Translations under genes and position numbers: made by a program | Shown: positions 1-63,098 of the stretch, in pieces | How positions within the stretch are numbered: position 1 is the stretch's first letter | Layout of the letters: every line of letters begins with the position of its first letter | From: Candidatus Parcubacteria bacterium | Lineage (GTDB): Bacteria; Patescibacteriota; Minisyncoccia; UBA6257; 2-01-FULL-56-20 | Direction: 5' to 3' | DNA: 63,098 nucleotides | Assembly: GCA_041169145.1 (NCBI GenBank) | Contig: JBEEJO010000001.1 | Location: 1 to 63,098 of the forward strand | Notes under the pieces: model-generated | What the model was told of the DNA's origin: nothing | What the model saw: the letters and a program-made list of their open reading frames with translations, nothing else | The model's database searches: none

Positions 1-80
1 CGCGCCTCTATCAGCTCTAACAGTTTCTCCAGCGGCCCGGCATATCGCTCCAATTTCAATTCATACGGCGCAATGGTCAT
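1..80 (-). CDS. scpA: segregation and condensation protein A, N-terminal fragment running off the window
   Basis: Minus-strand ATG at 78-80 overlaps the upstream stop (ATGA). The translation MTIAPYELKLERYAGPLEKLLELIEAR fits the ScpA N-terminal GPLxxLLxLI motif. Confidence 0.55.
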   Translation of the reverse strand, partial: MTIAPYELKLERYAGPLEKLLELIEA

Positions 81-1480
81 GGTATGAGCGGAGCTTTTTC
101 CGGCACCGGAACCGGTTCATAGACGGTCTCCACATACTGTTTCAATGTTTCAATATCCGCGATGACGTTATCGGAACCGAGCGCGATGATGGCGATAGGC
201 CGGAGCTGGCCTTGAACGGAAACATTGAACATTGCTGCCATGGTTTCTTTCGCCGTTCCATTCTTGCCGATCTTTCCGCCAATGAAGCCGTCGGCGGCCG
301 TGAAGCCGTTCAGATTTTCAATGCCGCCCCACGCCGGGGACACACCCAGCTCTCGCAATACTTCCCCTGCCGATATTTTCAGGAAAAAACTTTGGTTCGT
401 GCGCAAATAGGCAAGAAGCGTGAACAGGTCTTCCGCCGTGGATACATTCTCGTGGCTTGCACCCGTCGCATCGGCGAAGTACGTGTCCTTCATGCCGAGC
501 GCTTCCGCTTTCATATTCATGAGTCGGACGATGCGTTCCTCGCCAAGTGTTTGCGCGAAAGCGGCCGCCGCTTCGTTCGAAGATTCCAACAGGAGCGGAT
601 AGAGCAAATCAAATGCCCGCACTTTTTGCCCGGGCCACAACCGCGGCTTTGATGTTGGGACCAGCATGTCCTTTGTGATGTCGATGGTCCTGTCCAGATT
701 GATGTATTCGGTAGCCACGAGCGCGGTGATGAATTTCGTAATGGAAGCGATCGGCACGACTACCTTCGCATCTTTCTCCGCGAAGACGAAGTTGCTCTGC
801 AGGTCCGCGACAAGGTATATCGCAGCGCTCGTTTGCGGGGGCTTTACCGCATACCGGAGCGCATCCGATACCGCCTCCGTCCTGAACACCAAGACCGGCA
901 TGCCGACCGTTGCGAGATCGTACACACGCTTCGCATCTTCAGTGCTCAGCCGGATACAGCCGCCGGAATAGCGCGACTCTACCGGCGTGCCATCGGGATA
1001 ATATGGCCACCCGTGGATGAAGAAATTCCCCTGGAACGGCAGAGACCACGGCATGTAGACGTTCGAAAATGCGGAAAAATGGTTCTTTTCCATGCCGTCG
1101 ACACGATAGAGACCCGCGGGGGTTTCCCACCATGAACCCGACTTGCCGATCGCGAGTATCGGTACGGCGAGCGCCGACTTGCCCGCCAGATAGACGGTCA
1201 ATCGCTTGTCTACCAAGTCCGCTTCGATGAAGTTCGCCTGTTCGGCGGTGAGCGAATCGCGCACCGAACGGAAAAAGTTCGGATTGGTGAGCGCAGGCCA
1301 ACTTCCGTACTGGAACACTCTCGTACTGTTCCCGCTGTCCGCAAGCACTACCTCATAGTTCTCTATCACCTCACGATAGTACCGTACGGCGACGAACGTC
1401 CCGACCGTAAGGATCATCATGACAAGCACGACGGCATAGAGCGGAACGGTGAACGATGCGAATCTGCGAAATTCTGCCAT
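77..1480 (-). CDS. fusion protein: N-terminal TM anchor, L,D-transpeptidase (YkuD) domain and serine-type D-Ala-D-Ala carboxypeptidase (PBP5/DacA-like) domain
   Basis: YkuD motif HGWPYYPDGTPVESRYSGGCIRL. Penicillin-binding motifs SITK (SxxK) and SSNE (SxN). N-terminal hydrophobic helix. Confidence 0.8.
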   Translation of the reverse strand: MAEFRRFASFTVPLYAVVLVMMILTVGTFVAVRYYREVIENYEVVLADSGNSTRVFQYGSWPALTNPNFFRSVRDSLTAEQANFIEADLVDKRLTVYLAGKSALAVPILAIGKSGSWWETPAGLYRVDGMEKNHFSAFSNVYMPWSLPFQGNFFIHGWPYYPDGTPVESRYSGGCIRLSTEDAKRVYDLATVGMPVLVFRTEAVSDALRYAVKPPQTSAAIYLVADLQSNFVFAEKDAKVVVPIASITKFITALVATEYINLDRTIDITKDMLVPTSKPRLWPGQKVRAFDLLYPLLLESSNEAAAAFAQTLGEERIVRLMNMKAEALGMKDTYFADATGASHENVSTAEDLFTLLAYLRTNQSFFLKISAGEVLRELGVSPAWGGIENLNGFTAADGFIGGKIGKNGTAKETMAAMFNVSVQGQLRPIAIIALGSDNVIADIETLKQYVETVYEPVPVPEKAPLIP

Positions 1481-1498
1481 GGATGGTTTTGCGCGTAT

Positions 1499-2830
1499 CT
1501 ATTGATAATACCGGTAATTGTTCGACGGATCCCACAGGAGCCATCCTGCGTAATGCTCGGTTCCGGCCAGGACATCGTCCGCCGCCTTGATCTGCGCCTT
1601 GATCTTCGCCGTATCGTACACGGCGCCGAGGTCGAACACCTGGAGCCACGGACGCAATTTCGCGACATGAATATCGTTCATCACGGTCGGTTCCCAGTCT
1701 ACCGTGGATGTCGCTGTCGATGTCGCCGTTTCTACGTTCGTGACGGATCGGACATACGCCGTGAGCTTTGCGAGTCCCGCGGTCATGGACGCCGCGATGA
1801 CCTCGTACGGATGCGCTGCCGGCTCCTTGAACCCGCCATATCCCGAAGCGAAGTGCGATGGATATACCATCGGACATACGTAGTCGAAATTCGCATAGGC
1901 ATCCTCTATCTTTTGGCCGATGCCAAGATCGTCGCTTGCGGACGTCGTGAGTCCGAAGAGATCGGCGGAGAGTTTCCGTGCCGGCAGCCGTTCACGAAGA
2001 TATTCGAAGAACGATGCAACGATCCGGTGCTGAGCGGTCTTTTCGTCCCAAAATGGAAATGAGGTGAGCGACAGATCGCCGTCCGACGGAAACCGAATGT
2101 AGTCAAAATTCACTTCATCAAACCCTCGCGCAAATGCATCGCGCGCCAGCGCAACGTGATAATCCCAAACCGGCTTGGCAGCCGTGTCCATCCACGCGAG
2201 TCCCTTCCGATCGGTCCATACCTTTCCCGTATTCTTGTTCTGCACCGCCCATTCCGGATGCGCTTTCGCGAGGAGCGGATCTTGGAATACGCTAATGCGT
2301 CCAATGACATAAATGCCTTTGTCGTGCAGCTCTTTGATGAGCGCGTTCGGCCGGGCAATGCGTATCTCATTCTCGGCCCCGATCGCGGCAACATCCGAAA
2401 TGCCTGTCCGGTACGCGACATACCCCGAGTAATCCTTGATATCGATGACCATCGCGTTCAGTTCCGTCCGGTCGACGAGCGAGGCGAGCGATGCCAGGCG
2501 CTTGCTTGAGCCCGCGGTCCAATTCGTCAAATAGATACCCTTCACGATCGCGGGCGGATTCGGCAATGGCTGTTGCGGAGGCAGATCCGTGACGCCGATC
2601 GGCTGTGAAATCCCCTGCGTGCTGCTTGCGGTCGGAAGAGGCGCCTCGGGAATTCCCGGAACACTTGTCGTGTTCGTAGGCCCCTGCGCGGTATTTCCCG
2701 CGATATCTGCCGATCCGGTCGGTACGATGGATACCGTGCGGTCGGGCAATAACAAAAAAACCGCGGCGATCAATCCGAAGATCGCCACGCCGAGCACGAT
2801 ACTTCCCCTTCTCCTCGTCGCAGTATCCAT
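1499..2830 (-). CDS. membrane-anchored putative glycoside hydrolase (DUF4015/GHL-type TIM barrel)
   Basis: N-terminal TM helix followed by a Pro/Thr-rich linker. IKGIYLTNWTAGS...NAMVIDIKDYSGYVAY and FDEVNFDYIRFPSDGD resemble the DUF4015 family. Confidence 0.6.
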   Translation of the reverse strand: MDTATRRRGSIVLGVAIFGLIAAVFLLLPDRTVSIVPTGSADIAGNTAQGPTNTTSVPGIPEAPLPTASSTQGISQPIGVTDLPPQQPLPNPPAIVKGIYLTNWTAGSSKRLASLASLVDRTELNAMVIDIKDYSGYVAYRTGISDVAAIGAENEIRIARPNALIKELHDKGIYVIGRISVFQDPLLAKAHPEWAVQNKNTGKVWTDRKGLAWMDTAAKPVWDYHVALARDAFARGFDEVNFDYIRFPSDGDLSLTSFPFWDEKTAQHRIVASFFEYLRERLPARKLSADLFGLTTSASDDLGIGQKIEDAYANFDYVCPMVYPSHFASGYGGFKEPAAHPYEVIAASMTAGLAKLTAYVRSVTNVETATSTATSTVDWEPTVMNDIHVAKLRPWLQVFDLGAVYDTAKIKAQIKAADDVLAGTEHYAGWLLWDPSNNYRYYQ

Positions 2831-2851
2831 ATCCTTTCTGCGCTGATTACC

Positions 2852-2879
2852 TTGCTATTATAGGCCATTTCCTGATAAT
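2852..2879 (+). promoter_or_regulatory. sigma70-like promoter TTGCTA-16-GATAAT, 10 nt upstream of the dnaX ATG
   Basis: Hexamers at 2852-2857 and 2874-2879. No SD between the -10 and the ATG at 2890. Confidence 0.5.
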
Positions 2880-2889
2880 AGAAAGTGCT

Positions 2890-4002
2890 ATGGGATTGGC
2901 ACTCTATCGGAAATATCGCCCGCGGAAGCTCGATGACCTGCTCGGCCAGGATATGAACGTGCAGATCCTCAAGGATGCCGCGCGCCAGGACCGGCTCGGC
3001 CAGGCTTATCTTTTTTACGGTCCTCGCGGCACCGGCAAAACATCAACCGCCCGGCTCATCGCAAAACTCGCGAACTGCGAAAAGCGGCATACGGACCCGA
3101 AATTCCGGGAGCTCGGCGAACCCTGCAACGCATGCCGCATCTGCAAGGAGATCGAGGCGAACGCGTCGCTTGGCGTCATAGAAATAGACGCGGCGTCGAA
3201 CCGCGGCATCGACGAGATCCGCAACCTCAAAGAGGATATCCAGATGGCGCCCGCAGGCACGCTGCGCAAAGTCTATATCATTGACGAAGTTCATATGATG
3301 ACCCCCGCGGCGTTCAATGCGCTCTTGAAGACGCTGGAAGAACCTCCACGCCATGCGATGTTCATCCTTGCGACGACAGAATATGAGAAACTTCCGGCGA
3401 CCATCGTTTCGCGCACTCAGCGATTCTTGTTCAAAAAACTCTCTAAAGCAAAGATCCTGGAGAAACTGAAAGCGATCACAAAGGCGGAGAAGATCTCCGT
3501 CAATGACGACGCATTGGAGCTCGTTGCGGCGGCGGCGGACGGCAGCGTGCGGGATGCCGAATCGCTCTTGGAGCAGCTTTCATCACTTGCGGCGAAGATC
3601 GATCTCAAAACGGCCGAACACATCACCGGTCGGACCGGTTTCAAAACCGTTGATGCGCTTGCCGAACTGATATTGCGGCGCGATCTGAAGAACGCGCTGA
3701 ATTACGTCGCGCATCTCGGCGAAGAAGGCGTGAATATCGTCCAGTTGGTCCGCGACCTCATTCACTATATGCGGAAGATCGTTACGCTGAATCTTTCGCC
3801 CGACGTCGAGTACGTATTCCATACGGAACTGACCGGCGAAGAAGTGAAGCGGCTCGTAGCGCTCGCAAAGCTCACGGAACCCGCCCGCGACCTGAAACTT
3901 ATCCATGCGCTTATCCGCGCGTATGCGGAAATGCGCTATTCGCCGTTCCACAGCGTTCCGCTCGAGATCGCCCTCATAGAATATCTCAATTCGCCGCAGT
4001 AG
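2890..4002 (+). CDS. dnaX: DNA polymerase III subunit gamma/tau
   Basis: YRKYRPRKLDDLLGQ, Walker A GPRGTGKTSTARL, zinc module CNACRIC, DEVHMM box. Confidence 0.9.
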   Translation: MGLALYRKYRPRKLDDLLGQDMNVQILKDAARQDRLGQAYLFYGPRGTGKTSTARLIAKLANCEKRHTDPKFRELGEPCNACRICKEIEANASLGVIEIDAASNRGIDEIRNLKEDIQMAPAGTLRKVYIIDEVHMMTPAAFNALLKTLEEPPRHAMFILATTEYEKLPATIVSRTQRFLFKKLSKAKILEKLKAITKAEKISVNDDALELVAAAADGSVRDAESLLEQLSSLAAKIDLKTAEHITGRTGFKTVDALAELILRRDLKNALNYVAHLGEEGVNIVQLVRDLIHYMRKIVTLNLSPDVEYVFHTELTGEEVKRLVALAKLTEPARDLKLIHALIRAYAEMRYSPFHSVPLEIALIEYLNSPQ

Positions 4003-4005
4003 CTT

Positions 4006-4401
4006 TTAGCGCTCCTTCTTCTGCCGCGATCGCCGGCGTTCTTCCGCTGCTCTGACCTCGTACTCGTCCAATCCGAGGAAATGCGCGACCTCGTGCCATA
4101 TGGTGTCGCGCACAACCTCGCGGACATCCATTCCGTTTTCCGCCGCTTCATCTTCCGACGGCTCTTGGAACAGCACGATGCGTCCGGGAAATTCCCACGG
4201 CCCGCTTCCCCGCTCGCCAAGCGTTACGCCATCAAAAAGCCCGAGGAGCGTATCCCTCTCGGGAACGTCGTGTTCGCGAAGTTCTTCCGTGGTCGGCTTT
4301 ATCCTGGCCACGAATACGACATTCGCCAGGTCTTTCCGGAATCGCTCCGGTATGCGAGCGACCTCTTCTGCAACAAGCCGTTCGAATTGGCGCAACGTCA
4401 T
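4006..4401 (-). CDS. zincin-like metallopeptidase family protein (DUF1025/Zincin_1)
   Basis: C-terminal HEVAHFLGLDE motif and the typical 130-aa size. Confidence 0.65.
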   Translation of the reverse strand: MTLRQFERLVAEEVARIPERFRKDLANVVFVARIKPTTEELREHDVPERDTLLGLFDGVTLGERGSGPWEFPGRIVLFQEPSEDEAAENGMDVREVVRDTIWHEVAHFLGLDEYEVRAAEERRRSRQKKER

Positions 4402-4436
4402 TCCGCCGCTATGATGCGTTTTCGCCTTGCGACGGG

Positions 4437-4688
4437 CTATCGCACGCCAAAGTCCATCGACTGCCCATCTTTCGACTCCTTCTTGACCGTTTCTATGTTG
4501 GTTTCCAAGGCCTTCATGCGACGTTCAAGCTGGTCGATCACGCCCATCCTTCGTTCAAATTCGTATATGGAGCCGCCGGCGCTTCGCTCGATATTCACGA
4601 TACGGCGCTCGAGCGCTTCAACGCTCTTCGTAAGCGAAGCGAGCTCGCGCTCCAGATTACGAATATCGGATTCCAGATGGTCCGTCAT
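4437..4688 (-). CDS. hypothetical coiled-coil protein
   Basis: 83-aa ORF with heptad-like Leu/Glu/Arg pattern. Co-oriented in the gap between frr and the metallopeptidase gene. Confidence 0.4.
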   Translation of the reverse strand: MTDHLESDIRNLERELASLTKSVEALERRIVNIERSAGGSIYEFERRMGVIDQLERRMKALETNIETVKKESKDGQSMDFGVR

Positions 4689-4701
4689 GTGTTTGTACTG
4701 T

Positions 4702-5253
4702 TTATTCTACAAGTTCCGCGAGTTTAGATGCAAGTTGGGATTCCACTTTCGCATTCACCCCTTCCACCACTTTTTGCGCGGCTTCTTTTGCCTTGAATGC
4801 CGCGTCTTCCGTCAATTCTTTCCTGTCCTGCGCGGCTTTCATCTTTTTCATAACTTCGTCGCGATGCGTTCGGATCTGGATGCGCGCGGTTTCCGCCATC
4901 TTTTTCGCAAGCCGTGCGAATTCCTCCCGCCGCTCGTCGGTTAGGGCTGGCAATGTCACCCGAATACTATTGCCGTCATTCGCCACGGAAAGCCCCGGAC
5001 GTCCATCCTGAATGGCTTTGGCAACGGTGTTTATGACCGAAGCATCCCAGAGCGCGACCAGAATATCCCGCGGCGGGCGTATGGTGATGGATCCCATCTG
5101 TTTTACCGTCATCGTCTGGTTATATGCCACGACCGGAAGATCTTCCACAAGCTGCGGATTGGGACGATTGCTCCGCACGCCCTGTAACTCGTTCACAAAA
5201 CGCTCGAGGACCGCGCGAAGCGCACTATCAAGTTCTTTGCTGTAGATATCCAT
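4702..5253 (-). CDS. frr: ribosome recycling factor
   Basis: 183 aa. Contains VRSNRPNPQLVEDL, LTDERREEFARLAKK and IRTHRDE, typical of RRF. Confidence 0.92.
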   Translation of the reverse strand: MDIYSKELDSALRAVLERFVNELQGVRSNRPNPQLVEDLPVVAYNQTMTVKQMGSITIRPPRDILVALWDASVINTVAKAIQDGRPGLSVANDGNSIRVTLPALTDERREEFARLAKKMAETARIQIRTHRDEVMKKMKAAQDRKELTEDAAFKAKEAAQKVVEGVNAKVESQLASKLAELVE

Positions 5254-5267
5254 GCGTATCAGATGTT

Positions 5268-6128
5268 TTATGTGAGGTGTTCAGCAAGCGCAGTGAGCTG
5301 GAGCCGTGGATTCAGATTATAGGAATCTTCATTTTGCCGCAATTCCATGAGGCGATGCCATAGGACCGACTGCTTCTTCGCCGCCGCCTCATCGGGGAAA
5401 AGCGTGATAACGAGCGTTTCCAAAAAAACGCCGAATGAAAATGTTTCGGTACTCACCAGTTCTTTTACATATTCGTTCCGCGCGCGACCGCGGAGGCGCA
5501 GATATTCGCGCACATCTTGCTCTCGCGCTTTCCAATCCCCGTCCTTCGCGAACATGAGCGCTCTGCCGGGGGCGCCCTGGGAACGATCTGCGGCGCGACG
5601 CGCCTCTTCATGTTTCACGCCGTGTTCGCTGACAAGCCACTGCGCGATGGCCTCGGCCGGCACCGGGCTTACATAGATCCCCTGCAAACGTGAACGAACC
5701 GTCGGCAACAGCCGTTCCGGATCGTCCACGACGAGCATGATGAGCGAGCGCAGATTCGGCTCCTCCGCTATTTTCAATAATGCGTTCTCCGCCGATGGCG
5801 TGAGCAGTTCGCCGTTCTCCAAGACCACCGTGCGCACCGAGCTTCGATTCGGCGCTTGAGCGAGGAACGCACGTATCGTGCGCACCGCGTCGATACCCAC
5901 CGACTCACCACCCTCTCCGGACAGTCGGACGCGCAACAGGTCGCCGAGCATGGGCGGTTTTTCTTCATGCCAATCGAACACGCCGGTTTCCAGATAATTC
6001 GCGAGCGCAAGAGCAACGGTCGCCTTGCCCACGCGCCGGGGTCCGAAAAGCAAGTAGCCGTGCGCAAGCTGCCGCTTGTCCGCAAGCTGCGTGAATCGCC
6101 GTATAAGATCGTGATGGCCGATGAGCAT
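5268..6128 (-). CDS. holB: DNA polymerase III subunit delta prime
   Basis: LAHGYLLFGPRRVGKATVALALANYLE clamp-loader P-loop-like motif. Start moved to ATG 6128 because the longer ORF overlaps mreB. Confidence 0.7.
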   Translation of the reverse strand: MLIGHHDLIRRFTQLADKRQLAHGYLLFGPRRVGKATVALALANYLETGVFDWHEEKPPMLGDLLRVRLSGEGGESVGIDAVRTIRAFLAQAPNRSSVRTVVLENGELLTPSAENALLKIAEEPNLRSLIMLVVDDPERLLPTVRSRLQGIYVSPVPAEAIAQWLVSEHGVKHEEARRAADRSQGAPGRALMFAKDGDWKAREQDVREYLRLRGRARNEYVKELVSTETFSFGVFLETLVITLFPDEAAAKKQSVLWHRLMELRQNEDSYNLNPRLQLTALAEHLT

Positions 6129-6198
6129 CGTGATGGGATTCGGAATGTGACGCGTTCCGATAATTCCATTCTCCCTTTTCTGTTGCTCAAATTCCAGC

Positions 6199-7212
6199 CT
6201 ACCGTTTATTGAGCAACGTCTGCTTATAGGTATCCAGATGGTCCAGAATGAGCCCGGTGCCTTTCGCAACGCAGAACAGCGGGTCTTCGGCGACATAGGC
6301 CGGCACGCCCAAGAATCGTTCAAAGAATTCCGGCAGATGATGGAGCTGGGCCGAGCCGCCCGAAAGGATGATGCCCTTGCTCATGATATCCGCCACGAGT
6401 TCCGGCGGCGTGTTGTTGAACACGTTCTGCACCGAGCCGGCGATTTCTATAAGGTGCGGATTCAATGCTTCCGCTATTTCGTTCGAGCTGATGACGATAT
6501 CCTTCGGCAAACCGTTCACAAGATTGCGGCCGCGGACCTGATACTCCATTTTGTCCTTTGTCGGAAGCGCCGAACCGATGGCGATCTTCACCTGCTCGGA
6601 GGTCTGCTCGCCTATGGCGAGGGCGTATTTCTTCTTGATATAGTCCGAAAGCGCCTGGTCGAATTTATTACCGGCGACGCGAAGCGATGCCCATGACACG
6701 ATGTTCCCAAGCGCAATGACCGCGACCTCGGACGTGCCGCCGCCCATATTGATGATCATATGGCCCGAACGCGCGTTGATGGGAATTCCTGACCCGAGCG
6801 CGGCAAGAACCGGTTCGCGGACGATGAAGACGTTCTTCGCGCCGGATTCCATTGCGGCGTTCACAACGGCGCGCCGTTCCGTCTGCGTGATGCCTGCCGG
6901 AACGGAAATGATGACGTCCGGTTTGAATATGTTGAACCGTCCGGTTGCTTTGCTGATGAAATAGGTAAGGAGCGCTTTTGTGATGTAGTAATCGGCGATA
7001 ACGCCATCCTTCAAGGGCCGGTACGCGATGATCTCCTCGGACGTGCGTCCGATCATCTCCTTCGCTTCGCTACCGACTGCCATCACGGTATTCCCCGGGC
7101 GGCGGAGCGCCACGATCGTGGGTTCGTTGATGATAAACCCGCGTCCGGGCACGAAAACCACCGTGTTCGCGGTGCCCAAATCAATGCCGATTTTGCGCGT
7201 TAATACGGCCAT
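6199..7212 (-). CDS. mreB: rod shape-determining actin homologue MreB
   Basis: IGIDLGTANTVVF phosphate-1 motif, MGGGTSEVAV, SGGSAQL. 337 aa. Confidence 0.93.
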   Translation of the reverse strand: MAVLTRKIGIDLGTANTVVFVPGRGFIINEPTIVALRRPGNTVMAVGSEAKEMIGRTSEEIIAYRPLKDGVIADYYITKALLTYFISKATGRFNIFKPDVIISVPAGITQTERRAVVNAAMESGAKNVFIVREPVLAALGSGIPINARSGHMIINMGGGTSEVAVIALGNIVSWASLRVAGNKFDQALSDYIKKKYALAIGEQTSEQVKIAIGSALPTKDKMEYQVRGRNLVNGLPKDIVISSNEIAEALNPHLIEIAGSVQNVFNNTPPELVADIMSKGIILSGGSAQLHHLPEFFERFLGVPAYVAEDPLFCVAKGTGLILDHLDTYKQTLLNKR

Positions 7213-7340
7213 AAAAGCAGGGATACTATACCTCCATTTTTACCCTACGACAAGCCCGCCGACTTTAAAAGCGAAACGCTCCGCTCACGCCGGAGGCATC
7301 TGAGTTTTACCGAATCCGGCCATCACAAAAACCGGGGCAT

Positions 7341-8858
7341 TTACATGCCTTTCAGGATATCTATCCTCGCGCCAAGCTTGTTCAACCGGTTCACGAGATC
7401 TTCATATCCGCGATTGATGGAATACACGTTCCGCAGAATGGACGTACCGCGCGCGGCAAGCATGCCGATCAACACGATAACTGCCGGGCGAAGCGCGGGC
7501 GGACAAACAACTTCCGCACCGCGAAGCTCCGTCGGGCCCTCGATATAGACACGATGCGGATCCGCAAGAATGATGTTCGCATTGAGCTTCGCGAGTTCCA
7601 TATAGTAGATGGCGCGGTTCTCGTAGACCCAATCGTGAATGAGCGTCGTTCCTTTCGCTTGCGTCGCAACGGGCACGAAGAACGGCAGATTGTCTATGTT
7701 CAGCCCGGGATACGGCTGAGCGTGAAGTTTCTCTTCAAGCGCAACGAGTTTGGACGGAAGGGTCTTGATATCAACAAGATTCGCCTCGCCGTTCCGGGCC
7801 TTATATCGGCGCAGGATCTTGTACCGGAATCCCATCTTCTCGAGCCTTAACAATTCCATCTCCAAGAAATCAATGGGGCATCGTTCAATGGTAAGCGATG
7901 AGCGAGTCGTCGCGGCAATGGAAAGGAAGAGCATCGCTTCGATGGGGTCCTCGCTCGGCTCGTATGCGACATCTGCGCGAATATCACGCTTGCCATGCAC
8001 GGTCATTGTGGTCGTTCCGATGCCATCCACGCGCACGCCGAGCTTCTCGAGGAACCGCGCAACATCTTGCACCTGATAGTTCGCTGAGGCGAATTTAATG
8101 ACGGTCTTGCCCGGCACGCGCGCGGCGGCCATGAGCGCATTTTCCGTCACCGTATCGCCGGCTTCGTACAGCACAATATCGGCAGGGCGAAGCTTTGCAG
8201 CGGTGATGTGATAGTTGCCTTTCGTCGCAGAGATCTTCACGCCAAGCTTTTCTAATGCGAACAGATGCGGACGCACCGTCCGTCGGCCAAGCCGACAGCC
8301 GCCAGGATACGGTATGGCAAATGCCTGCAGTTCATGGATAAGCGGACCCATAAGCATCAGGACGCTCCGCGTTTTTATCGCCGATGCGATGTTCAATCTA
8401 TCCATCCGAAGCGTTTTTGGAGGAACGATCTCCACGTCGCTTTGGCCCGACCAGCGAACCGTAACGCCGATGGATTGGAGCACTTCTATCACCCGGTTCA
8501 CTTCTTCGATTTTCGGCATATTGCGAAGCGTCGTCTTGCCGCGGTTCAAGAGCGATGCGCAAAGCAACCCAACCGCCGAATTTTTTGATGTGTTCACGCG
8601 AACCGTGCCGGAAAGCTTCCGCCCGCCCTCGATACGGAAGCTCATCGCGCCGGATGACAGCGTGATGATATTGCGCTTCAATACGCGGCCGATCTTTGCG
8701 AGCGTCTCGGTCGTGAAATTCTGCTCACCCTTTTCCATTCGCGCAACGGCACTTTGGCTCGTGTGCAAAGCCTTTGCTAACTCCTCTTGCGTCATTCCCG
8801 CATGTTCGCGAAGCGTTTCTATAAATCTGCCGATCTGTATTTGTTCTTCGGTTTTCAT
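7341..8858 (-). CDS. murA: XRE-type HTH domain fused to UDP-N-acetylglucosamine 1-carboxyvinyltransferase
   Basis: Residues about 10-65 (MTQEELAKALHTSQSAVARMEKGEQNFTTETLAKIGRVL) form an XRE HTH. The rest aligns with MurA, including the PGGCRLGRR catalytic Cys loop and the C-terminal INRGYEDLVNRLNKLGA. Confidence 0.85.
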   Translation of the reverse strand: MKTEEQIQIGRFIETLREHAGMTQEELAKALHTSQSAVARMEKGEQNFTTETLAKIGRVLKRNIITLSSGAMSFRIEGGRKLSGTVRVNTSKNSAVGLLCASLLNRGKTTLRNMPKIEEVNRVIEVLQSIGVTVRWSGQSDVEIVPPKTLRMDRLNIASAIKTRSVLMLMGPLIHELQAFAIPYPGGCRLGRRTVRPHLFALEKLGVKISATKGNYHITAAKLRPADIVLYEAGDTVTENALMAAARVPGKTVIKFASANYQVQDVARFLEKLGVRVDGIGTTTMTVHGKRDIRADVAYEPSEDPIEAMLFLSIAATTRSSLTIERCPIDFLEMELLRLEKMGFRYKILRRYKARNGEANLVDIKTLPSKLVALEEKLHAQPYPGLNIDNLPFFVPVATQAKGTTLIHDWVYENRAIYYMELAKLNANIILADPHRVYIEGPTELRGAEVVCPPALRPAVIVLIGMLAARGTSILRNVYSINRGYEDLVNRLNKLGARIDILKGM

Positions 8859-8864
8859 ATAAAT

Positions 8865-8893
8865 AGCATATCACATATGATATATTTGTTCAA
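8865..8893 (-). promoter_or_regulatory. promoter TTGAAC-17-TATGCT placed 6 nt before the murA ATG (leaderless geometry)
   Basis: Plus-strand gttcaa at 8888-8893 and agcata at 8865-8870. Only ataaat lies between the -10 and the start codon. Confidence 0.55.
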
Positions 8894-9264
8894 TGATGCA
8901 CGAGGAACCCCGTGCGGTCGCAGTTATGGATATGCTTGCAACCGGATCGCCTCTGTGGTACTGTGCGTGACGGTTCGTTGTAACGGCTTCCGGTCGGCAA
9001 ATGCGTTTCGGGTCCCGCCTGAGCGCGCCCGCCCCCGTTCGCGACGGGAGGGAATGTGCTCCCCTACAGCGCACTATGCATATCGCAGGACGTTCTGCGA
9101 ACCAGCCGGCCGTGCCCTCACAAGGGGTACTCCACTCCCTAAGCCGTGGATGGGATGGGCTCATAACCCGCCATCCGCGTCAATCGGAGGAAATGCCGGT
9201 CTTCATCATCCCTACAAATACATTACCCCCAGAAGCAGTCGCTTCTGGGGTGCGTTCTTTTTTT
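8894..9264 (+). ncRNA. candidate structured non-coding RNA of unknown class (about 370 nt)
   Basis: 420-bp gap without a credible ORF. Extended -10 (tgaTATATT, 8878-8886) at the left end, many local GC hairpins, and an intrinsic terminator at the right end on the plus strand. Confidence 0.35.
9227..9264 (+). terminator. rho-independent terminator
   Basis: Stem ccccagaagc/gcttctgggg with loop agtc, followed by tgcgttcttttttt. Confidence 0.7.
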
Positions 9265-9278
9265 GGGCAAAACAAAGC

Positions 9279-10589
9279 CTAGCCGTATACGCGGGAATGG
9301 ATGTACTCCCCCAACTCAGCGATGGCGACGCGCTCCTGTTTTGCCGAATCGCGATCGCGGACGGTCACGGTATCCTTCTTTTCACCGCCGTTCTCTCCGA
9401 GCGTGTCGAAATCGACCGTAATGCAGTATGGCGTCCCGATCTCGTCCTGGCTGTAGTATCGCTTGCCGACATTTCCCCTATCATCCCATGCGATCATGAA
9501 CCGCTTGCGGAGATCCGTATAAATTTCCTTGGCTTTTCCCACTAACGCCGGTTTATTCGCCAAGAGCGGAAATACGGCGGCTTTATATGGCGCGAGTCGA
9601 GGTTTGAGTTTCAAGACCAGCCGGTCACCGTCTTCGGCATAGGCGCCGCATAAAACAGCAAGCACCGAGCGATCAACGCCCCAGGTCGGTTCAATGACAT
9701 GCGGATAGAACGCATCACCCTCCTCTTCTTTATAGGGCGGTTCTTTGAAGTGATTCTTGAGATCGAAGTCCGTACGATATGCCAAACCGTAGAGTTCATC
9801 TCGGCCGAACGGATATTCATATTCGAAGTCGATCGTCCGTTTCGAGTAGTGCGCCAGTTCGCTCTTTGGAACATCGAGTTCGAAAACGTTGTCCTTGATA
9901 TTCAATCCAAGATCGTTCTTCATCCAATCAAACATCTCTTCGCGCCAATGCTCGAACCATCGTTCCCACTCCTCGGGACGAATGAAATATTCTATCTCCA
10001 TCTGCTCGAATTCACGCGTCCGGAAAATGAAATTGCCAGGTGTTATCTCGTTTCGGAATGCCTTGCCGATCTGCGCGATGCCAAACGGGAGTTTCCGGCG
10101 AGTGGTATCGAGAACATTCTTAAAATCGACGAACATCGCCTGAGCCGTTTCTGGTCGGAAATATACGATGTTCGATCTTTCTTCCGCAGGACCAAGAAAG
10201 GTTTTCAGCATCAAATTGAACTGCTTAGCCTCAGTGAACGAATCCTCCGCCTTGCAATTCGGGCACGATCCCTTCGCATCTATTTTGTCAGCGCGGAATC
10301 TTTCATGGCATTGCTTGCATTCAACGAGCGGATCGGAAAACGTGGATAAATGCCCGCTCGCCTCCCATACTTTCGGGTTCATAATGAGCGCCGCATCAAT
10401 GCCAACGATATCGTCGCGCCGATGCACAAAACGCTCCCACCACGCTTTCTTGATGTTGTTCTTAAGCTCCACACCCAAGGGACCGTAGTCCCACGAATTC
10501 GCAAGACCGCCGTAAATTTCCGAACCCGGATACACGAATCCCCGGCGCTTTGCCAAACTCACGATCTTCTCCAAGGTCACCGATTCCAT
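9279..10589 (-). CDS. glyQS: glycine--tRNA ligase (single-chain alpha2 type)
   Basis: RRGFVYPGSEIYGGLANSWDYGPLG, FRNEITPGNFIFRTREFEQMEIEYF (class II motif 2), and a C-terminal anticodon-binding domain. Confidence 0.93.
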   Translation of the reverse strand: MESVTLEKIVSLAKRRGFVYPGSEIYGGLANSWDYGPLGVELKNNIKKAWWERFVHRRDDIVGIDAALIMNPKVWEASGHLSTFSDPLVECKQCHERFRADKIDAKGSCPNCKAEDSFTEAKQFNLMLKTFLGPAEERSNIVYFRPETAQAMFVDFKNVLDTTRRKLPFGIAQIGKAFRNEITPGNFIFRTREFEQMEIEYFIRPEEWERWFEHWREEMFDWMKNDLGLNIKDNVFELDVPKSELAHYSKRTIDFEYEYPFGRDELYGLAYRTDFDLKNHFKEPPYKEEEGDAFYPHVIEPTWGVDRSVLAVLCGAYAEDGDRLVLKLKPRLAPYKAAVFPLLANKPALVGKAKEIYTDLRKRFMIAWDDRGNVGKRYYSQDEIGTPYCITVDFDTLGENGGEKKDTVTVRDRDSAKQERVAIAELGEYIHSRVYG

Positions 10590-10590
10590 G

Positions 10591-12309
10591 TTACGGTTTT
10601 ACTTCATGATTTTGCCCGACAAGCGACGTGTCGTCGGGAAGGTTCGTATCCAGCTGTCGGTCGCTTGATTTGAGCTTCCGTTCCACAAAATTATCGTCCG
10701 CTTCAATGGTTGTCTCGCTCAGGAACTCAACGCTTTGGCCGACCTGATTCACAGCCGGAACATTCTCCACCTGGAACACGGCCTCCACCGGATCGCCCAG
10801 CAAGCCCTTCGTCGCCGGAAGATTTGCGATGTCCCAGCGCACTTCATTGGACGCCGCATTGAACCGCGGCTGAGCGCCAATGGTGCTTTTTATAACGCGT
10901 ACGAACCTGGTGTTGGATTGCAAGAAAGCGAACACGCGGATATTGGACACATCGGTTGAATGATTCTGGAGCTTCCAGTGGATGGTGTATTGCGTTGCCT
11001 GATTTATCCGCGGTGGGAAAACGCCGCTGTTCACCACATTCGCATCCGCGTCGTGGTAGAACGCCGACGCATCAACGGTTATCCTCCCCTGCACCTTGCT
11101 TTCCAAACCTGTCACCGAAATGGTCTTCGCCGCGCCCGTTTGCTCCGGAACGGTCGGTGATTCTATCTGTGCGCGGACCTTCAGCATGTAGTTCTTGTCG
11201 CTCAGACGCGTAATGGGAAACGCATCGCGAAGCGCGATGCGCAGGTTCACGAATCCGCTTCCGCCGGGACGGATCTGCGCGAGTCCCGGCGTGTTCGCCG
11301 TATTCCACGTGAACGTATTCGTCAGCGAATTGAAGAATGCCGTGGTCGCCGCCGTTCTGAAGTTATACATTTCACCCGTAAGCACTGCGGTAACGGTCAG
11401 GTTCTCCAATACAATAGGCGAATTATTCTTATAGATGAAACTGTAATCAAGGAACTCCCCTGCTCTTGCGACAAATCCCAAGCTTTCACGATTCACTTCA
11501 ATATTCAGGGAAAGCGGAGATTTACTGATACCCATCGCGACCTCCTGATCGGCAACGGTGTATGAACGTCCGGAAAATTCAGCCGAGAGCTTTGCCTTCA
11601 CCCTAAAGTAGGTCTCCGCAGCGCCAAGAACCGCCCCGGACATGACGACGCTCTTCTTTTCCCTGCGCCGGAGCGTGCCGAGCTCCCAGCGATTATTGGA
11701 CTGGCTCGGTTTCGGATCGCTCTTCGTGAATTGAAATACCGGCGGTAGCTCCAATTCAAGCCGCACATGCTCAAAATCGGAAGGCGAAGCGTTCTCGTAC
11801 GAGATGACGACATCAAAATTTTGCCCGCTGAAAACATTTTCGGGCGTTTCGAAGTTGAGCGTGATTGCCGGCTGGCCGATCTCCACATCAAATCCATCAA
11901 ACGCTTCAAATTGCGTCTTGCCGTTCGGACCGCCCACATAGGCGATCTTTGCCTCAACATGCTTCACGCTTTGAGAACCCCCCGTCGCAATGAGCGTAAA
12001 ACTTTGTTTGCCAAGCCCCTGTGCCGCAAGTTCGCCGATATCATACTCCGCAAATCGTACGTCGGCCGGCGAACCGACAAGCGAAAGATATTCCGGAAGA
12101 GAAAGCGTAAGCCGCGCGTCTTTCGCGGGGGCGGTTCCTTCGTTCGAGAATGACACATCAACCGTAAACGGCTCGCCGACCTTCACCGCGCTGGGAGCTA
12201 AAGCAGTGAGCTGAACTTCGCCGCTTTCGTGCGGCACGACATACATCACCAGCGCGATGAGAACAGCGCAAAACCCCGCACCCAGAAGGATCACAATGAT
12301 TTTTTTCAT
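10591..12309 (-). CDS. membrane-anchored hypothetical protein with repeated Ig-like (CARDB/DUF11-like) modules
   Basis: N-terminal TM helix followed by about 550 aa of beta-rich repeats. No catalytic motif recognised. Confidence 0.5.
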   Translation of the reverse strand: MKKIIVILLGAGFCAVLIALVMYVVPHESGEVQLTALAPSAVKVGEPFTVDVSFSNEGTAPAKDARLTLSLPEYLSLVGSPADVRFAEYDIGELAAQGLGKQSFTLIATGGSQSVKHVEAKIAYVGGPNGKTQFEAFDGFDVEIGQPAITLNFETPENVFSGQNFDVVISYENASPSDFEHVRLELELPPVFQFTKSDPKPSQSNNRWELGTLRRREKKSVVMSGAVLGAAETYFRVKAKLSAEFSGRSYTVADQEVAMGISKSPLSLNIEVNRESLGFVARAGEFLDYSFIYKNNSPIVLENLTVTAVLTGEMYNFRTAATTAFFNSLTNTFTWNTANTPGLAQIRPGGSGFVNLRIALRDAFPITRLSDKNYMLKVRAQIESPTVPEQTGAAKTISVTGLESKVQGRITVDASAFYHDADANVVNSGVFPPRINQATQYTIHWKLQNHSTDVSNIRVFAFLQSNTRFVRVIKSTIGAQPRFNAASNEVRWDIANLPATKGLLGDPVEAVFQVENVPAVNQVGQSVEFLSETTIEADDNFVERKLKSSDRQLDTNLPDDTSLVGQNHEVKP

Positions 12310-12364
12310 CTCAGTATTGAATCCCGGCGACGCACGATTTCCTATGAGACCCGTGTGTCATTCC

Positions 12365-12886
12365 CTACCCCATTGATATTACCGCACCTGGCTCAAGTTT
12401 TGAAGCATTCGTTTCCATCGAGGTTCTTGCGGGTGTGTGCGCAGCGCAGACGAATTCTTGCGTCCCGATCACGAACGCGCAAGGACGTTTTGCGCATTGG
12501 GAACAGGATGCATGCGCCGGGTCCCAGCCCAGAAGCGCAAGCACAACCCGCCAATGGTATGCGGCACCGGTGAGCGTATTCCACAGTTCGTTGTCACGCT
12601 CAGCATCGTGTATGAGGTGGTTCAACGCCCGCAGATCGCTTGGCGCATGCGGCAGGCGGCGTTCTTTGAGAGCGTCGGCGATGCGCATACCGTTCTTTTC
12701 CACAATGCGCACGGACGCTACATCTCCGATCTGGAGATGCGGCGTAAGTTTCGATGTTATCTTCCGCGCGCTTTTTCCCCGTACGACGATGCGGCCGAAC
12801 CGTTCGGTGAACAGGGAAAAGCGCGTATCCGCCTCTCCGACCGGTTCGGCATCAAGAACGATGGCCGTGCTTCGATATTCGTACAT
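12365..12886 (-). CDS. recO: DNA repair protein RecO (short form)
   Basis: N-terminal OB fold pattern (AIVLDAEPVGEADTRFSLFTERFGRIVVRGKSARK) and C-terminal CxxC...C zinc module. Its ATG overlaps the upstream stop (TAATG). Confidence 0.7.
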   Translation of the reverse strand: MYEYRSTAIVLDAEPVGEADTRFSLFTERFGRIVVRGKSARKITSKLTPHLQIGDVASVRIVEKNGMRIADALKERRLPHAPSDLRALNHLIHDAERDNELWNTLTGAAYHWRVVLALLGWDPAHASCSQCAKRPCAFVIGTQEFVCAAHTPARTSMETNASKLEPGAVISMG

Positions 12887-13068
12887 TACACCTCTGCGCG
12901 TGGCGGCTCCTCGCCGGAAGGAGGCGCATCCTGTTTTCCGTTATGCTTACCATCGGCACAGTCGCACGCCTCAAGCGGCTGTTCGTGCTTTGAACAATCC
13001 GGAGCATTGCACAAGCCGGGCTTATCCGCCTCGCCCTTGCATTCACCGGTACAAATATAGTGGATCAT
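12886..13068 (-). CDS. small cysteine-rich protein (putative metal-binding)
   Basis: MIHYICTGECKGEADKPGLCNAPDCSKHEQPLEACDCADGKH has 7 Cys in 40 aa. It is translationally coupled to recO. An alternative start lies at 13086. Confidence 0.5.
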   Translation of the reverse strand: MIHYICTGECKGEADKPGLCNAPDCSKHEQPLEACDCADGKHNGKQDAPPSGEEPPRAEV

Positions 13069-13093
13069 GGAAATCTGATATATCAACTCAATC

Positions 13094-13306
13094 TTATCGT
13101 TCTATTCTCCCCCATGCGATGGTATTCCATAAACGCTCATGGAAATAATACGCAATCATACTGACGAACGCGGCGACGATGGTGGCCTCAATGGACTGAA
13201 CAACTTTCCCGGTGAGCACGTATAACATGCCGAACGTGACGATCGTTGCGATGACGCGCCATACGACCGCTTTTACGAGCGATCGAAGTTTTGTTTCAGA
13301 GCTCAT
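13094..13306 (-). CDS. DUF2061-like small membrane protein
   Basis: KAVVWRVIATIVTF...IAYYFHERLWN pattern with two TM helices. Confidence 0.55.
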   Translation of the reverse strand: MSSETKLRSLVKAVVWRVIATIVTFGMLYVLTGKVVQSIEATIVAAFVSMIAYYFHERLWNTIAWGRIER

Positions 13307-13381
13307 ATGAGATAGCGAACGAATACAGGATCGGATATGTGCGCGGCGCGAACAGAACACGCACCGTGCGACCGCGATCGA

Positions 13382-13834
13382 TCACGTGAACATTTTTTCT
13401 CCCGATGCGCTCCACCGCTTCCGAAGATGCCACGCGGCCCAGAGATATGCGGCTCCCGTAATGACGAATAGGACCTGATTCCCATAGGAAACGGACATCC
13501 CGATGTTCTGCCCCAAAAGTCCGGCGAGACCCAAGTTAATGCCGGAAATGACGCTTACGAAGAACGCATACGTGTCGCGCTGGTCGCGTCCGCCAAAAAG
13601 CTTCTTCTCACCGCCGTGCCAGCGATACAGCAGATACGCCGAAGCGACGCCCGAGACGATCCACGACAGATGGAGAAACGGGAGCGTGATGCCATAGAGC
13701 GTCGGCAGAAAATACAAAACGGGCGGATATCCTCCGAGGAAGAGTGCCACCGCAGCGATCACGAGCCGAGTCTGCGACCAAACGAAACTATACCGCTCCA
13801 GCTGGTCCGGGTGAGTGTGATGTTTAATGCTCAT
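13382..13834 (-). CDS. hypothetical integral membrane protein
   Basis: 150 aa with four hydrophobic helices. Extended -10 (tggTATACT) ends 6 nt before the ATG. Confidence 0.5.
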   Translation of the reverse strand: MSIKHHTHPDQLERYSFVWSQTRLVIAAVALFLGGYPPVLYFLPTLYGITLPFLHLSWIVSGVASAYLLYRWHGGEKKLFGGRDQRDTYAFFVSVISGINLGLAGLLGQNIGMSVSYGNQVLFVITGAAYLWAAWHLRKRWSASGEKMFT

Positions 13835-13872
13835 CGGCTAAGTATACCACATCCACCGTCACGCCAATTTGA

Positions 13873-13900
13873 TTTACAAATCCTCATGTTCTGCTATTAT
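13873..13900 (+). promoter_or_regulatory. promoter TTTACA-16-TATTAT aimed at the first base of the tRNA-Leu 5'-half copy
   Basis: Hexamers at 13873-13878 and 13895-13900. The half-copy begins at 13911. Confidence 0.5.
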
Positions 13901-13910
13901 CATTGACGAC

Positions 13911-13985
13911 GCGCGGGTGGCGAAACCCGCCAGAGGCGGGCAAGCTGGCAGATTTAGCCGCCTTCGGCGGCCGCACTACCTTGAG
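13911..13985 (+). pseudogene. partial duplicate of tRNA-Leu(GAG): 5' half through the anticodon, interrupted by two GC hairpin inserts
   Basis: Blocks gcgcgggtggcgaaa, ctggcaga and gcactaccttgag are identical to 14236-14273. The inserts cccgccagaggcgggcaag and tttagccgccttcggcggcc each form a 6-bp hairpin. Confidence 0.8.
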
Positions 13986-13986
13986 A

Positions 13987-14229
13987 ATGGTAACAGTTTA
14001 TGTCATCAGAAGTTTAACGGGTAGTTTTAGATACGTCGGTATGACTGACAATTTGAAGCGTCGTTTGAAAGAACACAATTCTGGAAAAAGCAGAAGCACC
14101 CGAAGTTATGTGCCTCTCCGGCTAATCTATAGCGAAGATTGCAAGAATCGTATTCACGCCAGAGGCAGAGAGAAATTTTTAAAGAGCGGTGCTGGACGGA
14201 AGTTTCTTAATAATCTAGAATTTCGTTGA
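13987..14229 (+). CDS. GIY-YIG nuclease family protein (80 aa)
   Basis: VYVIRS...FRYVGMTDNLKRRLKEHNSG matches the GIY-(10-11)-YVG and R-x3-E-H-N core. The ATG sits immediately after the duplicated anticodon. Confidence 0.8.
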   Translation: MVTVYVIRSLTGSFRYVGMTDNLKRRLKEHNSGKSRSTRSYVPLRLIYSEDCKNRIHARGREKFLKSGAGRKFLNNLEFR

Positions 14230-14235
14230 GTAATT

Positions 14236-14319
14236 GCGCGGGTGGCGAAACTGGCAGACGCACTACCTTGAGGTGGTAGCGCCCGTAAGGGCTTGGAGGT
14301 TCAAATCCTCTCCCGCGCA
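14236..14319 (+). tRNA. tRNA-Leu (anticodon GAG), class II with long variable arm
   Basis: Acceptor gcgcggg/cccgcgc, anticodon arm ctacc-ttGAGgt-ggtag, T-arm ggaggttcaaatcctc, discriminator A, no encoded CCA. Confidence 0.9.
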
Positions 14320-14333
14320 CACAGAATCTTGCT

Positions 14334-15044
14334 ATGATCAAACCAATGAACCGCAACGGCTTCGCGCCAATCGTTATCCTAATCGTCGTCGTGGGAATTT
14401 TGGCTGTCGGTGCCGGAGGTTTAGCCATTCAAAAGGATGACGAAAATACGGTACTTAGACGACAAAATTACGCTCTAACCAACCAGGTCGACACTCTATC
14501 CAATCAACTTCAGCAACTTGCCGCTCAAAAACAGGTTATCACCCGAATCGAATCGCCAAAACAAGCTCCCTCGCCGACACCACAACCACCAGCTCCACCA
14601 AAACCATCCATTAATTCTTTTCAAATCGGTCAAGCATTTGACGTCGGTAGTATGCAATTTACAGTACTTTCGGCAGTCGACCTTGGAGGCCAATATCACT
14701 CAAATCGCACGACTGGTAAATACGTCGAAGTGACTTTTTCCGCAAAGAATATTGGCACGAATACTGCCTCTATCAACCCCGCTTATTACATACTCGATTC
14801 TCTAAATCGTCACTACGATACTACTGATTCTGTAATATATTATTCTCCACCAGATGGATATAAGCATTACTCAAGCTATCAAGGTCAGCCGGGTCCTTTT
14901 GGGCAGGATATGAGTTTGAACGATCTTAAACCCGGATTTACGCAAAGCTTCGGCTCACTTTTTGAAGTCGCAGCTGACTCTCAGGGCCTTACGTTATTGA
15001 TGGGGAAAGACAATAGCCCAAAGTATATTTCTCTTGGACTGTGA
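14334..15044 (+). CDS. membrane-anchored DUF4352-like protein
   Basis: N-terminal TM helix, coiled-coil/Pro-rich linker, then MQFTVLSA...KYVEVTFSAKNIGTNTASINPAYYILDS, typical of DUF4352 Ig-like domains. Looks more AT-rich than flanking genes by eye. Confidence 0.6.
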   Translation: MIKPMNRNGFAPIVILIVVVGILAVGAGGLAIQKDDENTVLRRQNYALTNQVDTLSNQLQQLAAQKQVITRIESPKQAPSPTPQPPAPPKPSINSFQIGQAFDVGSMQFTVLSAVDLGGQYHSNRTTGKYVEVTFSAKNIGTNTASINPAYYILDSLNRHYDTTDSVIYYSPPDGYKHYSSYQGQPGPFGQDMSLNDLKPGFTQSFGSLFEVAADSQGLTLLMGKDNSPKYISLGL

Positions 15045-15071
15045 CTATTAGGCTCTAATACCAGCTAAAAC

Positions 15072-15100
15072 AGTTCGAACATCGTCCCATCCCGCGCACA
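15072..15100 (+). repeat. tRNA-3'-end-like fragment: 21-nt core plus copy of the tRNA-Leu 3' terminus
   Basis: agttcgaacatcgtcccatcc (15072-15092) is identical to the reverse complement of 61891-61911. tcccgcgcaca (15090-15100) repeats 14311-14321. Confidence 0.75.
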
Positions 15101-15242
15101 TGAGAAAATCCCGCCGAATCTGTAAGGCGAGGATTCTTCGTTGTCCCGATGGAACGAAGCGACGAGGGAGAGAATGGACACCACGAATTACAAACATAGG
15201 GGGCTCGAATGGAGTCCCCTATTCTTCGAGCTGCATCGGCTC

Positions 15243-15431
15243 TCACTCCGGTAGCGTCCGCTCGCGGCGGACGTACTCCTGCATGAATACGTTGAGCTTC
15301 GTCACCGGCATACCCCTGCCGCCCGCGGCTTTGAACAGACGGTCGAGCTTCTTCGGATCTTCCACTTTCTGCAGCACATGAGCGAGATGTTGTTCTTTAC
15401 CACTCGTCCTCCGCGACCTTCCTCGCTGCAT
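15243..15431 (-). CDS. hypothetical small basic protein (62 aa)
   Basis: ATG at 15431 preceded by aaGGAGGacgat. The longer ORF version overlaps rplS. Confidence 0.4.
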   Translation of the reverse strand: MQRGRSRRTSGKEQHLAHVLQKVEDPKKLDRLFKAAGGRGMPVTKLNVFMQEYVRRERTLPE

Positions 15432-15487
15432 ATCGTCCTCCTTTTGTTCTGTCTGAAAGACTACCCGTAACGGTAACTGCTTGCAAC

Positions 15488-15518
15488 CAAAATCCCCGCT
15501 CAGGCGGCGGGGTTTTTG
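15488..15518 (-). terminator. intrinsic terminator downstream of rplS (hairpin symmetric, could act both ways)
   Basis: ccccgc-tcaggcg-gcgggg stem flanked by A-run and T-run. Confidence 0.6.
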
Positions 15519-15556
15519 GTTCTTGTTTCGTGATATGCGTCTCGTGAATCGTGTCG

Positions 15557-15865
15557 CTAAATCGACACTCCCAGCCGCTGCCGAATCTTCGCTCCGGATG
15601 CTTTGCGCACCCAATAAAGCTTTGCCTTGCCTACCTTCTTCGGCGAGGACACAATATCCACCTTAGAGATGAGGGGCGTATGCATCGGATAGATCTTTTC
15701 CACGCCAACGCCAGCAAGGACCGTGCGGACCGTGAACGTTCCACCGGCCTCGGAACCGTGTCGTTTGGCGATCACAATGCCCTCGAATGGGGCCGTTGCT
15801 TTTCCTTCCCAGACGCGAACCTTCGCGCCGGGCTTTATTTTATGGACAATTGCTTCTGCGATCAT
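15557..15865 (-). CDS. rplS: 50S ribosomal protein L19
   Basis: KPGAKVRVWEG...FEGIVIAKRHGSEAGGTFTVR...GVEKIYPMHTPLISKVDIV. Confidence 0.9.
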   Translation of the reverse strand: MIAEAIVHKIKPGAKVRVWEGKATAPFEGIVIAKRHGSEAGGTFTVRTVLAGVGVEKIYPMHTPLISKVDIVSSPKKVGKAKLYWVRKASGAKIRQRLGVSI

Positions 15866-15889
15866 GGGTATTGCTGTGGTTTGCGGCTG

Positions 15890-16285
15890 TTATTTCTGGT
15901 CAGCGAACGCCGTTTTCTTCGCCAGCTGATTCTTAATCATATTTTCCAAATCGTCAATAGAGGTCCGGGCTTTTACGTAATAGTCCACCGCGCCAAGGCT
16001 TCGCGCTTTTTCCACGTCCGTTTCCTGTCCCAAGTTCGTAGCGACGATGATCGGGATGGAGGTCAGTTCCGGATCGGAAGCGATATGCTCCATCAGCTCG
16101 AAACCGGACATCTTCGGCATGATGATATCTAAAATGACCAAGTCGGGCTTGAAACTCCGCATCTTCTGTATGCCTTCGTCGCCGTCGAACGCCTGGTCAA
16201 CGACAAAGCCGTCGTGTTCCATCCGGCTTTTGATGATCGAGGACAAAAAGCGGTCATCTTCCACGATGAGTACTTTTGGTTGCAT
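15890..16285 (-). CDS. single-domain response regulator (CheY-like receiver)
   Basis: VLIVEDD, phospho-acceptor LVILDIIMP, and the ATNLG and K positions are conserved. Confidence 0.85.
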   Translation of the reverse strand: MQPKVLIVEDDRFLSSIIKSRMEHDGFVVDQAFDGDEGIQKMRSFKPDLVILDIIMPKMSGFELMEHIASDPELTSIPIIVATNLGQETDVEKARSLGAVDYYVKARTSIDDLENMIKNQLAKKTAFADQK

Positions 16286-16297
16286 GGCGTTCTATTT

Positions 16298-16696
16298 CTA
16301 TGATGCTTGATTTTCCTGGCCCGGCTTTTTTGACAATCGATTTTTTACGACATTCTCAAGGTCATCGATGGACGTCTTCGCTTTAATGTAATAATCCACC
16401 GCGCCCAAGCTTCTGGCCTTTTCTACGTCAGATTCCTGGCCAAGATTTGAAACGACCATAATGGGAATGCTGTTCAATTCGACATCGCTCACCACGCGTT
16501 CCAAAAACTCAAAACCCGACACTTTTGGCAGGATGATGTCCAAGATGACAAGATCGGGCCGCAAGCTTCGCATCTTCTGCACGCCTTCGTCGCCGTCGAA
16601 CGCCTGATCAACGACAAAACCGTCGTGTTCTAGGCGACTCTTGAGCATAGACGACACAAATCGATCATCCTCTACGAGTAATACTTTCGGCTGCAT
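16298..16696 (-). CDS. single-domain response regulator, tandem paralogue of 15890-16285
   Basis: Long identical runs with the neighbour (HDGFVVDQAFDGDEG, KARSLGAVDYY). Start set at ATG 16696 because the longer ORF runs into the 16S gene. Confidence 0.85.
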   Translation of the reverse strand: MQPKVLLVEDDRFVSSMLKSRLEHDGFVVDQAFDGDEGVQKMRSLRPDLVILDIILPKVSGFEFLERVVSDVELNSIPIMVVSNLGQESDVEKARSLGAVDYYIKAKTSIDDLENVVKNRLSKKPGQENQAS

Positions 16697-16705
16697 ACTG
16701 CACCC

Positions 16706-16733
16706 AGTATAACAGATAGAGCTGGTCTGGCAA
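16706..16733 (-). promoter_or_regulatory. promoter TTGCCA-16-TATACT, 9 nt before the response-regulator ATG
   Basis: Plus-strand tggcaa at 16728-16733 and agtata at 16706-16711. Confidence 0.55.
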
Positions 16734-16809
16734 AATCGTTCGACTTTGCTCAGGGTAAAGAGCTTTTTCGTTGTCCCAACCCATCTCGGCATTGCCGAAA
16801 TGTCGACGT

Positions 16810-18358
16810 AGTTTAATTGATCCACGCACAGCTTCCGCTACGCGTGCCTTGTTACGACTTAGCCCATGTCACCGAGCCAGAACTAATCCCACCGAAGCGA
16901 GACTTCATCCTTTCCCGGCTTCCTTGGCTTGACGGGCAGTGAGTACAGGACTCGAGAACGTATTCACCGCAACGTAGCTGATTTGCGATTACTAGCGATT
17001 CCGGCTTCATGGGGTCGAGTTGCAGACCCCAATCCGAACTGAGGCCAGGTTTTGTGGGGTTAGCTCCGGCTTACGCCTTGGCGACCCATTGTCCTGACCA
17101 TTGTAACACGAGTGTAGCCCAGGGCATCAGAGGGCCATGCGGATTTGACGTCATCCCCTCCTTCCTCCCCCGCCGAAATCCGCAACGATTGTTGTGAACT
17201 TTGGCGGGGGCAGTTTCGCGTGACACTTGTAACACGCGATAGGGGTTGCGTTCGTTCACCCAATTAAGGGGACGCCTCACGGCACGAACTGACGACAACC
17301 ATGCAGCACCTGTGCTTTCTGTCCTTGTGAGAGGTCTTCCCTTTCGGGAAGATTTCAAAAAGCATTTCAAGCCCTGGTAAGGTTCCTCGCTTATCGACGA
17401 ATTAAACCTCATGTTCCACCGCTTGTGCGAGTCCCCGTCTATTCCTTTGAGTTTTAAGCTTGCGCTCGTACTTCCCAGGCGGCCTGCTTAACGCGTTAGC
17501 TCCGGCACTCCGAGGGTCGATACTCGAAACACCAAGCAGGCATCGTTTAGGGCGTGGACTACAAGGGTATCTAATCCTTTTTGCTCCCCACGCTTTCGTG
17601 TCTCAGAGTCAGGAAGGTCCCAGTGCACTGCCTTCGCCTTTGGTGTTCCCCACGATATCAACGGATTTCACCCCTACACCGTGAGTTCCATGCACCTCTA
17701 ACCTCCTCTAGTCCTGCCGTATTCCACGCAGTTCCACCGTTAGGCGGTGGGATTTAACATGAAACGCACAGAACCTCCTACACACGCTTTACGCCCAATA
17801 AATCCGGATAACGCTTGAGGTCTACGTATTACCGCGGGTGCTGGCACGTAGTTACCAACCTCTTTCCGTGGAGCCCTCACTTGCGTTGGTACTCCACTAC
17901 CGCAGTTTACAACCCGAAGGCCTTCATCCTGCACGCGGCGTCGCTCGATCAGGCTTTCGCCCATTGTCGAATATTCTCGACTGCTGCCTCCCGTAGGAGT
18001 ACGGACCGTGTCTCAGTTCCGTCGTTGGGGATCAGGCTCTCACCCCCCCTACCGGTCATAGCCTTGGTAGGCCATTACCCTACCAACTAGCTGATCGGAC
18101 CTAGGCCGATCCCGAAGCGCATTGCTGCGTTTACCCTTCGATTGCTCTCAGGGACTATCGGGTATTACTCCGCCTTTCGGCGGACTATCTCCGTCTTCAG
18201 GGTACGTCACCAAGGTGTTACTAACTCGTTCGCCGCTACTCTATCCCATCCGTCGCTTTGATGTAATCGCAACTTCTTCAAAGATAGAATCGCTCGACTT
18301 GCATGCCTTATCCACGCCGCCAGCGTTCATCCTGGACCAGGATCAAATCCTCAGTAAA
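16810..18358 (-). rRNA. rrs: 16S ribosomal RNA (orphan, no 23S/5S or spacer tRNAs adjacent)
   Basis: Minus strand reads ...GGATTTGATCCTGGTCCAGGATGAACGCTGGCGG at the 5' end. It has GTGCCAGCACCCGCGGTAATAC, ATTAGATACCCTTGTAGTCC, and AAGTCGTAACAAGG...GGATCA at the 3' end. The exact 3' boundary is uncertain. Confidence 0.93.
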
Positions 18359-18730
18359 AATCGCGCATTTGTTCAACACGCGAGCTTAAGCGCTATCGAT
18401 AACGCTCAAACTCGCATGTCTCACGTGCGTGAGTCTTGCTGCGATTGAATGTCTGTTTTTTGTCTGTATCCCACCGTCTCCGAAACTCCTGCGGGACATG
18501 CCCGCGTGTGTTCCGGTTGCGATGCTGATACTCAGCAACCGCAAAAACACATCTCGCCGATGGCTGAACGTGTATTGCGACCACTGGTTATTGGGACAAC
18601 GAAAAAACTCTCTTTTTACCAGTTAATCTGATATCACCCCTCTTCGTCCGCCTTGCGGAAGAGCGGGGGCAAATTTTTCAAAACAACACAACCTGCGGCG
18701 ACCCTGAGGCCGCCATCGGATGCAGGGTCT

Positions 18731-18758
18731 ATTATAGGGATGGCCCGCGTTCTGTCAA
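18731..18758 (-). promoter_or_regulatory. consensus promoter TTGACA-16-TATAAT, about 370 nt upstream of mature 16S
   Basis: Plus-strand tgtcaa at 18753-18758 and attata at 18731-18736. Confidence 0.6.
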
Positions 18759-18958
18759 GGTGCTCAGATCCTTTCTCCGAAAGAACCGGTGTCGTTCCGG
18801 TTCCAGCGACCGGACCGCACCTGCTTCTCATCCCGCCAACCGAGCACATAATGCGTTATGTGCTCGGACCAAGCTTGGCGGGATTCCGAAAGCTTCTTTC
18901 GGAGAAAGGATCTTCGCTCTGCGAAGCCGTTCCAGAGAGTGGCCAGTATTATCCCCAA

Positions 18959-18987
18959 TTGACAGGAGTATGTTATTAGGATATAAT
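18959..18987 (+). promoter_or_regulatory. consensus promoter TTGACA-17-TATAAT
   Basis: Perfect hexamers at 18959-18964 and 18982-18987, 33 nt upstream of the ATG at 19021. Confidence 0.65.
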
Positions 18988-19020
18988 CTCCGCGGTTCGT
19001 CAACTCTTGGAGGTCAACGA

Positions 19021-19242
19021 ATGAAAAAGCGAGTTATCATCGCCGGTGGCGTAACGCTCGGAGCCGTGGCGGCAGGAGCAGCCGTAAGCGCCCTCGCGCA
19101 CAGGCGCGCGAAGAAGTTGGAGGAGCTCGGGGATCCAAATCCCCTCGCCCTCTCCTCCGGCGCAAAGACCACGACCGAGCTGGACGATCTCGAACGCCTC
19201 ACTCGCGCCGCCCGCTGTCCCGGCGAGATCGTCAGTTCGTAG
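19021..19242 (+). CDS. hypothetical small membrane protein (73 aa)
   Basis: Complete unit: consensus promoter, GGAGGtcaacgaATG, one TM helix (VIIAGGVTLGAVAAGAAVSALA), and a terminator at 19254-19298. Confidence 0.55.
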   Translation: MKKRVIIAGGVTLGAVAAGAAVSALAHRRAKKLEELGDPNPLALSSGAKTTTELDDLERLTRAARCPGEIVSS

Positions 19243-19253
19243 AATCTCCCTTC

Positions 19254-19298
19254 CGCGTCCCGGAATCGCCTATTGCGGCTCCGGGACGCGCCTCTTTT
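19254..19298 (+). terminator. rho-independent terminator
   Basis: gcgtcccgg/ccgggacgc stem followed by gcctcttttt. Confidence 0.6.
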
Positions 19299-19304
19299 TC
19301 CTAT

Positions 19305-19332
19305 TTGCCATTTTTTTGAAGTTGGATATAAT
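19305..19332 (+). promoter_or_regulatory. promoter TTGCCA-16-TATAAT, 9 nt before the rpmE ATG
   Basis: Hexamers at 19305-19310 and 19327-19332. No SD. Confidence 0.6.
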
Positions 19333-19341
19333 GGACCAGTT

Positions 19342-19599
19342 ATGAAAACCGATATTCATCCCACATATTACAAGGATGCCAAGGTGCGTTGCGCCTGCGG
19401 CAATAGTTTTACGGTCGGCGCAACGCGGCCGGAGATCCGCGTTGAGATCTGCCACAACTGCCATCCGTTCTATACGGGCGAAAAGAAGCTTGTTGATACC
19501 GCGGGTCGCGTGGAACGGTTCACGACGCGCAGAACAAAAGCAGTTCCCGCACGGGTAAAGAAAGTTCGGATCCGCAAGAATAAAGTTACGTCACTGTAA
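19342..19599 (+). CDS. rpmE: 50S ribosomal protein L31
   Basis: [10 protein letters not shown]...CACGNSF...[11 protein letters not shown]. Confidence 0.9.
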
Positions 19600-20034
19600 C
19601 CAAACTCCTTCCGGCAAACCGGTGAAGTTTTGGGCCTCTTGCGCGCTCCGCAGATATTTGCGCACGGAGGCGATGATGCGTTCAAGGCTGCTCGTCTTTC
19701 GGATATATCCCTCGGCGCCGACCTGTTGCGCGGCAAGCTGATCGACATCCAATCCCCCCGGCCGGATGTCGCCGAGCTTGGTAAGGAAAAATATCCGTAA
19801 ACCGCGCGTTAAAGGGTCTGTCTTCAGATCCAAAATGACACTCACCCCATCCCGTGCTGGCAAATGAACTTCAGTGAGCATAAGGTCCGGACGCAAAGCT
19901 CGCGCTTTCTGCGCCGCGATGTTTCCGTCCTGCGCTATTTCAACGCGGCAGCCTATTCCAGTGAGCCGCCCCGAAAGTTCTTGAGCAAAGCTCGCATCGT
20001 TGTCTGCGAGGAGAATGAGCGGTCGTTTTTCCAT
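19591..20034 (-). CDS. response regulator receiver protein with short C-terminal extension
   Basis: LILLADND...LMLTEVHLP...FFLTKLG receiver pattern. The start is uncertain (20034 or 20091). Confidence 0.7.
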
Positions 20035-20147
20035 GGAAGCGATATGTCCATTATACATCATTTGCCCGGCATGGCTCTTCGGTCGTGACATAGACGCCTT
20101 TCTTGTAGTACAATCGTTTGCACAGAAGCGGTTCCACGAACTATTCC

Positions 20148-20879
20148 ATGAAAAAGCTCATTTTGGAGATTCGGGCCGGGGCGGGCGGCGATGAAGCCGC
20201 TATTTTTGCCGGCGATCTCGCGCGGATGTACCAGCGATATGCGGGAAAGCGCGGCTGGACATTCTCTATCCTTGATTCCAACGAAACGTCCTTGCAGGGC
20301 TATAAATCGCTCGTTGCCGAAGTGAAGGGCGAAGGATGTTATGACGCTCTGAAGCTCGAATCCGGCGTCCATCGCGTCCAGCGCATTCCGGCGACCGAAA
20401 AAGCTGGGCGCGTGCATACCTCAACGGCGTCCGTTGCAATCTTGCCCATCGTGGAAGCGAGGGAGGTCACCGTGAATCCGAACGATTTGGAGGTCACGTT
20501 TTCCCGCGCCGGCGGCCCGGGCGGGCAGAATGTGAACAAGATAGAGTCCGCCGTCCGCATTCTCCACAAACCGACGGGTATCGTTATCTCATGCCGAGTG
20601 GAGCGGAACCAGCACGCGAACCGCGAACGCGCGATGGAAGTGTTGCGCGCGAAACTCTGGGACCTGGAACAACAACGAACAACGGGCAATGTTTCCGAGA
20701 TCCGCCGCGAGCAGGTCGGGAGCGCTGACCGTTCCGAAAAAATACGCACCTATAATTTTCCCGACGACCGTATTACGGACCATCGCTTCAACGCGAAAGT
20801 ACACAATATCGAAAAAGTGCTTGAAGGCGATCTGGATGCGCTTTTGAAGAAGATAGCGAAGGGCGGGGCCGGGCAATAA
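20148..20879 (+). CDS. prfA: class I peptide chain release factor, RF1-type (PAT motif), lacking N-terminal domain 1
   Basis: [33 protein letters not shown] (PxT), GPGGQNVNK (GGQ), [14 protein letters not shown]. Only 243 aa (253 from the TTG at 20118). Confidence 0.8.
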
Positions 20880-20930
20880 GACATTCCCAGGTGCTATGTG
20901 TTCGCATAGCACTCGTAAATGCCAAGTACG

Positions 20931-20964
20931 AACGGGGACGAATGATGTCCCCGTTTTACGTTTT
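20931..20964 (+). terminator. rho-independent terminator after prfA
   Basis: aacggggac/gtccccgtt stem followed by ttacgtttt. Confidence 0.65.
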
Positions 20965-21035
20965 GTCCGGCGCAGTGGTCGTCCCCATCGCGACGAACGA
21001 GTTGTTCGTCGTGGAAACGGTCAAATAGTAGAACT

Positions 21036-21069
21036 GTCCTAGTTGTATGCTATAGCATACAACTAGGAC
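21036..21069. promoter_or_regulatory. perfect 34-bp palindrome, candidate operator
   Basis: gtcctagttgtatgcta|tagcatacaactaggac, with 17 of 17 positions symmetric. Lies 96 bp upstream of the wHTH-Nudix gene. Confidence 0.45.
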
Positions 21070-21164
21070 GGGAACCGCCTCGGGCATGCTAATCAAGCGC
21101 CCAATTCCTATCCCCAACCTACTGAAGTCCGCTTCACTGGACGCACGGCGAACACGGCTCTAGG

Positions 21165-21875
21165 ATGCATTCTATGACTGCCATCAATCCGAACGACATA
21201 CATCCCATCCAGGGACGCATTCTCCGAGAACTCCTCTTTCATCCCGACCGGCGCTTCTCGGACCTTGCGCCTAAAGGTGTTCCCAGCGACCAACTGGCGT
21301 TCCACGTAAAACGCCTACTGGAGCTAAGTCTGTTGAATAAGCTTGGCGACCGGTACGAACTCACCGCAAGCGGCAAAGAGTTTGCCGGGCGTTTTGACAC
21401 CGACGGAGCTGAGACAATGGTGATGGAGAAACAAGCAAAACTATGCGTTCTTGTCACGTGTGTGCGCGATGGAAAATATCTTGTCCAACAGCGGCTCAAG
21501 CAGCCATTCTATGGATTCTATGGATTTGTTACCGGTAAGGTCAAAATGGGCGAAACGACCGCAGAAGCGGCCGCACGGGAACTCATGGAAGAAACTGGCC
21601 TAACGGCGAAACTCCTGCCCGTCGGCATAGAACATAAGATAGATCACTCCGCGAGCGGTGAACTTTTGGAAGATAAACACTTCTTCGCGTTTCGTGGCGA
21701 ACACCCGCAAGGGGCGCTTGTTGAGCGCTTTGAAGGAGGTCGGAATATGTGGCTCACCAAAGAAGAAATGCTCGCGATGCCAAACTTGTACGCCGATATC
21801 GCAGATGCCCTATCGTTATGGGAAAGTAAAGAATTCCACGTCATTGAACGGCGGTATACGGAAGAGAAATACTAG
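21165..21875 (+). CDS. winged-helix DNA-binding domain fused to NUDIX hydrolase
   Basis: N-terminal ILRELLFHPDRRFSDLA...LAFHVKRLLELSLL (ArsR/MarR-like wHTH). Nudix box GKVKMGETTAEAAARELMEETGL. Confidence 0.75.
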   Translation: MHSMTAINPNDIHPIQGRILRELLFHPDRRFSDLAPKGVPSDQLAFHVKRLLELSLLNKLGDRYELTASGKEFAGRFDTDGAETMVMEKQAKLCVLVTCVRDGKYLVQQRLKQPFYGFYGFVTGKVKMGETTAEAAARELMEETGLTAKLLPVGIEHKIDHSASGELLEDKHFFAFRGEHPQGALVERFEGGRNMWLTKEEMLAMPNLYADIADALSLWESKEFHVIERRYTEEKY

Positions 21876-22336
21876 AGACGCTTCGCCACTTCTGCTATCT
21901 CTTCCGCGATTCCTTCGATGAGATCGAAATTCTTTGCTTCGTCCGCCGTCACCCACGCGAAATCCGTCAGATCCTTGCCCAGTTTTACTTCGCCGCTTTT
22001 CCACGGCGCCCAGTACGAAAGAATAACGACCGGATAGCCGTCGGGACGGACGAACGCGAGGTCGCACACATATTCCGCGCGCCCAATTTCCAATCCGACC
22101 TCCTCTTGCACTTCTTTCTCAACCACCCATTGCACGACGTTGTACCATTGGTTCGCGAGCTGCGGCAGATGTTCGTACTCGTGGCGCACCAGCTTTCCAC
22201 CCGGCACCGTCCAGCGGTTCGGATGAACCTTTTCGTGCGCGGCACGTTTGGCTATCAAAAACTTGCCGTCCCTTGCGACAATACACGTCGCGACGACGAA
22301 ATGGATTCTCGGGTCTATTGCTTGTTCGTTACTCAT
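21872..22336 (-). CDS. NUDIX hydrolase
   Basis: Nudix box GGKLVRHE...VVEKEVQEEVGLE. Start set at ATG 22336, overlapping the ndk stop. Confidence 0.75.
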   Translation of the reverse strand: MSNEQAIDPRIHFVVATCIVARDGKFLIAKRAAHEKVHPNRWTVPGGKLVRHEYEHLPQLANQWYNVVQWVVEKEVQEEVGLEIGRAEYVCDLAFVRPDGYPVVILSYWAPWKSGEVKLGKDLTDFAWVTADEAKNFDLIEGIAEEIAEVAKRL

Positions 22337-22922
22337 CAACGCCGAAGCGCTTGTATGGGAACGGTTTGAATCCTTTGCCGAACCAGTGCTGTATCTCGTG
22401 CTCTGCCTCCTCCGGCGTCTCCGAGGCATGGAGCAAGTTCATCACTGCGCGCTTTTCGCTGTTCGCGAGCGCGGCGGAATCTATGGAGAAGTCGCCGCGA
22501 ATGGTGCCCATATCGGCCGCCGAGGGCATCGTTGCGCCGGCGATCTTCCGCACGACGTCAACCGCATGCACGCCCTGCACCGCCATCCGAACGAGTGGCG
22601 CCGAGGTCATGTAATCCACCAGCCATTTGCGGACCATCACGCCGATCTTCTTGTCGTCTTTGGTGCCTAATTCTTTCACCACGTCATAGCCGTATTTCTC
22701 ATACGTCGCCAGGCTCTTTTGCCCCAAACGACGGATCCACGCCTCATTCTTCGGATAGTGGTCGTCTATCTGCGCATGCGTCGGCTGGAACATCTCAAGC
22801 GCAACGACTTTCAGGTCGCGCTGTTCGAATCGTCGGATGATCTCGCCGATAAGCCCCTTCCGGACCCCGTCCGGCTTTATCATCACATAGGTCACCTCTT
22901 CTTTCGGTTTTCTCTTGTTCAT
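22329..22922 (-). CDS. ndk: nucleoside-diphosphate kinase (long variant with internal insertion)
   Basis: TYVMIKPDGV, NLLHASETPEEAEHEIQHWF (active-site His). Confidence 0.85.
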   Translation of the reverse strand: MNKRKPKEEVTYVMIKPDGVRKGLIGEIIRRFEQRDLKVVALEMFQPTHAQIDDHYPKNEAWIRRLGQKSLATYEKYGYDVVKELGTKDDKKIGVMVRKWLVDYMTSAPLVRMAVQGVHAVDVVRKIAGATMPSAADMGTIRGDFSIDSAALANSEKRAVMNLLHASETPEEAEHEIQHWFGKGFKPFPYKRFGVDE

Positions 22923-22929
22923 GTGGTTA

Positions 22930-24357
22930 TTATTTTTCGTTCTTTATTGCTAATCCTAATTCATCAAGCTGCTTCTTGTCTACGGACGCAGGGCTTCCCA
23001 TCATCGGATCGCGGCCGTCGCCGGTCTTCGCGAACGCAATGACCTCGCGGATATTCGGCTCGTTCTGAAGTATCGCAACAAGCCGATCCAGCCCCCATGC
23101 GATGCCGCCGTGCGGCGGCGCGCCGAACGAGAGCGCCTGCAGCATATGGCCGAAGTTCTTTTCTATCCGCTCATCGGTGAATCCCATGATCGAGAAAACG
23201 GCTTTTAAGGCTTCGGGACGATGATTTCGGATGCTCCCCCCGCCGATCTCGAACCCATTCAGGGCAATATCATATTGCGTGGTGAGAATGTCGGGGATAT
23301 TCTTCCCGGCAAGCAGGTCGTCCGCATATTCCGGTTTCGGCGCCGAGAACGGGTTGTGCGTGAACGTCCACTGCGGTAATCCCTCGGCTGCTGCCTCGGG
23401 ATGAACGGGTCCTTCGACCCGTTCAAAGAACGGAAAATCGATGACCCAACAAAATGCGAGGAGGTTCGGGTCGTTCTTGTCGGTTCGCATGTCCGGTCGG
23501 TCGGTTTTGTACCGTTCCATCGCCTCCTTATACGTGAGGCGAGGAAATGGCTTTTCCTGTATCGTTTTCTCCGGGTAGAGCTTTTCCACCAATGCGATGA
23601 GCAATGCTTCGTTCAGGGCCATTACGTCTTCACGCTCTACGAAACTCATTTCCATATCAAGCTGAGTGAACTCCGGCTGACGGTCGCCGCGCGTATCCTC
23701 ATCACGGAAACACCGTGCGATCTGGAAATACTTTTCCACGCCCGCAACCATAAGCAATTGTTTATATTGCTGCGGCGACTGCGGGAGAGCATAGAAATTG
23801 CCGGGGCTTATCCGCGACGGCACAAGATAATCCCGCGCGCCTTCCGGCGTAGATCGCGAAAGCGACGGCGTTTCGATCTCAAGGAATCCTTTCTCATCCA
23901 TCCAGTCGCGGATGAATTTCACCAAGCGATGGCGCATGCGGAAATTCTTCGCCATCCGTTCGCGGCGCAGATCCAGATACCGATACTTCAAACGAACCTC
24001 TTCGTTGACGTCATAGCCATCCCCATCAACCGGTATCGGCATCTCCCCCGCCGGATTCAATACGGTGAGCGACTTCGCCTCTACCTCTATTGTGCCGTTC
24101 GGGACCTTGTCGTTCACCATCGCCGCCGGGCGGGCTTTCACCATGCCGGTCATATGGATGACATACTCGAGACGCATATCGCCTGCGCCTTGAATCTGGG
24201 GCGTAAACACGACCTGCACCAACCCCGTGCGATCGCGAAGATCAATGAAAATGATCTTCCCGTGATCGCGGCGGGCGTGCACCCAGCCGAAAAGCTCAAC
24301 CTCTTTCCCAGCGGAATTCTTCAGGTCTTGTATCCAGGTCCTCATAGGTAATGTCAT
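22930..24357 (-). CDS. aspS: aspartate--tRNA ligase, bacterial-type core without the GAD insertion domain
   Basis: GWVHARRDHGKIIFIDLRD, QSPQQYKQLLMVAG, FRDEDTRGDRQPEFTQLDMEMSF, GGGSIRNH. 475 aa. Confidence 0.9.
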   Translation of the reverse strand: MTLPMRTWIQDLKNSAGKEVELFGWVHARRDHGKIIFIDLRDRTGLVQVVFTPQIQGAGDMRLEYVIHMTGMVKARPAAMVNDKVPNGTIEVEAKSLTVLNPAGEMPIPVDGDGYDVNEEVRLKYRYLDLRRERMAKNFRMRHRLVKFIRDWMDEKGFLEIETPSLSRSTPEGARDYLVPSRISPGNFYALPQSPQQYKQLLMVAGVEKYFQIARCFRDEDTRGDRQPEFTQLDMEMSFVEREDVMALNEALLIALVEKLYPEKTIQEKPFPRLTYKEAMERYKTDRPDMRTDKNDPNLLAFCWVIDFPFFERVEGPVHPEAAAEGLPQWTFTHNPFSAPKPEYADDLLAGKNIPDILTTQYDIALNGFEIGGGSIRNHRPEALKAVFSIMGFTDERIEKNFGHMLQALSFGAPPHGGIAWGLDRLVAILQNEPNIREVIAFAKTGDGRDPMMGSPASVDKKQLDELGLAIKNEK

Positions 24358-24362
24358 GTGGT

Positions 24363-24391
24363 ATAATACGGCAATGATGGACTTTTCTCAA
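24363..24391 (-). promoter_or_regulatory. promoter TTGAGA-17-TATTAT, 5 nt before the aspS ATG; its -10 overlaps the plus-strand TATAAT of mgtC
   Basis: Plus-strand tctcaa at 24386-24391 and ataata at 24363-24368. Plus-strand tggTATAAT (24359-24367) lies 6 nt before ATG 24374. Confidence 0.55.
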
Positions 24392-24838
24392 ATGTATGCG
24401 CAGTTCGCGATCGCCATCGTCCTCGGCGCCCTCATGGGCCTGGAACGGGAGCTTGCCGGGAAAGAAGCCGGTATTAGAACCGGCATGATGGTTGCCAGCG
24501 GATCGGCGATATTCACCATTGTTGCGCTCCACCTGCCCGCTCTCCTCGCGGAGAATTATGCGACGAATGTCCACGACATCCTTGCCCATAATGCCGGCTT
24601 TTTGAACGTCATCGCGAACATCGCCGTCGGCATCGGATTTCTCGGCGCCGGCATCATCATCAAGACCGAAGAACATGTCTATGGCCTTACGTCTGCCGCC
24701 GTCATTTGGGTCATTGCGGCTGTTGGCATGCTTGCGGGACTCGGTCTTACGCAGTTCGCCGTCACGACCGCCGTGACGCTTTCCGTACTGCTCTATATCA
24801 TGCGTAAGCTCGGTATTTCGGAAAAGCTTCAACGCTGA
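24374..24838 (+). CDS. mgtC: MgtC/SapB family membrane protein
   Basis: IVLGALMGLERELAGKEAGIRTGMMV. Start moved to ATG 24374 (the longer ORF overlaps the aspS start). Confidence 0.8.
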   Translation: MMDFSQMYAQFAIAIVLGALMGLERELAGKEAGIRTGMMVASGSAIFTIVALHLPALLAENYATNVHDILAHNAGFLNVIANIAVGIGFLGAGIIIKTEEHVYGLTSAAVIWVIAAVGMLAGLGLTQFAVTTAVTLSVLLYIMRKLGISEKLQR

Positions 24839-25034
24839 GAGAAATAGCAACCCCTCGACCCGGCCAGGGTCGTCTTCCCTGTGCTATCCGTATTCGTCGC
24901 AAGGCGACGAAGGATTCTGGTCGTAAAAATGAAGTGGCCCGGGAACCTTGCAGTCCCCGGGCCGAACTTGAAACGAACCTGAAAGCGGCTGGCGAAGCCG
25001 GTGATGTGCGCCGGCAGCCTCCGCGTCGGAGTGG

Positions 25035-25328
25035 TCAGGCCCGAGCCGCCGGTCTGCCGGCCGTCTTCTTCGGGGACGGAACTCCGACGTTTTGCGCCGC
25101 ACGCTCCTGCTTCATCTCCCGGAACTGTCCGCTGAGCTTCCTCGTATGCTCCAGCATGGCGCCGTACTCCGGGCTATGCTCCACGCACGACTGGTGGTGG
25201 ACCTTGTTCTTGGGGTCGATCACCCGTTTGTCTACGGGATAGAAGACCCTCTTCCCACAGGTCGCACATTCGAGGTCGTCGCGCATGAGCTCCAAGAGCC
25301 CGCACCGGTCCAAATTCATCTGTGACAT
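25035..25328 (-). CDS. hypothetical small protein with CxxC pair
   Basis: 97-aa ORF (MSQMNLDRCGLLE...CATCGKRVFYP). No recognisable family. Confidence 0.35.
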   Translation of the reverse strand: MSQMNLDRCGLLELMRDDLECATCGKRVFYPVDKRVIDPKNKVHHQSCVEHSPEYGAMLEHTRKLSGQFREMKQERAAQNVGVPSPKKTAGRPAARA

Positions 25329-25498
25329 TCCGCTGCCCTCTTTCGTGTTCGTTCTTGTCAACGCACAGCCTCGCGAAAAGCCGTGCACGATGTGCTCTCA
25401 TCCGGCCACGCGTGCATGCGCGCGCGAACGGATGTCGCACATTATATCAGCGTGGATATTTTCAGTCAATTATCCAAGCTTGTGGAAAACTTCCTTGC

Positions 25499-25527
25499 TT
25501 GACATTCAAATTATCGTGTGCTATATT
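25499..25527 (+). promoter_or_regulatory. promoter TTGACA-17-TATATT with TGn extension
   Basis: Hexamers at 25499-25504 and 25522-25527. About 175 nt upstream of the 3D-domain gene start. Confidence 0.6.
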
Positions 25528-25703
25528 TTCATCAGCTCGTCTGTAATCCGTTTCGCTTTTCCCGGACATTAACATCTTTCGGGAGGTTATCGTTCGTTGT
25601 TCGGTCGCGCAGGGAAGCGCGGGCGTTCATTTTCGGGAAAAGCGAAAAAAAACTGAACACATCGCGAGCATATATTCACTCGCCACTCTATCGGAGGTCT
25701 CGA

Positions 25704-26192
25704 TTGCGAACAAAAAACCACGACGTAGAGGACCATCACACGCGGCAGGTCGTCCGGCTTGCTCTTTTTGCATTCGTCTGCATGCTCCCCCACTGTCGGG
25801 GCATAGCGCGCGCGGCGGACGTGAATGAACAGCCGGCGATCACTGTTCCGTACGTCGTTCACGAAGAAGTTCCCGCGCCACGGCTCGTTCTTATGGAGGT
25901 AACGCTCACCGGCTACTGTCCGTGCACGAAGTGTACGGGAAAGAATGGACCGTGGAACAAGCGGACGACCCGCTACGGAGACCTCGCCATCGTCTGCGAC
26001 GGCGTCGCGGCGGACCCTGGCGTCCTGGTACCGCGATCGCGCATCTACATCCCCGGCATCGGCTGGCGCGAGGTAGATGATATCGGCGGCGATATTAAAG
26101 GCCATCGGCTGGATGTTCGATTCCCCGACCATGAATCGGCGCTTCGTTTCGGCATTCACCGCAAGGTGATCGTCGGCGTTCTCGTCGCTTGA
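25704..26192 (+). CDS. secreted 3D-domain (MltA/RlpA-like double-psi beta-barrel) protein
   Basis: TLTGYCPCTKCTG...GVAADPGVLVPRSRIYIPGIGWREVDDIGGDIKGHRLDVRF. TTG start at 25704 preceded by GGAGGtctcga. The start is uncertain. Confidence 0.65.
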   Translation: MRTKNHDVEDHHTRQVVRLALFAFVCMLPHCRGIARAADVNEQPAITVPYVVHEEVPAPRLVLMEVTLTGYCPCTKCTGKNGPWNKRTTRYGDLAIVCDGVAADPGVLVPRSRIYIPGIGWREVDDIGGDIKGHRLDVRFPDHESALRFGIHRKVIVGVLVA

Positions 26193-26331
26193 TGTGTTCA
26201 TCATCTCCGCCCGGAGGATTTCGGTCCTCCGGGCGTGCGTATTTCTGCTCGTTGACTATGGGATTACCCGACGTATACTTCTGAGAACACAGCGCAGGGA
26301 CTGTAGCTCTTTCCAAGAAGGGAGGTATCCC

Positions 26332-26667
26332 GTGAGGCCAAGGCAGGAATATGTGCTTGCGTTCCTCGTTGCCGTTTTCTTTGCGATCGTAAACAGCGGC
26401 ATGGAGCAGGGCGCGTACAATTCCCCGCCCACGACAGCTCTTGCGAAGCGCGGCTCCGTCGAGACAGAACGTTCGTTCTCCGGCGCAACGTGGCTCATCG
26501 CGGACGATTCGACGGCGGAAGGGCGCAAGAACAACGAAGAGCTGCGCTACGCGATAACGTGGATAGCCACGAGGGCGTGCTGCGCCATCATCGCGCTTGC
26601 TGTCGGCATATTCATCCTGGCAAAGCGCTTTCCGCCGCTACCGCGAAATCCTCCTCCGCACATCTAG
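26332..26667 (+). CDS. hypothetical membrane protein
   Basis: GTG start preceded by GGGAGGtatcc. Two hydrophobic helices, followed by a strong terminator. Confidence 0.4.
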   Translation: MRPRQEYVLAFLVAVFFAIVNSGMEQGAYNSPPTTALAKRGSVETERSFSGATWLIADDSTAEGRKNNEELRYAITWIATRACCAIIALAVGIFILAKRFPPLPRNPPPHI

Positions 26668-26670
26668 AGA

Positions 26671-26703
26671 GCGGCCGATGTCCTTGTTCAGGACATCGGC
26701 CGC
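26671..26703. terminator. 13-bp GC hairpin between convergent genes
   Basis: gcggccgatgtcc-ttgttca-ggacatcggccgc. Confidence 0.6.
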
Positions 26704-26725
26704 TTCACGCATTCACGCGTGCATG

Positions 26726-27277
26726 CTATAACCGGAACTCACCGAGCACCGAATAGTCGGCGCCCGATGGCGATAATATTGACTCCATCAACACGAACGT
26801 CCGCGCCTCTTCCGTCCACAAAACCGCGTCGTTGATGTTTTGCGCCGAAAATTTCGGAAAGCGCGCCGGATCAAAACGTGCCACGGTCATATGAAGCCGA
26901 AACGGTTTTTTGTCCGCATTTCGCGTGAGCGCGCGCTCGATGGTATGTTTCGCGGTGAACAGCTGGTCCGGAGCTTCTCCCTCTGCCCAGATAAGCCGGG
27001 GCTCGCGAAGCGTCGGACCGTATCGCACGAGCGTGTAATTCATGGTGAACGGCCCGATCGATCCTTCGGCCATACGCAGAACGTCCAACACCGCATCGAT
27101 GTCTTCCTCCTCCCACGGCGGTATCACGGTCACATGGAGATTCTTCGGCGCCACCCACCGCACCGGGAGATTCCTATATTGCTTGCGCCACGCATAGACG
27201 GCGTCGTGGATGCCTTTTGAAGCAGGAATAGCAACAAACAGCCGGTGGCTCATGGACCCCATGCCGCCATCATACAC
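26726..27277 (-). CDS. thpR: RNA 2',3'-cyclic phosphodiesterase (2H phosphoesterase, LigT/ThpR)
   Basis: Two HxT motifs (LHVTVIPP, LHMTVARF) with the usual spacing. Confidence 0.8.
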   Translation of the reverse strand: MYDGGMGSMSHRLFVAIPASKGIHDAVYAWRKQYRNLPVRWVAPKNLHVTVIPPWEEEDIDAVLDVLRMAEGSIGPFTMNYTLVRYGPTLREPRLIWAEGEAPDQLFTAKHTIERALTRNADKKPFRLHMTVARFDPARFPKFSAQNINDAVLWTEEARTFVLMESILSPSGADYSVLGEFRL

Positions 27278-27297
27278 AACCGCAACGCCGAAACAAG

Positions 27298-27930
27298 TCA
27301 GGATACGATCCGCCGGACCGCAGGCACGAGCGTTTCTTCTTCCATTGTTTCAATGCGTTTCCGCTTGCGGCGCACTATATAGAACCCAGCGGCCAGCGCA
27401 ATATAGTTCGGGACCAAGATCACCGGATGTGACCATGGCATACCGTTGAAATGCCACGCGGAAAACGGCCAGAGTAAGGGCGTCGGATAAAAGTCGCTGC
27501 TGTGCGTGAACACGTCCATCGCAATATGCAAAAGCCATGGCGTCATCTCCCATATGAACGCGTAGCTCCGTTTCAGGACGAATTTCCGAAACGCCCAAAC
27601 GGCGAAGAATACGGCGAAGAATACGATGGCGCTATGCGTTACGCTGTAGATCTCGCGGGTCACCCAGAAGATGCCATTCGTTTCGGCTCCGATAACCTCC
27701 GCTTCGCGCGGGCGTATAAACTGTTCAGGTTCAATATGGCCGGAAAGGATGCCTCCGCCGAAAAGCAGAAACACGGGCGTGAACGCAATGAGGTCCGGCG
27801 CGAATCCCCAGAACGCCGAGAGGAGTGGATCGAGCTTTCGGACCTCCCCGTTCTTTTTCGTTCTGCGCAAACGAATATTCACCGATTTCGCGAGGAGCGC
27901 GCCCCACAGGCCATGAGAAATGATGTCCAT
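27298..27930 (-). CDS. membrane-bound metal-dependent hydrolase (YdjM/DUF457 family)
   Basis: MDIISHGLWGALL N-terminus, multiple TM helices, conserved His residues. Confidence 0.65.
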   Translation of the reverse strand: MDIISHGLWGALLAKSVNIRLRRTKKNGEVRKLDPLLSAFWGFAPDLIAFTPVFLLFGGGILSGHIEPEQFIRPREAEVIGAETNGIFWVTREIYSVTHSAIVFFAVFFAVWAFRKFVLKRSYAFIWEMTPWLLHIAMDVFTHSSDFYPTPLLWPFSAWHFNGMPWSHPVILVPNYIALAAGFYIVRRKRKRIETMEEETLVPAVRRIVS

Positions 27931-27983
27931 AGGTATTATGTGAAATCCGTCTCGATATCGATCAGTATAGCAAAAACATCACG

Positions 27984-28697
27984 TTACGCCGGAATCTCAT
28001 ATATCATGTCCTTCCGCTCGACCACGATCTTCCAGCCGTTCCGGCGGGCCGCGCGATAGAGAGCGCGATTCGGATTGAAACAAATAGGACGCTCGACAAG
28101 CTTCAAAAATGGGACATCGGATTCAGTGTCCCCCACGCCTACCGAGCCGCGCAGCGTAAGCCCCTCTTTTTCGATCGCGCGCTTCAGCACAACCGACTTG
28201 TTCAGCATGACCTCCGTATGCAGTCGTTTCCCCGTGAATTGCTTTGTCCGCTCATCGAGCTCGAACAGCATGCCGTATACCTTGTGAAATCCCATCTGCT
28301 TCCCGAAAGAACCGGCGATATATTTCGGCGAGTGCGATATGGCAAGCAGAAAATACCCCTGCCGGCGAAGCATATGCACCAGATCGCGGGTATATCGGTA
28401 GACCCGGTGGCGATGAATGCGGACGACTTGGCGCACAACACGCAGGAAATCGCGTTCGTGGATTCCCCGGAGGTGCCGGTCGAATGCCCGAATGACCGCG
28501 AGGATGTATTTGTCGTAGCCGTCTTTCCGGTCAAGCCAGCGCCGATATGCGCGGTCATAAACGGCGCGGGCGCTTTTGGGAAACACGCCGGCATGGATCA
28601 GCTCTTCCACAAGTTCTATCAACAGACTGGACCGGAAGATGGTCCCGTCGATGTCGAAAACGGCAAGTTTTTTGTTCTTAGCGGACGGTTGTTTCAT
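27984..28697 (-). CDS. HAD-IB family hydrolase (SerB-like)
   Basis: LAVFDIDGTIF (DxDGT motif I) and GVGDTESDVPFL (motif IV). ATG 28697 overlaps the end of nth. Confidence 0.75.
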   Translation of the reverse strand: MKQPSAKNKKLAVFDIDGTIFRSSLLIELVEELIHAGVFPKSARAVYDRAYRRWLDRKDGYDKYILAVIRAFDRHLRGIHERDFLRVVRQVVRIHRHRVYRYTRDLVHMLRRQGYFLLAISHSPKYIAGSFGKQMGFHKVYGMLFELDERTKQFTGKRLHTEVMLNKSVVLKRAIEKEGLTLRGSVGVGDTESDVPFLKLVERPICFNPNRALYRAARRNGWKIVVERKDMIYEIPA

Positions 28698-29343
28698 AGT
28701 TCGCCAATGGACAACGCGAGTGGTCCTTTGTTCTTGCGGTGCAATATGCCCGGCCATATTCAATGAGGCGATATGTGAGCCGGAACCATTCCTTCTTGGG
28801 AAACAACGCCATGAGATCTTGCTCTATGCGTTCGGGGTTCTCGTGTCGCGACAGTCCGAGGCGTCGCGCAAGACGCTGGACATGCGTATCGACAGCGATG
28901 CCCTCCACGATACCATACGCGTTTCCCAGGATAATATTTGCCGTTTTCCGCCCAACGCCGGGAATGGATATCATCTCATGCATCGTCATCGGCAGCTTCC
29001 CGCCGAAGCGGTTCTTCAGCATCTTTGCGGCCGCAAGGATATTCTTCGTTTTGTTCCGATAAAATCCGGTCTGCCGGATATCCCGTTCGAACTCCTTGGG
29101 TTTTGCGCGGACATAATCATCGAACGTGCGATACTTCTTGAAGAGTTCCGCTGTCACTTCGTTCACTTTTTTGTCCGTACATTGCGCCGAAAGTTCTACG
29201 GCAACAAGGAGTTCCCAATGGCTCCGATATCGAAGGACCATGTTCGCGTCCGGGAACAGACGTTTTAATCTCGCAAGGATCGTTGCGGCGCGGATCCTCT
29301 CGCGTGCCGAACCGGTCGCAGTGCGATGTGCCGGTTGTGTCAT
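28678..29343 (-). CDS. nth: endonuclease III
   Basis: HhH-GPD (IPGVGRKTANIILGNA, VDTHVQRLARRLGL) and a C-terminal FeS Cys cluster. The ATG overlaps the upstream stop (ATGA). Confidence 0.88.
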   Translation of the reverse strand: MTQPAHRTATGSARERIRAATILARLKRLFPDANMVLRYRSHWELLVAVELSAQCTDKKVNEVTAELFKKYRTFDDYVRAKPKEFERDIRQTGFYRNKTKNILAAAKMLKNRFGGKLPMTMHEMISIPGVGRKTANIILGNAYGIVEGIAVDTHVQRLARRLGLSRHENPERIEQDLMALFPKKEWFRLTYRLIEYGRAYCTARTKDHSRCPLANYETTVR

Positions 29344-29762
29344 TTGAATGTGATAAGGAGCGCACCGGCGACCATGAGTACCGTCCCGAGAATGGACCGC
29401 CACGTCAACTGTTCGCCGAGAAAGAGCGCCGCAAGCACAACGACGAAGACCAAGCTGAGCCGGTCAATGACCACTACTTTCGTCGCCAATCCATATTTGA
29501 GCGCGACAAAATAGAACAGCCACGAAAGCGCTCCGGCAATGCCGGATGCGGCGATAAGCTGCCAATCGCGTACCGTGAATGTTGCGGCGGAGAATCCGGA
29601 GAACTTTCCGAGTGCCACACTCACCGCCACCAAAAACACCGCCATAATGATGGACCGGACAGTCGTGGCAAGCGTTGGGTCAATGTTCTTCAGTCCTAAC
29701 TTCCCAAGAATGGCGACAAGCGCGGCGGTGATAGCAGAGAGAACGGCATAGAGAAGCCACAT
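29340..29762 (-). CDS. small EamA/DMT-family transporter half
   Basis: 140 aa, four to five TM helices. The LGKLGLKNIDP...ALKYG pattern is typical of EamA repeats. Confidence 0.65.
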   Translation of the reverse strand: MWLLYAVLSAITAALVAILGKLGLKNIDPTLATTVRSIIMAVFLVAVSVALGKFSGFSAATFTVRDWQLIAASGIAGALSWLFYFVALKYGLATKVVVIDRLSLVFVVVLAALFLGEQLTWRSILGTVLMVAGALLITFK

Positions 29763-29803
29763 GAACGTATTGTACCAAGTTGCGCGCCTATGCCAAAAAT
29801 CTC

Positions 29804-31006
29804 CTAGCGTCCCGTTCGTTCCAGATATGCACGCCGAACGGCGGCGAGATTGTCTTCGCGTATCCCCTCTCGTATGCGTTCCATGAGCTCATTAAAGAAA
29901 TAGAGATTGTGGATAGTCGCAAGCCGTCCGGCCCGCAGATCTTTACTGCGGAATAAATCATGCAATTCGCGGCGCGATACCTGTTCATCCGCGCAGGTCG
30001 GACATTCGCACCCTTCTGCGATCGGACCGCCGTCATCGGCATACTTCCCTTTTCCGCCGATATCCAGCCGGCCTTCTTTGGTCCACAGGGCGCCATGCCG
30101 CGCTTCACGCGTCGGAATGACGCAATCGAACGTATCGATGCCCGCTTCCACTCCGACAAAGATATCTTCCACTCTACCGATGCCGAGCAAATGCCGTGGC
30201 TTATTTTCAGGCAGGAGCGGAATGGTCCAGAGAAGTTCGTCGGCGGTCCGTTCGTGCGTATCGCCGAACGAGTTGCTGAATGCACCGCCGATGCCGAATC
30301 CCGCACAAGGCAGGTTTCCGATGTATCGCGCGCTTTCTTTCCGCAGATCTTCATATGCTCCGCCCTGCACGATGCCGTAAAGCGCCTGTTCCGACGTTTT
30401 TGCCTCCAATGATCGTTCGGCCCAGCGATGCGTCCGCTCCATAGCCGTGCGCGTATACGCCTTGTCGTGATGCGGCGAACTCGGTTCATCGAACGCGAAT
30501 ATGATATCCGCGCCGAGCTGTTCTTGAATCCTCATAGAAAGTTCCGCGTCGAGATACTGCTCCTCATCCGCGCCGGCAAATGTAGGATCGCGGAAATACA
30601 CTCCCGCTTCCGTGACTCGCACCATGCTTTCACCGGAACGGAATTCACGGCCAGTTTCGGAAGATATCTTCCCTACGGCATGTTCGCGCGACGCGCCGAA
30701 ACTGAACACCTGAAATCCGCCGGAGTCGGTCATGATAATACCGTCATTCCACTCCATGCCGGCGTGCAGTCCCGGATACGATTCAAGTCCTTCATCGCCA
30801 AGCTCCCGCCACAAATGGTAGGTATTCGCGATGGCTATCTGGGTTTTTGTTCTCGGAATATCCTCCGGCTCTACTGTGCGGATATAGCCGTTCGTTGCAA
30901 CGGCAACGTATGCCGGGGTTTCGGCAACGCGATCGTCGATCGCCAAACGACCGACCCGCGCGCGACTCTTTGAGTCGCGCGCGGTGATTTCGAACGACAA
31001 TGCCAT
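29804..31006 (-). CDS. tgt: tRNA-guanine transglycosylase (queuine tRNA-ribosyltransferase)
   Basis: TDSGGFQVFS, GIGGAFS..., zinc site CECPTCA...H. Confidence 0.9.
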   Translation of the reverse strand: MALSFEITARDSKSRARVGRLAIDDRVAETPAYVAVATNGYIRTVEPEDIPRTKTQIAIANTYHLWRELGDEGLESYPGLHAGMEWNDGIIMTDSGGFQVFSFGASREHAVGKISSETGREFRSGESMVRVTEAGVYFRDPTFAGADEEQYLDAELSMRIQEQLGADIIFAFDEPSSPHHDKAYTRTAMERTHRWAERSLEAKTSEQALYGIVQGGAYEDLRKESARYIGNLPCAGFGIGGAFSNSFGDTHERTADELLWTIPLLPENKPRHLLGIGRVEDIFVGVEAGIDTFDCVIPTREARHGALWTKEGRLDIGGKGKYADDGGPIAEGCECPTCADEQVSRRELHDLFRSKDLRAGRLATIHNLYFFNELMERIREGIREDNLAAVRRAYLERTGR

Positions 31007-31018
31007 ACGACGTCCGAG

Positions 31019-31504
31019 CTATTTCTGACCGTTCACCGCCAGCAGCTCAACATCAAACTGCAACGTCGCGTTCGGCGGAATAGGACCGGTGCCGCGTTCG
31101 CCATATGCGAGCTCCGGCGGGATGGTAAGCTTCCGCTTTCCGCCAACCTTCATACCTGCGACACCCAGATCCCAACCCTGAATGACCGCACCTGTTCCGA
31201 GCTTGAATTCGAACGGCTGGCCCCGATCTACCGAACTGTCGAACTTCGTTCCGTCGGTGAGCGTCCCGGTATAGTGAACCGAGACCGAATCCCCCGCTTT
31301 TGCTTCCGTGCCTGTTCCGACCACGACATCTTCTGTTTTAAGATTTCCCACTGCCTTATTGTATTGCGCGGCAAGTTCATCCGCGCGCTGTTTGGTTTCT
31401 TGCGCACTCCGCTCGGCCATGCGGGTGTTATAGTCACGGCCCAACCACAAAAGCGCCGCCGCAAGCGCGATGAATATAAGTCCTTTTATCGTGTTATTGG
31501 TCAT
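31019..31504 (-). CDS. FKBP-type peptidyl-prolyl cis-trans isomerase, membrane-anchored
   Basis: [60 protein letters not shown]. Confidence 0.9.
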
Positions 31505-31529
31505 TGCGGCCGAGTATATCCTATATCGA

Positions 31530-31793
31530 TCACTTGTGCCAGCGCTTCAGCTGCGGGATAACCGCATGCGCGAGCACATTCGCCTGGTCATCGGACATCT
31601 TTGAACCTTTCGTCGCGTATTTGATGGAATGCGCGATCATCTCATCGAGGGTCATCGTGGGATTCGTGAACTGCCCTTTTTCATAGCAGAGCTTACACCA
31701 CTCCTTCGACGGAGCGCCGTCCGTTTCCGTGCCGAAGAACTCCTCGGTCATCCGCATTCCGCAACTTTGGCACCGTGGCTGGTTTTCGATCAT
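31530..31793 (-). CDS. zinc-ribbon domain protein (Zn_ribbon_2-like)
   Basis: CQSCGMRM...[12 protein letters not shown]. Confidence 0.6.
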
Positions 31794-31854
31794 GGCAATA
31801 CCGTTTCAGACAACTTCGGCATTATAGCCCCTCGCCCCGCTCGGGACAACCGGT

Positions 31855-33639
31855 CTACGCAACTTCGCTATTGTAGCACGATTCACAGTAGACGATCTCT
31901 GGCCGGTCAGGGGCATAGGGCGTTTCAAACTCAACGGAGCACTTGTCCGATCCATGCGAATGTTTACCCGTATTAGTAAAACGCCCTCCGTCTGATCGTA
32001 ATCCGGAACATTGACAAGCACGATGCCACAGTCGATTCGGATTGCGCTTCGCAAGACGCTCATAATGACGGCAATTCGGACACAGTCGCGGGAGCGGCAA
32101 TCCGAGTCGCCGATAGTACTGAAGTTCCTCTGGAACAATACGGAAGGCAGTCGTACACATGTGCGCGCATGTGCCTCCATGACCGCATTCGATAACCTCT
32201 TGCGTGATGGAATCCGGCGCCGAAGCGCTCTCATCCGGAATATCGCCCAATCGCATCGTTGGCACATATCGCTTCTCTGCAGAATCACGCCAAGAAAATC
32301 CTTGAGCTAGCGCTTTTTCTTTCGAAAGCGGAAACTGCTCCATAGCAAAGGTCTCATTATAACCGAACGGCGAAAACTCTGCTGGGAAAAACTCGCCATA
32401 AGCGTATCGTCGCCCTCGGGCATCCACGTATGGCATGTCGCTCATCCGCGCGATGAGGCGTGGCACCATCATTTCGTATTCTTCTTTCGTATATTGTTTA
32501 TTGAGAATGCAGTATTCCTTGTTGCGAAGATTCACGCAACCGAAAAGATCGTGCGAACTGCGGCAGTTGTATGAATAGGTTATGTTGTAAGACTCCGAAA
32601 TGATGAGCGAACTTACGATATTCCGCGCATTCGAAAATATCGCCATTGAGTCATGAACGAGCTCTGCTTCGTGACCGACATGATTACTGCCGTAAACATC
32701 TCTCACATTCAGACCTCCGAGACAAAGATCCCGACAGTCTTCGCTTGGACCCATGAGCTCGAAACAATTATGACAGTTCTTCGCGTTCAATAGCTTATCA
32801 CCAGTACTTGCGGCCGATTGAGCGATAGAAGCGAATCGCCGGGGGAAGGACATAATAAGCTCCTGATATTTTGCCTCGAACTGGCGGCGGGTCACGACAT
32901 TATCGAGTCTTAATTCGGCAATTTTGTTCTCATACTCTTCTTTGGTATACGGAATATTCAAAATGTGATACTGCTTATGCCGCAATCCTATACAACCGAC
33001 ACAATGGCTTACATCCACGCAATCGTACAGATACGAAGAATCTGAGCTGTCCCGGACGAACTGCCCGTAAGAGACCCCGTAACAATTGGCGCTATCGATC
33101 AACTCATAACAGAGTTCCGTCTTCTCGGTCCAATGCACATCGGCACAATCTTTGCTATGAAAACAATAGGTCGAAAAGCGGCAATTTTCATTGAAGTCAC
33201 CGCCGAAAACGAGATAACAGCGATGATTGTCCGTCGTATAATTGCAGTAATCGCTTTCAACGGCATTCTCGTTGAACAATGAGAACCACGGCACATCCTG
33301 GACGAGGTCCCTGAACTGCGCCAGGAATGGGCGACTATTATCGACATCGCGTCCGTAATCTAAAGCGTTCCACTCATCACCGTTCCAGAATTTTCGGTCA
33401 TAGACGACGAGCGGGCTGTCCGGCGCGTACATCGAAATCATTTCTTCAGCGTGTCCCGGAGCCTGACAGGTTCGTTTGTGTAATGAGCGCTCATTGCGAA
33501 ATGCCATGCGACGCTGCATCCGGCACGAAATACACCACGTCGGCGGCGGCACTTTGATCTTCTCGTAGAACTGAAAATCCTCGGGTTCGATAATGAACGA
33601 ACCCTTACAATTCTGGCAGGTTCTTGTTTCGGAATTCAT
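31855..33639 (-). CDS. large cysteine-rich hypothetical protein with terminal zinc-ribbon modules
   Basis: 594 aa. The N-terminal CQNCKGSFIIEPEDFQFYEKIKVPPPTWCISCRMQRR motif is repeated near the C-terminus (FRIVPEELQYYRRLGLPLPRLCPNCRHYER). The central part is made of short Cys/Asn-rich repeats. Confidence 0.6.
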   Translation of the reverse strand: MNSETRTCQNCKGSFIIEPEDFQFYEKIKVPPPTWCISCRMQRRMAFRNERSLHKRTCQAPGHAEEMISMYAPDSPLVVYDRKFWNGDEWNALDYGRDVDNSRPFLAQFRDLVQDVPWFSLFNENAVESDYCNYTTDNHRCYLVFGGDFNENCRFSTYCFHSKDCADVHWTEKTELCYELIDSANCYGVSYGQFVRDSSDSSYLYDCVDVSHCVGCIGLRHKQYHILNIPYTKEEYENKIAELRLDNVVTRRQFEAKYQELIMSFPRRFASIAQSAASTGDKLLNAKNCHNCFELMGPSEDCRDLCLGGLNVRDVYGSNHVGHEAELVHDSMAIFSNARNIVSSLIISESYNITYSYNCRSSHDLFGCVNLRNKEYCILNKQYTKEEYEMMVPRLIARMSDMPYVDARGRRYAYGEFFPAEFSPFGYNETFAMEQFPLSKEKALAQGFSWRDSAEKRYVPTMRLGDIPDESASAPDSITQEVIECGHGGTCAHMCTTAFRIVPEELQYYRRLGLPLPRLCPNCRHYERLAKRNPNRLWHRACQCSGLRSDGGRFTNTGKHSHGSDKCSVEFETPYAPDRPEIVYCESCYNSEVA

Positions 33640-33652
33640 AACGAGGCGATTA

Positions 33653-34012
33653 CTATCCGACGCTGCTTCCCGGCGGGACTTCTTTTTCTACGCCTAAGAG
33701 GACCGGCGAACCGTCTTCGGCATGCGCGGCGAGCAACATTCCTTGACTCTCCAACGTTACGGCAGGCGTGCCGGTTTCGGCGTCGGCCTTCTTAATAGTG
33801 AACGTACGCGGATCAAGATTCGCTACGATAACTATCTCGCGGCCTACAAGCATCTCCGGCGCGTAGGCCTTTGCGATACCGGCGACGAGCTGCCGTTCGG
33901 TGTCGCCAAGGGAGATCTTTAGTTTCACCAGTTTCTCCGAACCTTCCACGCGTTCTGCGGCAAGCACTTTCGCGATACGAAGTTCTACCTTTTGGAACTC
34001 ATCGATGGTCAT
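33653..34012 (-). CDS. tRNA-binding domain protein (CsaA/Trbp111-like)
   Basis: FQKVELRIAKVLAAERVEGSEKLVKLKISLGD...LVAGIAKAY. Confidence 0.8.
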   Translation of the reverse strand: MTIDEFQKVELRIAKVLAAERVEGSEKLVKLKISLGDTERQLVAGIAKAYAPEMLVGREIVIVANLDPRTFTIKKADAETGTPAVTLESQGMLLAAHAEDGSPVLLGVEKEVPPGSSVG

Positions 34013-34027
34013 ACGGTGAATCCTATC

Positions 34028-34744
34028 CTATATATTTTGATTGGTGAAGAGCGTTACTTTTTTCATTTCCCGCATAACGCTGGCGGGGGTTTTCCATATT
34101 TCGATATCGCCCGTTGTGCTCCGTTTCAGGGCGCGTCGCTTCATCCAACCGATCGCATACGCCACGCCTTCATCCACGCCATTCTTGAGGAACGACACCG
34201 TCACCGTTGCCCGAAGAGGATGCGTGCTTTTCCCCGCCGCATCGTACCCCACGGCCCATTTCCCGTCTTCTTCAAATAATCCCTTGAATGCTTGTTCGTT
34301 CTCCTGAAATGGCATGATGCCGCAGGTGTGGCCGTCGGAACCGATGCCCATGGTCATCACGACCTTCCCTTGCGGATTCGCTTTCCGCCAATCGTTCAGC
34401 GCAACATTAAAACGCGTACCGAGTTGTGTAACAGTTTCTTTTTCCAGCGGCCGCGTATCGATGAACGCGCATCCGCGGTTGGTCGCGCTTCCGTAGAACG
34501 GCTTCGCGACCATCTGCGCAAAATTGTTCACGGCGGGATCGGTACTCAAACGCTCATCCGACATACCGATGGTAACGTGCGGTCCCAAGAACTCTGCGCG
34601 GATACCATCCAATAAGCCGAGGCTCGAACCGCCGGAAAGCAAAAAGAGCAGGGGCACGCCGAACTCGCGTTCAAGCATGCCATTCACCGCACGCACGGCC
34701 TCGTCGTGCACGCGCTCGGATTCCGGATAGATGAGGATCTCCAT
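34028..34744 (-). CDS. pgl: 6-phosphogluconolactonase
   Basis: LLFLLSGGSS and the SugarP-isomerase fold pattern. Sits in an operon with zwf and gnd. Confidence 0.7.
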   Translation of the reverse strand: MEILIYPESERVHDEAVRAVNGMLEREFGVPLLFLLSGGSSLGLLDGIRAEFLGPHVTIGMSDERLSTDPAVNNFAQMVAKPFYGSATNRGCAFIDTRPLEKETVTQLGTRFNVALNDWRKANPQGKVVMTMGIGSDGHTCGIMPFQENEQAFKGLFEEDGKWAVGYDAAGKSTHPLRATVTVSFLKNGVDEGVAYAIGWMKRRALKRSTTGDIEIWKTPASVMREMKKVTLFTNQNI

Positions 34745-34747
34745 AGC

Positions 34748-35650
34748 TTAATGCTTCTTTTTTACATTATGTCCGCCAAATTGATTCCGTAAAGCCGATA
34801 CTATCTGTCCGGTATAGCTCGGCTGTTTCGCCGAACGCATGCGGAACCTGAACGCACCTTCTATGATGGGCACGGGTATTTTCAGCTTCTTTGCGGTTTG
34901 TATGGTCCATTCCCCTTCTCCGGTATGGCCGGCCGTACCCGATATGCCTTTCAGGTTCTCGCCGTATTCGCCATAGGCCTTCGCAAGCCAGCGCACGAGC
35001 TGCGATTCCACGACACTGCCGTGATCGTACAGACGAGCTATCGCAGGAAGATCAAGCCTGTACGGTCCGCTATGGAGCACGGCAAATCCTTCGGCAAGCG
35101 CCTGCATCATGCCGTATTCGATGCCATTGTGGACCATCTTCACAAAATGACCGGCGCCGTGCTTGCCGGCGTATAAGTAATATCCTTCGCCCGCGGAGAT
35201 ATCGCGGAACAGCGGCTGCAATGTTCTCACATCGCGCTTTTCGCCGCCGATCATGACGCATGCGCCACGCAAAGCTCCTGCCGGACCGCCCGATATGCCG
35301 GCATCCAGAAATCGCACTCCCCGCGCGCCGAGCCGTTTCGCGCGTTGAAGCGTATCTTTATAGTGCGAATTTCCGCCGTCAATGACCACATCGCCTCGTT
35401 TTGCATACCGGAGAACATCGCGGAGCGCCGCATCCATTACCCCATGCGGCACCATGAGCCACATAACGCGCGGTAATGCCAGCGAGCTCATCAGCTCCTT
35501 CACGGAATCCGTGATGTGCGCGCCCGCCTTTCGCGCTTTCCCGCGCGCACGCGGGTCGATATCGTACGCTACGACACGGTGGCCCTTGCGCACAAGGCGC
35601 GTCACCATATTGAGTCCCATCTTTCCTAAACCGATATACCCGATGGTCAT
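34748..35650 (-). CDS. gnd: 6-phosphogluconate dehydrogenase (decarboxylating, short YqeC/GntZ-like form)
   Basis: IGYIGLGKMGLNMVTRL Rossmann motif, GHFVKMVHNGIEYGMMQ. Start moved to ATG 35650. Confidence 0.85.
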   Translation of the reverse strand: MTIGYIGLGKMGLNMVTRLVRKGHRVVAYDIDPRARGKARKAGAHITDSVKELMSSLALPRVMWLMVPHGVMDAALRDVLRYAKRGDVVIDGGNSHYKDTLQRAKRLGARGVRFLDAGISGGPAGALRGACVMIGGEKRDVRTLQPLFRDISAGEGYYLYAGKHGAGHFVKMVHNGIEYGMMQALAEGFAVLHSGPYRLDLPAIARLYDHGSVVESQLVRWLAKAYGEYGENLKGISGTAGHTGEGEWTIQTAKKLKIPVPIIEGAFRFRMRSAKQPSYTGQIVSALRNQFGGHNVKKKH

Positions 35651-35663
35651 GTCGTTCGTCGCA

Positions 35664-37121
35664 TTATGAGGGCAGCGTGCCCGGTTTGTATCGCTTGAGC
35701 GGCACTTTGTTCTTCCGCCATGCTTCAAAGATGGGATCAACGAATTTCCAACTCGCCTTTATTTCTCCGGTAGAAACGAAAAGGGTCTGATTGCCCTGGA
35801 TGGCGTCCAAAAGCAATTTTCGATAGGGATCCACATGGGGGTCCACGAACTCATCCGGGCTGTACAGAGCCTTATAGTCGAAGACGAAATCCTGCTTCTT
35901 GATCGTCATATCGGAACCCGGTTTTTTGACCCAGAATGAAATGGTTATTTTTTCGTCGGGCTGCATCTCGTAGCGCAGGGTATTGGCGCACCCTTCCTCG
36001 CTCATGCTTCGGCGGGCAGACGCGCCGTCACCCAGGATAGAACACAGCCCGTGCGGCGCTTCGCGGAACGTCACAAGCACTTCGGCGAACGTTCTCTCCA
36101 TCTTCTTGCCGCTTTCGAGCAGAATAGGCACGCCTCGCCAGCGCGGCGACCTCAAGAACGCATTCAGCCTGAAATAGGTTTCGGTCTCAGATCTCGGATC
36201 AACGCCTTTTGCTTCGGTGTAGCCGTCGTACTGCCCGCGAGTGGAATTCTTCGCTTCCTTTGCGGTCATCGGCTTCAACGCCCGCAGGGCGGCGAGCCGC
36301 GCACTGCGTACCGCATCGGCGGTCATGTTCTCCGGCTCGTCCATCGTGAACAGCGCCAGGAGCTGCAACAAGTGGTTTTGGCCGACATCGCGAAACGCGC
36401 CGATACCGTCATAGAACGCCCCGCGCGACTCAACGCCGTTCCGTTCGTGCATGCGAATAGCGATGGACGCTATATGTTTGCGATTCCAGGCCGGCTCCAA
36501 AAACGCGTTCGAGAACCGAAACGCGATGATATTCTGCACTGTTTCTTTGCCGAGATAATGGTCGATGCGATAGATCTGTTCTTCCCGGAACAGTTTACCG
36601 AGGAGGATATCCAAACGCTCCGCCGTCTCGGTGTTTTTGCCGAACGGTTTTTCCACCACAACGCGCGTCCAACCTTCCTCGGGACTGCACGGCTCCGTAA
36701 GACCCGAAGATTCCACATGTCGGAAGATGCTTTCGTAATGTTCCGGCGGTACGGCAAGATAGAACAGCTTATTGGAACAGACCCGCCATTCATTGTCCTT
36801 CCGGCCGAGGGATTCGGCGAGCGCTCGGTATCCCTCAATATGCTCGAACATCCCCTGCCGGTAGACGAACAGGCGCGCGAACGCGTCGACTGCAGACGCA
36901 TCGCTTCTCGCTTGGACCTTCATCATCTCTCGGACTTCGTCCCGCAGTTCCTCGTCGGACATTTCCCGGCGCGAAAATCCGACCACTTGGAACAGCGGCG
37001 GCAGAAGCTTCTTCCGATGCAGGTGGAACAAAGCGGGAACGAGCTTTCGACGTGCGAGATCGCCCGTGATGCCGAATATCACGAGGATCGTTGGATTGCT
37101 CGTCTTATATACTTCCTCCAT
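35664..37121 (-). CDS. zwf: glucose-6-phosphate 1-dehydrogenase
   Basis: VIFGITGDLARRKL, RIDHYLGKE, and the active-site region HLLQ. Confidence 0.92.
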   Translation of the reverse strand: MEEVYKTSNPTILVIFGITGDLARRKLVPALFHLHRKKLLPPLFQVVGFSRREMSDEELRDEVREMMKVQARSDASAVDAFARLFVYRQGMFEHIEGYRALAESLGRKDNEWRVCSNKLFYLAVPPEHYESIFRHVESSGLTEPCSPEEGWTRVVVEKPFGKNTETAERLDILLGKLFREEQIYRIDHYLGKETVQNIIAFRFSNAFLEPAWNRKHIASIAIRMHERNGVESRGAFYDGIGAFRDVGQNHLLQLLALFTMDEPENMTADAVRSARLAALRALKPMTAKEAKNSTRGQYDGYTEAKGVDPRSETETYFRLNAFLRSPRWRGVPILLESGKKMERTFAEVLVTFREAPHGLCSILGDGASARRSMSEEGCANTLRYEMQPDEKITISFWVKKPGSDMTIKKQDFVFDYKALYSPDEFVDPHVDPYRKLLLDAIQGNQTLFVSTGEIKASWKFVDPIFEAWRKNKVPLKRYKPGTLPS

Positions 37122-37165
37122 ACAGCGTCATCTCAGTATATATCAAAACCGGCTCCTGGCGAGTT

Positions 37166-38917
37166 CTATAGCTCGTCGCCCGCGGCGCTTTGTTCCTTCC
37201 ATAACGCCGCATACAGCCCCTGCCTCGCAAGAAGCGCCTTATGACCCCCTTCCTCAACGATGGTTCCTTTCGCCAAGACATAGATGCGATCGGCATGCGC
37301 GACAGTGGAAAGCCGATGCGCGACCGAAACCGACATGAGGTTCTGCCGCGATTTCGCAATAGAACGGATGGTCTCCGTGATGGCGCGTTCGGTCAAAGAA
37401 TCCAAACTGCTGGTCGCTTCGTCAAAGATGATGAGTTCGGGGTCCCGCAGTAACGCGCGTGCGATGGCAAGTCGCTGGCGTTCGCCGCCGGATATCTTGA
37501 TGCCGCCTTCGCCGATCTTCGTGTCCAATCCTTTTTCGCCCCGCTCGATAATGGAGAGTGCGGCGGCCTGTCCCAAAGCCGTCAGACATTCTTTGTCCGA
37601 TGCATTCGGACGCACGAACAATAAATTCTCGCGGATGGTCCCCGCGAACAGCTGAGTCTCTTGCGATACATACCCGATATGCGAACGGAACGTTTCGTAG
37701 TCTATGCGGTCGCCGGGAACGCCGTTCACGAGCACCTGTCCGGCGATCGGCCGATAGAGCCCGACCAGAAGCTTCACGAGCGTCGTTTTTCCCGAACCCG
37801 ATGGACCGACGAACGCGATGGACTCCCCCGCTTTCGCGCGAAGCGTAATATCCCGCACCGCCGGTTCTGATGATTCCGCATAAGAAAAATCGACTTTCGC
37901 GAACGCAACATCCGTGAGCCGACCGATATTCTCCGCATGCGCCGGCTTTGGTTCAGGACGCACGGCGAGCAGGCGCTCCACTTGTTCCATGCTGGCTCGA
38001 GCCTCCTGATATGATGTCGTGACTTGGCCGAACTCATACAGCGGATTGAAGATGGCGAACGAATAAAAGAGCAAACTGAAGAATTCACCGAGCGTAATGG
38101 CATTCGTGGACATCAGCCACAGCATAAGGAACATGATGGCGGTTCGGACCGTATTGATGGTCGTTCCCTGTATGAAGTTCAACAAACGGACGGTTTTCAC
38201 TTTTGCGAGCTCAAGACCGAGGATCTTCACGTTCACATCGTTCAGACGCTCGGATTCTTGCGCTTCCAAACCAAGACTTTTCACGAGCTCCACATTCCTC
38301 AGCGTTTCGGTGGTTGAACCCGCCAGCTCCGCGCTCTGCTTTACGATCTTCGCTTGGGCCGCTTTGATGCGACGGCTCGTCCATACCATGATGCCGCCGA
38401 CGATGGGAAACATGAGCATGAATGACAGCGCGATGGACCAATGCACGAATGCCGCATATACCAGCACGAGCCCGATGCCGAGCAGTGAAAGGAATGCGAT
38501 ATTGATGGCGTTCGTGACGAACACCTGCGTATCGGCCCGCGCTTTCTGGAGTTTTTGCAGGATCTCTCCCGACCGCTGATCCTCGAACACGCCGTACGGC
38601 AAGGAAAACGCGTGTGCGATGCTTTCTCCGTAGATGCCCGCGCCGATGCGCTGGGTCATGACATTCACGAAATAGTCCTGGAAATTCTTCGCGATGCGGG
38701 ATGCGAGCGCAACGCCCATGGAAGCAAGGAGGAGTACCAATACGCCGGAGATAAATTCACCCTGCGGCAGAACATCCACATGCATGGCATACTGGTCAAC
38801 GATCAGGCGAAATATCTGCGGATCCATCAGCGAAAAGACCTGATTCACGGTCGCCAAGACGAGCGCGAGCACAAGCGTTCTTCGATGAAGCGAGAGGTAA
38901 CGAAATAGAAGTTGCAT
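37166..38917 (-). CDS. ABC transporter permease/ATP-binding fusion (MsbA/exporter type)
   Basis: Six N-terminal TM helices, GPSGSGKTT, LSGGERQRLAIARALL, IIFDEATS. Confidence 0.88.
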   Translation of the reverse strand: MQLLFRYLSLHRRTLVLALVLATVNQVFSLMDPQIFRLIVDQYAMHVDVLPQGEFISGVLVLLLASMGVALASRIAKNFQDYFVNVMTQRIGAGIYGESIAHAFSLPYGVFEDQRSGEILQKLQKARADTQVFVTNAINIAFLSLLGIGLVLVYAAFVHWSIALSFMLMFPIVGGIMVWTSRRIKAAQAKIVKQSAELAGSTTETLRNVELVKSLGLEAQESERLNDVNVKILGLELAKVKTVRLLNFIQGTTINTVRTAIMFLMLWLMSTNAITLGEFFSLLFYSFAIFNPLYEFGQVTTSYQEARASMEQVERLLAVRPEPKPAHAENIGRLTDVAFAKVDFSYAESSEPAVRDITLRAKAGESIAFVGPSGSGKTTLVKLLVGLYRPIAGQVLVNGVPGDRIDYETFRSHIGYVSQETQLFAGTIRENLLFVRPNASDKECLTALGQAAALSIIERGEKGLDTKIGEGGIKISGGERQRLAIARALLRDPELIIFDEATSSLDSLTERAITETIRSIAKSRQNLMSVSVAHRLSTVAHADRIYVLAKGTIVEEGGHKALLARQGLYAALWKEQSAAGDEL

Positions 38918-38981
38918 GGGAATACGGAATGCAAAACGAACGAACTCGACGGCGTGGAACTGCACGGTCCCGGATATTTAT

Positions 38982-39383
38982 TTAAATCGCCAAACTTTGC
39001 GCCGCCTCCGCCTCGGTCTTATTCGCGTGAATGGTGCCGGGCTTATGGTGGGGCGGAGCGTACACGACATAGAGCTTCAGATCGGTCTTTCCGGTGTTGC
39101 CGAAGTTGTGGACCGCTCCGGCAGGAATGAACACGAGGTGCTCCGCCGTGATCGATTCTCGTTCGCCGCTCACCGTAGCGTACCCTTCGCCTTCCACAAC
39201 GACGACGATCTGGTCTGTCGCGTGCACCGATTCGCCGGCGTCCTCGCCGGGCGACAAGCTCATCACCACGACCTGCATATGAGATCCCGTTATGATCGCC
39301 TGGCGGAAGAACGAGTTCACTTTTGCGAGCGCGCTGATATTTTTATTGAAGATCATATGTGTAGGGCCCCCGAATGCATGCAT
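38982..39383 (-). CDS. cupin domain protein
   Basis: GESVHATDQIVVVVEGEG...FIPAGAVHNFGNTG two-motif cupin signature. Confidence 0.7.
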   Translation of the reverse strand: MHAFGGPTHMIFNKNISALAKVNSFFRQAIITGSHMQVVVMSLSPGEDAGESVHATDQIVVVVEGEGYATVSGERESITAEHLVFIPAGAVHNFGNTGKTDLKLYVVYAPPHHKPGTIHANKTEAEAAQSLAI

Positions 39384-39385
39384 TG

Positions 39386-40486
39386 TTATCCGTGACTCGC
39401 GCGTATTCGTTTTTCGGGACCGCCATCAGGATAGCGCACCCGGACGATTCTTGCCACATCGTCCGCTGAGGACGCTTCCATAAGTTCCGTGCGCAACTCC
39501 TTTGCGCCCGGAAAGCCGGAAACATAGGCCACATAATGTTTTTTCATCACGTCAAAGTTCTTCACCGGCCGCGGACCGGAGCGGAATAGCTCATCGAACA
39601 ACCTCGTATGCTCCAGCATGACACGGAGCTTTTCGGCTACATCCGGAGGTCCGCTCCGTGTACGGTCGAAAAACCACGGGTTGCCGAAAATACCCCTGCC
39701 AACCATCGTTCCGTCAGCGCCCGACGCCTGCGCACGTTCCTCGGCGTCCCGCATACTTGCCGCGTCGCCGTTCCCGATCAACAACGGACGTTCGTCCGGC
39801 GTTGCCGCATACGCGCGCTCAACAACGGCAACCGCTTTCGAAACCTCGTCCCAACGCGCCGGTACCTTGGACATTTCGTTTCGCGTCCTCGCGTGGACGA
39901 TCACCGCTGCCGGCTCGGCCTCTAAAAGACGCGGAAGCCATTGCGCAATGTCGTTCGTGCGGTACCCCGTGCGCGTTTTGATCGATACCGGCAGTCCGCC
40001 GGCGCCTTCGCGCGCGGCGCGGATAAGCGCCGCGGCGCGGACGGGATCTTTCATGAGCGCCGCTCCGGCGCCCTGTTTTTCCACGGCGCGATCGGGACAA
40101 CCCATATTGATATCCACGCCGTCAAAACCGAGCTTGCGCACGATCTCCGCCGCACGCTTCATCTGTTCGGGCTCTGCGGTAAAGAGCTGGGCCACAACGG
40201 GCCGCTCCGCCTCCGTGAACCACAGATCCGGCAGTAGCCGTTCGCGCCCCGCAGAGAGAAGACCGTCGGCCGAGACGAATTCGGTCCAGAATACATCCGG
40301 CCCGCCGACGCGAAATGTTCCGGCCGGGATATTGGCCTTCGCGCCATCCCCGATGTCGCGGCCTCCATATCGCGAATACTTCACGATGATCCGGCGGAAT
40401 GCGGCATCGGTGACGTTCGCCATTGGCGCGAGCACCACGCATGGCCGCCCGAGGCGCCGCACGTCGTCCCAAAATCCTTTCTGCAT
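39386..40486 (-). CDS. dus: tRNA-dihydrouridine synthase
   Basis: VLAPMANVTDAAFRR, DINMGCP, HARTR. Confidence 0.88.
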   Translation of the reverse strand: MQKGFWDDVRRLGRPCVVLAPMANVTDAAFRRIIVKYSRYGGRDIGDGAKANIPAGTFRVGGPDVFWTEFVSADGLLSAGRERLLPDLWFTEAERPVVAQLFTAEPEQMKRAAEIVRKLGFDGVDINMGCPDRAVEKQGAGAALMKDPVRAAALIRAAREGAGGLPVSIKTRTGYRTNDIAQWLPRLLEAEPAAVIVHARTRNEMSKVPARWDEVSKAVAVVERAYAATPDERPLLIGNGDAASMRDAEERAQASGADGTMVGRGIFGNPWFFDRTRSGPPDVAEKLRVMLEHTRLFDELFRSGPRPVKNFDVMKKHYVAYVSGFPGAKELRTELMEASSADDVARIVRVRYPDGGPEKRIRASHG

Positions 40487-40532
40487 ATGGGACAGGATAG
40501 CCGAAGCCGGACCGAGACGCTACTTCTTCCCG

Positions 40533-41537
40533 CTACGGAACGAGATTGAACATCTCCTTCTTCAGATATCCCTTCACATTCGCGATGGTCGTATGCAGTA
40601 TCCTCTGAAGCGCTTCCACCGAGTTGAACGCCAGGTGCGGCGTGACCAGAACGTTCGGCATTTTCATCAGAATGTGATTTCGCAAGATATTTTCCAGCGA
40701 TTCGGAATTCGGATGGCCGCTCGCCAGGATGTGCAGCTCCTCTTTCGTTTCTCCTTCCTCTTCCAGAACGTCGAGCGCCGCGCCGGCAAGGAATCCTTCC
40801 TGAAGCGCCCAGACCAGCGCCTCGGTCGCGACGATGCCCCCGCGAGCCGTATTAATAAGATACGAACCTCGGCGCAGCTGGCTGATGTTCTGCATGTTGA
40901 TGAGATGCTTCGTCTCCAGCGTGAGCGGACAATGGATCGTAATGATATCGGACATCCGCAATACCTCTTCCAACGTGTGGTACTCGAATCCGACATCCTT
41001 TGAGAACTGAACATCGGGCTTCAGATCGTACGCGACGATGCGCATACCGAATCCCTGCGCTATGCGCAAGGTGTGCCGGCCGATGCGGCCCGTGCCGATG
41101 ACACCGATCGTGCGGCCCAACAGGTCAACGCCGCGAAGCCCTTCGAGCGAGAACGAGCCGTGTTCTTTCACGTGTTCCGCGCCGAGATAGATCTTGCGCG
41201 TGAGCGCGAGAAGCAGGCCGAAGGTGAATTCCGCAACGGTGCTGTCGCCATATCCCGGAACGAACGAAACAACGATGCCGCGCGCTTTGCAGGCGGCGAT
41301 ATCGATATGGTCATATCCCGTTGACCGCGCCGCGATGAACTTCAGATTCGGGAATTTTGCTATAACGTCCGCCGTGATCTGGGATTCCACGAACACGGAT
41401 ATGGCCTCAAAGCCGGTGTCGGACGGAATCTCCTCCGGCGTCAATCTGTTGCGCGAGAGATATACCTCGTGCGTCGGAAACTCTTTGAGAATGAGGTGGT
41501 TTTCCCATCCCTCCAATTCAAAGAATGCAATGCGCAT
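40533..41537 (-). CDS. D-isomer-specific 2-hydroxyacid dehydrogenase (D-lactate/glycerate dehydrogenase-like)
   Basis: GVIGTGRIGRHT NAD site, NTARGG, and the PHLAF catalytic His region. Confidence 0.85.
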   Translation of the reverse strand: MRIAFFELEGWENHLILKEFPTHEVYLSRNRLTPEEIPSDTGFEAISVFVESQITADVIAKFPNLKFIAARSTGYDHIDIAACKARGIVVSFVPGYGDSTVAEFTFGLLLALTRKIYLGAEHVKEHGSFSLEGLRGVDLLGRTIGVIGTGRIGRHTLRIAQGFGMRIVAYDLKPDVQFSKDVGFEYHTLEEVLRMSDIITIHCPLTLETKHLINMQNISQLRRGSYLINTARGGIVATEALVWALQEGFLAGAALDVLEEEGETKEELHILASGHPNSESLENILRNHILMKMPNVLVTPHLAFNSVEALQRILHTTIANVKGYLKKEMFNLVP

Positions 41538-41558
41538 GCTCCTTGCGTATCGTAATTA

Positions 41559-43976
41559 CTATGCCGCGACCTTCCGCTCTTCCTCCGCTATTGCAGCGAG
41601 CGTCTTGATGACAGTATCGGGATTCAGCGAGATGCTCTGAATACCGTGCTGCACGAGAAATCGCGCAAAGTCGGGATAGTCCGATGGCGCCTGTCCGCAA
41701 ATGCCGATGTATTTTCCTTTCTCGCGGCAATTATGGATGATCTCGGCAATGAGCTTCTTTACCGCAGGATCGTTCTCGTTCGCGATCGTGTTCACAATAC
41801 CGGAATCGCGGTCCAAGCCGAGCGTAAGCTGGCTCAGGTCGTTGGAGCCGATCGACATGCCATCGAAGATCGCAAGGAAGTCATCGGCGCGCAAGATGTT
41901 GGACGGTATCTCGCACATGACATAGACCTTGAGCGATCCGTCCTTTCCGCGGTCCAGGCCGTTCTGGGCCATGATATCCACGACCTGCTTCCCCTCTTCG
42001 GGCGTGCGGCAGAACGGTATCATCGGCACCACATTCACCAGCCCCATTTCTTCGCGGACCTTCTTCAATCCTTTGCACTCCAAGCCGAACGCTTCCTTAA
42101 AATCGGGGTGGTAATAGCGCGATGCGCCGCGCCAGCCGATCATCGGATTCTCTTCCTCCGGTTCGTAGAGCTCGCCGCCGACCAATTTCCGATACTCGTT
42201 CGTTTTGAAATCCGAAAAGCGGATAATAACTTCGTTCGGATAGAATGCCGCGCCGATACGCGCGATCCCTTCCGCAAGCCGGTCAACATAATATTGCGAT
42301 TTATCCGCATACCCGGCCGTCATTTCGTCAACGCTTTTTACGGTCTCTTTGGCTTCGCGGCGCGCGTCGCGCTTCAGTTCTTCGTAATGGATGAGTGCGT
42401 TCGGATGGATGCGGATGTGCGATGCGATGATGAATTCCAGCCGTCCCAAGCCGACGCCTTTGACCGGCAGGATGTGGTTCTTGAACGCTTCGTCGGGCGA
42501 ACCGACATTCACCATGATCTTCGTACGCGTCTCGGGCATGGAATCCAGGCGGTGTTCTTTCGCTTCGAACTCCAAGATGCCGGCGAACACGACGCCCGAC
42601 ATTCCCGAAGAACAATCGATGGTCACCGGTTCGCCGTTCTTCAGTACCGTCGTCGCATTTCCGCTGCCGACGATGCACGGGATGCCGAGTTCGCGCGACA
42701 CGATCGCCGCATGGCTCGTCCGGCCGCCCTTATCCGTCACGATGGCGGATGCGATCTTCATAATGGGCTCCCAATCGGGGTCCGTTATCTCCGTGACAAG
42801 AACTTCGCCTTGCTTGAACTCGCCGATATGCTTCGCGTCGCGGATCACACGCACATTTCCTGCGCCGATCTTCGTTCCTACGGCCGTACCCGTCACCCGA
42901 ACCGCGCCCTTGCTCTTCAAGACATACTCGCGATAGATATTCTTGTCCGCCGACGAATGGATGGTTTCTGGGCGCGCCTGCACAATGAAAAGTTCGTTCG
43001 TCTTTCCGTCTTTCGCCCACTCAATATCCATCGGCTGATGGTGGCCGTGTTTATTGGAAAAATAATCTTCTATCTGCGCGCCCCATTTCGCGAGCCGCAG
43101 AGCCTCATCGTCGGATATGCAGAACGTACCGCGATCGTCCGGCAGAACATTCACTTCAACAATGCCCGAGCGCCCATAAATGATCTTTCGTTTTTTATCG
43201 CCCAGCTTCCGTTCGATGATCGCCGGAAATCCTTTTGCGAGCGCAGGTTTAAAGATCATATATTCGTCCGGCGTCACTTTCCCTTGCACGATCATCTCGC
43301 CGAGGCCATAAGAGCCATTAATGATGATGACGTTGGGGAATCCGGTTTCGGTATCCAATGTGAACATGACGCCCGATGAAGCAAGGTCTGAGCGCACCAT
43401 TTTTTGGACGCCGACCGAGAGTGCCGCATCAAAATGCGAGAATCCTTTGTCTACGCGGTATGAAATAGCGCGATCGGTAAAGAGCGATGCCACGCATTTT
43501 CGTACCGATAGGAGCAGATCGGGCAAACCGCGGACGTTCAAATAGGTCTCCTGCTGGCCCGCGAACGAAGCGCCGGGCAGATCTTCGGCCGTCGCCGACG
43601 AACGCACCGCGACGTCGGTTCCCGTGCCATACATCCGTTCCAATTCGGCATACGCTTCACCCACAAATTGCGCGAGGTCTGCCGGCAATTCCGAGCGAAG
43701 AATAAGTTCACGCACCGCTTTCCCGCGTCGCTGGAGATCTTTCATATTGCCGGTGTCCAATCCCTCAAGCGCCGCCTTGATCTTTTCCGGAAGTCCGACA
43801 GACGACAGAAAATGCCGGTAGGCGTCTGCGGTTATCGCAAAGCCATTCGGCACATTCACGCCAAGCGGTACGAGATTCGCACACATTTCCCCGAGCGCGG
43901 CATTCTTCCCACCGACCCGCGGGACATCTTCTATCCGCAGATCTTTAAACCACGCAATGTATTGATTCGTTTCCAT
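41559..43976 (-). CDS. ppsA: phosphoenolpyruvate synthase (pyruvate, water dikinase)
   Basis: VGGKNAALGEM, phospho-His loop GGRTSHAAIVSRELGIP, and a C-terminal PEP-utilising TIM barrel (GIGSNDLSQ). Confidence 0.93.
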   Translation of the reverse strand: METNQYIAWFKDLRIEDVPRVGGKNAALGEMCANLVPLGVNVPNGFAITADAYRHFLSSVGLPEKIKAALEGLDTGNMKDLQRRGKAVRELILRSELPADLAQFVGEAYAELERMYGTGTDVAVRSSATAEDLPGASFAGQQETYLNVRGLPDLLLSVRKCVASLFTDRAISYRVDKGFSHFDAALSVGVQKMVRSDLASSGVMFTLDTETGFPNVIIINGSYGLGEMIVQGKVTPDEYMIFKPALAKGFPAIIERKLGDKKRKIIYGRSGIVEVNVLPDDRGTFCISDDEALRLAKWGAQIEDYFSNKHGHHQPMDIEWAKDGKTNELFIVQARPETIHSSADKNIYREYVLKSKGAVRVTGTAVGTKIGAGNVRVIRDAKHIGEFKQGEVLVTEITDPDWEPIMKIASAIVTDKGGRTSHAAIVSRELGIPCIVGSGNATTVLKNGEPVTIDCSSGMSGVVFAGILEFEAKEHRLDSMPETRTKIMVNVGSPDEAFKNHILPVKGVGLGRLEFIIASHIRIHPNALIHYEELKRDARREAKETVKSVDEMTAGYADKSQYYVDRLAEGIARIGAAFYPNEVIIRFSDFKTNEYRKLVGGELYEPEEENPMIGWRGASRYYHPDFKEAFGLECKGLKKVREEMGLVNVVPMIPFCRTPEEGKQVVDIMAQNGLDRGKDGSLKVYVMCEIPSNILRADDFLAIFDGMSIGSNDLSQLTLGLDRDSGIVNTIANENDPAVKKLIAEIIHNCREKGKYIGICGQAPSDYPDFARFLVQHGIQSISLNPDTVIKTLAAIAEEERKVAA

Positions 43977-44038
43977 GTTGTTATCAAAAGGTTATTTCCC
44001 TGATTATGACCGTGCGACAATCACCTCCCCGCGATGCA

Positions 44039-45328
44039 TCACTCCCTGAGCGCGATGATGAGGTCCGATACGTTGGAACCGGTATCGCCGATAAGCAGAT
44101 AGTCCCCGACGGCGTTCCAAAAATCGAACGATGCGCTCTTTGCGAGATACTCCTCCGGTGAGATGTGTAATGATTGAACTCGCTCTCCGGTCAGTATATC
44201 ACAGATGGCCCCGCCAAAGTCGGTATTATCCCGCCCATCCGACGCCACGGCAATAAGCACGCCATCCTTCGGCATCGCCGCAAGCGCGCCAAGCACGACT
44301 TCCTGATTCCGTCCACCCTTTCCCGGGCCTCGGACATTGACCGTCGTTTCACCGCCGTAGAGGAGCGCGGCCTTGGGCGCCGCACGACCGAGCTCTTCGG
44401 CGATACGCTTTCCGATATCGTGCGCTTCGCCCGCGAGCTTCGTATCGCGTATCGCAGGAACAAATCCTCCTGAACGAGCGGCTTCCGCCATCGCGTCAAG
44501 CGCGATCTGATTGGACACAACGACGATATTCTTCACTCGGGCGAACAATGCGTCATCCTTCGGCGTTTCCATCAGGCCGCATCCTTCCAGGCCGCACGAG
44601 CTCAAAATATTGTACTTCGCAAGCATTTCATCGGCCTGCTCTTTTGTTGTCGTATCCTTCACCGTCGGACCGGATGCAATAAAACCGATGTCATCGCTCC
44701 CCGGCACATCATTGAAAATAAGTGATACGACGCGCGCAGGGTGCATCGCTTGCGCCAAGAATCCGCCGCGAACGCGGGACATGTGCTTGCGAACCGTGTT
44801 CACGTCCTGAATGGGCGCGCCGGCGTTCATGAACGCGCCGAGGATGAGCGATTCCCGCTGCCAGTTCCCGTCATCGGGAAGGCACAAGAGCGTTGAGCCG
44901 CCGCCGGTCGCAAGGAAAATGACGGTGTCGTTCTCCGAGAGTCCCGAGCAGAATTTGAGAAGCGCCTGAGATGCTTCCACGTTTACGAGCGACGGGAACG
45001 GATGCGTACCGTGGTACACCGTCACGTTCCGCATCGGCGGAACTTCCCCCACCGCGATGATAAGACCGGCATGGAGCCGGTCGCCAAGAATGCGCTCAAG
45101 TTCCGCCGCGGCGCGAGCGGCACACTTCCCCACTCCGGCGATCAACAGCCGGCCCGGTCCCGAGAGCGGAATACGCTCGCCGTCTATGACAAGCGTGTCG
45201 CCATCGCGCCGCACCGTCTTCCGAATGACCTCTTCGGTATCTATCGCCCGCAATCCCGCCTCAACGATCTCCAACGCCTTGTGCCGGAGCGGCGTCTGCG
45301 CAAGCTGAGTCAAATTCTTTATTTTCAT
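44039..45328 (-). CDS. glycerate 2-kinase (DUF4147 + MOFRL, GckA/TtuD type)
   Basis: LLIAGVGKCAARAA, GGETTV...GKGGRNQE, and the MOFRL C-terminus. Confidence 0.8.
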   Translation of the reverse strand: MKIKNLTQLAQTPLRHKALEIVEAGLRAIDTEEVIRKTVRRDGDTLVIDGERIPLSGPGRLLIAGVGKCAARAAAELERILGDRLHAGLIIAVGEVPPMRNVTVYHGTHPFPSLVNVEASQALLKFCSGLSENDTVIFLATGGGSTLLCLPDDGNWQRESLILGAFMNAGAPIQDVNTVRKHMSRVRGGFLAQAMHPARVVSLIFNDVPGSDDIGFIASGPTVKDTTTKEQADEMLAKYNILSSCGLEGCGLMETPKDDALFARVKNIVVVSNQIALDAMAEAARSGGFVPAIRDTKLAGEAHDIGKRIAEELGRAAPKAALLYGGETTVNVRGPGKGGRNQEVVLGALAAMPKDGVLIAVASDGRDNTDFGGAICDILTGERVQSLHISPEEYLAKSASFDFWNAVGDYLLIGDTGSNVSDLIIALRE

Positions 45329-45376
45329 TTACCCTCAATTGTATCCTATCTGGAATTGCAGCCATAATCCTCCCCG

Positions 45377-48208
45377 TCAGAATCGTATCTCCTTCAATAC
45401 GCCTCCGGAGAAGTTGTAGACCTTCAGGTCAGCGGTCGCGGCGGCGGGGGTACCGTCGAGTCCGGTACAGGTGACGGTGTAGGTGGTGGAGACGGAGGGA
45501 GAGACGTTCATTGAGGATGCTTCCTGGACGGGGCCGATACCCTGGTTCATCACGCAGGTGTTGGCTTGGACGTTCTGGCAGTTCCATTCGAGGGATGGGC
45601 CCGTGGCCCGCTGTGGCGGGATGACGATACGGTTCGGGTTGATGGACATGGTGCAGGTGCCCGGAGGCAGAGGGCATGCGGGGAGCGATCCTGGGGGGCT
45701 CCCTTGGGGACTGCAAGTAGAGGCGGCGGGGTCTCCTGGGATCCGGGTGCAGGCATAGCCGATGCAGGTGTCGTAGTAGGTGATGCACTCAAGGTCATAT
45801 GTACATCCGTTGAGTCCCGGGCCGGTGAGTCTGGTGCAGGTGACAGTACCGGGGCTTATGCCCTGACAGACGTTGTGGCCGCAGTCGTTGTCCGCCGCGC
45901 ACTCGTCCGCACCACCGCCTGCTAACGGTTTGCACATGAGGAGCGGGTCGCAGCCAAGATGCGTGCAGGTGTTCCAGGTGCACCATGTACTGCAGTCACT
46001 GGGAGGGGTATCTGAGCAAGTGCCGTTGCTCTTGCCGTCGCTGTCGCCGTGGGCTAGATCGCCATCGTCGCAGGATTCGCCGGGTTCAAGTACGCCATTG
46101 CCGCAGTCGTTGCAGGTGTTCCAGATACAGGAGGTACTGCATAGAGCGGTGGGGCAGGTGCCGTTATTGATGCCGTCGTCGCATTGTTCGGATCCTTCTG
46201 GCCAGACGCCGTTCCCGCAAAATGCACTCGCAGTGATCGTTGTTCGTGCTTCCGCCGGCAATGCAGCGGAACGTTCGACGATGACCTTGCCGGTGTAGGA
46301 GGCAGCGGGAGTATAGATATGGGAAACGGTGTTCTGCGGACTCGTACTGATCGCGTTGCACTTGTATCCAACACCAACAGTTTCAATGCAACTTCCCGCT
46401 CCGGGATCCGTTAAATTGCCGCAGATAGAGCTCACTCCAGCAACACTCGTTCCAGTATCAATGCAATTCCACCAGAAAGAGTAGTTCATAGTACCAGCGG
46501 CAGTGCCGCCGACCGTGGCCTGGAGGATGGAAGAGAGCGGAGCGGGACCGCTTGTCGGTGATGCGGCGAGAGAGACGGAAAGGGTCGGAATCCTCGTGAA
46601 ATTCGCCCAATCGCAGAAGATATTCGTGTATGACGCGTTGGCCATATACACGTGCGTTGAGTACGTTCCGTATCCGGGATGGTTCGCGAAATCTATGGTC
46701 GCTTTCCAGGTGCCACCGCCCTGGTTCACGCCGGGGTACCAGATGATGTCATCCTGACCATTCAGGTCGGACCAGGTGGGAAATACCACGCTTGTGGCGT
46801 TCGTGACGCCGTAGGCATAGACGTCGTGGGTGGTGCCGGATTCGTTCACGCTGTCGGGGCCGGCGGAGGTGCAGGCGGGAGGCGTCACAACATTGATGAC
46901 CGCGTTCGTTGAATAGTCGCCAAACCAGGCGACGCCATCTTCAACCATCCTCCACTGGAAATTGTAGGGGTTGGGGGTTGCGGGTGCGGTGATGGTGAAG
47001 GTGAAGGTGAAGGGGTAGGTCGCCCCGGGGGCGACGTTGCCGGAGAGGTTTACGCGGCCGGTGCCCCATCGCACGTTGTCTTGGGGGTTCTGGGAACCAA
47101 GCCGGAACGGGTTCGCGCCGCCTGCGATCCATGTCGTGTCGCAGGAGGTGTTCTTCATCGTCACCGTCGTGGACGTCGTTTGGCTCGGCGCCATGAGTGT
47201 GGGGACGCTTTGGGAGATGAACTGGGCTTGGAGACCGTTCATACAGTTCTTGAATATGGTCGCAGCACTGATCCAGCCGGAGTTCGCACCCTGGTTGTCA
47301 GTAACTAGGATCCACACTTGGTACGTGTGATCGGGCGTCATGTCGACCACTTGCGGAGTGTTCGAAAAGGTCCAGCTTGTCGTGCCGGCGGCGTTCCAGG
47401 TTTTTGAACCAATGGCACCCCATCCGGCACCATTCCAGTCCTGGTTCGCAGTCGCATCGCGGAGGACGACTTGCACAAGGGAAACGGCGCTGTTGTCCGA
47501 CGCGGTGCCGGAAACGATACCGCTCCCGGCGGCCTGGACCGATGACCGTATTCTTTCGTTCGTAATGGGGTTCACCAGTGCGTCGATGGCGCCGGTCGGT
47601 GCGGGGTTCGGGCATGCCGTTCTCGCCGTGCAGTTCGTCTTGCATCCCGAGCCGCAGGCATCGGTGTTGCTACTACCCAAATCGCATTCTTCACTGCATT
47701 CCCGTACGCCGTTGCCGCAGGAGGAGCTGCAACCGCATGAATCTCTCGGCGTACAATCCGTTTTGCATCCCGAGCCGCAGGCATCGTTGTTGGCGCTTCC
47801 CGCATCGCATTGTTCGCTACCTTCTACAACGCCATTGCCGCAAACAGCGGGACAGTCACCAGAGCATGAGGAATATGACTCACCATTATTGCAGCTTCCA
47901 TCCCCACAATAGGGACCTTCCACACACCATTCATCCCAACATGTGCCGCAATCGAGGCTTCCATCTGACATTGGTCTATCTGTGCCCTGACAGTAGCTAC
48001 CCGGGCCGTTACAGGGAATCGGGTCGACACAGGCTCCAGCGCAACATCCTCCCTTCCCCTGAGCGCATACTTCCGGGTTGCACTGCAAGGCAAACACGCC
48101 CTGAGGGATTGCGAAGAATACTCCCATACTTAAGACGAGCGCCAGCACACCGAAGAACGCGTATCGCCGGACTAACGCTATGTCGATAGATATTGTCCCT
48201 TTCCTCAT
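45377..48208 (-). CDS. 943-aa secreted multidomain Cys-rich surface protein
   Basis: Signal/TM helix. Four CGNGVxExxExCD Cys-rich repeats (Myxococcus-type). Also an NBR1-like Ig domain, a GBS-Bsp-like repeat (FPTWSDLNGQDDIIWYPG), and a PKD-like segment. Confidence 0.7.
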   Translation of the reverse strand: MRKGTISIDIALVRRYAFFGVLALVLSMGVFFAIPQGVFALQCNPEVCAQGKGGCCAGACVDPIPCNGPGSYCQGTDRPMSDGSLDCGTCWDEWCVEGPYCGDGSCNNGESYSSCSGDCPAVCGNGVVEGSEQCDAGSANNDACGSGCKTDCTPRDSCGCSSSCGNGVRECSEECDLGSSNTDACGSGCKTNCTARTACPNPAPTGAIDALVNPITNERIRSSVQAAGSGIVSGTASDNSAVSLVQVVLRDATANQDWNGAGWGAIGSKTWNAAGTTSWTFSNTPQVVDMTPDHTYQVWILVTDNQGANSGWISAATIFKNCMNGLQAQFISQSVPTLMAPSQTTSTTVTMKNTSCDTTWIAGGANPFRLGSQNPQDNVRWGTGRVNLSGNVAPGATYPFTFTFTITAPATPNPYNFQWRMVEDGVAWFGDYSTNAVINVVTPPACTSAGPDSVNESGTTHDVYAYGVTNATSVVFPTWSDLNGQDDIIWYPGVNQGGGTWKATIDFANHPGYGTYSTHVYMANASYTNIFCDWANFTRIPTLSVSLAASPTSGPAPLSSILQATVGGTAAGTMNYSFWWNCIDTGTSVAGVSSICGNLTDPGAGSCIETVGVGYKCNAISTSPQNTVSHIYTPAASYTGKVIVERSAALPAEARTTITASAFCGNGVWPEGSEQCDDGINNGTCPTALCSTSCIWNTCNDCGNGVLEPGESCDDGDLAHGDSDGKSNGTCSDTPPSDCSTWCTWNTCTHLGCDPLLMCKPLAGGGADECAADNDCGHNVCQGISPGTVTCTRLTGPGLNGCTYDLECITYYDTCIGYACTRIPGDPAASTCSPQGSPPGSLPACPLPPGTCTMSINPNRIVIPPQRATGPSLEWNCQNVQANTCVMNQGIGPVQEASSMNVSPSVSTTYTVTCTGLDGTPAAATADLKVYNFSGGVLKEIRF

Positions 48209-48780
48209 CGTACTTTCAAAATAGTAAGGGAAATCTGAGCAGCAGCTTCACCCGGAAGCACTATAGCCGCGACGCGAAGTCCTTCTCGTTGAGCTTCGAT
48301 AGTACACATTTCATCCGTGCGACGACTTGTTCTGCCCGTCCAGCCTTCTTTCTTGAACGATGACGAATAGAACTGACAGATATTTCCCCAGGTATCGCCA
48401 GTGATGGTATACGACGCGGTATATCCCATCGTGCCGTCCGCGAATGTCACAGCCTGTACCACCGTATCTTTAGCGTCCACGCGGAAGAGCATATTGCGCG
48501 GGAGTGGTATGTCACTTACATTTGCCGAGGAGGTCGAGAGGATTCCTGGGAGGTTTAGCATCAGGCGGAGATTTGGAACAACAACAGGTGAAAGGCTCTG
48601 GGGAGTTCGTGCTGATTGAACTCCGTTCCGATCTGAAGGTGCTTGTAAAGCGACCTCTCTAAACTGATATGCCGCAAATACACCTCCAAGAATTAGAACG
48701 GCTACAAGGGTCGCTATCCACTTCAAACGCGAAGAGTGCCACTCGGACGGGACGTTCACGTATTCTCCTACTGGTTTCAT
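48205..48780 (-). CDS. hypothetical membrane-anchored protein
   Basis: 191 aa with one TM helix. Overlaps the downstream gene start by 4 nt (operon). Confidence 0.5.
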   Translation of the reverse strand: MKPVGEYVNVPSEWHSSRLKWIATLVAVLILGGVFAAYQFREVALQAPSDRNGVQSARTPQSLSPVVVPNLRLMLNLPGILSTSSANVSDIPLPRNMLFRVDAKDTVVQAVTFADGTMGYTASYTITGDTWGNICQFYSSSFKKEGWTGRTSRRTDEMCTIEAQREGLRVAAIVLPGEAAAQISLTILKVR

Positions 48781-48935
48781 AGGACAAATAGATCAATTAT
48801 AAAAACTGGCGTGGTTTCATTCTAGCAAATTATGGCGAATGGGTATAAGAATGTTGTTGATGCCCCGGAGCGCGCGAGCGCGCTCCGGGGCATAGATCGA
48901 CGTTGGACTTTCGCGGTAAGAGCCGTTGAGTATGG

Positions 48936-49451
48936 TCATGGATTACAGAAAGACCATGTCAACCTGTACATCGCGTCCTTCTGGCTGCGATTCCTGACGT
49001 AGATAAACAACCGTTCATCCGCCGCCTTGAGGACATAGGACACCTCTCTTGGATGAACGCCTGGCGCCGTTGAATCCGACAGGCCGGGCCAGCAGGTATC
49101 CTGCGATGGCGGACAGGCGTCAGGGGGAGAGCTGTAATTGTACAGGTACAACTGCACGTCCGCCCCGGGTGGTTGAGGCGTCCATTCTAGATTTACGTGG
49201 AACACCATCCCGACGGCTCGTGTTGCTTGAGACATCCCGATTGACCCTGCTTCGCCAGACGATATCAACGACCAGTCTCGAGTACGCGTCTCGGGACAGT
49301 TTGGCGTCGGCGATGGCGTGGGTGTCGTCGGCACCGGGCCGGGCTGGCCGGGGTCGGTGGGACCCTTGCCTCCGCCTCCACAGGCGGAGAGAGTGAGGAT
49401 GAACAGGATGCCGCAGGCCACGGAGGCCGCGGTGCGGAGATGCTTCGTCAT
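48936..49451 (-). CDS. putative lipoprotein
   Basis: GGGAGGtagccATG. Signal peptide with lipobox LTLSAC, followed by a Pro/Thr linker. Confidence 0.6.
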   Translation of the reverse strand: MTKHLRTAASVACGILFILTLSACGGGGKGPTDPGQPGPVPTTPTPSPTPNCPETRTRDWSLISSGEAGSIGMSQATRAVGMVFHVNLEWTPQPPGADVQLYLYNYSSPPDACPPSQDTCWPGLSDSTAPGVHPREVSYVLKAADERLFIYVRNRSQKDAMYRLTWSFCNP

Positions 49452-49686
49452 GGCTACCTCCCTATTGCCTGGGGCATCGGATGATGCCGGGCAAGGAGAA
49501 GACGGGTTGGAGTTGCTCCGTGTCAGTGTCGTGCTGTAAAAGCTGGCAGCGGGATGCTGCCCCGATATTTCATCGCACTCTAGGCGATGATGTCGGGGTC
49601 CCGACTGTAGGTCGGGACTGGAGCGAGCTGGACTTCTTATACCACAATTATTTCCGTTTGACCAGCTCTTGGCGAGAGTGGTGCGG

Positions 49687-50070
49687 CTACTGCGAAGATG
49701 TTGCCGCAATGAGCGGGCAGCCGCTTTCCGAAGAAAGCTTCTGGAGGCCTTGCTCGCCGGCGAAGATGCGGCCATCCGGGAATACCCACGTCGGATATCC
49801 CTTCACGCCTTTCGCAAGACACATCTGCGGATTGTTGGGACATTCCACATACGGCACGAACTGGATCGATGAACCGAAAAGGCGCTTTTCGCGCTGGCAG
49901 TGCGGGCACCATGCCGCGCCATACATTGTCACTTTCTTATCAGCTAAACATTTCGCGAAGGCATCGTACGTGCCGTCGGCAACGGGGAATCCATAAAGCT
50001 CAAATAGCCCCACGCCGGCAAGAACGAGCGCGATAAGAATGAAGAGTGCGCGTCTTTTTCTATTCATCAC
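49687..50070 (-). CDS. membrane-anchored thioredoxin-fold protein (CPHC)
   Basis: N-terminal TM helix, then YGAAWCPHCQREK...GYPTW. Confidence 0.8.
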   Translation of the reverse strand: MMNRKRRALFILIALVLAGVGLFELYGFPVADGTYDAFAKCLADKKVTMYGAAWCPHCQREKRLFGSSIQFVPYVECPNNPQMCLAKGVKGYPTWVFPDGRIFAGEQGLQKLSSESGCPLIAATSSQ

Positions 50071-50560
50071 AACAGTTCACGAGCTTATCCACGATATCCT
50101 GGAGCGCCCACGGCTTGTCTTTCGCAGCCGTTTCCTTGATGCCGTCGATCGAAATAAGTTTGAGGCGCAGACCCCAAAACAGCGAATACATCCGATAGGC
50201 GTGGTCGAACAACTCTTTAGCGAGATCTTTTTTGCCGTCCTGCTGGAGCTTCGTGCCGACCTCCATGAACCGCATGGATGCCGCGAGGAGATGCTTCGTG
50301 ATGCACCAGGTCTCCCCTTCGTGCTGATCTTTCGGTACGAGTTTCGCGAGCAACGCCTTGCGCGATTGGCGCACTTCGTTCAGCAGGTCGAAATATTCCG
50401 GTTTCCCCGTTTTTTCGCCCGTGAAGAAGAAATGTTCTTCGAGCGAGATAAGATTCATGACGCCGATCGAGAGATCTTCGTCGGTGGAAAGATCCACGCC
50501 CGAAGATTTTCGCGCCTCGTCGACTTTTTTCAAGAGTTCCTGAAATTGTTTTTCGTCCAT
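50060..50560 (-). CDS. hypothetical protein ending in CCDE
   Basis: 166-aa helical ORF, overlapping the thioredoxin gene start by 11 nt. No family recognised. Confidence 0.5.
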   Translation of the reverse strand: MDEKQFQELLKKVDEARKSSGVDLSTDEDLSIGVMNLISLEEHFFFTGEKTGKPEYFDLLNEVRQSRKALLAKLVPKDQHEGETWCITKHLLAASMRFMEVGTKLQQDGKKDLAKELFDHAYRMYSLFWGLRLKLISIDGIKETAAKDKPWALQDIVDKLVNCCDE

Positions 50561-50599
50561 GGTAGTGCGTAGTGATGTTGATGGTAGCGACTTTTTTAA

Positions 50600-51376
50600 T
50601 TATGGAAGGAGGAAGATCGATATGCCGAGAACGACCATGGCGACGCCGCCCCAAAACCGCATTGCGCCTGAACGTTCGCGTTTCCAGCTCTGGACCCGTT
50701 CAAGCACTGCGTGATCGCTCCCCGCACCGAGGATGATGACGAGCGGGAGCACGAAGATGAGGTTGTAGAGCAGGAGGTAGCCGAATCCTTGCATGAACGT
50801 CCCGGCGTTCGCCAGGAGTCCGAGAATGAGAAGGTACGGCCCGCCGGTGCAGGGAAATTCCGAAAGGCCGACGAATATTCCGAGAATGAGCGCCGTTCGG
50901 TATGACGCTTTTTCCATCAAGACCGCCATTGTGCGGTGCGCCGCTTGCGGTATCTTCGTTTTGATGGGGAAGGACGGGAACAGTTCGTTCACGACGTTCA
51001 GGAACCCGCCCGCGATGAGGATTGCCGCGCCGATACGGGCGATGAGGTGCGGCAAGGCGAATGCCGCAAGCGCCTTGACCAAACCGAGGCCGATCAGAAC
51101 ATAAATGAGGAATACGCCGGCGATGTAGAAACTGCCGATGGCGAGGATGTTCGTCCGCGTCCTGCCCAGACTCACGAGGAATGCGAGTGTGAGGAGAAGA
51201 ACCGAAAACGCGCACGGATTTACGCTGTCCACGAGCGCAGCGACGACAAGAAGCGGCAAGAACCACGGGCTTTGCAGCGTCACGGCATTCAACGTGTCTT
51301 CGCGCACCATCCCATATCCCACAAGCGCGGCAACGAGCAGGGCAAGCGCAACAAAAATGATGAGTTTCTTTGTCAT
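50600..51376 (-). CDS. ccdA: cytochrome c biogenesis/thiol-disulfide transporter CcdA (DsbD core)
   Basis: DSVNPCAFSVLL and GLSEFPCTGGPYL conserved Cys motifs. Six TM helices. Confidence 0.85.
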   Translation of the reverse strand: MTKKLIIFVALALLVAALVGYGMVREDTLNAVTLQSPWFLPLLVVAALVDSVNPCAFSVLLLTLAFLVSLGRTRTNILAIGSFYIAGVFLIYVLIGLGLVKALAAFALPHLIARIGAAILIAGGFLNVVNELFPSFPIKTKIPQAAHRTMAVLMEKASYRTALILGIFVGLSEFPCTGGPYLLILGLLANAGTFMQGFGYLLLYNLIFVLPLVIILGAGSDHAVLERVQSWKRERSGAMRFWGGVAMVVLGISIFLLP

Positions 51377-51430
51377 GGTTTTTCTTCTCTTCGCGAAGCG
51401 CCGCGTCGGGCGCTTCGCGAAGAGCATACC

Positions 51431-53617
51431 TCAGGTCGATATTTTCTTCAACGCACCCCGAATGCGCAAACTGTTCCCGATGACGCTTACGGACGACAGA
51501 GCCATCGCTCCCGAAGCGATCATGGGGTTCAGGAACCCGAATGCCGCAAGGGGGATGGCCGCAACGTTATATGCGAATGCCCAGAAGAGATTCTGTACGA
51601 TGGTGCGGAAGGTGATCCGCGCGAGCCGGAGCGCTTCCACGACCTTTGCCGGACTTCCCTTCACGAGAACGATGTTCCCCGCCTCTATCGCGATATCGGT
51701 TCCCGTTCCCATCGCAATACCCAGATCCGCCTGCACAAGCGCTGGCGCATCATTCACGCCATCGCCGACAAAAGCGACTTTCTTCCCGTTCGCCTGCAGT
51801 TCTTTCACTTTGTTCGCTTTTTCACCGGGAAGCACTCCGGCGAAGACGGTCTTCATGCCAAGTTCGCTCGCTATCGCCTCGGCGGTCTTCTGATTGTCGC
51901 CGGTGAGCATCACGCTTTCTACGCCGTCTCGCGCAAGCTCTGCGATCGCTATTTTCGCATCCGGTTTCACCGTGTCCGCGATGCCGATAGCGCCAAAAAG
52001 CATTCCGCCGTGAGCGACGAACACGACGCTCCGTGCGGACGACTCAAGCCGGGCGATGTCGTTCTGGAGCGCACTGGCGGATATTCCCTGTTCTTCCAAG
52101 AATTTCACTTTCCCGACGATCGTTATCTCGCCGGCGATCGTCCCCTGAACGCCAAACCCGGCAGCATTCACGAATCCTTTTGTTTCGGAGAGCGCAATAT
52201 TATCTGCCGATGCCCGGGCAACGATGGCTTGCGCGAGCGGATGCTCCGAAAGTTTCTCCAACGATGCGGCGAGACGCAGAACATCCTCTGTGGTCTTTCC
52301 CGCCGAGGGAACGATATCCGTCACCACCGGCTTTCCTTCGGTGAGCGTCCCAGTCTTGTCAAAGACCACGACGTCTATCTTTCGCGAGCGTTCCAGCGCT
52401 TCGCCATTCTTGATGAGAATGCCCTTCCGCGCGCCGAGTCCGGTACCGACCATGATGGCGGTCGGCGTTGCAAGACCGAGCGCGCAGGGACACGCGATGA
52501 CGAGCACGGCAACAGCCGAGATGACCGCATTCGCGATGTTTTGCGTCGCGAGATACCAGCCACCGGCAGTCGCGAGCGCGATAAGAATGACGGCCGGCAC
52601 AAAAATACTTGAAGCGCGATCGGCAAGTTTCTCTATCGGCGCTTTCTTCGCCTGCGCATCTTCCACGACGCGTACGATCTGCGCGAGCGCGGTTTCGGCG
52701 CCGACCTTCGCGGCGCGGATGCGGATCGCACCGCTTACATTCACCGTCGCGCCGAAAACGTCATCTCCTTCTTTTTTATCAACCGGCATGGATTCGCCGG
52801 TAAGCATCGATTCGTCAACGCTCGTCGCGCCCGAACGCACCGTGCCATCGGTCGGGATCTTTTCTCCCGGTTTCACGAGTAGTACATCCCCCACTGCGAT
52901 GCTTTCCGCCGGCACATTTCGTTCGGTTCCGTCCGGCAACATAAGTCGCGCGGTCTTCGCGCCGAGTTCCATGAGCTTCCGGATGGCTTGCGATGCTTCT
53001 CCGCGGCTTCGCGCTTCTAAATATCGACCGAGGAGAATGAGTGCGGTTATGACCGCGCCGGTTTCATAGTACACAGCTTCGTTCCGGAACATTGCCCAGC
53101 CGCTCCATGCGAGCGCCGCAAGCGTTCCGACAGAGACCAGCGTGTTCATGTCGGCGGAAAACCTCCGTGCTTGCCGAAGCATGCCAATGTGGAATTCTCT
53201 TCCGAGCACAAGGACCGCGAATGCCGAAAGTGCGGCTTGGAGCCAAACGCTCGCGTTCACGCCAAGGGTCGCCCACGGGAACATCGCCTCTCCCATCGCG
53301 AGAATGAGCGCGGGAGCCGCAAGGGCGATAGCGATGAATGCGCGGTTCTTGACCGCCGCAAGCTCGTTCGTTGCCGGGTGATGGTGCGCGCGCTCCCCTC
53401 CCGCGAGCGCAGCCGCAACATGGTACCCATTCTCTTCTATCACGCGTCGAAAGTCCTGCTCGCCCACTTTCGTTTCGTCGTATTCCACCGTCGCCCGCTC
53501 CGTACCAAAATTCACCGAAGCATCCGCAACACCCGGGAGTTTTTTCAGTGCATCCTCATTCCGCACCACGCACGACGCGCAATGCATTCCCACAATGCCG
53601 AATGATGTCTTTCTCAT
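51431..53617 (-). CDS. copA: copper-translocating P1B-type ATPase
   Basis: HMA GMHCASC, TGES, CPC ([12 protein letters not shown]), [15 protein letters not shown]. Confidence 0.93.
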
Positions 53618-53621
53618 GGCA

Positions 53622-55010
53622 TTAGATATTGTTCGGTACGACGATGAATGCGGAATTCGGCGTCATCATGCCCATACTGCAGTTGAACGCCAGCTCGCCG
53701 GGCCTCTCGGGCCTGAATTGAATGACGGTCTCGCCACGGGATTTGAGCATCTGGGTAATACCGAGCGCCGGCATCGTTATCACGCGCCCGCAACCTGTCG
53801 CGGTCTCGCCGTCAATGCGCCACTCAACCGGAACGCCCGCGCGCACGCGGAAACGATTCGGCGTATAGGTGTATCCGGCCGCGCGCATCTGCACGACCTG
53901 TTTTCCGTCAACAAGCGGAACAAGTTCCTCCTGCGCTGTATTGTTTTTTGCCCCTCCCGTGAAGAATGCCGCAAGATCAATGGGTTTTCCGCCCGCCAGA
54001 ACGATGCCGCTCTGCATATTCATGACACCGAGCAAGACCACAACCGTGCCGGCAACACGGAGGACGTAGTGCCGGAAAGCGCCTTTTGTGAAGCTTGTAA
54101 GCGCAGAGAGCGAAAGGAGTGCCGGCAGGGTGCCAAGCGCAAAAACAAACATCGTGAGTGCGCCCGTTATCCAACTTCCCGTTGCCAGGACATAGAGCTG
54201 AAGCGCTTGCGTGAACCCGCACGGCAAGAAGAATGTCAACGCACCGAGCACAAATGGCGTGGCAGGACGATCGGAATCAGAGAGGTTATGGATGTGATGC
54301 GCAAGCGCCTTGGGCATTCGCGGCATAAACCGGCTTGTGCCCGGGAAAAGGTTAAGGAGCTGAAAGCCAAGAATAATCATCACGATGCTCACGCCGATCG
54401 TCAGCACACCATTTGCTTGCGCTGAAAGCCCAACGACCGAACCCAACGCTCCAACCAATCCACCAAAAACACTGTAACCGATGACCCGGCCGGCGTTGAA
54501 TGCAAGTTGCGGGCGCAATTTTTGCCAGCCGGAACGCTGCGGAAAACGTACACTATACCGCGCCGAAACCGCCACGAGTAATCCGCCCGTCACCGCCATG
54601 CACGTAGAAACGGACGCTATGAGACCGATGAGGAACACGAGGCCATATCCCATGTTCTCCGTAATTTCAAGAGATGGGAGAAGATTCATTTGCTTTAGCA
54701 TGAGATACCACGCGGCAACTAAAAGGAAGATGGCGCCAATTTCGGCATAGTCCATGGGGCCGTTCCGCCGCGGCGGCTCTTCTTTGTTTTCTTCCGCTCG
54801 CGATACCCGATAGCCATACTCGTGCACGGCAGCGTTAAGTTCCACAATACGCGGCTCTTCCGAATACCACACTGTGGCGTCCCCGCTCACATGATCTACT
54901 TCGGCACGTTCCACACCCTTCACGTCTTTGAATTTTCGCTCAATGACGACTTCGCAGCTTGCGCAATGCGTGCCGGTAATATGCAGTTGTATTTTTTTAG
55001 ATGATTCCAT
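53622..55010 (-). CDS. HMA domain + DsbD_2/TauE-like membrane domain + C-terminal cupredoxin-like domain protein
   Basis: [14 protein letters not shown], multiple TM helices with FLPCGFT, and a C-terminal beta domain ending in CSMGMM. Start moved to ATG 55010. Confidence 0.75.
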
Positions 55011-55096
55011 GAATGTGCATCTCTGATGAACGACTGGAAAACGTATGCAAAAACACCGCCCGAGCACGCAGGTGCGTGCAAAGAGCGGACATAACA

Positions 55097-55486
55097 CTAT
55101 GCGTAGAGGCGCGGATGCAAAACACCTCGGGAAAGCGCAAGGAGAAGATGGTCGGGTGCGTGGCCTGTTCTTTGAAAAATGGAGGAAGAAAAGACGCCGA
55201 ACGGTGGTGCGTTGCCGTGGAATATGAGTACTGAAACAATCGTTCCAACACAGGCAATGATAAGCAAAAGAATGAACACTGTTTGCGGCGTCATCGCGGC
55301 GAAGGCGCTTTCCCATGCGGCAATGTGGCTCACGCCGCCGAACGGACACATGGACGAGACATCTCCCATAAGCGGACAATGCATCATGCCGCCGTGCTCG
55401 CCGTCATGGCCAAGCATGGACAGGATACCGAAGAGCGAAACGCTCCCGAAAAGCAATATCAGCGAGATGGCGGACGCCTGTTTCAT
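55097..55486 (-). CDS. small membrane protein rich in His/Met/Cys (putative copper-related)
   Basis: LGHDGEHGGMMHCPLMGDVSSMCPFGGVSH between two TM helices. Adjacent to the copper genes. Confidence 0.5.
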   Translation of the reverse strand: MKQASAISLILLFGSVSLFGILSMLGHDGEHGGMMHCPLMGDVSSMCPFGGVSHIAAWESAFAAMTPQTVFILLLIIACVGTIVSVLIFHGNAPPFGVFSSSIFQRTGHAPDHLLLALSRGVLHPRLYA

Positions 55487-55561
55487 CGGTGTTCTGAGTA
55501 TATCGCGAACACTCTCGTCAAGCAATCAAAAACGGCGCCTCGCCGGGCGCCGTTTTCTCTC

Positions 55562-55903
55562 TTACGCTGTTTCCTTCTGTGTTGGCACTTCCGCCGGCTT
55601 GCTCGCCGGTGCCGCCGCTGCGGGGGCGGGCTTTTCCACAACCTTAAATTTCATTTGTATCTTTGGTGATTTCAGAACGCCTTGTTTCACAAAAAGGTTA
55701 TGTACGGTCACCGTCGGCTGTGCGCCGACGCCGAGCCAGTAGGATGCCCGTTCCGCGTTCACATTTGCCTGTTTCGTCCTCGGACTGTATGAACCGAGAT
55801 CCTCAACCGGCGGAGCTGCCATTTTGGAACGCTTTTCCGCCACAACGAGCCGATAGCTCGGCTGGTGCTTCTTTCCGGTGCGCTGAAGTTTGATGGCTAA
55901 CAT
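55562..55903 (-). CDS. rpsP: 30S ribosomal protein S16 with Ala/Pro-rich C-terminal tail
   Basis: MLAIKLQRTGKKHQPSYRLVVAEKRSK... Confidence 0.9.
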   Translation of the reverse strand: MLAIKLQRTGKKHQPSYRLVVAEKRSKMAAPPVEDLGSYSPRTKQANVNAERASYWLGVGAQPTVTVHNLFVKQGVLKSPKIQMKFKVVEKPAPAAAAPASKPAEVPTQKETA

Positions 55904-55912
55904 AACGGAGCT

Positions 55913-55941
55913 ATTCTATACGAAAATACTTGAACGGTCAA
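55913..55941 (-). promoter_or_regulatory. promoter TTGACC-17-TAGAAT, 9 nt before the rpsP ATG
   Basis: Plus-strand ggtcaa at 55936-55941 and attcta at 55913-55918. Confidence 0.6.
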
Positions 55942-58164
55942 CTATGACGAATGTTCCAGCTTCAGCGACACCGCTTTCGAACTGCCGTCGTCGGAAAGCG
56001 TGATGCCATAAAGGACGTCCGCCGCTTCCATCGTGGCACGGTTGTGCGTCACGAGGATGAACTGCGTCTTTTTGGAAAATTCATTGAGCATCTCGGAAAA
56101 CCGTCGTGCGTTCCGCTCGTCCAATGCCGCATCTATCTCGTCCAGCACAAGGAACGGCGGCGGCGAGACGGATACGAGGGCAAAAAGCGCGGCGATGCCG
56201 ACGAGCGAACGTTCTCCGCCCGAAAGTACGTCCAGCGAATTAATGCGCTTTCGCGGAAGTTTCACTTCTATTTCTATGCCTTCGCTCACCTCGGGCGCTT
56301 CTTCCTCTTCTTCCACTGCAACCGCATCCTTTACGCCACCGGCTTCTCCCGCCTGTGCCATGCCCTCTTCCGAGCCCGGCGCTGTCTGCCGTTTTTCCCG
56401 TTTCGCCAATTTGAGCTTTGCCGTTCCTCCGCCGAACATCACTTCAAAGAATTTGCCGAACTCGGCGTTTATCTGCTGAAGCGCCGCGGAGAATTCCGTA
56501 CCGATCTTTTCGCTGAGATTCGTGATAAGTCCGCGAAGATCTTCTTTCGCGCCGGCGAGGTCCGTTGACTCCTTTTCCAGGAACGTATACCGCTCTTCCG
56601 TCTCGTGCGCTTCTTTGAGAAGCGCTTCATCCACCTCGCCCATCGCGGCAAGCTCTCCGCGCAACCGGAACATCCGCCGTTCGGCATCGGCCCTATCAGC
56701 CATTTCCCGCTCATGGTCTGCGGTAAGCTTGTGGAACTCTTCCGGCTTGCGCCCCGTTTGTTCCACTTGGTGTTTCCATTCGTTCAGGCGAAGGCCGAAC
56801 CGCTCTTCTTCGAACTTCTTCTCGCGCGTACCCGCCTCCCACTGTTCCACTTTATCCTTCGCGGCCTCGAGCGAAGCGACGGCCGATTTGAAACTCTGAT
56901 AGAACTCTTCCTGCCCTTTTTCCAATATTTTTTCCTTATCACGGAGCGCTTCGAGATCGCGCTCAAGGTCGGTGAGCTGCGCCGTTATTTTTTTGAGCTC
57001 ATCCTCCACTCCAACCTGAACTTCCGGACGCCGCGCCGTTGCTTTCCGCTCCGTGAGAACGGCGTCGATGTCTTCAATGATCTCGTGTACGCTCGCGCGG
57101 AAATCCTCGGGGTCAATATCATGCTCCATAAGACCTTCCAGCTTGTTCCGCATATCGCGGATGAGCGATGCGAGCATGCTTGCGGACGGCAAGCCGGCCG
57201 AAACGGTTTCGCGCTCGGCGTGTTCCATCTGCGCTTCCAAACGGCCGAGTTCTTTCTGCAGCTCGCTCCGCTTTCGGATGATTTCCTCCGTTCTGCGCTT
57301 CACGTCCTGCAATTCTTTCCGCTCTTCGGGCTGGGCCGCTTCAACGCGCTTCAGATGCTCTTCCGCCGCGTGCCGTTCCTTCTGCAGTTCCGCAAGCCGC
57401 TCCGTCCGTTCGGCAACGTCCTTTTGCGCCGCGGCGACGCCGCGAGAAAGTTCCGCATATTCCGAACCGAAAAAGTGGTCTTCAAGTCCCTTCAATTCTT
57501 CCGCAAGCTCGCCGCGCCGGGCCCATCGGCCCGTCTGGCGTTTCAGCGAGCGCAAATGCGGCAATATCTCTTCGGTCAGCGCTTTTACCTTATCCAGATT
57601 TATCTCCGTATTCTTGAGCCGCCGTTCGGCTTCCGCGCGCTTCAGTTGATACTCGCGCAGGCCGAGCATTTCTTCTATCATTTCGCGCCGGATCTCCGGA
57701 GACGATTGGATGAATACATCGCTATTCCCTTGAGTCACGACGACAAGTCCTTTTGTGCCGAGCCGCGCTTTCGCGAAAAAATCAATGAGGTCGCGAAGGC
57801 GTATCTCCGCCTTGTTCAAAAAATACTGGTTCGTACCATCGCGATTCACCTGGCGCGTTACAACGATCTCGGTGAATTCCGCCGGAAAAAAATTGTTGAA
57901 GTTCTCCAGGTGCAAACTCGCTTGCGCCTGGCCCATCCGCGCGCGCTTTGCCGTTCCGGCGAAAATGAGGTCTTCGGCTTTTGCGCCGCGCAAGTTCTTC
58001 GCCTCGCGCTCGCCCAAAAGCCATCGCACCGCGTCAATGACGTTCGACTTGCCCGACCCGTTCGGGCCGACGATAGCCGTTACGCCGTGCGAGAAATCGA
58101 ATGTTGTCCGCGAGGCGAACGATTTGAAACCGTTCAGTTCAAGGCGCTTGAGAAGGTTCGCCAT
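55942..58164 (-). CDS. smc: SMC-family chromosome segregation ATPase, short form without recognisable hinge
   Basis: LELNGFKSFA...IVGPNGSGKSNVIDAVRWLLGE head, about 440 aa of coiled coil, and LSGGERSL...LVLDEIDAALD tail. 740 aa from ATG 58164. Confidence 0.8.
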   Translation of the reverse strand: MANLLKRLELNGFKSFASRTTFDFSHGVTAIVGPNGSGKSNVIDAVRWLLGEREAKNLRGAKAEDLIFAGTAKRARMGQAQASLHLENFNNFFPAEFTEIVVTRQVNRDGTNQYFLNKAEIRLRDLIDFFAKARLGTKGLVVVTQGNSDVFIQSSPEIRREMIEEMLGLREYQLKRAEAERRLKNTEINLDKVKALTEEILPHLRSLKRQTGRWARRGELAEELKGLEDHFFGSEYAELSRGVAAAQKDVAERTERLAELQKERHAAEEHLKRVEAAQPEERKELQDVKRRTEEIIRKRSELQKELGRLEAQMEHAERETVSAGLPSASMLASLIRDMRNKLEGLMEHDIDPEDFRASVHEIIEDIDAVLTERKATARRPEVQVGVEDELKKITAQLTDLERDLEALRDKEKILEKGQEEFYQSFKSAVASLEAAKDKVEQWEAGTREKKFEEERFGLRLNEWKHQVEQTGRKPEEFHKLTADHEREMADRADAERRMFRLRGELAAMGEVDEALLKEAHETEERYTFLEKESTDLAGAKEDLRGLITNLSEKIGTEFSAALQQINAEFGKFFEVMFGGGTAKLKLAKREKRQTAPGSEEGMAQAGEAGGVKDAVAVEEEEEAPEVSEGIEIEVKLPRKRINSLDVLSGGERSLVGIAALFALVSVSPPPFLVLDEIDAALDERNARRFSEMLNEFSKKTQFILVTHNRATMEAADVLYGITLSDDGSSKAVSLKLEHSS

Positions 58165-58165
58165 G

Positions 58166-58849
58166 CTATTTCTGCGCCCGAAGCGCATCCTTCGCCGCGT
58201 CCAGTTCCGCCTCTTGCTTGGACATGCCTTCACCTTCGCCGATCTTCTCCTCACCGACATACACGCCGACGCGGAACACGCGGCGATGCGCCGGGCCGGT
58301 TTCTTCAAGTACTCGATAGCTCGGCGTGATACGCGTCTTCTCCTGCACGTTCTCCTGCAATTCGCTCTTCGCGTCCTTATAGCTCCGTTTCTCCAGTATC
58401 TCCTGCAGATGCGGCAGGACGAATTGTTCCGCGAACTTCGCCGCCGGCGAAAAACCTTGGTCCAGGTAGATAGCGCCGATGACCGACTCCATGGCGTTCG
58501 CGAGGATCACCTCGCGCGCTTTCGAGGTGTCCGCGCGCTCGCCCTTGGACATGAGGATATAACCCTCAAGGCCGATCTCCTGCGCAACCCGCGCGAGGAG
58601 CTGATAGTTCACGAGCGCCGCGCGGAGCACGGTGAGCTGGCCTTCGGGATCTTCGGGGAATTTGTGGTAGAGATACTCCGTCACGGCGAGCTCCAACACG
58701 GCATCGCCAAGATACTCCAGCCGTTCATTGTGCGGCAGGTCCCAATCGGGATGCTCATTCAGATATGAACGGTGCGTCAAAGCCTCCCTGAGCAGGTCGG
58801 GATTCTTGAACGATGTTCCTATTTTTTGTGCGAGATCTTCAGCGGTCAC
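58166..58849 (-). CDS. rnc: ribonuclease III
   Basis: ERLEYLGDAVLE signature and a C-terminal dsRBD. Confidence 0.92.
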   Translation of the reverse strand: MTAEDLAQKIGTSFKNPDLLREALTHRSYLNEHPDWDLPHNERLEYLGDAVLELAVTEYLYHKFPEDPEGQLTVLRAALVNYQLLARVAQEIGLEGYILMSKGERADTSKAREVILANAMESVIGAIYLDQGFSPAAKFAEQFVLPHLQEILEKRSYKDAKSELQENVQEKTRITPSYRVLEETGPAHRRVFRVGVYVGEEKIGEGEGMSKQEAELDAAKDALRAQK

Positions 58850-58978
58850 GCTGGATGAATCACCGAAGAGACGGAGAGATCAAAACAACCTGCGCGCATG
58901 CCGCGCCGCATCGTCATTTTGATCTTTTCACCTTGCTTCGATGTAGGACGTTTCGGCCTTTTATTCCTGCCCGCCTTT

Positions 58979-59443
58979 TTATCCTGAGTCGCTCGAAGGA
59001 CTATGCCCGACTTCTTCCTCTTTCTGCGCTTTGAGCTCCCGATAAATGGTTCCCATCACGCCGTTCACGAATCTCCCCGAGTTCGGTCCGCCGTAGTTCT
59101 TCGCCATCTCTATCGCTTCATTGATGGCGACTTTCGGCGGTACTTCTTCCGGATCGGCATAGAGGAGCTCCGACAGTCCGATGCGGAGGATGTTCCGGTC
59201 CACAATGGCGATCTTCTGGATCGGCCATTCCGGCGCCGCTTTTGCGATGACGCCATCCACATCCGCGATATGGTCAACGAGGCGCTTCAATATCTTCCAT
59301 GCGAATTCCGGCTCGTCTATGCCCGGCGCGAATTCCGTGAGATTCCGGTCCAGTATCTGCACCAGGTCCTTTTTTTGACGATAGAAATCCCACTCATAGA
59401 GCGATTGTAGGATGACGGTTCGTATCAGATGGCGCGTGGCCAT
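58979..59443 (-). CDS. nusB: transcription antitermination factor NusB
   Basis: [34 protein letters not shown]. Confidence 0.85.
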
Positions 59444-59538
59444 AGGTGTGGAAAGGAACTCTTACGCTGTCTTGTGACAGTATACCAAAAACGGCAAAAC
59501 GGCGCACCCGACGGGCGGCCGCTTCCCGGGCGATCTCC

Positions 59539-59691
59539 CTACTTTTTCCCGCACTGCGGGCAAACCCGGTGCTCAAGCTTCGGGCCGCCGCAATTCTTGC
59601 AGACGCGGAGTCCCCGCTTTTTGAGCGCCAAATGCGACCGGCGTCTGCCGGTCTTGCCATGCGAGTGATGTTTTGTTGGTACGCCTCCCAT
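59539..59691 (-). CDS. rpmF: 50S ribosomal protein L32
   Basis: MGGVPTKHHSHGKTGRRRSH...CKNCG...CPQCG. Start moved to ATG 59691. Confidence 0.85.
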   Translation of the reverse strand: MGGVPTKHHSHGKTGRRRSHLALKKRGLRVCKNCGGPKLEHRVCPQCGKK

Positions 59692-59811
59692 GTGCCAGTC
59701 TTGCCCAAGAACGAAGCGATTGGATGCAAAGCCGAGCATCCCGAGCAGCGTCGAGGGATTTCTTGGTGACTATCGGTGACCCGGTGAATAGTATAGAAAA
59801 TACCTCATAAA

Positions 59812-59849
59812 GTCAAAAGCGGGGCGAGGACCGGTGGTCCTCGCCCCGC
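59812..59849 (-). terminator. rho-independent terminator about 115 nt downstream of rnhB
   Basis: 14-bp stem gcggggcgaggacc/ggtcctcgccccgc followed by TTTTGAC on the minus strand. Confidence 0.65.
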
Positions 59850-59963
59850 ACGTCGCAGCCCGGGGCTCCTTCTATCCGTCGATGGTGTCGTTCCTCATTT
59901 GCACGCTCCCGTGTTCGGGGTTCACGGCGGACGTCTTTGGGCGACCTGGTACTGATAGCTATT

Positions 59964-60566
59964 CTATGACAAAAATGTTCGGCGGTGAATAGGGCTTGGT
60001 CCAATACGCCGAACGGCGGCGAGATGCGCCCGAGTGCCATAGCCCTTGTGGAGCTCAAATCCGTAGCCGGGATAGTGCTCTGCCATCCGCTTCATAAAGC
60101 GATCCCGCGTTACCTTTGCAATAATGGACGCCATCGCTACCGCCGGAATGTTCTCGTCGCCCTTAATAATGGTCTTCGCCTTGAGCGATGCGCTATGCGC
60201 TTTATCTTTGAGGAACAATCCCCCGTCCAAGAACACGCGTCCGCGAACCGCAAGGCGCGTGAAAGCTCGCCATGCAGCGAGATTCGCCGCGCGCGATATG
60301 TTCCGTTTCTCTATCTGGCGCGGATAGACGCGCGCGACAGCGTAGCGGATACGCGGATGTCTCGTGAGATGCGCATACCACGCATCCCGTTGTTTCGGCG
60401 TAAGCTTCTTGGAATCGTGAAGCGCGGAGAGCTTATTGCTGCTATGTGAACGCATAGCGCCTCTTTGTGCCAGCGTATCAGGGAGAGCGACCGCGCACAC
60501 AACAACCGGTCCGGCCAACGGACCCCGGCCGACTTCGTCGATGCCGATGGTATATCTCACGAACAC
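59964..60566 (-). CDS. rnhB: ribonuclease HII
   Basis: IGIDEVGRGPLAGPVV, DSKKL, ASIIAKV. Confidence 0.9.
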   Translation of the reverse strand: MFVRYTIGIDEVGRGPLAGPVVVCAVALPDTLAQRGAMRSHSSNKLSALHDSKKLTPKQRDAWYAHLTRHPRIRYAVARVYPRQIEKRNISRAANLAAWRAFTRLAVRGRVFLDGGLFLKDKAHSASLKAKTIIKGDENIPAVAMASIIAKVTRDRFMKRMAEHYPGYGFELHKGYGTRAHLAAVRRIGPSPIHRRTFLS

Positions 60567-60675
60567 ATCATAACAGATGCGCAGGCGCGGATGCCTTGTC
60601 TTGAGCTTGCCGAATGGAAAGATGGTCGAACGGTGCCTCTTACCGAACCGAACCCACTCTCTGGGCCCAGCAGGA

Positions 60676-61497
60676 CTACTTCGTGTTCGTTATGCAGCCC
60701 GAGAACGTCGTCGTACCGTTTTCGGTGATGAATGCGGTATCACCCTTATTCCAGAAAACGAATGATTCATCATCTTTCGCGTAACGCGCACCGGAAGCGG
60801 AGATAGCTCGGGGAACGGACAATTTCCTCTCGTCGCTTAGTACCAGGTCGACATATTTGTCGTCCGTCGGATAAAAAGTCACCGTAATAGTTTTATGGGA
60901 GTCGCAAGAGAACACGGCTGTTTTCGGCGCTGTTGCCGTGCAATATTCTTCCCACTGCCGGATGCAGGTCTGTTTGGCATCACACCAGCTGTAGCCTGCC
61001 GCAACAAGACAGCCATGTTCGTCTTTCTGTCCGCCGATCGCTTGCTCGTGGGTTATCTGGAAAGGCGCGCTTTCTCCCGCGATCACGTCTGTGATCGGAA
61101 TGGATGCGTAGCTATTCACGGATACCACATACGTTCCTGTCGGATACATGTCGGAGATGGTCCACTCAATGCTTCCCATATTATCGAGGTTCACAAAAAC
61201 AATAGGGTCGAACTCCTGGCCCTCGGTCTGGAGGGGCGGTGGAGGCACTCTGCGCAAAGTGACGGAAATTTTATTATCTGGCGAGGTATTTTTTGTGGTC
61301 CATGAAATAGCGTGCGTGGAGCCGGTCGCCCACGTGTCACCGCCATTCGGAGATGTGACCGTGACCGAAGGCGTCGTTTGAAACTGCTTATTTTTCCCCA
61401 AGACGTATAATCCTCCTGCAATAACCGCGATTCCCGCGACTAACAGAACGATAACCAGCGGTGTAAAAGCGGACCGTTGCCTTGAATTATGGAACAT
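60676..61497 (-). CDS. membrane-anchored protein with Kre9/KNH-like beta domain and C-terminal MliC (lysozyme inhibitor) domain
   Basis: VTSPNGGDTWATGSTHAISWTT. The C-terminal FSCDSHKTITVTFYP...SGARYA...FWNKGD resembles MliC. Confidence 0.6.
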   Translation of the reverse strand: MFHNSRQRSAFTPLVIVLLVAGIAVIAGGLYVLGKNKQFQTTPSVTVTSPNGGDTWATGSTHAISWTTKNTSPDNKISVTLRRVPPPPLQTEGQEFDPIVFVNLDNMGSIEWTISDMYPTGTYVVSVNSYASIPITDVIAGESAPFQITHEQAIGGQKDEHGCLVAAGYSWCDAKQTCIRQWEEYCTATAPKTAVFSCDSHKTITVTFYPTDDKYVDLVLSDERKLSVPRAISASGARYAKDDESFVFWNKGDTAFITENGTTTFSGCITNTK

Positions 61498-61632
61498 GCC
61501 CCCATTCTAGCACTTTCCATTCTTGTAACGAGGGGCCATCGACGCGCGTGCATCGTGGCCCCATTGTCTTCCCCCGCTCACTTCACGGGCTCAAGCTGGC
61601 GGGCGTGGTACCGGTTCCTCCTCGAACGTAGA

Positions 61633-61676
61633 AAATGCAATGCCCCACCGCGAGGGTGAGGTATTGCATTTTTTTG
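61633..61676. terminator. hairpin flanked by A/T runs (bidirectional terminator geometry)
   Basis: aaatgcaat...attgcattt outer stem with a GC inner stem, T7 on plus, TTTTCT on minus. Lies downstream of the 49-aa ORF. Confidence 0.5.
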
Positions 61677-61678
61677 TA

Positions 61679-61704
61679 TGCGCAGGGAGAGACGATGTTC
61701 GAAC
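61679..61704 (-). repeat. tRNA-3'-end-like fragment carrying the tRNA-Tyr 3' terminus
   Basis: Minus-strand gttcgaacatcgtctctccctgcgca. The last 11 nt are identical to the 3' end of tRNA-Tyr. The core is related to the 21-mer at 15072 and 61891. Confidence 0.65.
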
Positions 61705-61709
61705 GTACT

Positions 61710-61859
61710 TTATTTCTGCTTACGCGGAATAAGGTAAAGAAACCAAATGAACCAAAGAAGCCAGAGCATATCTTTCCAGTCTTGGGTAAATATCCCAGGA
61801 ATACCCAAAAGACCAAGAAATCCCAAAAGACCCAACATCCGGTTCTTATTCATATTCAT
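61710..61859 (-). CDS. hypothetical 49-aa membrane peptide (below the ORF-track cutoff)
   Basis: MNMNKNRMLGLLGFLGLLGIPGIFTQDWKDMLWLLWFIWFLYLIPRKQK has two hydrophobic helices. A terminator lies downstream. Confidence 0.4.
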   Translation of the reverse strand: MNMNKNRMLGLLGFLGLLGIPGIFTQDWKDMLWLLWFIWFLYLIPRKQK

Positions 61860-61881
61860 AGAAATATTCTACCACTGTTCT

Positions 61882-61911
61882 TGGTGCACCGGATGGGACG
61901 ATGTTCGAACT
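61882..61911 (-). repeat. tRNA-3'-end-like fragment ending in ...GGTGCACCA, with the identical 21-nt core
   Basis: Minus-strand agttcgaacatcgtcccatccggtgcacca. No matching 5' acceptor strand nearby. Confidence 0.65.
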
Positions 61912-61914
61912 AGT

Positions 61915-62004
61915 CTATCGAGTAAATAGATACCAAATACCAATCAAAGCAAGTATCACTAGAAGACCAATTGCCCTGCCGACATAAAACTTTCTGAGGT
62001 TCAT
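61915..62004 (-). CDS. possible 29-aa single-TM peptide
   Basis: MNLRKFYVGRAIGLLVILALIGIWYLFTR. Only composition supports it. Confidence 0.25.
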   Translation of the reverse strand: MNLRKFYVGRAIGLLVILALIGIWYLFTR

Positions 62005-62037
62005 ATGTAACAGTATAACAGTATCAAAACATCTTAG

Positions 62038-62169
62038 TGCGCAGGGAGGGATTGAACGTCGCTCGTCGCTATACAGCAACTCGCTCTCACGAACCCAGCG
62101 GTTCGTGTGCTCCGCCACGGGAAACCTCCCGGTTTCCCGACCCCATCCCCGTTCGAATCCCTCCTCTGC
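62038..62169. repeat. MITE-like palindromic element with tRNA-Tyr-derived inverted termini
   Basis: Left arm tgcgcagggagggattgaacg (a copy of the tRNA-Tyr 3' end with a 1-nt deletion). Right arm cgttcgaatccctcctctgc is its inverted copy. Two internal 8-9 bp hairpins. Confidence 0.6.
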
Positions 62170-62174
62170 AAGCA

Positions 62175-62207
62175 AAATTCTGGATACCGCAAGGGTATCC
62201 AGAATTT
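62175..62207 (-). terminator. intrinsic terminator after tRNA-Tyr
   Basis: 14-bp stem aaattctggatacc/ggtatccagaattt with loop gcaag, followed by TTTTGC on the minus strand. Confidence 0.65.
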
Positions 62208-62213
62208 GGTGTG

Positions 62214-62297
62214 TGCGCAGGGAGGGATTCGAACCCCCGTAGGCCGTAGGCCGCCACGTTTACAGCGTGGTACAATTGACCGCTCTGTCACCTGCGC
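62214..62297 (-). tRNA. tRNA-Tyr (anticodon GUA), class II long variable arm
   Basis: Acceptor gcgcagg/cctgcgc, anticodon arm ccacg-ctGTAaa-cgtgg, T-arm gggggttcgaatccctc, discriminator A. Confidence 0.9.
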
Positions 62298-62303
62298 AAT
62301 TTC

Positions 62304-62690
62304 CTATTTTTTAGAGGGCTTTGTGGCGTTATCTTCCTTCTCAACCTCCTTTTCCAACGGGCCGGTCAGTTCCTTCATATACTCGTTATGATCGCCATTC
62401 TTCCCGTTGCCGTTCCCATTGCCATTTCCCATATTCATCGTTTTGAGCTTCCCCGTCAAATAGTTGTCAAAGCGCATGAGATTTATCTTCATCCTGCGAA
62501 GCGTTTTCCCCATGAACGCGTTCATCGTCTCGTCAACTTTTCCGGGAATGTCGGATGTTATCATGCGTTCAAAAACACCCTTCCGATCCGGATCTCCGGA
62601 TTCTTCAATGCGCGGCAACGTCCGCACGACGAGATACAACATCGTCGCGAGCGCCAGGAACAAGATATCGGTCAGGATGAGCTGGAGCAT
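62304..62690 (-). CDS. hypothetical membrane protein with (GN)n low-complexity stretch
   Basis: N-terminal TM helix. MGNGNGNGNGKNG repeat. Confidence 0.45.
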   Translation of the reverse strand: MLQLILTDILFLALATMLYLVVRTLPRIEESGDPDRKGVFERMITSDIPGKVDETMNAFMGKTLRRMKINLMRFDNYLTGKLKTMNMGNGNGNGNGKNGDHNEYMKELTGPLEKEVEKEDNATKPSKK

Positions 62691-62699
62691 GCGGTATGT

Positions 62700-63098
62700 T
62701 TAAACCTCGTACCGGACGAACCGGTTGACGCGGACATTCTCTCCCACGCGAGCGATGACATCCTGCACGAGCGAGTTCACCTTCCGGGATTCGTCGCGAA
62801 CATAAGGCTGTTCCAACAGCTCCTCAACGGTCTTCGGCTCCATCGCGGCGATCTGCATCACCAGCTCCTGCGCGAGCTCCTTGAACGGTTCCGAACGCAC
62901 GACAAAATCCGTCTCGGCGCGCACATCAAGCAGAACGCCGATACGCTCGTTGTGTATATACGCCTTGATAAGCCCGGCACCGGTCTCCCGATCCGCGCGT
63001 TTTTCCACCTTTGCGAGGCCGCGCTCCTGGATGAGCTTCTTTGCGCTCTCAAAATTGCCTTCCGCGTCCTGGAGGGCGCGTTTGCAGTCCATAACGCC
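62700..63098 (-). CDS. tsf: elongation factor Ts, C-terminal part (N-terminus beyond the window)
   Basis: MDCKRALQDAEGNFESAKKLIQERG (UBA-like domain), GLIKAYIHN..RIGVLLDV..ETDFV. Confidence 0.85.
   Translation of the reverse strand, partial: GVMDCKRALQDAEGNFESAKKLIQERGLAKVEKRADRETGAGLIKAYIHNERIGVLLDVRAETDFVVRSEPFKELAQELVMQIAAMEPKTVEELLEQPYVRDESRKVNSLVQDVIARVGENVRVNRFVRYEV

Follow-up and report, generated by a model that had tools for sequence, protein, structure and literature searches.

A probable single-copy gene for a structured non-coding RNA beside an HTH-murA fusion gene in a Candidatus Parcubacteria genome

Introduction

Comparative genomics has brought to light orphan structured non-coding RNAs (ncRNAs) in bacteria, among them raiA, OLE, ROOL and GOLLD, and RNA-only oligomers have been reported for some orphan RNAs of this kind. 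Other RNAs, such as the thrS operator and the tRNA-like domain of YrlA, mimic arms of tRNAs; GlmY and GlmZ provide a precedent for the control of cell-wall precursor synthesis by small RNAs (sRNAs). Among the universal RNAs, RNase P RNA, encoded once per genome, is recognized by its P4 core, tmRNA by a tRNA-like domain joined to a tag reading frame, and SRP RNA, whose partner is the Ffh M domain, by a domain IV helix bearing a GNAR tetraloop and conserved loops; 6S RNA is a single rod of ~180 nt, with a central bubble enclosed by the pairing of its 5' and 3' ends. To our knowledge, the genomes of Patescibacteria are tiny and leave little capacity for regulation, and hardly any ncRNAs other than the universal ones have been described in these bacteria.

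Here we analyze a non-coding gap in a 63,098-nt stretch of DNA from Candidatus Parcubacteria bacterium (GCA_041169145.1, JBEEJO010000001.1:1-63098; hereafter the window), which belongs to a genome of 0.81 Mb in 73 contigs that is 91.6% complete. A first-pass annotation had proposed that the gap holds a promoter-to-terminator unit of about 370 nt (8894-9264), rich in hairpins and devoid of ORFs, which it read as an unidentified structured RNA: a divergent RNase P RNA or tmRNA, or else a different RNA. The last of these readings is upheld by promoter hexamers, a terminator and compensatory changes found in four homologs. Positions 8971-9264 of the plus strand are likely to constitute a stand-alone, single-copy gene for a highly structured ncRNA of ~294 nt, designated RNA A, a judgment that takes in its boundaries, its fold and its narrow range together; action in trans is graded separately, and lower, in the Discussion.

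Results

The glyS-murA locus

The gap and its surroundings comprise the following features:

7341-8858, minus strand: HTH-MurA gene encoding a 505-aa protein, an XRE-type HTH fused to a full MurA/EPSP-synthase fold
8859-9278: non-coding gap of 420 bp
8868-8883, both strands: palindromic operator ATATCA-cata-TGATAT of the HTH-MurA gene, identified in the sequence
9279-10589, minus strand: glyS, 436 aa, with a class II core and an anticodon-binding domain

The extent of the gap and the end of the glycyl-tRNA synthetase gene (glyQS in the first-pass annotation) at 9279 on the opposite strand agree with what had been described, and the label murA was right as to the fold of the protein but missed that the gene is an XRE-HTH::MurA fusion. 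The G+C content of the gap equals that of its surroundings. Both neighbors lie on the minus strand, and the gap thus runs from glyS to murA in the direction of transcription; this gene order is kept family-wide, with gaps of 10 to about 670 nt. The murA promoter (minus strand, TTGAAC-17-TATGCT) is followed by 6 nt and the ATG, exactly the spacing reported earlier, so that the murA mRNA is predicted to be leaderless and to need no upstream leader, and the gap, as had been argued, not to be one. The operator palindrome is also present upstream of murA in genus relatives; among 68 metagenome loci, 27 have it at an upstream distance of 23-58 nt, or in a few cases of up to 171 nt.

Homologs and turnover of the locus

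A BLASTN search of the gap against 60 relatives returned no match, and homologs were reached only via close MurA and GlyRS proteins and the contigs encoding them. These contigs yielded the following copies:

L152 (ENA ERZ27254767): MurA 89% identical; RNA A copy at the glyS-murA locus
L153 (Logan SRR12687606): MurA 86% identical; RNA A copy at the glyS-murA locus
L177 (JGI 3300037851): RNA copy identical to that of L153
L176 (Logan SRR19238515): RNA A copy at the glyS-murA locus

Together with the window, these loci provide four distinct sequences, which share 61-77% pairwise identity with many indels of 1-2 nt and retain invariant blocks of 13-16 nt despite this overall divergence. A covariance model of the conserved core (R1; 235 positions, 8971-9212) scores L152, L153 and L176 at 253, 230 and 130 bits. 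R1 matched only the window, L152, L153/L177 and L176; the 124 other family genomes, searched with stricter filters beyond 40 genomes, gave no match. On the evidence of these searches, RNA A is restricted to a few closely related, ultra-small Patescibacteria, and its range is very narrow.

Within the genus, other loci carry different units at this position. Neither nhmmer nor R1 found a copy of RNA A at the G001 and G003 loci, which harbor RNA-like units composed of a closing stem, the sequence GCCGG-N4-5-CAUCAUCC and a plus-oriented terminator, preceded by what is by eye the same type of promoter, with interiors that could not be aligned to RNA A. A structured RNA of a different kind, module B, is driven from the operator-embedded promoter in L070, L150 and L151, and it stands in tandem with RNA A in L153 and L177, while G002 and G004 have short gaps without such an RNA unit. 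Given that species with similar flanks carry an unalignable RNA, a different one or none, the role of RNA A appears to be dispensable or quickly replaced. The pattern GCCGG-N4-5-CATCATCC, kept just before the terminator in G001 and G003, was considered as a marker of a wider family; its 27 matches in 125 genomes include three at the glyS-murA locus and two at unrelated sites (L050 and L059), and it was abandoned because the remaining matches fall inside long ORFs.

RNA A is present in a single copy in its own genome by BLAST and by covariance model, and BLAST detected no paralogue or rRNA-derived piece of it there. A dispersed intergenic repeat of the REP or MITE type, expected in several copies per genome, was rejected on this count. 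RNA A resembles such repeats as a G+C-rich, structured sequence close behind a gene end, with varying stems and some constant tips, but its predicted transcription signals and its unchanged location across the four species set it apart as well; a pairing between 5' AUGAUG and 3' CAUCAU, or its reading as MITE terminal inverted repeats, was also discarded, being unconserved and lacking its 5' part in L153.

The rapid turnover of the locus would fit a relic or component of a mobile or defense element, with the locus serving as a cassette site that swaps structured RNAs (types A, A', A'' and B) in a selfish or conflict role. L152 keeps RNA A with a MurA 89% identical to that of the window, G001, at 90%, matches RNA A in no more than closing stem, tail and terminator, and module B is found in L070 and L150 and both B and A in L153. 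We nevertheless consider this explanation unlikely: RNA A and the G001 version are each single-copy in their genomes, RNA A has no gene for a transposase, reverse transcriptase or nuclease as a neighbor, a search pattern for its anticodon-type hairpin (described below) had no match in GTDB representatives or IMG/VR viral contigs, and the unit has a normal promoter and terminator and holds a stable position across four species.

Promoters and terminator

The putative transcription signals of RNA A and their counterparts in the homologs are as follows:

8878-8886, plus strand: P1, an extended -10 element (TGATATATT) read from the sequence; right half of the operator palindrome
8887-8935, plus strand: window-specific spacer or 5' extension, without counterpart in L152, L153 and L176
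8936-8964, plus strand: P2, conserved sigma-70 promoter, TTGCAA (8936-8941), 17 nt, TACTGT (8959-8964), with hexamers kept in four homologs
P2 counterpart in L152: TTGTAA-16 nt-TATGAT
P2 counterpart in L153: TTGCAA-17 nt-TACCAT
P2 counterpart in L176: TTGTAA-16 nt-TACAAT
9227-9264, plus strand: Rho-independent terminator, a 10-bp stem (9227-9250) with a 4-nt loop, then UGCGUUCUUUUUUU

The plus-strand extended -10 noted previously at 8878-8886 is present. The operator embeds such an element in both directions (TGaTATGCT on the minus strand, for murA, and TGaTATATT on the plus strand), and P1, being its right half, may therefore be a mere by-product of operator symmetry. P1 could provide a possible upstream start near 8893, giving a transcript of ~370 nt with ~78 nt extra at the 5' end. 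It is not the conserved promoter; P2 is, being kept in 4 of 4 homologs with conserved hexamers and free spacer sequence. In L152 and L176 the operator palindrome is followed directly by C-TTGTAA, leaving a single base before the -35 of the RNA promoter, and the window carries 49 extra nt between the MurA operator and P2. This insert (8887-8935) contains the hairpin gcacg..cgtgc (8898-8915) and a 25-codon ORF with an ATGATG start at 8893.

The conserved sequence CGG(U/C)UCGUU begins 6-7 nt past the -10 of P2, at 8971 in the window, and we infer that RNA A starts near this position. The exact 5' end is uncertain because the window -10 (TACTGT) is poor, matching TATAAT at 3 of 6 positions. The earlier unit at 8894-9264 thus retains a promoter and its terminator, but its start shifts: the conserved RNA would begin at ~8971, behind the P2 promoter common to all homologs.

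The terminator described earlier is present, with its stem at 9227-9250 and a U run reaching 9264, 15 nt from the glyS stop codon. In each of the four sequences, the 3' end is formed by a G+C-rich hairpin with its U run, and the stem has undergone compensatory changes; in the minus-strand orientation, an A run comes before the hairpin and no U run after it. RNA A is oriented convergently with glyS and divergently from murA, and its terminator would shield the convergent glyS.

A fold kept by compensatory changes

The consensus fold comprises two separate domains and a single-stranded tail:

8972-9103, plus strand: domain 1, a long irregular hairpin of 132 nt with helices H1-H5, from RNAalifold and pair counts
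9038-9044, plus strand: apical loop of domain 1, UUCGCGA, containing the palindrome UCGCGA
9105-9200, plus strand: domain 2, a three-way junction of closing stem H6, hairpin H7 and long arm H8-H9
9105-9110 with 9195-9200: H6, the GCCGGC/GCCGGU closing stem
9113-9132: H7, a short variable hairpin
9135-9189: H8-H9, a long arm of ~18 bp
9157-9169, plus strand: GGGCUCAUAACCC, invariant end of the long arm at the top of H9, in which three G-C pairs close the 7-nt loop CUCAUAA
9201-9226, plus strand: pyrimidine-rich tail left unpaired by the consensus fold, made up of CUUCAUCAUCC (9201-9211) and then a variable spacer

Independently of the four-sequence alignment, RNAalifold applied to three-sequence MAFFT alignments predicted 74-83 pairs, and double compensatory changes were seen in 12. 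In the four-sequence alignment, 74 pairs fall in 9 helices and 92.8% of cells pair. Covariation in the intergenic regions of relatives, the check proposed for the first-pass reading, is apparent here: 17 of the 74 pairs have changed on both sides. None of 500 column shuffles (7.7±2.0) attains this number, and a control with partners slid by 1-3 columns gives 1-6; the statistics of the count are weak because it draws on only four distinct sequences, in an alignment fitted to R1. Nine of the 17 pairs belong to H1-H3 and eight to H7, H8 and H9 together. The indication that the fold has been kept by compensatory changes is solid but not overwhelming. Furthermore, the G001 and G003 versions, which cannot otherwise be aligned, are predicted to share the domain 2 skeleton.

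Five hairpins had previously been listed as evidence of structure. All are present in the sequence, but the conserved fold includes just two of them as helices (cccg/cggg, which is H5, and ggatgg/ccatcc, which is H9); tcgcag/ctgcga competes with the long-range helix H1, and gcacg..cgtgc lies within the window-specific 5' extension, outside the conserved fold. The density of hairpins does not by itself bespeak structure, since in this sequence alone it is not above chance: with the terminator left out, the folding-energy z of 8890-9226 is -1.0 on either strand, against a genome background with mean -0.56 and sd 1.55, and the G+C content does not depart from that of the flanks. Proof of structure, as far as sequence comparison provides it, is in the homologs and not in hairpin density.

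This chance-level single-sequence fold could be taken to mean that the unit is a functionless by-product, in which the MurA operator fires both ways and the stretch is spacer plus a terminator stopping antisense transcription into glyS. The operator palindrome necessarily yields a plus-strand extended -10, plus-oriented terminators by the glyS stop recur in G001, G003 and L070 despite differing sequences, and the gap varies from 10 to 670 nt among relatives. In mere spacer, however, 74 base pairs would not persist across 17 double substitutions, nor would a second, dedicated promoter or invariant blocks of 13-16 nt at 61-77% identity be retained, and we regard this explanation as quite improbable.

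An anticodon-type hairpin, a palindromic loop and a pyrimidine-rich tail

None of the four homologs departs from GGGCTCATAACCC at the tip of the long arm (9157-9169), which has the makeup of a tRNA-type anticodon stem-loop, three G-C pairs closing the loop CUCAUAA. This 13-mer occurs nowhere else in the 814-kb genome, and its sequence is identical to the classic bacterial initiator-tRNA anticodon stem-loop, that of E. coli tRNA-fMet. Initiator tRNAs of same-order relatives have CUCAUAA or CCCAUAA loops. ARAGORN reported only one tRNA(CAU) and no initiator tRNA in the genome; Infernal located an initiator-type tRNA at C16:6386-6457, with a C1xA72 mismatch and the unusual arm CAGC-CCCAUAA-GCUG, and RNA A is therefore not the missing initiator tRNA. 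Neither the G001 nor the G003 variant contains the 13-nt motif. The resemblance of RNA A to the initiator anticodon arm is a lead, and the mimicry putative.

Two further occurrences were discarded. A second GGGCTCATAACCC, in another non-coding stretch of G014 (L156), amounts to one match in 41 genomes, as expected by chance, and is not matched by R1. The relaxed pattern GGNCTCATAANCC retrieves canonical tRNA-Met genes in other families of the order and, within the family, sequences lying mostly inside long ORFs.

The palindrome in the apical loop of domain 1 co-varies, reading UCGCGA in the window and L152 and UUGCAA in L153, with only CGCG left in L176, which suggests that loop-loop dimerization may occur. 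The closing stem and the tail, being the only parts in common with G001 and G003, are the best candidates for the functional site of the family.

Strand and coding capacity

The conserved pairs include 46 G·U cells, which fit the plus strand only. On the minus strand, where G·U becomes A·C, pairing over the same positions falls from 92.8% to 80.2%, and the RNAalifold energy is -84 compared to -96 on the plus strand. On these grounds, and because of the promoter, the U run and the leaderless murA, the RNA is assigned to the plus strand.

This assignment bears on the alternative that the gap holds a minus-strand cis element, either a long, structured glyS 3' UTR or an HTH-MurA leader or attenuator, as its position between two minus-strand genes would allow. 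The minus strand of the whole gap folds with z = -3.1, and G003 has a minus-oriented terminator just before the murA operator. That z, however, drops to -1.0 without the terminator, the murA promoter leaves no room for a leader 6 nt from the ATG, and the loss of G·U pairing, the poorer RNAalifold energy and the conserved plus-strand promoter and U run all weigh against it, making a minus-strand element very improbable.

The statement that the gap has no ORF needs qualification: ORFs exist mechanically (a minus-strand ORF of 97 aa and plus-strand ORFs of 93 and 252 aa), but none is conserved. Their frame, start and length vary among the four homologs, with frequent 1-2-nt indels, and no Pfam match and no shared peptide by tblastx was found for them. 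A small protein gene could correspond to the 25-codon leaderless ORF at 8893, whose ATGATG begins 6 nt past the P1 -10, a spacing like that at murA, to the 93-aa plus-strand ORF (9001-9282) or to the 97-aa minus-strand ORF (8871-9164). Besides the lack of conservation, the 93-aa ORF runs through the terminator and the 25-codon ORF lies in the window-specific insert, and we give this possibility hardly any credence.

Comparison with catalogued RNA families

Rfam 15 models assigned the gap to no family, either at gathering thresholds or at E values up to 10, where the only matches were chance C/D-box matches (E 0.37 and weaker) to GAUGAUGA on the minus strand; a C/D-box or kink-turn reading of that strand was rejected for its inconsistent geometry and wrong orientation. 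The suggestion of a divergent RNase P RNA or tmRNA did not survive these searches, as both genes lie elsewhere in the genome: RNase P RNA (RF00010) as a full-length match at C12:2953-3410 (78.4 bits, E 1.4e-24) and tmRNA (RF00023), above its family cut-off, at C14:6733-7046 (112 bits). ARAGORN predicted no tmRNA and no tRNA in 8700-9400.

Other universal RNAs were likewise discarded. The 6S RNA model (RF00013) has no match in the gap or the genome, and RNA A, with two separate domains, pairs its 5' end with its middle and not with its 3' end. No cloverleaf can be drawn, and tRNA models give no match at E values up to 10. SRP RNA models (RF00169 and RF01854) have no match in the gap or the genome, and the SRP reading is further removed by the lack of an orphan SRP protein in need of an RNA, since no SRP54-type GTPase above cut-off and no Ffh M domain was found in this genome. 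As a separate observation, SRP RNA and the Ffh M domain were each found in 0 of 26 genomes of the order (this one and 25 relatives, in 11 families), an absence across the order that merits its own study.

A highly divergent universal RNA (RNase P RNA, tmRNA, 6S RNA, SRP RNA or an aberrant initiator tRNA) is recommended by its similar size, by the failure to detect 6S or SRP RNA in the genome and by the fact that RNA A holds the genome's only GGGCUCAUAACCC where ARAGORN sees no initiator tRNA, but its probability is negligible given the RNase P RNA, tmRNA and C1xA72 initiator-type tRNA genes found elsewhere, the missing SRP protein partner here and in the 25 relatives, the lack of a cloverleaf, and the absence of RNA A from 124 family genomes, not to be expected of a universal RNA. 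Thus, RNA A is apparently undescribed and outside all catalogued families.

Discussion

RNA A is best explained as an independent ncRNA gene, and its architecture offers some indications as to what the RNA might do. The strongest constraint falls on the closing stem and the tail and, within type A, also on the CUCAUAA loop, and these elements could contact an mRNA or a protein; a pyrimidine tail adjoining a terminator would be the usual place of a seed or protein-binding site. Our favored but tentative proposal, which we hold to be somewhat less probable than its negation, is a role in trans for RNA A, either regulatory or in binding a partner. Searches for sequences complementary to the tail, loop and apex returned chance-level matches only, among them an internal GTG in clpB and a gene for an ECF sigma factor, and none to the 3' end of 16S rRNA. 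Co-regulation of RNA A with cell-wall precursor synthesis is plausible because the gene stands back-to-back with the autoregulated HTH-MurA gene and its -35 abuts the operator in two homologs.

A more specific version, which we deem distinctly unlikely, would make RNA A a decoy or adaptor that presents an initiator-tRNA anticodon arm on a long stalk, perhaps as a dimer formed via the UCGCGA/UUGCAA loop. Such a molecule would bind the P site of the 30S subunit, an initiation factor, MetRS or an anticodon nuclease, in the setting of a lineage without an anti-Shine-Dalgarno sequence, with leaderless mRNAs and a degenerate initiator tRNA. If this version is correct, RNA A would represent a novel class of RNA that regulates translation initiation and is itself controlled together with MurA.

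RNA A provides a concrete object for asking how Patescibacteria regulate cell-wall synthesis or translation, and its quick replacement by other structured RNAs at the same locus constitutes a natural experiment on the birth and loss of RNA genes. Should it prove to be merely a lineage-specific minor sRNA, the finding would be modest, yet it would still represent a new RNA family.

Compared to known systems, RNA A has only its size class and G+C-rich helices in common with RNase P RNA and tmRNA. It resembles the arm of initiator tRNA-fMet in 13 identical nt with CAU where the anticodon would be, displayed at the far end of the long arm, but differs from a tRNA in having no cloverleaf, T arm or CCA end and in an arm of ~18 bp instead of 5; the arm of the genome's own initiator-type tRNA (CAGC-CCCAUAA-GCUG) also differs from this tip. 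RNA A shares with base-pairing sRNAs a conserved unpaired pyrimidine stretch directly before the terminator hairpin, although it is much larger and more structured than seed-type sRNAs and complementarity revealed no convincing target. As in the case of GlmY and GlmZ, to which it has no sequence relation, it is predicted to be an independent unit, here placed by a gene of cell-wall precursor synthesis and either sharing or adjoining the operator of that gene. With raiA, OLE, ROOL and GOLLD it has in common a stand-alone gene with its own promoter and terminator, no conserved ORF and a multi-helix fold backed by covariation; at ~294 nt it is smaller than most of these orphan RNAs, and it differs also in its occurrence in four species and in 0 of 124 other genomes of the family. 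Its palindromic loop, a possible site of self-association, recalls the oligomers formed by some members of that group.

The MurA operator and the adjacent short reading frame

The leaderless promoter of the minus-strand murA gene, which encodes an HTH-MurA fusion, is overlapped by a conserved palindrome, and a short reading frame lies beside it:

8868-8883: palindromic operator sequence (T)ATATCA-N4-TGATAT(A)
8893-8970, plus strand: 25-codon ORF MMHEEPRAVAVMDMLATGSPLWYCA, starting 6 nt past the -10 element of P1, the possible extended -10 promoter in the right half of the palindrome

The same palindrome is found upstream of murA in L012, L021, L041 and L042 and in many of the loci L070-L149, and a strict pattern recovered it in 27 of 68 metagenome loci. 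Its symmetry creates an extended -10 in each direction. This arrangement implies that the HTH-MurA gene would be autoregulated and would carry a built-in divergent promoter.

The distance between the P1 -10 element and the 25-codon ORF equals the leaderless spacing seen at murA. The ORF sits in an insert specific to the window, and lacks a counterpart in the homologs of RNA A, the structured non-coding RNA gene in the gap between glyS (encoding GlyRS) and murA.

A second RNA-like unit in the glyS-murA gap of relatives

In other species, the same gap holds a structured RNA-like unit of about 250 nt that is unrelated to RNA A, here termed module B:

L150:46-331: module B
L070:2213-2497: module B
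L153:396-700: module B

Module B contains conserved blocks, such as CCUGCCCUCGUGCGUUGGGAG, and has its own plus-sense terminator; changes in its predicted stems look compensatory. Module B and RNA A occur in tandem in L153 and in L177, whose copy of RNA A is identical to that of L153.

A 13-mer of RNA A, GGGCTCATAACCC, was also present in a member of a different genus of the same family:

L156:1380-1640 (G014:C15): non-coding stretch of ~340 nt between two same-strand ORFs, with the 13-mer and a terminator at its end

This stretch matched neither Rfam nor R1, the covariance model of RNA A, and elicited no ARAGORN call; a single such 13-mer match in 41 genomes is about the chance expectation.

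Translation and secretion components beyond the window

Elsewhere in the genome (G000), Infernal identified an initiator-type tRNA (38.7 bits) that ARAGORN did not call; the only other tRNA(CAU) of this genome lies 215 nt downstream. In a relative, a second tRNA-like stretch was likewise without an ARAGORN call:

G000:C16:6386-6457: initiator-type tRNA with a C1xA72 mismatch; the anticodon loop reads CCCAUAA, which places a C at position 33, the anticodon stem is without the three G-C pairs, the D loop is without GG and the T loop is UGCAAUU
L173:~1350-1560 (G021:C28), minus strand: tRNA-like stretch in which CCGGA-CUCAUAA-UCCGG forms a good anticodon arm and CCUGG-UUAAAAU-CCAGG a T arm

The stretch in L173 could represent a further aberrant tRNA(CAU) in this family.

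The SRP pathway looks to be missing from G000 and 25 relatives, spanning 11 families of the order. The whole G000 genome was negative for SRP RNA (RF00169, RF01854) and for the Ffh M domain (PF02978), and no SRP54-type GTPase passed the cut-off (PF00448, which would take in both Ffh and FtsY); RF00169 and PF02978 were each found in 0 of the 26 genomes, with control genomes positive in 12-14 of 14.

For many relatives, the match to GlyRS breaks into two or three collinear pieces sharing one open frame of 465-504 aa, which indicates lineage-specific in-frame insertions near residues 100-105, 205 and 320 of GlyRS.

Follow-up and report, generated by a model that had tools for sequence, protein, structure and literature searches.

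The locus described here is probably a copy of a widespread selfish cassette residing at tRNA genes. It lies in a Candidatus Parcubacteria contig (JBEEJO010000001.1, assembly GCA_041169145.1), of which positions 1 to 63,098 of the forward strand were analyzed; this whole 63,098-nt stretch is called the window below. The window carries in this order a promoter, a hairpin-split copy of nt 1 to 36 of tRNALeu(GAG), an ORF for an 80-amino-acid GIY-YIG nuclease, and the intact tRNA gene. The layout looks like that of a widespread selfish element because it recurs beside many tRNA genes in many phyla, and tandem arrays, pseudogenes, and near relatives in different phyla point to a mobile cassette.

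The half-copy (positions 13911 to 13985, plus strand, as are all features given here) forms the 5′ leader of the ORF and consists of three exact blocks of the tRNA: GCGCGGGTGGCGAAA (13911 to 13925), CTGGCAGA (13945 to 13952), and (C)GCACTACCTTGAG (13972/3 to 13985). Each block is present exactly twice in the 63-kb window, in the half-copy and in the tRNA, and the two agree at 36 of 36 positions, which is far beyond chance. An earlier reading of this DNA from its sequence only had described these substitution-free repeats, and every feature that it reported was recovered in place. It had the identity end directly after the anticodon; the exact match does stop there, but a weak continuation follows (aATGGTAa versus gTGGTAg). 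The two GC-rich hairpin inserts between the blocks can be read directly. The first, CCCGCC-AGA-GGCGGG-CAAG (13926 to 13944), lies in the D-loop and has the stem CCCGCC/GGCGGG, and the second, TTTA-GCCGCC-TTC-GGCGGC (13953 to 13971), with the stem GCCGCC/GGCGGC, lies between the end of the D-loop and the 3′ strand of the D-stem. The intact tRNALeu(GAG) (14236 to 14320) was found with ARAGORN and with Rfam (RF00005, 48.8 bits, 14236 to 14319).

The ORF (13987 to 14229) matches the Pfam GIY-YIG family (PF01541) with 53.3 bits against a cut-off of 22.6 (E = 3.5e-14), and its ATG agrees with the N termini of homologs (MxxVY...); an alternative in-frame TTG is located in the anticodon loop at 13981. 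Across 31 sequences, Y5, G18, R26, H30, and E50 never vary and Y16 and E62 hardly do. The AF2 model has a pLDDT of 92.8, and its top Foldseek matches are all GIY-YIG domains (1zg2, SLX1, I-TevI, and UvrC), while a profile search of the PDB returned 1zg2 (4.4e-10), 1ywl (2.7e-8), and then SLX1, with I-TevI weaker. A C-terminal Asn separates the UvrC and homing endonuclease lineage from the other branch (PMC1564403); no conserved Asn follows E62 in the alignment of the ORF homologs, which, together with the PDB matches, places the ORF in the Slx1/UPF0213 branch. Its 80 amino acids comprise the catalytic domain only, with neither a DNA-binding domain nor an accessory module, and such a protein has no obvious means of recognizing a long site. 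With its catalytic residues kept and a dN/dS of 0.23 where measurable, the ORF looks functional. Assignment to the group I intron endonucleases (NCBIfam grpIintron_endo, 22.5 bits versus a cut-off of 56) was rejected, as was a phage origin, given no PHROG match and a single weak match in 50,697 phage records.

The earlier reading had suggested a search for other tRNAs with a half-copy and a GIY-YIG gene, and the layout was indeed found in several phyla at ten tRNA types (Leu, Arg, Gly, His, Ala, Asn, Lys, Ser, Glu, and Pro). Niabella, Algoriphagus, and Hanamia are among the cultured carriers. We compared 79 related loci from Bacteroidota, Patescibacteria, Ignavibacteriota, and other phyla. In 69 of them, a tRNA gene on the same strand directly adjoins the ORF, either right after the stop codon (46 loci) or before the ATG (23 loci). 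A partial copy of the abutting tRNA is present on the opposite flank of the ORF in 57 of these 69, scoring above all 100 shuffles, and in 39 loci the partial copy contains a palindrome close to CCTGCCTGCCGGCAGGCAGG, often in an identical 20-base form. A mirror class has the order tRNA, ORF, and 3′ copy; here the hairpin-bearing fragment is located downstream of the ORF and follows a terminator-bearing tRNA. The duplication ends anywhere between nt 31 and nt 61, depending on the locus. This variation and the mirror class speak against the earlier view that the element inserts specifically in the anticodon loop, and the window sequence is equally readable as an insertion at tRNA +1. Some loci contain tandem arrays or decayed units (L010, L042, L019, L068, L148, L016, and L018), the ORF of L236 is frameshifted, and the nearest relative of an ORF is often found in another phylum, at ~70% identity and beside the same tRNA type. 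Many members of the family come from short contigs. In the openly searchable literature on the palindrome, on YhbQ/UPF0213, and on GIY-YIG enzymes in connection with tRNA, palindromes, Bacteroidetes, CPR, or REP, no account of this layout was found.

To compare filled and empty sites, we used 104 non-redundant loci that share the first 46 nt of the window tRNALeu. The full ORF is present in 5 or 6 of them (~5%), the ORF 3′ end with its promoter (P2, see below) is all that is left in 7 (~7%), and in several loci the 5′ copy, a hairpin, and the ORF start are fused to the tRNA. Of the other 91 loci, most have no trace of a cassette (about 85 to 90 empty), and a promoter-like site was detected directly before tRNA +1 in 18. 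The empty sites anticipated by the earlier reading are therefore the majority at this tRNA. An orthologous empty site for the window locus itself was not found: exact searches with the ORF and with the protein encoded downstream gave no match, and when the upstream membrane protein was used to reach the nearest relatives (identities of 80%, 73%, and 69%), these lacked a tRNALeu at that position. The intact tRNA beside the ORF cannot be told apart, 3′ part included, from its counterparts at empty sites, and only the leftover fragment is interrupted. Thus, unlike in classical homing, insertion does not immunize the target. Of the earlier proposal, a mobile GIY-YIG element that preserves its tRNA through a duplicated 5′ part is supported by the empty sites and by the recurrence of the layout, but its classical homing logic does not fit an unaltered tRNA and a protein that lacks a DNA-binding domain.

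A promoter scan returned three sites against 0.7 expected from shuffled sequence. Both promoters named in the earlier reading were among them: P1 (TTTACA-16-TATTAT with a TG extension; 13873 to 13900) and P2 (TGGACG-17-TAGAAT; 14193 to 14221), which lies within the last codons of the ORF. P1 is located 10 nt ahead of the half-copy +1, the same spacing as between promoter and tRNA +1 at empty sites. Since the half-copy now occupies the original tRNA site behind P1, this promoter, in all likelihood the original one of the tRNA, is placed to drive transcription of the fragment, the ORF, and the tRNA. P2 is most likely the replacement promoter of the intact tRNA; in 7 of the 104 related loci the ORF has been lost and TGGACGAA-17-TAGnAT has been kept directly before the tRNA. 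The end of a selfish ORF would in this way become the promoter of an essential tRNA and outlast the ORF. The earlier reading had not noticed that, when the ORF decays, what persists is this weak promoter at its end.

The earlier reading had argued that the hairpin-bearing copy is not decaying junk, and the comparisons support this. The same leader arrangement occurs in L148, L236, L127, and L036, and the leader is 82 to 88% identical between lineages in which synonymous sites of the ORF are saturated. In a comparison of lineages, 94% of the cells of hairpin 1 are paired, and three C-to-T changes in L192 retain G-U pairs on the sense strand. Hairpin 2 is 100% paired in six lineages, with two pairs changed on both sides (G-C/C-G/A-T at one and C-G/T-A at the other). 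Conservation in the face of saturated ORF synonymous sites and the compensatory changes in hairpin 2 argue that the leader is constrained. It is conceivable, if somewhat doubtful, that this constraint acts at the RNA level and that the tRNA-derived hairpin leader is a cis-regulatory or stabilizing element of the nuclease mRNA, through protection of the 5′ end, sequestration of the start codon by TACC/GGTA pairing, or coupling to tRNA processing by RNase P; such a role would be compatible with mobility. The sense-strand G-U pairs would suit it, as would a start codon (ATG or TTG) inside the anticodon-arm remnant and a stop codon that abuts or overlaps tRNA +1 in many loci. However, the leader RNA fold is no more stable than that of shuffled sequence (z = −0.99), and in the mirror class the fragment is placed 3′ of the ORF, behind a tRNA with its terminator. 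Moreover, the same palindrome is found in both orientations and also away from any ORF, and any stable hairpin would stabilize an mRNA, yet one 20-mer is conserved across phyla.

The hairpins of the window are diverged members of the CCTGCCTGCCGGCAGGCAGG palindrome family, a relationship that the earlier reading had missed. An intermediate form of insert 1, CCCGCCTGCCGGCGGGCAGG, is present in L001, and homologous inserts are found in L148, L236, and L127. In 311 kb, the palindrome was counted 26 times in exact and 64 times in near form; of the 64, 50 are at most 150 nt from an ORF. Palindromes flank the ORFs of the cassette family, nested palindrome-in-palindrome insertions occur, and hairpin type follows ORF phylogeny (58 of 91 nearest neighbors alike versus 39.5 expected). 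The link between palindrome and nuclease is not exclusive, since the exact palindrome is found in 35 viral-contig stretches, only one of which adjoins such an ORF. Among changed pairs of the canonical palindrome, 1 is compensated, 17 are G-T, and 47 are mismatched; these mostly one-sided changes are as expected of decaying copies and not of a selected structure, and the idea of selection on structure only was dropped for the canonical palindrome because there is almost no covariation. The 10-bp palindrome halves bound longer inserts in L063, L075, and L078. Insertions are precise, with no duplication of tRNA bases, and a MITE-like nature of the palindrome was rejected because target-site duplications are lacking, even though the halves bound some inserts.

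We propose that the cassette has four components: a minimal (~80-amino-acid) nuclease gene of the Slx1/UPF0213 type; a directly repeated portion of the resident tRNA, owing to which a complete tRNA gene is always left beside the ORF; at least one GC-rich palindromic hairpin at the stem/loop junctions of the nonfunctional tRNA fragment; and a promoter contained in the last ORF codons, which applies to this lineage. It would ride on the promoter of the tRNA and supply a replacement. The role of the palindrome and the mechanism of insertion are matters on which we can only infer: the nuclease may break tRNA genes or the hairpin structure, recombination on the tRNA-derived homology may then transfer a copy of the cassette to like tRNA genes that are still empty, and tandem [tRNA-ORF] arrays could arise when this happens repeatedly, an outcome for which phage SegB offers an experimental precedent. 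As for the hairpins in the fragment, two benefits to the cassette seem most likely: they may provide the nuclease with its cognate site, and they may poison deletion, as any direct-repeat recombination downstream of a hairpin would yield a tRNA that the hairpin disrupts and inactivates.

A bolder version, which we put forward tentatively, is that the 20-bp palindrome and the 80-amino-acid Slx1-like nuclease constitute a new two-part mobile system, similar to REP/RAYT and built on a GIY-YIG hydrolase. The nuclease would recognize the palindrome as a hairpin or cruciform, along with junctions of stem and loop in structured-RNA genes, would seed the palindrome (two abutting 10-bp inverted ends) precisely at these junctions, and would use it to lock its own gene beside an essential tRNA. 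If this were true, recombinational loss of the ORF would move the palindrome into the only functional tRNA, which amounts to addiction through a tRNA gene. Already under the main proposal, the minimal Slx1-like GIY-YIG domain, so far viewed as an ancestral repair protein, would include a very large selfish lineage, with thousands of 50%-identity clusters at tRNA genes of Bacteroidota, Patescibacteria, and others. The cassette also draws attention to a 20-bp palindrome of which every base is conserved between phyla.

Rather than a selfish cassette, the ORF could be a domesticated host gene, that is, a vertically inherited Slx1-like housekeeping or repair factor that is cotranscribed with tRNAs and acts, for example, on R-loops or secondary structures at highly transcribed tRNA genes, the fragments being by-products of local rearrangement. 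Purifying selection on the ORF and the structure-specific SLX1 nucleases among its closest structures agree with this, and the prokaryotic Slx1-like family has been classed as mainly vertical and repair related (PMC1564403). We nevertheless consider it unlikely, as the ORF is present at only ~5% of same-tRNA loci, beside remnants and pseudogenes, occurs in multiple copies and tandem arrays per locus, has many different tRNA partners, and often has its nearest relatives in another phylum. Joining of the 5′ copy to a 3′ half at the RNA level, as in an intron or split tRNA (by a group I intron or protein-dependent splicing), is very improbable and is contradicted by the anatomy of the locus. The insertion point near the anticodon loop in the window invites such a reading, and group I introns are known in bacterial tRNALeu genes. 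However, a complete tRNA gene follows the ORF, ORF and leader leave <10 nt unaccounted for and hence no room for a ribozyme, the break point shifts from locus to locus, and the 5′ copy has hairpins in its D-loop; tRNA was the sole Rfam family in the window region (E up to 10) and in 20 canonical loci. A faulty assembly can practically be dismissed, as can a scar left by an integrase-type island on duplicating a tRNA end: duplicated tRNA segments are typical of integrase att sites, and the short contigs of many members might raise suspicion, but the layout is seen in dozens of independent assemblies, including complete genomes, it is the 5′ end that is duplicated, the unit measures only ~330 bp, and no integrase is encoded by the neighboring ORFs.

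The closest known system to the selfish cassette is SegB of phages T4 and T6, a free-standing GIY-YIG homing endonuclease in the tRNA gene cluster that cuts inside tRNA genes at the TψC motif, drives homing and recombination-dependent amplification of tRNA plus segB, and is also described in a C-terminally truncated form, "SegB short" (PMC2330249; PMC13096335). In both cases, a GIY-YIG gene is found among or beside tRNA genes. SegB coexists with cleavable tRNA genes in its own genome and spreads by break repair with flanking tRNA DNA, and its tandem amplification resembles the arrays of L010, L019, and L042. In contrast to the cassette ORF, SegB is a larger protein of ~220 amino acids and, as its truncated form implies, has a region beyond the catalytic domain; this region has a DNA-binding role. 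It is also phage borne and of the homing endonuclease lineage, whereas the cassette ORF is chromosomal, of Slx1/UPF0213 type, practically absent from phages, and always accompanied by a partial tRNA duplicate with palindromic inserts. As for a SegB-like behavior, filled and empty alleles coexist among the 104 same-tRNA loci, though no orthologous empty site was found for the window locus itself, and neither a resistant occupied allele nor a DNA-binding module was found.

The best sequence and fold matches are the stand-alone UPF0213 proteins (BH0048, 1zg2; EF2693, 1ywl) and SLX1, likewise minimal domains without accessory domains. SLX1 selects its substrates by structure, namely branched DNA and stem-loops, and targets at palindromes and stem/loop junctions would agree with that. 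The Slx1-like family has been seen as one of vertical repair proteins, with selfish GIY-YIG enzymes in the UvrC+ lineage (PMC1564403); the members analyzed here differ in behaving as a mobile cassette tied to tRNA genes. In CPR bacteria, the group that hosts the window, rRNA genes contain non-intron insertions with GIY-YIG ORFs that have no group I or II intron features and sit at the top or base of stem-loops (PMC11270868). Like the cassette, they place GIY-YIG ORFs in structured-RNA genes, but they lie within the rRNA genes, are presumably removed from the rRNA, and have no reported duplicated gene part or conserved palindrome.

REP/REPIN-RAYT systems and palindrome-targeting insertion sequences resemble the cassette in that a short GC-rich palindrome flanks a small nuclease gene and also occurs alone, palindromes are nested, and longer inserts are bounded by two palindrome halves. 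They differ in that REPs are not tied to tRNA gene fragments and RAYTs are HUH/Y1 transposases; such a transposase was rejected for the cassette, whose protein is a GIY-YIG nuclease. Integrase-type islands also target tRNA genes and keep them intact through a duplicated segment, and they are kilobases long and duplicate the 3′ end via site-specific recombination by a tyrosine integrase. The cassette, on the other hand, duplicates a 5′ or 3′ part (the 5′ end in the window), is ~330 bp long, and has hairpins in the fragment, and an island of this type was rejected, no tyrosine integrase being found among the neighboring ORFs. The cassette would also explain many "GIY-YIG nuclease family protein" annotations and over-long N-terminal gene calls, as well as tRNA fragments and assembly breaks beside tRNA genes.

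The locus in the window is a member of a large family of tRNA-linked GIY-YIG cassettes, which carries a strikingly conserved palindrome and for which we found no published description. On the contig, which comes from a Candidatus Parcubacteria MAG, an intact tRNA-Leu(GAG) gene (14236-14320; Rfam tRNA, 48.8 bits) is preceded by an 80-aa GIY-YIG ORF (13987-14229; Pfam E value, 3.5e-14), whose start agrees with the N termini of homologues, and by a half-copy of the same tRNA (13911-13985). The half-copy reproduces tRNA positions 1-15, 16-23, and 24-36 with zero substitutions, and each of these blocks occurs twice in the 63-kb window, in the half-copy and in the tRNA only. Two inserts with 6-bp GC stems separate the blocks (13926-13944 and 13953-13971), and a promoter scan returned TTTACA-16-TATTAT at 13873-13900 and TGGACG-17-TAGAAT at 14193-14221. 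The sequence-only reading had described the same blocks, hairpins, ORF, and promoters, and ARAGORN, one of the tRNA finders that it proposed running, calls the intact tRNA at 14236-14320. The layout is real and not an artefact.

The 80-aa protein has no DNA-binding domain. Residues Y5, Y16, G18, R26, H30, and E62 are kept in the family alignment, and the AF2 model is confident (pLDDT 92.8), with UPF0213 protein BH0048 and the SLX1 nuclease domain as the nearest structures (TM 0.66-0.68, rmsd 2.4 Å) and I-TevI and UvrC behind them. The family comprises 6,252 clusters at E <= 1e-10 among 1.84 billion representatives and is essentially missing from phages. Synonymous sites are saturated between the window ORF and its relatives, one of which is frameshifted; where measurable, dN/dS is 0.23.

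A profile search of species-representative genomes with the ORF family gave 80 loci, 79 of them with a full ORF. A same-strand tRNA gene starts no more than a few bases from the ORF stop codon in 46 of the 79 and ends 0-200 nt ahead of the ORF ATG in 23, while 10 lack an adjoining tRNA, four of these at contig ends; from typical tRNA gene density, we estimate a chance expectation of <1% for this linkage. The sequence-only reading had suggested looking for the half-copy layout at other tRNAs, and it is widespread: of the 69 loci with a linked tRNA, 57 have a partial copy of it on the opposite ORF flank, with a score higher than any of 100 shuffles gave. When the tRNA lies 3' of the ORF, the copy is the 5' part and its first base is exactly +1; when the tRNA lies 5', the copy is the 3' part reaching the tRNA 3' end, often with the terminator duplicated as well. 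Most partner tRNAs are Leu (all anticodons), and Arg, Gly, His, Ala, Asn, Lys, Ser, Glu, and Pro also occur, in Bacteroidota, Patescibacteria, Ignavibacteriota, Acidobacteriota, Omnitrophota, Nitrospirota, and other hosts.

ORF and tRNA also overlap at some loci. The sole in-frame GIY-YIG start in an Acidobacteriota locus (L018, 1950-2228) is an ATG within the preceding intact tRNA-Gly (tRNA nt 42-44), and the reading frame therefore crosses the 3' half of a tRNA gene. At L020, L042, and other loci, the ORF stop codon lies within the first bases of the downstream tRNA, so that RNase P cleavage would yield a stop-less mRNA. Many database proteins of the family have 20-55 additional N-terminal residues translated from the tRNA fragment, which are probably gene-calling artefacts.

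Scanning metagenomes with the first 46 nt of the window tRNA-Leu gave 120 loci (104 non-redundant). Five or six of the 104 have a full ORF directly upstream of the tRNA; in seven, all that is left of the ORF is its final ~40 nt, and TGGACGAA-17-TAGnAT directly adjoins the tRNA; in L142, L211, L139, and L223, the 5' copy, a hairpin, and the first ORF codons are fused to the tRNA; and most of the remainder, which share the tRNA-Leu 5' sequence, show no trace of a cassette. The empty sites for which the sequence-only reading proposed a search thus exist at the family level, and the cassette is therefore sporadic and decaying. Since many cassette-free loci have a TTGAAA-17-TATAAT type promoter 10-13 nt ahead of tRNA +1, the window half-copy sits at the original tRNA's place, behind the original promoter. 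The ORF-end remnants indicate that the ORF 3' end holds the promoter now serving the intact tRNA, which is retained once the ORF is lost. Repeated events at the same tRNA are confirmed by tandem and decayed units (L010, L042, L019, L068, L148) and by the Acidobacteriota loci L016 and L018, whose ORFs adjoin the same tRNA-Gly from opposite sides.

The half-copy is not simply decaying, as had been argued from its unsubstituted blocks. The window and three other loci (L148, L236, L127) share only ~55% of ORF residues, yet their leaders (tRNA blocks and both hairpins) are 82-88% identical; in six lineages hairpin 2 is paired throughout, and two of its pairs show changes on both sides. The fragment is therefore not free to decay; either selection or recurrent conversion against the tRNA next to it keeps it in place. 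The predicted fold of the leader RNA is not significant.

In gapped alignments, the partial tRNA copies carry inserts, commonly of exactly 20 nt (31 of 67), whose consensus is the perfect palindrome CCTGCCTGCCGGCAGGCAGG; no tRNA bases are duplicated at the insertion points. These are cloverleaf stem/loop junctions: two D-loop positions, nt 26, the anticodon stem/loop borders, and between G53 and T54. The 311 kb of loci contain 26 exact copies and 64 within four substitutions, 50 of the 64 lying <=150 nt from an ORF. Inserts of 46-62 nt (L063, L075, L078) end in the two 10-nt palindrome halves, and an asymmetric variant is present in both orientations. The window hairpins belong to this family, the L001 form CCCGCCTGCCGGCGGGCAGG linking the first of them to the canonical palindrome; CCGCC-type hairpins are common to a clade of Patescibacteria elements at the same tRNA (L148, L236, L127/L241, L036/L192). 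Hairpin type follows the ORF tree, with nearest neighbours of the same type in 58 of 91 cases (39.5 expected; value reached in 2 of 2000 shuffles). Canonical copies are mostly exact or decayed on one side, a pattern more in keeping with a partner that reads the specific sequence, or with recent copying, than with selection for hairpins as such.

The best-supported explanation makes the locus a selfish cassette dedicated to tRNA genes. Its tRNA association, partial duplication that keeps one tRNA intact, presence and absence with remnants, arrays, promoter replacement, and conserved leader are all observed. The mobile element envisaged in the sequence-only reading was largely right in spirit, given the recurrence, empty sites, and remnants, but its homing into the anticodon loop was imprecise as a mechanism. 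Against simple homing, tRNAs at empty sites do not differ from the intact one next to the ORF, the protein offers no domain for binding DNA, and look-ups by way of the ORF and neighbour proteins found no orthologous empty site for the window locus. The cassette may spread by nuclease-induced breaks and recombination over tRNA-derived homology, as shown for phage SegB. Among nearest-neighbour ORF pairs, 53 of 67 share the tRNA amino acid and only 44 of 67 the phylum; ORF relatives thus keep their tRNA type across phyla, consistent with horizontal spread to homologous tRNA genes. The palindrome may have one or both of two roles, as the cognate site of the tiny nuclease, which would probably be oligomeric and structure specific, and as a guard against cassette loss, because direct-repeat recombination on its ORF side would place it in the sole functional tRNA.

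SegB, the closest functional analogue, cleaves tRNA genes at the TpsiC motif and is a homing enzyme that also causes recombination-dependent amplification of units made of tRNA and segB (PMC2330249, PMC13096335); unlike the cassette ORF, it is larger, phage-borne, and of another GIY-YIG lineage. Stand-alone Slx1-like domains have been seen as vertically inherited repair proteins, with the selfish enzymes assigned to the other lineage (PMC1564403). Non-intron insertions with GIY-YIG ORFs occur at stem-loop tops or bases in CPR rRNA genes (PMC11270868). REP/RAYT systems similarly pair a palindrome with a nuclease, but their enzyme is of another kind. The openly searchable literature yielded no description of the cassette architecture.

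The exact palindrome is also present in 35 viral-contig stretches, nearly all of them away from any such ORF, and therefore also exists alone. In two of these stretches (L105, ~2239-2330; L082, ~8590-8660) it occupies the variable region of a gene resembling tRNA-Met. The L105 gene is still recognised by ARAGORN as a 92-nt tRNA-Met, and a hairpin at this position might be accommodated much as a long variable arm is. Elsewhere it is nested within, or lengthened by, other palindromes (L085/L107, L103), which suggests that hairpin loops or junctions are preferred as targets. IMGVR_UViG_3300037242_000417 has six exact copies in 29.5 kb. At a contig end, IMGVR_UViG_3300025106_000007 (L114; 3911-4142 and 1560-1760) has 11 perfect tandem copies of a palindrome-related 21-nt unit, CAGGCCATGCCTACCGGCAGG, with several palindrome variants near the array.

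A second tRNA on the window contig, tRNA-Tyr(GTA) (62213-62297, minus strand), heads a feature series spanning 62037-62297. On its own strand, it is followed 3' by a terminator hairpin, an inverted partial T-arm copy, two further hairpins, and a direct 20-nt copy of its 3' end, TTCAATCCCTCCCTGCGCAC (~62037-62056). No ORF fits in the 159 nt beside this tRNA, and the flank looks like what remains of an element of this type, without the ORF. The 3' copy begins exactly at T54, the palindrome's junction in the ORF-downstream class.

Follow-up and report, generated by a model that had tools for sequence, protein, structure and literature searches.

Here, we analyze the 16S rRNA gene (rrs) on the minus strand of a 63,098-nt stretch of DNA, which we refer to as the window, together with the sequences that flank it. 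The gene is full length: the Rfam model RF00177 matches the minus strand at 18358..16810 with 1363.8 bits, compared with a gathering score of 50, and the match covers model positions 1-1533 of 1533. The features of the locus are as follows.

18731..18758, minus strand: sigma-70-type promoter of the rrs unit, near consensus (TTGACA, 16-nt spacer, TATAAT), read from the sequence
18591..18611, minus strand: 5' arm of the pre-16S processing stem, AGAGUUUUUUCGUUGUCCCAA, in the leader; pairs with the 3' arm
16810..18358, minus strand: complete bacterial 16S rRNA gene of the Patescibacteria/Paceibacteria type (Rfam RF00177, full length)
16818..16850, minus strand: helix 45 (GGCACGCGUAGCGGAAGCUGUGCGUGG, GGAA loop intact) and the conserved GGAUCA (covariance-model alignment)
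16809..16817, minus strand: replacement 3' tail, AUUAAACUA, without an anti-Shine-Dalgarno (anti-SD) sequence; other bacteria have CCUCCUUA (sequence and covariance-model alignment)
16802..16807, minus strand: GUCGAC trailer motif; in relatives, GUCGA lies 2-45 nt past the tail
16783..16801, minus strand: small trailer hairpin, AUUUCGGCAAUGCCGAGAU, read from the sequence
16759..16779, minus strand: 3' arm of the pre-16S processing stem, UUGGGACAACGAAAAAGCUCU; its reverse complement is at 18611..18591
16706..16733, minus strand: response-regulator promoter (TTGCCA, 16-nt spacer, TATACT) ending 9 nt before the ATG, i.e., with leaderless geometry (sequence)
16298..16696, minus strand: single-domain response regulator, the syntenic partner of the 16S (tblastn homologues)
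15890..16285, minus strand: second, tandem response-regulator copy (translation and tblastn)

As judged from this order, the 16S transcription unit would consist of the promoter, a leader, the 5' stem arm, the 16S, a short trailer, and the 3' stem arm. The 63 kb contain neither a second 16S nor a 23S or 5S rRNA gene; besides the 16S, the only RNA genes are those for tRNA-Leu and tRNA-Tyr.

On the minus strand, the end of the gene reads ...AAGTCGTAACAAGGCACGCGTAGCGGAAGCTGTGCGTGGATCA, in which GGATCA occupies 16823..16818, and continues with ATTAAACTACGTCGACATTTCGG from 16817 downward. In the covariance-model alignment, every helix-45 pair is kept, helix 45 and GGAUCA are matched with a posterior probability of '*', and the model positions CCUCCUUUu (expected sequence, CCUCCUUU) are aligned to AUUAAACU. 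The canonical 3' tail, GGAUCACCUCCUUU, which is not a defining feature of RF00177, is absent from the window 16S. A first-pass annotation of this DNA had described helix 45 and GGATCA as intact, with divergence starting at the anti-SD; the covariance-model check of the 3' end, with its full-length match and a non-CCUCC tail in place, bears out this description. The accompanying statement that no CCTCC occurs on the minus strand at 16298-16816 also holds, as the table of all GGAGG sites of the window lists no plus-strand GGAGG there. Within the 63-kb window, the search for another rrs or a detached CCUCC tail returned this one 16S and no exact copy of GGATCACCTCC, while matches with at most two mismatches were found at chance level (23 compared with 16.6 ± 4.0 expected). 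We conclude that the window 16S is a complete, genuine gene, the tail of which is naturally AAUUAAACUA instead of CCUCCUUA. The gene also carries TGTACTCACTGCCCGTCA at 16947..16930, i.e., unusual bases at otherwise universal positions; by our own count, these are A1396U and C1400U of the E. coli numbering. Two candidate relationships were rejected. The 5' end of the 16S, GAGGAUUUGAUCC compared with GAGAGUUUGAUCC in CCUCC-type relatives, might have been SD-related; on inspection, it represents an ordinary compensation in helix 1 (GGA...UCC versus GAG...CUC). The U-rich leader that immediately precedes the 16S was ruled out as a pairing partner of the tail, because CCUCC-keeping relatives have the same leader and there is no covariation.

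Relatives of the 16S were identified by scanning GTDB representatives (one genome per species) for the 18-mer TGTACTCACTGCCCGTCA, which yielded at least 120 loci. Among the matches listed, this signature occurs nearly exclusively in Patescibacteria, Parcubacteria, Paceibacterota, Liptonbacteria, and similar metagenome-assembled genomes (MAGs). The 16S of the window is only 81-88% identical to those of relatives sharing its tail; the best matches listed (82-88%; loci L108, L050, L038 [Candidatus Liptonbacteria], L036, L091, L002, L081, and L074) have titles naming Candidatus Paceibacterota, Liptonbacteria, or Minisyncoccia MAGs. Thus, by its 16S sequence, the window belongs to a Parcubacteria/Paceibacteria lineage near Liptonbacteria without a close sequenced relative among the matches listed from the GTDB-representative collection. 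The 3' ends of 102 recovered 16S genes, not counting the window, were sorted by the sequence that follows GGAUCA; because the loci were selected by the search signature and taken from the matches listed, the counts are not prevalences.

AAUUAAA class: at least 31 loci of 102
exact GGATCAATTAAACT as in the window, within the AAUUAAA class: at least 17 loci of 102
GGAUUAAUUC... tail: at least 23 loci of 102
AAUUAC... tail: at least 7 loci of 102
other non-CCUCC tails: at least 21 loci of 102
CCUCA tail: at least 9 loci of 102
CCUCC tail: at least 11 loci of 102

The tail types of the Patescibacteria relatives thus include CCUCC, CCUCA, AAUUAAAC, AAUUC, and AAUUAC, and sequence comparison shows the window tail to be related to the AAUUC... 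and AAUUAC... tails of sister clades. The tail of the window, GGAUCAAUUAAACU, is identical in at least 17 independent species genomes, three of which are closed chromosomes (OY970354.1, OY970382.1, and OY970126.1), and in six metagenome contigs. These contigs were recovered by scanning with an architecture pattern and represent six relatives, none with more than 87% 16S identity; in all six, the tail, GTCGA, stem arm, and promoter have the same order as in the window, and a response-regulator homologue follows the 16S in five. Across the AAUUAAA class (32 sequences including the window), column identity is at least 90% for AATTAAA and at least 70% for the three positions that follow (CTA); beyond CTA, it falls below 50%. 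We infer that this conservation boundary, 9-10 nt past GGAUCA, lies close to the site of the E. coli mature end; the mature 3' end assigned to the window 16S is likewise putative. Altogether, the loss of the anti-SD is, as far as these comparisons reach, evidently an inherited trait of the lineage and not damage to the window copy.

The processing stem provides a second line of evidence that the unit is intact. Its arms at 16779..16759 and 18611..18591 form 21 bp with one mismatch, a G.U pair, compared with a chance expectation of zero such matches, and both arms flank the 16S in relatives as well. Because RNAduplex over-fitted when applied to whole leaders and trailers, the stem was defined from its conserved arms and tested by pair counts. 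In a set of nine distinct arm pairs, pairing holds for 99.5% of cells, and at four pairs both sides have changed; neither this degree of pairing nor this number of both-side changes was reached in any of 500 shuffles, and sliding the partner by one column reduced pairing to 52-60%. The arms were located by a loose regular expression that fixes their ends, so that the evidence comes solely from the inner positions, which the expression leaves unconstrained and where the compensatory changes are found. At the place of the window's trailer hairpin, relatives have hairpins of different sequence. Downstream, homologues of the response regulator are present on the same strand as the 16S at at least 35 genome loci (44-61% amino acid identity by tblastn); they begin 100-840 nt past the 16S tail, all except four of them within 100-410 nt, and the orthologues have TAGAAT or TATAAT ending 6-9 nt before the ATG.

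These findings bear on two explanations that the first-pass annotation had left standing. According to one, the rRNA operon was severed right at the anti-SD by a genomic rearrangement, leaving a damaged or pseudogenised 16S; the lack of a 23S, 5S, or spacer tRNA next to the 16S (Rfam, 63 kb) is in line with such a break. However, the gene has the score of a full-length SSU rRNA, its tail is under strong purifying selection, it has its own near-consensus promoter and a covarying 21-bp processing stem that extends beyond the tail, and the unlinked arrangement with a downstream response regulator is shared with at least 35 related genomes. A break of this kind is therefore extremely improbable; rather, an rrs unlinked from the 23S is, on this comparative evidence, the ancestral arrangement of the clade. 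According to the other, the junction at ~16817 is a metagenomic assembly chimera that joined a 16S fragment to unrelated sequence right after GGATCA. A window 30-mer spanning the junction has no exact match in the metagenome contigs, and two window proteins, the response regulator and the PEP-utilising enzyme, have no record in the assembly index; accordingly, there is no independent assembly of this very organism. However, the tail, GTCGA, the 3' stem arm, and the response regulator recur in the same order across dozens of independent assemblies, including closed chromosomes, and the 3' arm at 16779..16759 has its pairing partner on the far side of the gene, in the leader at 18611..18591, an arrangement that a chimera would not produce. 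We therefore give virtually no credence to a chimera and proceed from an intact gene with an inherited tail.

If the ribosomes of this organism lack an anti-SD, its genes are expected to lack SD motifs. Genes were called by a simple procedure based on open reading frames and codon bias, in which the start is taken to be the first ATG close to the frame's 5' end; the controls were ATG triplets located 60 or more codons within those genes. Some starts called in this way are wrong, e.g., 16792 rather than 16696 in the case of the response regulator; the same approach readily detects SD motifs in the E. coli control. SD-like 4-mers at −18 to −4 precede 6 of 56 starts in the window (10.7%) compared with 36 of 273 internal ATGs (13.2%; Fisher p = 0.76) and, across the tail class, 22 of 218 starts compared with 118 of 932 controls (Fisher p = 0.88). 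In 49 kb of E. coli analyzed with the same code, the corresponding figures are 40 of 59 (68%) and 10 of 251 (4%; Fisher p = 2e-26). Similarly, the duplex-energy profile against the canonical tail has no trough in the window (56 genes) or in relatives (162 genes), while the E. coli profile dips to −5.7 kcal/mol at −6. The first-pass annotation had seen a conflict between the loss of the anti-SD and a handful of genes preceded by GGAGG. This conflict is only apparent: the window contains 129 copies of GGAGG compared with 110.6 ± 9.9 expected, an excess that is not significant, so that a handful of GGAGG near starts is expected by chance, and SD-like motifs are at background level, being no more common before starts than before internal ATGs. 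In the small sample of relatives that keep CCUCC, we noticed that there is already little SD enrichment. In the related tail class GGAUUAAUUC..., strong AAGGAGG-like sites are present at SD distance, and such sites also precede one orphan gene of three relatives. These sites do not fit a simple picture of no SD at all for the wider clade.

The regions upstream of starts carry a different signal. We searched for −10 hexamers with at least five of six matches to TATAAT, A2 and T6 being required, that end 4-12 nt before the start. In the window, they precede 13 of 56 starts (23%) compared with 2 of 273 controls (0.7%; Fisher p = 2e-9), in agreement with the earlier suggestion that the loss of the anti-SD fits the promoters placed for leaderless mRNAs; across the tail class, the numbers are 49 of 218 and 27 of 932 (Fisher p = 1e-19). 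At a laxer threshold, about 37% of called genes have this leaderless geometry. The 3' ends of the hexamers peak sharply at −7, −8, and −10; TTG, as the −35 partner, is concentrated at a spacer of 16-17, and 21 of the 49 hexamers have a TGn extended −10 (p = 4e-13). Based on these partners, the start-proximal elements are evidently promoter signals at the level of the DNA and not merely A/U-rich RNA. Because the start-proximal −10 boxes have a −35 or TGn at the right spacing, leaderless mRNAs are indicated. Many of these promoters lie in gaps of 7-50 nt between genes on the same strand, which suggests that transcripts may be leaderless gene by gene.

An alternative possibility is that AAUUAAACUA functions as a new anti-SD that pairs with an upstream motif, e.g., UAGUUUAAUU or part of it. 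Its invariance across 16S sequences that are only 82-88% identical among the matches listed would be explained in this way, and AT-rich k-mers (e.g., TAATT, TTAAT, and ATTAA) are more frequent before starts than in coding controls; in addition, there is a weak peak of 5-mers complementary to the tail, with ends close to −6, which is confounded with the −10 boxes. However, duplex energies calculated with the new tail give a flat profile that does not surpass those of shuffled tails (56 window genes and 162 genes of relatives), while the E. coli control shows a deep trough, and the AT-rich k-mers are accounted for by −10 boxes (TATAAT, TAGAAT, and TACAAT) with −35 or TGn partners. We consider an alternative anti-SD very unlikely. 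The organism could have two ribosome populations if a second 16S with a normal CCUCC tail (GGAUCACCUCC) were encoded elsewhere and the window copy were specialised. The visible part of the genome is 63 kb, and in a few relatives some genes are still preceded by strong SD-like sites, both of which leave room for such a copy. Against it, the window contains a single 16S and no SD enrichment, and each related closed chromosome appears once among the matches listed, although a canonical copy could lack the search signature. That rRNA genes are usually single-copy in CPR also counts against a second 16S, and we regard its existence as highly doubtful.

The first-pass annotation had offered loss of the anti-SD by the organism as one of its explanations, and the recurrence of the tail in many independent assemblies, the intact unit, and the absence of an SD signal support it. 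We suggest the following model. With AUUAAACU instead of CCUCCUUA in the eight nucleotides past GGAUCA, the ribosome would lack an anti-SD; consistent with such a loss, the mRNAs encoded in the window have neither an SD signal nor one complementary to the new tail. Many genes have their own sigma-70-type promoter, with a −10 box ending ~6-9 nt before the AUG; because of this distance, transcription would begin at or beside the start codon. The resulting leaderless mRNAs would be bound through their 5'-terminal AUG and the initiator tRNA, independently of rRNA-mRNA pairing. That all of these elements hold jointly, i.e., an intact 16S, an anti-SD lost clade-wide, no SD signal, leaderless-type starts, and binding via AUG and initiator tRNA, is in our view highly probable, and SD-independent initiation dominated by leaderless mRNAs from start-proximal sigma-70 promoters is the best-supported mode.

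The tail AAUUAAACUA is invariant in at least 23 other assemblies, the 16S genes of which differ by 12-19%, and has about the length of the canonical tail. We speculate, tentatively and as a rather unlikely option, that it is a new functional element of the small subunit rather than neutral filler. As such, it may bind a ribosomal protein or an assembly factor that replaced the Era/anti-SD checkpoint lost in most CPR, or it may favour initiation of the 70S type on 5'-terminal AUGs. Most CPR lack Era, the binding target of which is GAUCACCUCC (PMC10582724; PMC12641178). If the tail had such a role, the clade would represent a third organisation of the mRNA-exit platform, besides SD pairing and the sequestered anti-SD of Bacteroidota.

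The loss of the anti-SD is rare in bacteria and removes the textbook mechanism of start-site selection, thereby making these organisms natural test cases for SD-independent initiation. There are practical implications as well: gene callers dependent on SD motifs will place starts wrongly in such genomes, and amplicon surveys will overlook these organisms because the 16S has substitutions at 'universal' primer sites. Simple markers of the clade are its conserved tail, its trailer stem, and the 16S-response-regulator linkage.

Tsurumaki et al. 2022 (RNA 28:1041, PMC9297842) found the anti-SD motif in only 48% of Parcubacteria, reported that the lineages without it overlap with the group lacking uL1, and considered that SD helices do not form in them. 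The window resembles this subgroup in its CPR/Parcubacteria affiliation and in a 16S 3' end without CCUCCU. Loss of the anti-SD at the level of the clade is thus already reported, and the window is a new, fairly divergent member. That paper provides neither a replacement sequence nor an initiation mechanism, whereas our analysis identifies AAUUAAACUA as invariant in one clade and ties the loss to a leaderless-type promoter geometry. In a full-text literature search of incomplete coverage, we found no description of the replacement tail or of a leaderless mode in Patescibacteria, Parcubacteria, or CPR. Our addition is accordingly a limited one: confirmation of the loss, a conserved replacement tail, and a quantitative link to leaderless promoters.

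Among bacteria rich in leaderless mRNAs, Mycobacterium and Streptomyces keep a canonical anti-SD and still use SD pairing on leadered genes. They are similar to the window clade in having a −10 box at a fixed short distance, ~6-9 nt, before the start with a −35 or TGn (work cited in PMC12641261); they differ in that the clade lacks the anti-SD and has SD motifs at background level. The SD-independent initiation of the Bacteroidota type likewise involves genes without SD motifs and A/T-rich upstream regions. Bacteroidota retain the CCUCC tail. By comparison, the window tail lacks CCUCC, and the upstream signal is a promoter with a −35 or TGn and not merely A-richness. Finally, mitochondrial SSU rRNA without an anti-SD, which is mentioned in PMC10582724, has kept helix 45 and the adjacent sequence, has lost the anti-SD, and works with mRNAs that are leaderless or nearly so. 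In contrast to mitochondria, the window is part of a free bacterial genome with sigma-70 promoters, and its tail is not truncated but replaced by a conserved sequence of similar length.

The 16S gene of the window is enclosed by two complementary arms that form a 21-bp leader/trailer stem:

16759..16779, minus strand, trailer (3') arm of the stem
18591..18611, minus strand, leader (5') arm of the stem

The stem, which probably serves in pre-rRNA processing, is kept across the clade with compensatory changes. Its 5' arm lies 233 nt upstream of the 16S, and the 3' arm is only ~30 nt past the tail. rrs is unlinked, in that 23S, 5S and a spacer tRNA were not found within the 63 kb window, and the sole tRNAs are:

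14236..14320, plus strand, tRNA-Leu(GAG)
62213..62297, minus strand, tRNA-Tyr(GTA)

Among the related, mostly patescibacterial 16S loci (L-numbers), the anti-SD is retained as a CCTCC tail in L001, L006, L016, L044, L051, L056, L062, L101 and L106, and as a CCTCA tail in L017, L024, L025, L028, L032, L043, L094, L105 and L111. In Patescibacteria retaining the anti-SD, the trailer folds back onto it (CCUCCUUUCUAGGGAG / CCUCAUUUAGAGGA). Because SD motifs in these loci are only slightly enriched before genes (6/48 gene starts vs 25/257 internal-ATG controls) and start-proximal −10 boxes are present (10/48 vs 6/257), SD use may have faded ahead of the loss of the anti-SD, though the samples are small.

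SD-like sites also occur in relatives that lack CCUCC. In the tail class GGAUUAAUUC... (L023, L026, L049, L058, L065, L077, L087 and L090), 31 AAGGAGG-like motif matches were found among 107 genes, and the strong sites peak 5-9 nt upstream of ATG. Separately, three genomes of the AAUUAAAC type share an orthologous orphan gene (~130 aa) that retains a promoter and a ~21-nt leader with AGGAGG, AAGGAG or GGAGG 7-9 nt upstream of ATG:

L002, 5811..6203, orphan gene with SD-like leader
L036, 59..448, minus strand, orphan gene with SD-like leader
L061, 3783..4187, orphan gene with SD-like leader

The window has no orthologue of this gene. The sites of the GGAUUAAUUC... class and of the orphan gene fit poorly with an absence of the anti-SD.

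Downstream of the 16S, a single-domain response regulator (REC only, ~130 aa) follows in the same order in at least 35 Patescibacteria genomes; loci with this order include L002, L036, L038, L050, L061, L074, L081, L091, L100, L109, L117 and L122-L127, among others. In the window, it is duplicated in tandem:

16298..16696, minus strand, response regulator
15890..16285, minus strand, response regulator

Elsewhere in the window, we noticed an unusual fusion of an N-terminal Xre-type HTH domain with a full EPSP-synthase/MurA-type domain; its promoter (TTGAAC, 17 nt, TATGCT) ends 6 nt upstream of the ATG:

7341..8858, minus strand, 505-aa fusion protein (Pfam PF01381 and PF00275)

In the metagenome contigs L122 (Ga0116137_1002645) and L124 (Ga0187882_1000096), alignment of the 16S to that of the window is limited to positions 7-791, and CATGAACAAGG stands directly upstream of helix 45 in place of AAGTCGTAACAAGG; this suggests a large insertion or a rearranged 3' domain.

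The window's 16S itself is substituted at "universal" sites at 16930..16947 and 17829..17847 (both minus strand). At the first site, TGTACTCACTGCCCGTCA has two changes close to the decoding centre, A1396U and C1400U by our own count in E. coli numbering; at the second, GTGCCAGCACCCGCGGTAA carries a G-to-C change within the 515F primer site. The standard 515F and 1392R/1406 primers are expected to mismatch this 16S.

Follow-up and report, generated by a model that had tools for sequence, protein, structure and literature searches.

A release factor 1 without domain 1 in a Candidatus Parcubacteria genome and in its lineage

Can a bacterium rely on a release factor 1 (RF1) that has no N-terminal domain? 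The question is raised by a prfA gene on a 63,098-nt contig, referred to below as the window, of a Candidatus Parcubacteria draft assembly (814 kb, 73 contigs, 91.6% complete). In canonical bacterial RF1 (PrfA), which we take to be the protein covered by the NCBIfam models TIGR00019 and NF001859 and by structures such as 1RQ0, 2B3T and 4V63, domain 1 contacts L11, bL12 and RF3. The role of this domain has been debated since the first structures became available, with coupling to RF3, docking on L11 and delivery by bL12 all having been proposed. The product of the gene in the window differs from canonical RF1 in lacking this N-terminal helical domain of ~105 residues. We consider it very probable that it is nonetheless the ordinary and sole RF1 of the organism, that domain 1 was lost by an in-place deletion, and that the protein works as a three-domain factor.

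The prfA gene and its product

The open frame on the plus strand extends from a TTG at 20118 or an ATG at 20148 to position 20879, and a mechanical ORF call from the TTG gives a product of 253 aa (Table 1). A previous reading, made from the sequence alone, had placed the start at this TTG. We suggest that the ATG (M-K-K-L) is probably the true start, because orthologues begin with methionine at the equivalent alignment position (M-N-K-L, M-N-K-I or M-D-K-V, with stops a few codons upstream), and because a promoter-like site ends only 3 nt before the TTG, or ~33 nt before the ATG. This site sits in the 56-bp divergent intergenic region that separates prfA from a response-regulator gene. The latter had been described in the same reading as convergent with prfA; its minus-strand orientation and the position of its start codon make it divergent from prfA and convergent with rpmE, the end of which is overlapped by its 3′ end by 9 nt. 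The further claim that the locus leaves no room for domain 1 is borne out, since an in-frame stop is located 13 codons 5′ of the ATG and the neighbouring gene starts at 20091.

Table 1 Features of the prfA locus in the window, and loci of RF2 without domain 1 in genomes of the same order
Feature	Position	Strand	Remarks
rpmE (ribosomal protein L31)	19342..19599	+	conserved upstream neighbour of prfA
response-regulator receiver gene, single-domain	19591..20091	-	start codon 20089-20091; between rpmE and prfA
promoter-like site GTGACA-18-TACAAT	20085..20114	+	10/12 matches, consensus match only
prfA (RF1 without domain 1), probable start	20148..20879	+	243 aa, then TAA stop
PAT tripeptide (PxT "anticodon" of RF1)	20388..20396	+	residues 81-83
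GGQ catalytic motif	20520..20528	+	residues 125-127; invariant across 41 homologues
terminator-like hairpin (11 pairs), then T-rich tail	20930..20966	+	50 nt 3′ of the prfA stop codon
RF2 without domain 1	G026:C2:52855-53574		prfB model match
RF2 without domain 1	G031:C8:21244-21936		prfB model match
RF2 without domain 1	G034:C9:137-865		prfB model match
RF2 without domain 1	G038:C12:53993-54664		prfB model match
RF2 without domain 1	G039:C15:185945-186652		prfB model match
RF2 without domain 1	G040:C2:1610-2335		prfB model match

Alignments of the product to RF1 models and structures begin past domain 1, in agreement with the sequence-only reading, which had described an RF1-type factor missing this domain entirely. 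In Pfam, the PCRF domain is matched in its C-terminal half alone (positions 96-194 of a 194-position profile), and the RF-1 (GGQ) domain is complete (PF00472, 3.2e-38, profile positions 4-116 of 116). The two NCBIfam prfA models are matched from position 103 of 347 (NF001859, 368.8 bits) and from position 112 of 361 (TIGR00019, 364.5 bits); their respective equivalog cut-offs of 400 and 423.25 are not reached solely because the first ~105 positions are absent. In alignments to solved structures, which extend to the normal C-terminus, residue 4 of the product is paired with E. coli RF1 residue 111 and with T. thermophilus RF1 residue 107. Over domains 2-4 the protein is 46-48% identical to the RF1s of these two species. 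An AlphaFold2 model (mean pLDDT 76) superposes over its whole length on ribosome-bound RF1, with 236-247 aligned columns and a TM-score, normalised to the query, of 0.67-0.70.

What remains of the protein has the features of a functional RF1. The PAT tripeptide, the GGQ motif and the C-terminal domain, all of which had been reported as retained, are indeed there: the motifs can be read in the sequence, and domains 2-4 are matched. The decoding superdomain 2/4 is of the PxT type and not of the SPF type characteristic of RF2, and residues P81 and T83 are invariant across 41 homologues. Comparison of prfA with two orthologues from the same genus gave a dN/dS of 0.065-0.07, showing that the gene is under strong purifying selection.

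Release factors in the rest of the genome and rival explanations

Two class-I release-factor genes are present in the genome, namely the short prfA and, on contig 11, the gene for an RF2 that is full length, carries SPF and GGQ and has its domain 1 intact. A separate RF2 had been predicted from the use of TGA as a stop codon in the window, and the TGA at 15042-15044 does close an ORF of 236 aa. Among 688 crude gene calls, 256 end in TGA, 217 in TAA and 215 in TAG. As TAG closes ~31% of these calls, a working RF1 is needed, and the short RF1 is the sole protein in the genome equipped for UAG. Searches of the same genome found neither RF3 (the best match to the prfC model was EF-G) nor PrmC, the GGQ methyltransferase (best match of 27 bits). 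The ribosomal proteins with which domain 1 interacts, L11 and bL12, are both full length.

The integrity of these two stalk proteins is compatible with domain 1 being supplied in trans or replaced, either through a split gene or through a new adaptor linking the short RF1 to the L11/bL12 stalk. In E. coli the C-terminal domain of bL12 touches domain 1 of RF1 and aids its delivery to the ribosome (PMC6076264), and the existence of relatives without domain 1 in both RF1 and RF2 (discussed below) makes some kind of replacement conceivable. However, a profile built from 43 Paceibacteria RF1 domain-1 sequences, searched with filters off, detected no stand-alone copy of the domain among six-frame ORFs of at least 40 aa, the sole weak match being RF2 itself. 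There is also no conserved new gene adjoining prfA, its neighbours being rpmE and, chiefly in the family to which the window belongs, the response regulator. In addition, according to PMC1586002, E. coli RF1 deprived of domain 1 requires no partner. We therefore regard provision of domain 1 from elsewhere as improbable, and prefer the reading of the short protein as a three-domain RF1.

PrfH (RFH) and ArfB/ICT1 resemble the short RF1 in lacking domain 1 and carrying GGQ; PrfH differs in its altered decoding loop and its pairing with an RtcB-type gene, and ArfB in having no decoding domain and a basic C-terminal tail. It could hence be argued that the gene in the window is a specialised paralogue, PrfH-like or acting in rescue, and that a canonical full-length RF1 is located in the unassembled 8% of this 91.6%-complete genome. 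This cannot be reconciled easily with the profile searches, where the prfA models score highest (364 bits or more), followed by the RF2 (prfB) model with 245 bits, while the PrfH model TIGR03072 yields 78.5 bits against a cut-off of 166.65 and the ArfB model NF006718 yields 49.9 bits against a cut-off of 100, with a match confined to the GGQ region (residues 114-149). Unlike PrfH and ArfB, the protein keeps PxT and is a housekeeping RF1. A second, full-length prfA, the finding that would point to a paralogue, was seen neither in the assembled genome nor in any of the 24 relatives screened from the family, and two closed, single-contig relatives (G117 and G152) each encode a single, short RF1 along with one other class-I factor. 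Further to that, in a phylogenetic tree the short RF1s nest among full-length RF1s without long branches.

The position of the gene is likewise that of an ancestral prfA. The gene for L31 lies directly 5′ of prfA in 87 of 112 loci, and it does so in short, intermediate and full-length states alike, which argues that the deletions of domain 1 occurred in place. A homologue of the response regulator is found at the rpmE-prfA junction in seven further loci, six of them in the window's family and one in another family of the order; in other lineages rpmE abuts prfA with no response-regulator gene between them. With PxT and GGQ, the same post-rpmE position as full-length prfA in relatives and the role of sole UAG reader, the short protein resembles canonical RF1 in all but its N-terminus, and we consider a specialised paralogue very improbable when set against an ordinary RF1 shortened in place.

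Distribution of the short form and repeated loss of domain 1

A survey of RF1 length in related genomes revealed that the short form is lineage-wide. Of 24 relatives searched in the window's family, 23 yielded an RF1, and all of these RF1s are short; elsewhere in the order, 13 of 16 genomes from different families have the short form. Model matches to these proteins start at positions 101-113, and their open frames span ~240-305 aa. The best 120 homologues among 5.8 billion database proteins are all 234-262 aa long, and several of them are encoded on contigs of 600-900 kb; the closest among the matches listed come from Liptonbacteria, Harrisonbacteria, Paceibacterota and Parcubacteria. In a sample of the class comprising 141 genomes at least 90% complete, RF1 was found in 139 and classified by HMM start positions and stop-to-stop frames as full length in 54, intermediate in 14 and short in 71. 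The length state is nearly uniform inside GTDB families of this sample. Most RF1s from outside the class are full length, with 96 of 141 genomes in a sample of the phylum scoring above the equivalog cut-off, and one family of closed genomes (G290, G318 and G342) is likewise without domain 1 in RF1. Apparently truncated RF1s in G325 and G308, from other classes, were rejected as contig-end artefacts.

The truncation is thus inherited and lineage-wide, and it is not the product of misassembly. The opposite view, in which misassembly or a contig break removed the N-terminus or the gene is a decaying pseudogene, could appeal to the 73 contigs of the draft and to the two contig-end artefacts just mentioned, but is scarcely credible for a gene that is situated 20 kb into a 63-kb contig, flanked by promoter-like and terminator-like sites, has an in-frame stop shortly upstream of its ATG, evolves at a dN/dS of ~0.07, keeps catalytic and decoding motifs that are all invariant, and recurs in the short form, with methionine at the identical position and conserved rpmE-prfA synteny, in dozens of independent assemblies, single-contig genomes included.

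The short RF1 is one end of a graded and repeated erosion of domain 1. Across 112 RF1 loci, the length of the N-terminal extension before domain 2 is trimodal, with modes of 0-42, 47-98 and at least 100 aa. The intermediate proteins are of two kinds, with either helices 1-2 only (profile positions ~5-55) or helices 3-4 only (~50-121), and these two half-size forms (L035, L045, L051, L053, L055, L057, L067 and L069 versus L059, L060, L064, L068 and L114-L116) are found in different families. Because one kind of intermediate has the first helix pair and the other kind the last, we conclude that domain 1 was eroded several times independently. In a maximum-likelihood tree of domains 2-4 (110 sequences), 17 changes are needed to account for the short state; its deeper part is not well resolved (22 of 107 branches starred) and does not fix the exact number of losses, while the well-supported branches force at least three. 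A single origin of the short RF1 is therefore not supported. The RF1 from the window belongs to a clade of 13 sequences, all of them short, with an SH-aLRT support of 95.

Proposed termination without domain 1

The intact motifs, the purifying selection and the use of TAG in the genome suggest that the short RF1 performs UAA/UAG-dependent peptidyl-tRNA hydrolysis. We propose that it would read UAA and UAG via the PAT loop and free the peptide via GGQ, using domains 2, 3 and 4, and that it would occupy the A site without the customary contacts of domain 1 to the L11/bL12 stalk. Stalk-assisted recruitment would then be dispensable for this factor. As RF3 is missing from the lineage, departure from the ribosome is likely to be spontaneous. 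With RF3 long gone, the role of domain 1 in RF3 coupling may have become obsolete, and weak selection on whatever function remained to the domain in this class could have allowed repeated deletions to be fixed.

Experimental observations in E. coli provide a precedent. PMC1586002, with reference to Mora et al. 2003 (Mol Microbiol 50:1467), describes domain 1 as the least conserved release-factor domain and as dispensable for peptide release in vitro, and states that E. coli RF1 without domain 1 works in vivo and retains its codon specificity; domain 1 is described there as stimulating nucleotide exchange on RF3. The laboratory construct lacks the same domain with about the same boundary. It was made in an RF3-bearing cell, whereas the natural deletion is fixed across lineages of a phylum whose sampled genomes are without RF3. 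What we describe is not a new mechanism, and is instead a natural, lineage-wide confirmation of a laboratory result, in which the deletion made in E. coli RF1 has been repeated by nature. At odds with this explanation, loss of domain 1 should carry a kinetic cost, given that bL12 aids RF1 delivery and that a reviewer comment in PMC1586002 reports E. coli ribosomes deprived of L11 to be inactive with RF1.

Searches for RF3 did not detect it in any of 251 genomes of the class or of 141 genomes in the phylum sample. Its loss as a sufficient cause of domain-1 loss was rejected, because the phylum sample as a whole is without RF3 and most of its RF1s outside the class are full length. The same is seen in controls without an RF3 match (B. 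subtilis, T. thermophilus and T. maritima), in which RF1 is full length. We conclude that RF3 loss is permissive for domain-1 loss but not sufficient. In the class sample, 101 of 141 genomes yielded no PrmC; 28 of the 54 with a full-length RF1 have it, compared to 12 of the 85 with a reduced RF1, a correlation between related genomes and hence not an independent one.

In some lineages the erosion extends to RF2. While RF2 is full length in the genome of the window and in all 23 relatives of its family in which it was found, six genomes of the order carry an RF2 without domain 1 (Table 1), with prfB model matches starting at positions 102-117 and frames of 237-267 aa. This contrasts with E. coli, where RF2 is described as seeming to depend on domain 1 more than RF1 does (a reviewer comment in PMC1586002), and where RF2 truncated in this way reportedly fails to function. 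Domain 1 seems to be absent altogether from the class-I factors of these six genomes (G026, G031, G034, G038, G039 and G040). One may speculate that part of the order terminates translation without any class-I domain 1, without RF3 and independently of the L11/bL12 stalk, although we think this rather unlikely. If it were so, this would amount to a minimal, stalk-free termination cycle, in which release factors enter the A site unaided or are recruited by an unrecognised partner or a changed ribosome, and the lineage of the window, with its short RF1 and full RF2, would represent an intermediate stage.

Taking this large bacterial class as a whole, roughly half of its members have lost domain 1 from their only RF1, an essential protein, in stages and more than once, and some lineages have lost it from RF2 as well, with L11 and bL12 normal where checked and RF3 not found. 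The resulting series of RF1s, in which domain 1 is complete, halved or missing, offers a means of testing the contribution of this domain to the speed and accuracy of termination. Full-text literature searches found no description of an RF1 without domain 1 in CPR/Patescibacteria, and release factors go unmentioned in the main comparative study of CPR ribosomes (PMC9297842). Homologues of the short RF1 have been public for years under the names "peptide chain release factor 1" (JGI) and "PCRF domain-containing protein" (NCBI). Since the scores of such genes do not reach the NCBI equivalog cut-offs and the names given there refer to the PCRF domain alone, annotation pipelines may score the respective genomes as prfA-less.

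A separate observation on stop-codon usage was made in G030, a genome of the same order that is 99% complete and has a GC content of 34.5%. Its RF1 (in locus L005, G030:C9:2544-6596) is full length and contains three in-frame TGA codons, two of which align with conserved tryptophans, and no RF2 was found in this genome. A neighbouring ORF grows from 241 to 463 aa when translated under table 4. Judging from these sequence features, this looks like reassignment of UGA to tryptophan with loss of RF2 in a Paceibacteria lineage.
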